A DNA stretch of 11,551 bases from Candidatus Iainarchaeum sp. (GTDB lineage: Archaea > Iainarchaeota > Iainarchaeia > Iainarchaeales > CSSED10-239), in assembly GCA_028693335.1 (NCBI GenBank), contig JAQUVR010000010.1, positions 1 through 11,551 on the forward strand. Direction: 5' to 3'. The notes beneath the pieces are model-generated. The model was not told where the DNA came from and made no database searches. It saw only the letters and a list, made by a program, of their open reading frames with translations. The position numbers and the translations under genes are program-made. This document shows positions 1-11,551 of the stretch, piece by piece. How positions within the stretch are numbered: position 1 is the stretch's first letter; each line of letters begins with the position of its first letter.

Positions 1-354
1 AAAAAAATTGATTTTTTTTTAACAGGTGCAGATGTTATTTTTTCAGATGGATCTGTAATGAACAAAATTGGAACACACACAATTAGCATTGTTGCACAAA
101 ATTTTAAAACTTCGCATATTGTTCTTACAACCACCCATTGTTATGAGACAAATGATCTTTTAAACATACGAGGATTAATAGAAGAAAGAAAAGACACAGA
201 AATTTGGGAAAAAGAAACAAGACCAGAAAATTTGTTATTTAAAAATCCAGCATTTGATATTACACCAAATGAATTAATTGATAAATTTATTACAGAAGTT
301 GGAGTTTTTTCACCAGAAAGTTTTTCAATATGGGCACAAAAAAAAAGGATTTAA
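1..354 (+). CDS. eIF-2B alpha/beta/delta-family sugar-phosphate isomerase (ribose-1,5-bisphosphate isomerase or MTR-1-P isomerase type), C-terminal part; 5' end lies outside the window
   Basis: Frame 1 is open from base 1. Hand translation gives KKIDFFLTGADVIFSDGSVMNKIGT..., which holds the family signature GAD-x-I-x-x-(D/N)G-x-V-x-NKIGT. The later NPAFDITPNELIDKFITEVGVF matches the conserved NPAFDVTP...ITE.G C-terminus. The ATG at 58 in the ORF track is internal. Stop is TAA at 352..354. Confidence 0.7.
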   Translation, partial: KKIDFFLTGADVIFSDGSVMNKIGTHTISIVAQNFKTSHIVLTTTHCYETNDLLNIRGLIEERKDTEIWEKETRPENLLFKNPAFDITPNELIDKFITEVGVFSPESFSIWAQKKRI

Positions 355-364
355 AATTGGTTTT

Positions 365-1999
365 TTAAAAGAAATCTCCTATTCCTTTTTGTTTTGTATT
401 TGTTAATAATTCATCTTTTGTTATATTAAATTCTTCTAAAATTGGCAAAATTGCTGGTAATAGTTGATTATTAATATAATAATTAGAATCATATTCTTTT
501 TCTTTAACAAATTCAGCTAATTTTGCTTTTTGTGAAATAGTTGAGCCATTTTCAGTTATTACATATTCAATTAGTTGACCGGTTTTTATTTTTTTTCCAT
601 TTTCTTTTGCAGAAATTACTGCAGACATAACAGGATTAATTGTCTTATAACTAGAAACGCTTTTTCTTAAAAAAGTTTGAATGATTAATTTATTTATTGG
701 AACATCTTTTTCTTGTAGATCAGATATTACATTTTTTATAAAGACAACTGCTTTTTTTGGATCTTGTTCTTTTAGTATTAATTTTAGTATTTCTTTTTGA
801 GTTTCTTTTACTAAAATACACCAATCACGTCTAACATATTCAAAACCTTTTATTTTTAAATTTTCATTAAAGTCTAAAAGCGCATATTTTTTTTTTGCAG
901 CTTTTTCTTTATCTCTTGACCTCACAAAAATTCCAGACAGATAAATTTCTTCTAATTCTAAATACATTTCTTTTGGCAGATTTTCTGAAATTTTTGAAAT
1001 ATCTTCCATTAATTTATCTAAATTATTAAATTGTATAAAACAAGAATCTGTGTCACCATAAAGAACAGTATATCCTAAATTTTCAAAATCTGTTATCACT
1101 TCTTGGATCTTTGATCTAACCAAATGATACATCATTTCAAGTGCTTGCTTGGAATACCATCTAGATCCAGAAAAACCCATATACCCATAGGTTGATGCCA
1201 AAAGTATTTTTTGAGCATATTGTCTTGCATATAAAGACCTATATTCTTTTGAATTTTTTGAATAAGTCTTCATTTCGTCTTTATTCTTGATTCTTTGAGT
1301 TAATAGTTGATTAACAATTATTGGAACAAAACCCTTCTTATTATTACAAATATAATTTCCTAAAACTGATTTTTTTAAAGAAAGATCAATATCTTTACAA
1401 CAAGAACAATTAATGGTTTCTGGACTTATGTTATATGACATTAAAATAGATATGTGGTAACTTCTAAAATCCAAAACTGCGATATTTTTGTGAATACCAG
1501 CAATTGGTTGTTTTACATATGCACCACTAAAAGAATATTTGTTTCTTTCAATTATTTCTTGTTCTGATGGCCTATTTGGAATAACTAAATTATTTTCTAA
1601 ATAATATTTAATAAACTGCTTTTCAACTAAACTTCCAGCAGCAGAATAAAGAATATCTAAAATTGGCGCATTTAAATAATCCGCCATTTCAACAACTAGA
1701 TCTTGATAGTTTTTTGCAAGATCATATGTTGCAATTACATCATCTAAATTATATTCAATAATTATGTTATAATCATTTTCAAGATATGCTTTTCTCATAT
1801 CTTGAGGTGGTAATGATTTTTTTGTGTTGTTTGTTAATTTTGTATAAATTGTATTTAGATCTAATTTTGGCTGATTAAAGACTTGTAAATAATTCAATTG
1901 TTTTAATATTATATAAACATCAATATGTAATAAATTTTCTAAACTTATTCTCTTACTTGGATTTTTGTGAGAAATTAATGGACTATTAGAAAATAAAAA
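365..1999 (-). CDS. polB: Family B DNA polymerase, portion downstream of the in-frame TAG (Exo III, polymerase domain, C-terminal PIP box)
   Basis: Motifs present: Exo III YNLDDVIATYDL, motif A LDFRSYHIS, motif B KILLASTYG, motif C YGDTDS, KKKYA, EYVRRDW, and C-terminal QKGIGDFF (PIP-like QxxIxxFF). The track start at 1897 is a TTG inside an open frame. Codons 1898..1999 are stop-free, in frame with the upstream ORF, and encode FLFSNSPLISHKNPSKRISLENLLHIDVYIILKQ. Stop is TAA at 365..367. Confidence 0.9.
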   Translation of the reverse strand, partial: FLFSNSPLISHKNPSKRISLENLLHIDVYIILKQLNYLQVFNQPKLDLNTIYTKLTNNTKKSLPPQDMRKAYLENDYNIIIEYNLDDVIATYDLAKNYQDLVVEMADYLNAPILDILYSAAGSLVEKQFIKYYLENNLVIPNRPSEQEIIERNKYSFSGAYVKQPIAGIHKNIAVLDFRSYHISILMSYNISPETINCSCCKDIDLSLKKSVLGNYICNNKKGFVPIIVNQLLTQRIKNKDEMKTYSKNSKEYRSLYARQYAQKILLASTYGYMGFSGSRWYSKQALEMMYHLVRSKIQEVITDFENLGYTVLYGDTDSCFIQFNNLDKLMEDISKISENLPKEMYLELEEIYLSGIFVRSRDKEKAAKKKYALLDFNENLKIKGFEYVRRDWCILVKETQKEILKLILKEQDPKKAVVFIKNVISDLQEKDVPINKLIIQTFLRKSVSSYKTINPVMSAVISAKENGKKIKTGQLIEYVITENGSTISQKAKLAEFVKEKEYDSNYYINNQLLPAILPILEEFNITKDELLTNTKQKGIGDFF

Positions 2000-2002
2000 C
2001 TA
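2000..2002 (-). other. In-frame TAG codon inside polB (candidate recoding or readthrough site, nonsense mutation, or sequencing error)
   Basis: The plus strand reads cta, so the minus strand reads TAG. It is flanked on both sides by an open, homologous PolB reading frame, between Exo II and Exo III. Confidence 0.85.
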
Positions 2003-2827
2003 TTTTTTTGTGTGGGAAATATATGCTTTTTGAAGATAATCAAAATCAAAAACGCCATTGTAAGTATAAATAATATCTGGATCTTCTTTTTCTACAAAAT
2101 CCAAAAATCCATTTATTAGATCCAATTCATTTTCATAGAATTGTACTTTTGTTTTTTCAAGAGAATATTTTTCTTTTTCCTTAATATCTAATGATTTCTC
2201 TAAAAGAAAAAAAACATTTTTATTAAGATATTGATCCATATAACTAATAGAAATAATTTTGTCTTTACCTGGTGTTGGAAAAGCTAAATTTTTTGAAACT
2301 AAAACTTCTATATCAAAACAGCCAGTATTTAGTTTTTGCAAATCTGTTTTGCCAAGATCAATAATAGAATCAATTTCATTATTTTCATTTAAATAAAATT
2401 CAACTAATCTAAAATTAGATAAGTCATTGTCTAAAAAAAATCTATAAATAAATGGAATATCAAATTCATAGATTTTATAATTAATATTTAAATTAATCTC
2501 TGAACCTAATAATTTTTGTCTGACTGATACTAGTTCAGAAACAGAATTAAAAACACATTTATAACAAAATCTTAAATTATTTTTTTCAATTTTTTCAAAT
2601 TGTTTTAAAGATAAACAATCTTTGATCTGTTCTTGATTATCTTTACTTAATTCGCTTTGCGTCGCTAAATAAAAATAAGGATAAAAATTAACAACAAAAA
2701 TTTTTTTTTTATTATCAACTTTTAGGGTGCAAAACAGTTTATCGTTTTTATAAAAAGAATTAATTAATATTCCTTGTTTTTTGGTTTTGCAATCAGTAAT
2801 CTTTTCTTTTTTAAATAAATTTAACAT
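2000..2827 (-). CDS. polB: Family B DNA polymerase, N-terminal domain plus Exo I and Exo II, ending at an in-frame TAG
   Basis: Exo I is GCFDIEV and Exo II is YNGVFDFDYL. ATG at 2825..2827. The ORF ends ...HTKK-TAG (2000..2002) and is in the same frame as ORF 365..1897 (2827-1897 = 930 nt = 310 codons). Confidence 0.9.
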   Translation of the reverse strand: MLNLFKKEKITDCKTKKQGILINSFYKNDKLFCTLKVDNKKKIFVVNFYPYFYLATQSELSKDNQEQIKDCLSLKQFEKIEKNNLRFCYKCVFNSVSELVSVRQKLLGSEINLNINYKIYEFDIPFIYRFFLDNDLSNFRLVEFYLNENNEIDSIIDLGKTDLQKLNTGCFDIEVLVSKNLAFPTPGKDKIISISYMDQYLNKNVFFLLEKSLDIKEKEKYSLEKTKVQFYENELDLINGFLDFVEKEDPDIIYTYNGVFDFDYLQKAYISHTKK

Positions 2828-2851
2828 ATAACAATCTCACAAAGAAAAAAA

Positions 2852-3487
2852 TTAAAGGGCAAGACCAAATACCCATGAAACAAAAGAAATCAGAATTAAT
2901 AATAAAATTACTAAACCTAGTTTGCCAAAAAAGTTTTTTACATCGTATACTGTTTCAACAAATGCAAACATCATACAAATTATATATATGAAAAACACAA
3001 TTGTAAAAAGCAATAATAAACCTAAACCAATATAATTAACTGTTGTTAATGTTGGCAAAAATGTTTCACTAGCAATAATTGCTGGATTTAAAAAAACACT
3101 TTGCATTAATGTAATTAAATTTGGGAAAAATAATAGAACAATCATAAAAGAGAATAAACCATAAATAATTACTGGAATTCTAAAAGATGCCAATGCAGAT
3201 AACACTTTTTCTAGTGGTCTTTTTGGTAGTTTAGTTGAACTTCTAATAAAATACATTGTTAAGAATATTAAAAGACCTAAAATAAACCAGCTAACAAAAA
3301 CACTAGAATATATGTCTGCTAATATTTGTAGTCCCATTTTTGGGATTTTTACAATAATATAAAAAATAATATTTAATAAAATTACTAAAAAAACAACACC
3401 TAATGCATTAAAAACATCAACTTTATTATAAAAAAATTCTACTAGTGCTCTTGGACCTCTTTTTTTTTTTCCAACCTCTGTTAACAT
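2852..3487 (-). CDS. Polytopic integral membrane protein of unknown function (about 5-6 predicted TM helices)
   Basis: The 211-aa ORF is dominated by long hydrophobic stretches separated by short K/R-rich loops. ATG at 3485..3487 is preceded by a strong SD-like GAGGAG (plus-strand ctcctc, 3496..3501) with an 8-nt spacer. TAA stop lies 24 nt upstream of the polB ATG on the same strand. I recognise no family motif. Confidence 0.6.
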   Translation of the reverse strand: MLTEVGKKKRGPRALVEFFYNKVDVFNALGVVFLVILLNIIFYIIVKIPKMGLQILADIYSSVFVSWFILGLLIFLTMYFIRSSTKLPKRPLEKVLSALASFRIPVIIYGLFSFMIVLLFFPNLITLMQSVFLNPAIIASETFLPTLTTVNYIGLGLLLLFTIVFFIYIICMMFAFVETVYDVKNFFGKLGLVILLLILISFVSWVFGLAL

Positions 3488-3622
3488 AAATATTTCTCCT
3501 CTAATTTTATAAATCTAATATAATATATTATAGTTAGACTATATTTAAAATGTTAACTATTTTATTTCAAATTAAGAAAATATTTAAAAATAATCTGAAA
3601 TATAAATTAATAAAGATAAAAA

Positions 3623-4702
3623 ATGGAAAAAAAACAAGTATTTTCTAAACCATTTAATTTAGTTTATGAAAAAGATTATCCAAATCTATTTATAGGACCA
3701 GGAATTTTCTCAAACTATGATCTTGCAAAAAATTATTCTCCTAATGATTGGATTAATAAAAAAACAACAGATATAGAAAAATACAGATCAAAACAAATAT
3801 TTTCATTTAAATCTGTTCACAAAGAAGATACCAGAAACCCAAATAAAGAATTACAAGAATTACAATTACTTGCGCAATCAACAAAAACAACAGAATTGGA
3901 AATTGATTTAGAAAAAACACCAAAAATGATTAAAGAAAAAATAAGTGGAATTAATAATTTTTCTTATGAATTAGAAAATATAAAAATTATAGATAATATA
4001 AAAATACCAAAAATCATTGATAAAGTTGTAACAGATACAGATCTTAAAGCAAGAGAAGGAATTATTAATCTTAATAAAAAATTACAAGATGTTTATAAAA
4101 TAGAACAAATATTGTCTGCAGGGTTACTTGGTCAAAAAAATAAACGAATTTTAGTACCTACAAGATGGGCAATTACTTCTGTTGATGACATTGTTTCTAA
4201 AGATATTGTAAATAACATAAAAAGTAATCCATTGATTGATAAATATCTGGTTTTTTGTTATGAATTTTATAATAATAAATTTTATATTTTATTTATTCCT
4301 AGAAACTGGGGATTTGAACAAATAGAAGAACAAAACAATTCTTTTTGTATAGATTATGAAATTAATGAACCCAGAAAGATCTATGCTGACTCTGTTACTG
4401 GCGCTTATTATGCGTCAAGATTAGAAGTTGGGAAATATTTAGATAAAATAAAAAAACAAGCTACAGTAATTGTTTTTAGAGAAATAGAGCAAAGTTATTT
4501 TTCTAAAGGTGTTTGGGTAATAAGAGAAGCAGTGAGATTAGCATTAGAAAATGAGCCATTTATTTTTGAAGATCTAGAATCTAGTCTTAATTTTATTGAT
4601 TCTTTAGGCATTAGAAATGGTATTAATTATTGGAAAGAAAAATCATTTATATTAAAAGAAATTAAATGTCAAAAAAGATTATGTGATTTTTTTAAAACAT
4701 AA
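3623..4702 (+). CDS. Nre-like (DUF650/DUF651, COG1602-type) putative DNA-repair factor with C-terminal PCNA-interacting peptide
   Basis: The C-terminus ...CQKRLCDFFKT contains a canonical PIP box QxxLxxFF (4670..4693). DYPNLFIGPG and ILVPTRWAITSVDD resemble, from my memory, the conserved gYPxvxvGP and PTRWsITavD blocks of archaeal Nre proteins. An in-frame TAA at 3617..3619 rules out an N-terminal extension. The family assignment rests on recall, not on a search. Confidence 0.5.
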   Translation: MEKKQVFSKPFNLVYEKDYPNLFIGPGIFSNYDLAKNYSPNDWINKKTTDIEKYRSKQIFSFKSVHKEDTRNPNKELQELQLLAQSTKTTELEIDLEKTPKMIKEKISGINNFSYELENIKIIDNIKIPKIIDKVVTDTDLKAREGIINLNKKLQDVYKIEQILSAGLLGQKNKRILVPTRWAITSVDDIVSKDIVNNIKSNPLIDKYLVFCYEFYNNKFYILFIPRNWGFEQIEEQNNSFCIDYEINEPRKIYADSVTGAYYASRLEVGKYLDKIKKQATVIVFREIEQSYFSKGVWVIREAVRLALENEPFIFEDLESSLNFIDSLGIRNGINYWKEKSFILKEIKCQKRLCDFFKT

Positions 4703-4719
4703 ACTAAAATTATATCTAA

Positions 4720-5751
4720 TTATAAGAATAAAATAAATCCAATAACAATTACAAACAATTCCACACCTAAAATTGCAATAGTTACTTGATATTCTTTAGC
4801 ACGTTTGCCGAACCATTCTGGAATCCACATCATTATGTGTGTCCAAGAATATATTTTATTATATGGTTTTTTTAAGGTGCCATCTTTTTGTAAATTACCA
4901 AGAGATCTAACTTTTAATCCACCTCTTAATTTTAAAAGTATTTCTATTGCCCATGGAATAAATATGAAAGTTGCAAACATTTCGACATTACCAACAATTG
5001 CAACAGTAGCATAAACTGCACCAAATAAATATGTCAATGAATCTCCTGGAAGTATTTTTGCAGGATACCAATTATTAACTAAAAAAGGTATTATTGCAAA
5101 ACAAGATATTAAAGAAATTGCAGCGGCTTCTATTCTATTATTTAATAAACAAAAGACACCTAAAAAAAGAGTAATTAAAAACATAGATCCAGATTCTAAG
5201 CCATTTGTTCCAGCAAGCATATTTGTTGCATTAGTAAAAACTATGAAAAATATTGGAACAAAAAACAAAGGATAAAAATAACCTAAATTAATAGAACCAA
5301 TAAAAGGAAGCGTAATTAAAAAATCTCCAACTAATAAAGCCATTAATGGAATTGCAGCAATAAAAGTTAATATCGGCTTTGTTATTTGAGTTAATCCAAC
5401 TCTTATTTCTAAATCTCCATAAATATTTTTCACTGGTTTTTTACTTAAATTAATATCATCAAAAAAACCAACAAGCATGGCAAGTAAAATAGAAAGTAAG
5501 GAAACCAGTATCAAAGAATTATTTATTGGAAAATAAAAAATAGAAATTAATAAAAAAAAACAAACCCCAATTAAGATACCTAAAAAAACAGGAAACCCAC
5601 CAGATTGTGGTAAAACTGGTTTTTCTTTTTTTTGTTGATCTATTGCAATTATGTCTCTATATATAAAAAAAGTCTTAAAATAGGATAAAAAAAATATAGA
5701 AATAATTAACCCTAACAAACAAGACAAAATTAAGATTGTAAGAAAAATCAT
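4720..5751 (-). CDS. aglH: UDP-GlcNAc:dolichyl-phosphate GlcNAc-1-phosphate transferase-type glycosyltransferase family 4 (AglH/ALG7/MraY-WecA superfamily)
   Basis: Multi-pass membrane protein with the GFFDDINL (DD) motif. TNATNMLAGTNGLESG matches the eukaryal/archaeal GPT signature NAxNxLAGxNGLE. It starts 13 nt downstream of the aglB stop on the same strand. TAA stop. Confidence 0.75.
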   Translation of the reverse strand: MIFLTILILSCLLGLIISIFFLSYFKTFFIYRDIIAIDQQKKEKPVLPQSGGFPVFLGILIGVCFFLLISIFYFPINNSLILVSLLSILLAMLVGFFDDINLSKKPVKNIYGDLEIRVGLTQITKPILTFIAAIPLMALLVGDFLITLPFIGSINLGYFYPLFFVPIFFIVFTNATNMLAGTNGLESGSMFLITLFLGVFCLLNNRIEAAAISLISCFAIIPFLVNNWYPAKILPGDSLTYLFGAVYATVAIVGNVEMFATFIFIPWAIEILLKLRGGLKVRSLGNLQKDGTLKKPYNKIYSWTHIMMWIPEWFGKRAKEYQVTIAILGVELFVIVIGFILFL

Positions 5752-5764
5752 TTTATTCTTTTTT

Positions 5765-7723
5765 TTAATTATTTATAATTTCTTTATTAACCTTATAAAC
5801 TCTCACATCACCAGAAGAATAAACAACCTCTGCTTGTTTTTCTAATGATGGATCATTAAACCAAGTTCTTACAAATATAGATCTATTTACTGCGGCATTA
5901 AATAAATATATTGCAGAACCATCTAAATCACGATATAAATATAATGGAGTCCCTTGATCAATCATTGCAGGAGTGGTTGTCCATTTTTCAGAGATTTGCA
6001 AAAAATCTGCTTCTGTAAATGGTTGATTGCCACAAACATATGTTACTGTGTTTGTTATTGGTGTTGTCCTTTTTTGACAAGCAACTCTAACTGATAAATA
6101 TTTTTGAACTCTTGGATCTTGAAAATTAATAGTTAAATTTGCATATAATGCTAATGCACGGTGTTTTTGTAATGTCTTACTATCTACCATTATATAGTCA
6201 GCATCATATTTTTTTAAAAGCGCTTTACTTTCATTAATATCATCAGTTAAGATAAATTTTGCAAAATCACTTGTTGCAGAAACATTGGAATTGGTATTGT
6301 CTGAACTTGCTTTTCTTTCAGTAAAATATGTTATCCAATGACCATAATCCCACCAATTAAATATTTTTGAATCTTGTGCTGTGTTCTCTTTTACCCAATT
6401 CATTGAAGATAACCAATCTGGCTCATTTTCAATTGGATTTACTTTTGTGTTTACAAAATGTATGCTTGCTGCAATTGACCCAATTACTAAAAACAACATA
6501 AAGAATGCAAATATTCTTTTTTGTAATAGAGATTTATCTTCTATGAATTTATAAGAAATAAAAAACAAATATGCACACCCAGCAGCAATTGGCAAACCCA
6601 AGGTATATGTAAACTTTAGTTTTGTCCACGCCATAAAGGTTGTTATCAAAAGCCAATAAAATATTATTAACGTATAGTAATCTGCTGGCTGTTCTTTTCC
6701 TTTTTTTGTGAATGCAGATTTAATAAAATAAATTATAATTAACGGAATTACTAAAAACGGAATGAAAATTAATAAACTATATTTTTCTAAGAAAAATTGT
6801 CTGCCGGTATTTTCTTCGCCAACAGTTGCACCAACAACATCACTTTCTACAATTGTGTTTGAATTAATTCTTTCTAAATTAGTTTCATTTATTGGCAAAT
6901 ATTGTGTCACATATTGAGTTGTTCTATTAATCCAAACCGTTCCACCACTTATTGTTGTAAGTGATGCAAATAATAAAAAAGCAATTGAAAATATTATCGC
7001 AAAATTAATTATTTTTTGCTTTTTTTCTTTTCTAATTAAAAGATATACAATTTGTGTTATAAAATATGCAATTAAAACCAATGGAATTAACAAAAACATT
7101 TCCCAAGTAATTGCCATTAACCAAAAGAAAAGTCCAGCTAATATTGAATAAATAATTGAATTAATTTTTAGCTTATTTTGAAGTTTTGATTTCTCAATAG
7201 CCATAACCAAGAAAATAAAACCAACAACCATCCATAAAAATCCAAGTGCATCTTCTTCAAAAAATCCTGCCATTGTTCTATATACAAACGCAGGAATAAC
7301 TGCAGCTAATAAACCCATCATTATACCAGTCTTTGTGTCATACATTTTTTTACCTAAAAAAAACATTGCAACTGAGATTAATGCACCAAATATTGCTGGT
7401 AAGACTCTAGCGTAACTCATTAACAGTTCTTTACTATAAGAGGCCCCAAAAGTTGTGATCTTATAAATCCATGAAGTAAATGTCCACAAAAAACTTGGCC
7501 AACCAGTATATGAAGTTCCACCAGTTAAATAAAAGCCTAATGGATCATTTGTTGGTAAATTACCTTGTAAAACGTAGCCAGTTACTCTAACGTGCCAATA
7601 GGGATCATATTCAAATAGATAATTATATTTTAACAAATGTGCTCTTATTGCAAAACCTAAAACAAAAATTAAAAGCGCAATTAATAAAATCAATAGTGTT
7701 TTTTTTGTAATGTCTTTATTCAT
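5765..7723 (-). CDS. aglB: Oligosaccharyltransferase AglB (STT3 family)
   Basis: WWDYG catalytic motif (NWWDYGHWI; codons at 6341..6355, verified by hand). N-terminal EYDPYWH acidic motif and FFEEDALGF second acidic loop. The N-terminal two thirds are multi-TM and are followed by a soluble C-terminal domain. 652 aa, TAA stop. Confidence 0.9.
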   Translation of the reverse strand: MNKDITKKTLLILLIALLIFVLGFAIRAHLLKYNYLFEYDPYWHVRVTGYVLQGNLPTNDPLGFYLTGGTSYTGWPSFLWTFTSWIYKITTFGASYSKELLMSYARVLPAIFGALISVAMFFLGKKMYDTKTGIMMGLLAAVIPAFVYRTMAGFFEEDALGFLWMVVGFIFLVMAIEKSKLQNKLKINSIIYSILAGLFFWLMAITWEMFLLIPLVLIAYFITQIVYLLIRKEKKQKIINFAIIFSIAFLLFASLTTISGGTVWINRTTQYVTQYLPINETNLERINSNTIVESDVVGATVGEENTGRQFFLEKYSLLIFIPFLVIPLIIIYFIKSAFTKKGKEQPADYYTLIIFYWLLITTFMAWTKLKFTYTLGLPIAAGCAYLFFISYKFIEDKSLLQKRIFAFFMLFLVIGSIAASIHFVNTKVNPIENEPDWLSSMNWVKENTAQDSKIFNWWDYGHWITYFTERKASSDNTNSNVSATSDFAKFILTDDINESKALLKKYDADYIMVDSKTLQKHRALALYANLTINFQDPRVQKYLSVRVACQKRTTPITNTVTYVCGNQPFTEADFLQISEKWTTTPAMIDQGTPLYLYRDLDGSAIYLFNAAVNRSIFVRTWFNDPSLEKQAEVVYSSGDVRVYKVNKEIINN

Positions 7724-7865
7724 TATTAATCAAATCCAAAATAAAATAATATATATAATTACTAAGACATTATTATTAAAAATAGTAAGTATAATATTGC
7801 AAAAGAAAATAAATAGACACGATCTAAAAAAATAAATAATTATTTTAAAATAAAAATAAATTTTT

Positions 7866-7884
7866 AAAAAAAAGTAATATAAAA
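7866..7884 (-). terminator. Oligo-T tracts immediately 3' of the 5S rRNA (candidate archaeal intrinsic terminator)
   Basis: The minus strand directly after the 5S 3' end reads TTTTATATTACTTTTTTTT (T4, then T8). Archaeal RNAP terminates at oligo-T runs, but such runs are common in this AT-rich DNA. Confidence 0.35.
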
Positions 7885-8000
7885 GTTAGCAACTGAATTG
7901 CAGCTCCAAGAAAGAACTTAGGGCCAACAACAACGGTGACAATCTTAACTTCTGGGTTCGGAAAGGGTCCAGGTGTTTCCTTGTCCCTATGATCGCTAAC
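7885..8000 (-). rRNA. 5S ribosomal RNA (about 116 nt), stand-alone
   Basis: This is the only GC-enriched island in the window. Minus-strand sequence: GTTAGCGATCATAGGGACAAGGAAACACCTGGACCCTTTCCGAACCCAGAAGTTAAGATTGTCACCGTTGTTGTTGGCCCTAAGTTCTTTCTTGGAGCTGCAATTCAGTTGCTAAC. The termini pair (GTTAGC/GCTAAC, helix I). GACAA/TTGTC fits helix II and CTGG/CCAG fits helix III. The universal CCGAACCCAGAAGTTAAG loop C/helix III signature is present, and CTAAG/CTTGG forms a terminal hairpin. End coordinates are accurate to a few nt. Confidence 0.88.
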
Positions 8001-8024
8001 AATATAATTATGAAAGATAAGGTT

Positions 8025-8034
8025 TTTAAATAAA
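8025..8034 (-). promoter_or_regulatory. Candidate TATA box for the 5S rRNA gene
   Basis: The minus strand reads ...ACGATTTATTTAAAAACC.... The TTTATTTAAA element is centred about 29-30 nt upstream of the proposed 5S 5' end at 8000, the expected archaeal TATA-to-TSS spacing. AT-rich background lowers specificity. Confidence 0.4.
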
Positions 8035-8063
8035 TCGTTAAACCCAATTTATCTAAGAAAAAC

Positions 8064-8609
8064 TTACTTTTTCTCCTTTGCACCAGAGATGACTTTCTTT
8101 AATTTATTTAATCCTTTTACAATGTCTTCTTCTGATTTTGCACCAGCACAAATTAATTTTCCATTCTTAAATAACAACATAGTTAATTTTGGATTAAATA
8201 ATCTTACAATTGCACCAGGGAATTGCTCTGGCTCATATTCAATATTATCTAATGTTACTGCTGCATTAAAAAGATCTATCTGCTTATTTAAACTAGATGT
8301 TGCTACTAAGTTTACAATTTTATAACTAACTCTTTCTTTAATTGTTACGTTCTTTTGAACTTCGTTAATAATTTTTGTTGCTTTTTTTATTGCAGCTTTA
8401 ATATCTTTTTCACTAGATGCTCCAGAAATAATTATATTTCCATTCTTAAATAATAACAAAGATACCTTTGGTTCAGCCATTTTTAAAATAGCACCTGGAA
8501 ATTGTTCTGGTTCATACTCCACTTCAGGTATTGCTGTTGCTAAATTGTATAAATCTAAATTTGCCCCTAAACTACTTGATGCAACTAAATTTACTATCTT
8601 ATAATCCAT
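8064..8609 (-). CDS. tbp: TATA-box binding protein (TBP)
   Basis: 181 aa with two tandem TBP repeats. Each carries IVNLVA(S/T)SSL...EYEPEQFPGAI...LLFKNG...(S/A)GA(S/K)SE(K/E)DI. ATG at 8607..8609 and TAA stop at 8064..8066. Confidence 0.95.
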   Translation of the reverse strand: MDYKIVNLVASSSLGANLDLYNLATAIPEVEYEPEQFPGAILKMAEPKVSLLLFKNGNIIISGASSEKDIKAAIKKATKIINEVQKNVTIKERVSYKIVNLVATSSLNKQIDLFNAAVTLDNIEYEPEQFPGAIVRLFNPKLTMLLFKNGKLICAGAKSEEDIVKGLNKLKKVISGAKEKK

Positions 8610-8921
8610 TTTCTCAAACCCTCTTTTTTATTTTAAAAATGTTATAAACATGCAAAGTTTGTTTTTTGCACAAAAGAAACATTTATATATAAATATATTT
8701 TATATATAAAAGGGTTTATAAAGGTATACAAAATATTTAAATACCAAAAAAAGAAAAATGTCAAAAAAAACCAAACAAAAACACACTAAATTGTTTGGGG
8801 TTTGTTGGTAATTGACAGCAAAAAGTTAGCATATTTTTTACAAAATAGGTGCTATATAAAAACTTACTGCTCCATAATTATTAATATACTTAAAATACAA
8901 ATATAGGAAGTAGATGATAAA

Positions 8922-9242
8922 ATGGCAAACAAAAAAGCAAAAGGAAAAAGATCATTAACAAGAAGTAGATATAGAAGAAATGTAAGAGACAAAACAACAG
9001 TAAATGAAATGATAAAACCAATAAAGGTAGATGATGTTGTACAAATAAATGCAAACAGCTCTGTACACAATGGATTACCACATAGAAGAGTTGATGGGAT
9101 TACTGGAAAAGTAATTGGATTCCAAGGAAATTGTCCTATAGTTCAATTAAAAGATGGTAATAAATCCAAAAAAATAATAACACACAGAATACATTTGAAA
9201 TTATTAAAACAGATTGCAAAAGGTGGAAAAAATGCAGAATAA
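8922..9242 (+). CDS. rpl21e: Large-subunit ribosomal protein L21e
   Basis: Basic N-terminus KGKRSLTRSRYRR. The SH3-like core VDDVVQINANSSVHNGLPHRRVDGITGKVIG...HRIHL matches the L21e pattern (GD.V.I..d.s...GmPh..yhGkTG.V). Size is about 106 aa, and it heads the conserved rpl21e-rpoF cluster. Confidence 0.88.
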   Translation: MANKKAKGKRSLTRSRYRRNVRDKTTVNEMIKPIKVDDVVQINANSSVHNGLPHRRVDGITGKVIGFQGNCPIVQLKDGNKSKKIITHRIHLKLLKQIAKGGKNAE

Positions 9243-9567
9243 TGCAACATATGTCGAAGATGTTTCACTAACAGAGATAAAAAAAGTGTTATCTGAAAAA
9301 TCTAAAGAAAAAGAACTTAATTACGAACAAAAGATGGCATATGAACACGCAAAACAATTTGCAAAATTAACTATTGCAAAAGCAGAGAAATTAAAAAAAG
9401 AGCTTTTAGAAATAGAAGATATAACCGATGAAGTTGCAACAAAAATTGTTGATATTCTACCTAATCAAATAGAACTAGATTTAATATCTGAAAAAAATAA
9501 ATGTATCAATGACGACAACAAACAAAAAATATTAGATTTAGTAAGCAAATATAAAAAAGAAGAATAA
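9232..9567 (+). CDS. rpoF: DNA-directed RNA polymerase subunit Rpo4/F
   Basis: Small acidic/helical protein (...NYEQKMAYEHAKQFAKLTIAKAEKLKKELLEIEDITDEVATKIVDILPNQIELDLI...) matching the Rpo4/RpoF pattern, in the conserved position after rpl21e. I prefer the ATG at 9232, preceded by AGGTGG at 9221..9226, over the track's TTG at 9214. It overlaps the rpl21e 3' end by 11 nt. Confidence 0.72.
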   Translation: MQNNATYVEDVSLTEIKKVLSEKSKEKELNYEQKMAYEHAKQFAKLTIAKAEKLKKELLEIEDITDEVATKIVDILPNQIELDLISEKNKCINDDNKQKILDLVSKYKKEE

Positions 9568-9572
9568 AGAAT

Positions 9573-10106
9573 ATGTTTTCACAAATAAAAAAAGAAGCGA
9601 TTGTGCTGGATAAAACAACCAGAGAGATACAATTCAAACAAACAGTAGCAATACAATGCATCGGCACATCAAATTTTTCTTTATTGGAAGTATATAGTGA
9701 TATGCCAGTAAAAATACAAGACACTATAACAACAGAAGACGTTGTTGTTAAAAGAATAACATACGAAAAACTGACAACAATTGCAAAAAACGAATTAGAA
9801 AAAACAATAGAAAATATTGTTAAGAATAACACAGATAAATTCGTAACCTTTTTCAACACAGCAAGACCAATTGGAGTTAGAAGACATCAATTGGATTTAT
9901 TACCAATGATTGGTAAAAAACACAGACTAGCAATACTAAATTATTTAGAAAAAAATGGCCCATTTAAAAGTTTAGATGATCTTAAAAACATAGAAATGTT
10001 ACCAGATCCAATAAAAATAATTACAAACAGAATAATGGAAGAAATTTTAAATGGAGATACAGAAAAATATCACCTATTTACAATGCCATTTATCAAAAAA
10101 CAATAA
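9573..10106 (+). CDS. DUF655/COG1491-type predicted nucleic-acid-binding protein (OB-fold plus helix-hairpin-helix)
   Basis: FFNTARPIGVRRHQLDLLPMIGKKHRLAILNYLEKNGPFKSLDDL matches the remembered FFN.A.PI..R.H.LELLPGIGKK signature. Its position between rpoF and ksgA is the conserved archaeal neighbourhood for this family. Confidence 0.6.
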   Translation: MFSQIKKEAIVLDKTTREIQFKQTVAIQCIGTSNFSLLEVYSDMPVKIQDTITTEDVVVKRITYEKLTTIAKNELEKTIENIVKNNTDKFVTFFNTARPIGVRRHQLDLLPMIGKKHRLAILNYLEKNGPFKSLDDLKNIEMLPDPIKIITNRIMEEILNGDTEKYHLFTMPFIKKQ

Positions 10107-10127
10107 CTTTTTTTAAAGATGGTTTAA

Positions 10128-10922
10128 ATGTTAAAAGATCTATACACACAAATGTTAAAATATAACTTTAAACCAAATCATAGATTAGATCAGAATTATA
10201 TGATTGATGATTCTATTATAGATTTAGTAGTAACAGAACTAAAACTTAAACAAACAGAAATTATTTTAGAAATTGGTGGTGGAACTGGTTTTTTAACAAA
10301 AAAGCTAATAACCCAACCAAAAGTAATTGTAATAGAAAAAGACAAAAAAATGTGTGAGATTTTAAAAGAAGAAATTAATTCCAATAACTTAGAAATTATT
10401 AATAAAGATGTACTAGATGTTAATATAAAAGAAATAACTTGCGATAAAATTGTTGGTTTCATACCATATTCTATATCAAAAGAAATTATTGAAAAAATAA
10501 TAATAACTAATAAAAAAACAGTCTTAATTGTTCAAAAAGAATTTGCAGAGAAATTAACAGCAATACCAGGTTTTAAAAATTACACAACTGTTTCTGTTCT
10601 TGCACAAAATTATTTTGATTTAAAGATTATTAAAAAAATAAGCAAAAAAAGCTTTTTTCCAGTACCAAATTGTGAATCTGCAATTATTTCTTTTGAACCA
10701 ATAAATAAAGAGTATGATTTAAATTTTGTTAACTTCATTAGAGAATTATTTAGATATTCAAATAAAGATCTCTACAACGCACTTAGACTAATATCAAATA
10801 ATATAGAAGATAAAACCTATTTAGAAAAAATAAAAAATATTAAAGAAGATTTATTAAAAAGAAAAGTAAAAGCTTTAGATTCAAATAACTTAAATGAAAT
10901 TCATAAAAAATTATTTAAATAA
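10128..10922 (+). CDS. ksgA: Small-subunit rRNA adenine N6,N6-dimethyltransferase (KsgA/RsmA/Dim1)
   Basis: SAM-binding motif ILEIGGGTGFLTKKL and the IPYSISKEII block (the family NxPYxIS; Asn is replaced by Phe here). The N-terminal LDQNYMID sits at the position of GQNFL. Length is 264 aa, and it follows DUF655 in the conserved cluster. Confidence 0.85.
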   Translation: MLKDLYTQMLKYNFKPNHRLDQNYMIDDSIIDLVVTELKLKQTEIILEIGGGTGFLTKKLITQPKVIVIEKDKKMCEILKEEINSNNLEIINKDVLDVNIKEITCDKIVGFIPYSISKEIIEKIIITNKKTVLIVQKEFAEKLTAIPGFKNYTTVSVLAQNYFDLKIIKKISKKSFFPVPNCESAIISFEPINKEYDLNFVNFIRELFRYSNKDLYNALRLISNNIEDKTYLEKIKNIKEDLLKRKVKALDSNNLNEIHKKLFK

Positions 10923-10924
10923 AA

Positions 10925-11551
10925 CTAATTCATCTCTTCCAAAATCATTCTTTCAATTTGAATTAAATCCTTAAGATTTGCATTTGCAAATTCTATTGCT
11001 TGATCTAATTTATCTGGATTATTTGCATAAATCTCAAATATAGGATCTCCAACTTTCAATTCATCACCAGTTTCACAAAAAAGAATTAATCCTGCTTCTT
11101 TATCAAATGGAGCACCAGCAAGTCTTGCTATTTTTGTTAATAAAGCAACATCCATATCAACAATTTTTCCAAGAGATTTATTAATTATTATATGCTTATT
11201 TTTTGCAATTGGCACATCCTCTGAACAAAATATATTGCCATCTTGTGCTTTAATTATTTCTTTAAATTTTTCTAAGGCTTTGCCAGATTTAATGGTTTCT
11301 CTTGCAAGATTATACCCTTCGCCTTCTTTAGTTTTACCAACAAGATCAAATAATTTACCTGCAATCTCACATGCTTTTTCTGCAAGATTATCAAAATATT
11401 TACCCTCTAAGATTTCTAATGCGGCTTTTGCTTCTAGAGCTGCACCAAATGATTTTCCACAAGGAACTTCTCCATTAGTTAAAACTATTCTAGCCTTTAT
11501 TCCTAATTCTTTACTAATTACTAAGAATTTCTTTGCCCATTTTTCAGCATC
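10925..11551 (-). CDS. deoA: AMP phosphorylase / thymidine phosphorylase-family protein, C-terminal part; 5' end outside the window
   Basis: The frame stays open from 11215 to the window edge at 11551. Hand translation gives DAEKWAKKFLVISKELGIKARIVLTNGEVPCGKSFGAALEAKAALEILEG...SGKALEKFKEIIKAQDG...VGDPIFEIYAN..., typical of the central and C-terminal domains of pyrimidine-nucleoside/AMP phosphorylases. The track's start at 11215 is an internal GTG. This is the only gene in the window that terminates with TAG (10925..10927). Confidence 0.75.
   Translation of the reverse strand, partial: DAEKWAKKFLVISKELGIKARIVLTNGEVPCGKSFGAALEAKAALEILEGKYFDNLAEKACEIAGKLFDLVGKTKEGEGYNLARETIKSGKALEKFKEIIKAQDGNIFCSEDVPIAKNKHIIINKSLGKIVDMDVALLTKIARLAGAPFDKEAGLILFCETGDELKVGDPIFEIYANNPDKLDQAIEFANANLKDLIQIERMILEEMN

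Follow-up and report, generated by a model that had tools for sequence, protein, structure and literature searches.

Why should a family B DNA polymerase gene that is otherwise intact carry a single TAG in the middle of its exonuclease domain? Does the organism read TAG as a sense codon, does it assemble its polymerase from two chains, or is the gene, or its assembled sequence, simply broken? The locus lies on a stretch of 11,551 bp, here called the window, which is a complete contig of an NCBI metagenome-assembled genome (MAG) and on which PGAP deposited polB as two CDSs. The MAG is filed as "Candidatus ainarchaeum sp.", which we take to mean Iainarchaeum (Iainarchaeota, formerly Diapherotrites, one of the DPANN archaea). 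An earlier note, made from the sequence alone, had weighed stop-codon recoding or readthrough against a very recent nonsense mutation or an assembly error, and had predicted that automated annotation would report a split polB, as the NCBI record indeed does. Our analysis sides with the second pair of options and against the first: the TAG is an ordinary private nonsense codon or error in polB, and neither a recoding event nor a new kind of split polymerase. We favor, with a probability of about 0.5, a very recent, strain-private GAG (Glu) to TAG nonsense allele at codon 276, which would cause loss of function in a gene otherwise maintained by selection.

Translation of the minus strand gives a single frame of 820 codons plus TAA, with one internal stop and no frameshift, and the ORFs 2000..2827 (275 aa, ATG start) and 365..1897 (510 aa, TTG start) both lie in it. 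Open stretches of 275 and 544 codons do not arise by chance in DNA of about 25% GC, and both halves must therefore code for protein. The domain content is that of a family B polymerase: the Pfam exonuclease model PF03104 matches the N-terminal fragment (E = 4e-22), reaching only position 177 of its 242 positions, the polymerase model PF00136 matches the C-terminal fragment (E = 1e-52), and the best PDB matches are the PolB enzymes of Pyrococcus and Thermococcus (Thermococcales). Exo I (FDIEV), Exo II (YNGVFDFDYL), Exo III (YNLDDVIATYDL), motifs A, B and C, YGDTDS, KKKYA and VRRDW are all present in the translation, and FDIEV, YNGxxFDxxYL, YNLDDxxATxxL, KILLASTYGYMG and YGDTDS were found in consensus form; the C-terminal QKGIGDFF fits the PIP consensus Qxx[ILM]xx[FY][FY]. 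What sets the gene apart from its relatives, which are intact at 820 aa, is the TAG at codon 276. It lies in the context ACA AAA AAA TAG TTT TTA, between Exo II and Exo III and near residue 229 of Pfu PolB in an alignment to the Pyrococcus enzyme. The 34 codons that follow it correspond to about residues 230-265 of Pfu PolB, and HMMER aligned their LLHIDVY to RIHFDLY of Pyrococcus PolB, a pairing that the earlier note had proposed for the HIDVY element. MDD3244688.1 and MDD3244687.1 are therefore one broken polB and not two proteins, and their annotation as separate products misrepresents a single interrupted gene. The coordinates are collected in Table 1.

Table 1. Features of the polB locus and of the stop codons discussed in the text (window coordinates).
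Feature	Position	Strand	Basis or remark
Family B DNA polymerase gene polB	365..2827	-	Translation, Pfam, intact 820-aa orthologs, structure matches
N-terminal fragment, 275 aa, MDD3244688.1 "3'-5' exonuclease"	2003..2827	-	N-terminal domain, Exo I and Exo II only
In-frame TAG, codon 276, exonuclease domain	2000..2002 (TAG read 2002..2000)	-	Private G to T at 2002 (C to A on the plus strand)
34 open codons, FLFSNSPL...HIDVYIILKQ, in no annotated CDS	1898..1999	-	Conserved exonuclease-domain coding sequence
C-terminal fragment, 510 aa, TTG start, MDD3244687.1 "DNA polymerase domain-containing protein"	365..1897	-	Exo III and the whole polymerase domain
Strain-private patch, 256 nt, polB codons 270-355	1764..2019	-	14 of 31 private substitutions, including the TAG near one end
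Terminal TAG of the AMP phosphorylase-like gene	10925..10927	-	Also TAG in L008 and L001; genuine terminator

A separate feature of this polymerase concerns motif A (window 1450..1476, LDFRSYHIS), which reads DFRSYHIS where Thermococcales PolB has DFRSLYPS. A His thus occupies the position of the steric-gate Tyr and a Tyr that of the preceding Leu. The deviation is lineage-wide, the His and its flanking Ser residues being nearly invariant among 49 aligned orthologs, and it could alter sugar discrimination throughout the clade.

The origin of the TAG becomes clear when close relatives are considered. Nine loci (L001-L009) from Logan, ENA, JGI and NCBI assemblies, representing at least 7 samples, are collinear with the window at 97.2-98.9% nucleotide identity; the closest of them is L008 (GCA_030154545.1). 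Orthologs from a protein search are intact, 820 aa long and 96-98% identical at the protein level. All nine loci carry GAG (Glu) at codon 276 with identical flanks, reading ACAAAAAAAGAGTTTTTATTT where the window reads ACAAAAAAATAGTTTTTATTT, that is, ACAAAAAAA-GAG-TTTTTATTT in the relatives against ACAAAAAAA-TAG-TTTTTATTT in the window. The 102 nt after the TAG (1999..1898, codons 277-310) are 100% identical to L008, L005 and L001, which bears out the proposal that this stretch is coding sequence and not spacer. Further away, an outgroup locus at 74% identity (L011) has GAT at codon 276, and the column is mostly Glu or Asp in 43 more distant orthologs. Given GAG and identical flanks in every one of the nine relatives, the TAG is one G-to-T transversion private to the window contig among the sequences compared. 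Among about 15 billion collected proteins the allele was seen a single time; a scan of JGI metagenomes with a pattern degenerate at the site gave one contig only, with the GAG allele and no second TAG, and a scan of representative genome contigs returned only L011, the species itself not being represented there. One of the related contigs has an irregularity of its own: the first 117 nt (1..117) of JGI contig Ga0172378_10052552 (L005/L010) are unrelated to polB and join it at about codon 199, because of which its polB is called as only 586 aa. Either the assembly is chimeric at this junction or the sample truly contains a rearrangement.

If the TAG is private, is it a property of the strain or of the assembly? 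The other private differences bear on this question. Relative to six distinct relatives, 31 substitutions are found only in the window, and 14 of these (45%) fall within the 256-nt patch of Table 1, their density rising along it from 2 to 3 to 9. The changes in the patch comprise N270I, E276*, three synonymous changes in LNYLQVF, T346K, LNGD to LEND, K354N and K355I, of which LNGD to LEND would also follow from a 3-nt insertion compensated by a 3-nt deletion. In polB as a whole, 5 private nucleotide changes are synonymous and 12 are non-synonymous, the latter spread over 9 codons, and since the gene is unremarkable outside the patch, this non-synonymous excess is local. The 11 other genes of the window (about 9 kb) have the same lengths as in the relatives and show 12 synonymous private changes and 1 non-synonymous one.

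The patch does not look like random damage. All eight private missense sites of polB fall at variable alignment columns (P of about 0.018 for random sites), while in the conserved, invariant LNYLQVF block all three private changes are synonymous. This pattern indicates purifying selection on polB until about the time of the TAG, and the gene looks to have been functional until very recently. We consider the patch probably to be a real, selection-filtered divergent haplotype that was acquired from an unsampled strain through recombination; on that reading the TAG is the sole disabling change and hence very young. Exchange of this kind is also indicated by codons 333-341 (window about 1805..1831), where the nucleotide states of the window match L002 and L003 and not its closest relatives L008 and L005, which points to recombination among co-existing strains of the species. 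Two other origins for the patch were tried and rejected. Import from the clade at 74-77% identity fails because the private states, which are derived relative to the 74% outgroup, do not match L011, and mutagenesis of the diversity-generating retroelement (DGR) type fails because the changes are not adenine-specific.

The strongest competitor of a real allele is an artefact of assembly or consensus calling, in which the organism's polB would be intact with GAG and the T at 2002 would be a base-call error, the product of a poorly bridged low-coverage stretch, or a chimeric strain path in the assembly graph. This possibility has to be taken seriously, even if we hold it only tentatively. All other members of the species that have been sampled carry GAG, the allele disables a conserved gene, and that gene otherwise looks fully functional. 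The TAG sits inside a stretch about as long as one long read or read pair that holds nearly half of the private substitutions, and this unusual clustering could speak against the allele and mark a locally unreliable or chimeric piece of assembly. Low coverage does occur in related contigs, L004 being recorded at 4.5x. Changes of the type G to T or C to A are moreover a typical artefact of oxidative damage. To this is added that the TAG haplotype was seen once in very large collections, without independent confirmation, and that a deleterious allele is somewhat unlikely as the consensus of a population.

The remainder of the contig argues the other way. All indels relative to the relatives are intergenic, with none in coding sequence, and not one of 54 homopolymer runs of at least 7 bases disturbs a reading frame; both observations favor an accurate assembly. 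Outside polB, the 12:1 ratio of synonymous to non-synonymous private changes indicates that the base calls behave like real, selection-filtered variation. Within the patch, random noise should give about 75% non-synonymous changes regardless of conservation, whereas missense changes are confined to variable columns and the conserved block is spared; the compensated reading of LNGD to LEND likewise fits poorly with noise. Weighing both sides, we hold it somewhat more likely that the base at 2002 is real than that it is a consensus error.

But what about the reading that made the locus attractive in the first place, namely that TAG is translated? A suppressor tRNA, pyrrolysine or a reassigned code would yield full-length PolB in this strain, and the idea draws on the kept frame, the otherwise intact gene and the rarity of TAG in the window, where a recount agrees with the 11 TAA, 1 TAG and 0 TGA given in the earlier note. 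Readthrough of the single terminal TAG would add 7 codons before the next in-frame stop, as the note had also stated. The 23 called genes of L008 end in 15 TAA, 4 TAG and 4 TGA and contain no internal stops, so that TAG terminates 17% of the neighboring genes, namely those for thioredoxin, AMP phosphorylase, SecE and a 328-aa protein. In L011 the ends of the orthologs are the same or nearly so: there is no shift for thioredoxin and SecE, AMP phosphorylase stops one residue further on, with TAA, and the end of the 328-aa protein differs by no more than about 3 residues; TAA is the stop in three of these four orthologs. The AMP phosphorylase-like gene of the window ends in the same TAG as its counterparts in L008 and L001. 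In-frame TAGs do not recur, either in the 11 other genes of the window's 11.5 kb or in about 22 kb of each relative, and a tRNA was found neither in the window nor in seven related loci. These gene ends show that the lineage uses TAG in the ordinary way, as a stop.

Codon 276 itself offers no hint of a sense TAG, since relatives of up to 98.9% nucleotide identity have neither a TAG there nor any residue other than the Glu of GAG, and L011 has GAT. Since the other members of the species terminate genes with TAG and have GAG at codon 276, recoding would be confined to one strain, which excludes it for practical purposes; we know of no precedent for a code change limited to one strain of a species. 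Two checks suggested by the earlier note, the codon in close relatives and the use of TAG elsewhere in the window and the related loci, both went against recoding, which we regard as very improbable. TAG reassignment is known from methanogenic archaea that decode pyrrolysine and from TAG-recoded phages (code 15). These systems share with the window an in-frame TAG in an otherwise intact gene, but in them in-frame TAGs are numerous, TAG is avoided at gene ends and a tRNA with a CUA anticodon is encoded, whereas the window has one such TAG, a neighborhood in which TAG is in regular use as a terminator, and an orthologous GAG.

A functional two-subunit PolB, in which the 275-aa and roughly 510-aa products are made separately and then assembled into an active enzyme, is less probable still. 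The two CDSs annotated by PGAP speak for it, as does the existence of split archaeal PolBs: the Methanothermobacter PolB, among the Methanobacteriales, is encoded by two genes and that of Nanoarchaeum equitans is a split-intein protein, and in both cases PolB comes, as here, in two consecutive pieces. Those splits, however, are conserved in their lineages and have proper starts or intein halves. The split in the window is private to one contig, is shared by none of the relatives and cuts through the exonuclease domain instead of separating two domains, so that the fragments do not correspond to complete domains. At the break, Pfam gives only the two PolB domains and neither an intein nor a Hint domain; some distant polB homologs carry inteins (PF14890, PF14528), although not at this locus. 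A credible second start is also lacking. The TTG at 1897 is preceded by no SD-like motif, and its use would drop the 34 conserved codons with the HIDVY strand; the first in-frame ATG, codon 344 (window 1798), lies 33 codons past the TTG and is likewise without an SD-like motif, whereas several other genes of the window do have one. The earlier note's observations on these starts, and its view that a two-gene split is poorly supported, are borne out.

The TAG is directly preceded by A AAA AAA, a heptamer that fits the slippery pattern X XXY YYZ perfectly, but programmed frameshifting there has next to no probability. The frames themselves rule it out: what follows the TAG is coded in the frame that precedes it and needs no shift, TAA closes the -1 frame after 7 codons and the +1 frame after 8, and the heptamer is also present in the relatives that carry GAG. 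Recoding, a functional split and frameshifting hold little probability even when combined, and a small remainder we assign to no explanation.

What would the favored nonsense allele mean for the cell? If the base is real, translation would stop after 275 residues, giving a product with the N-terminal domain, Exo I and Exo II, and the remaining 544 codons, with Exo III and the whole polymerase domain, would not be made, bar possible traces from leaky readthrough or reinitiation. Such an allele would most likely be null. It could be tolerable, at least for a time, because archaea other than Crenarchaeota normally replicate with PolD. Outside Crenarchaeota and Marsarchaeota the main replicase is PolD, which is also found in DPANN archaea (PMC7544198, PMC6355029). 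In Thermococcus kodakarensis, PolB is not required for replication, according to work cited in these two papers (PMC7544198, PMC6355029), whereas in Halobacterium PolB is reported to be essential (PMC7544198). Dispensability as in T. kodakarensis would explain how a polB null allele persists in a non-crenarchaeal archaeon; the T. kodakarensis case is, however, experimental and comes from a euryarchaeon, while for the genome of the window we infer the presence of PolD, the literature on PolD in Diapherotrites giving general statements only. There is a very small chance that the TAG is both real and fixed, with readthrough at a useful rate, for example by a newly acquired suppressor tRNA, or, in a milder form, with a natural PolB-null strain living on PolD alone.

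In all essentials, the locus resembles any nonsense-interrupted gene in a MAG: one substitution turns a sense codon into a stop, the relatives are intact, and two adjacent CDSs in the same frame are annotated. The position of the stop at the edge of a 256-nt private cluster is its sole oddity. The biological weight of the case is accordingly very small, as it amounts to one more interrupted gene. Its practical lesson is that an in-frame stop in a conserved gene should be judged against near-identical relatives before recoding is considered. Should the allele prove true as the majority state, nature would have given a small indication that an Iainarchaeota-like DPANN archaeon can do without PolB.

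Finally, we would like to describe the surroundings of polB. The window encodes TBP, ribosomal protein L21e, Rpo4, a DUF655 protein, KsgA, AglB, a GT4 glycosyltransferase, an Nre-family protein, an IF-2B-family protein and an AMP phosphorylase-like protein in addition to polB and a stand-alone 5S rRNA, a gene set that marks it as archaeal. The Nre_N/Nre_C protein (3623..4702) ends in QKRLCDFF (4670..4693, plus strand), a canonical PIP-box pattern like the QKGIGDFF of polB, and these two PCNA-client genes lie about 800 bp apart in divergent orientation with one membrane-protein gene between them. The contig ends hold an IF-2B-family (ribose-1,5-bisphosphate isomerase-like) gene at 1..354 (plus strand) and the AMP phosphorylase-like gene at 10925..11551 (minus strand); about 10 kb apart, these are both components of the archaeal AMP or pentose-bisphosphate salvage pathway. 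The 5S rRNA gene (7884..8000, minus strand; Rfam, 63.8 bits) stands between aglB and the gene for TBP, and neither a 16S nor a 23S rRNA gene is close by; the mechanical ORF 7886..8083 that overlaps it is spurious, as is probably the antisense ORF 9506..9859. The mechanical ORF for Rpo4 (9214..9567, plus strand) begins at the TTG at 9214 and gives 117 aa, whereas the calls in the relatives give 111 aa from an ATG at 9232, a start that gives Rpo4 an overlap of 11 nt with the end of the L21e gene.
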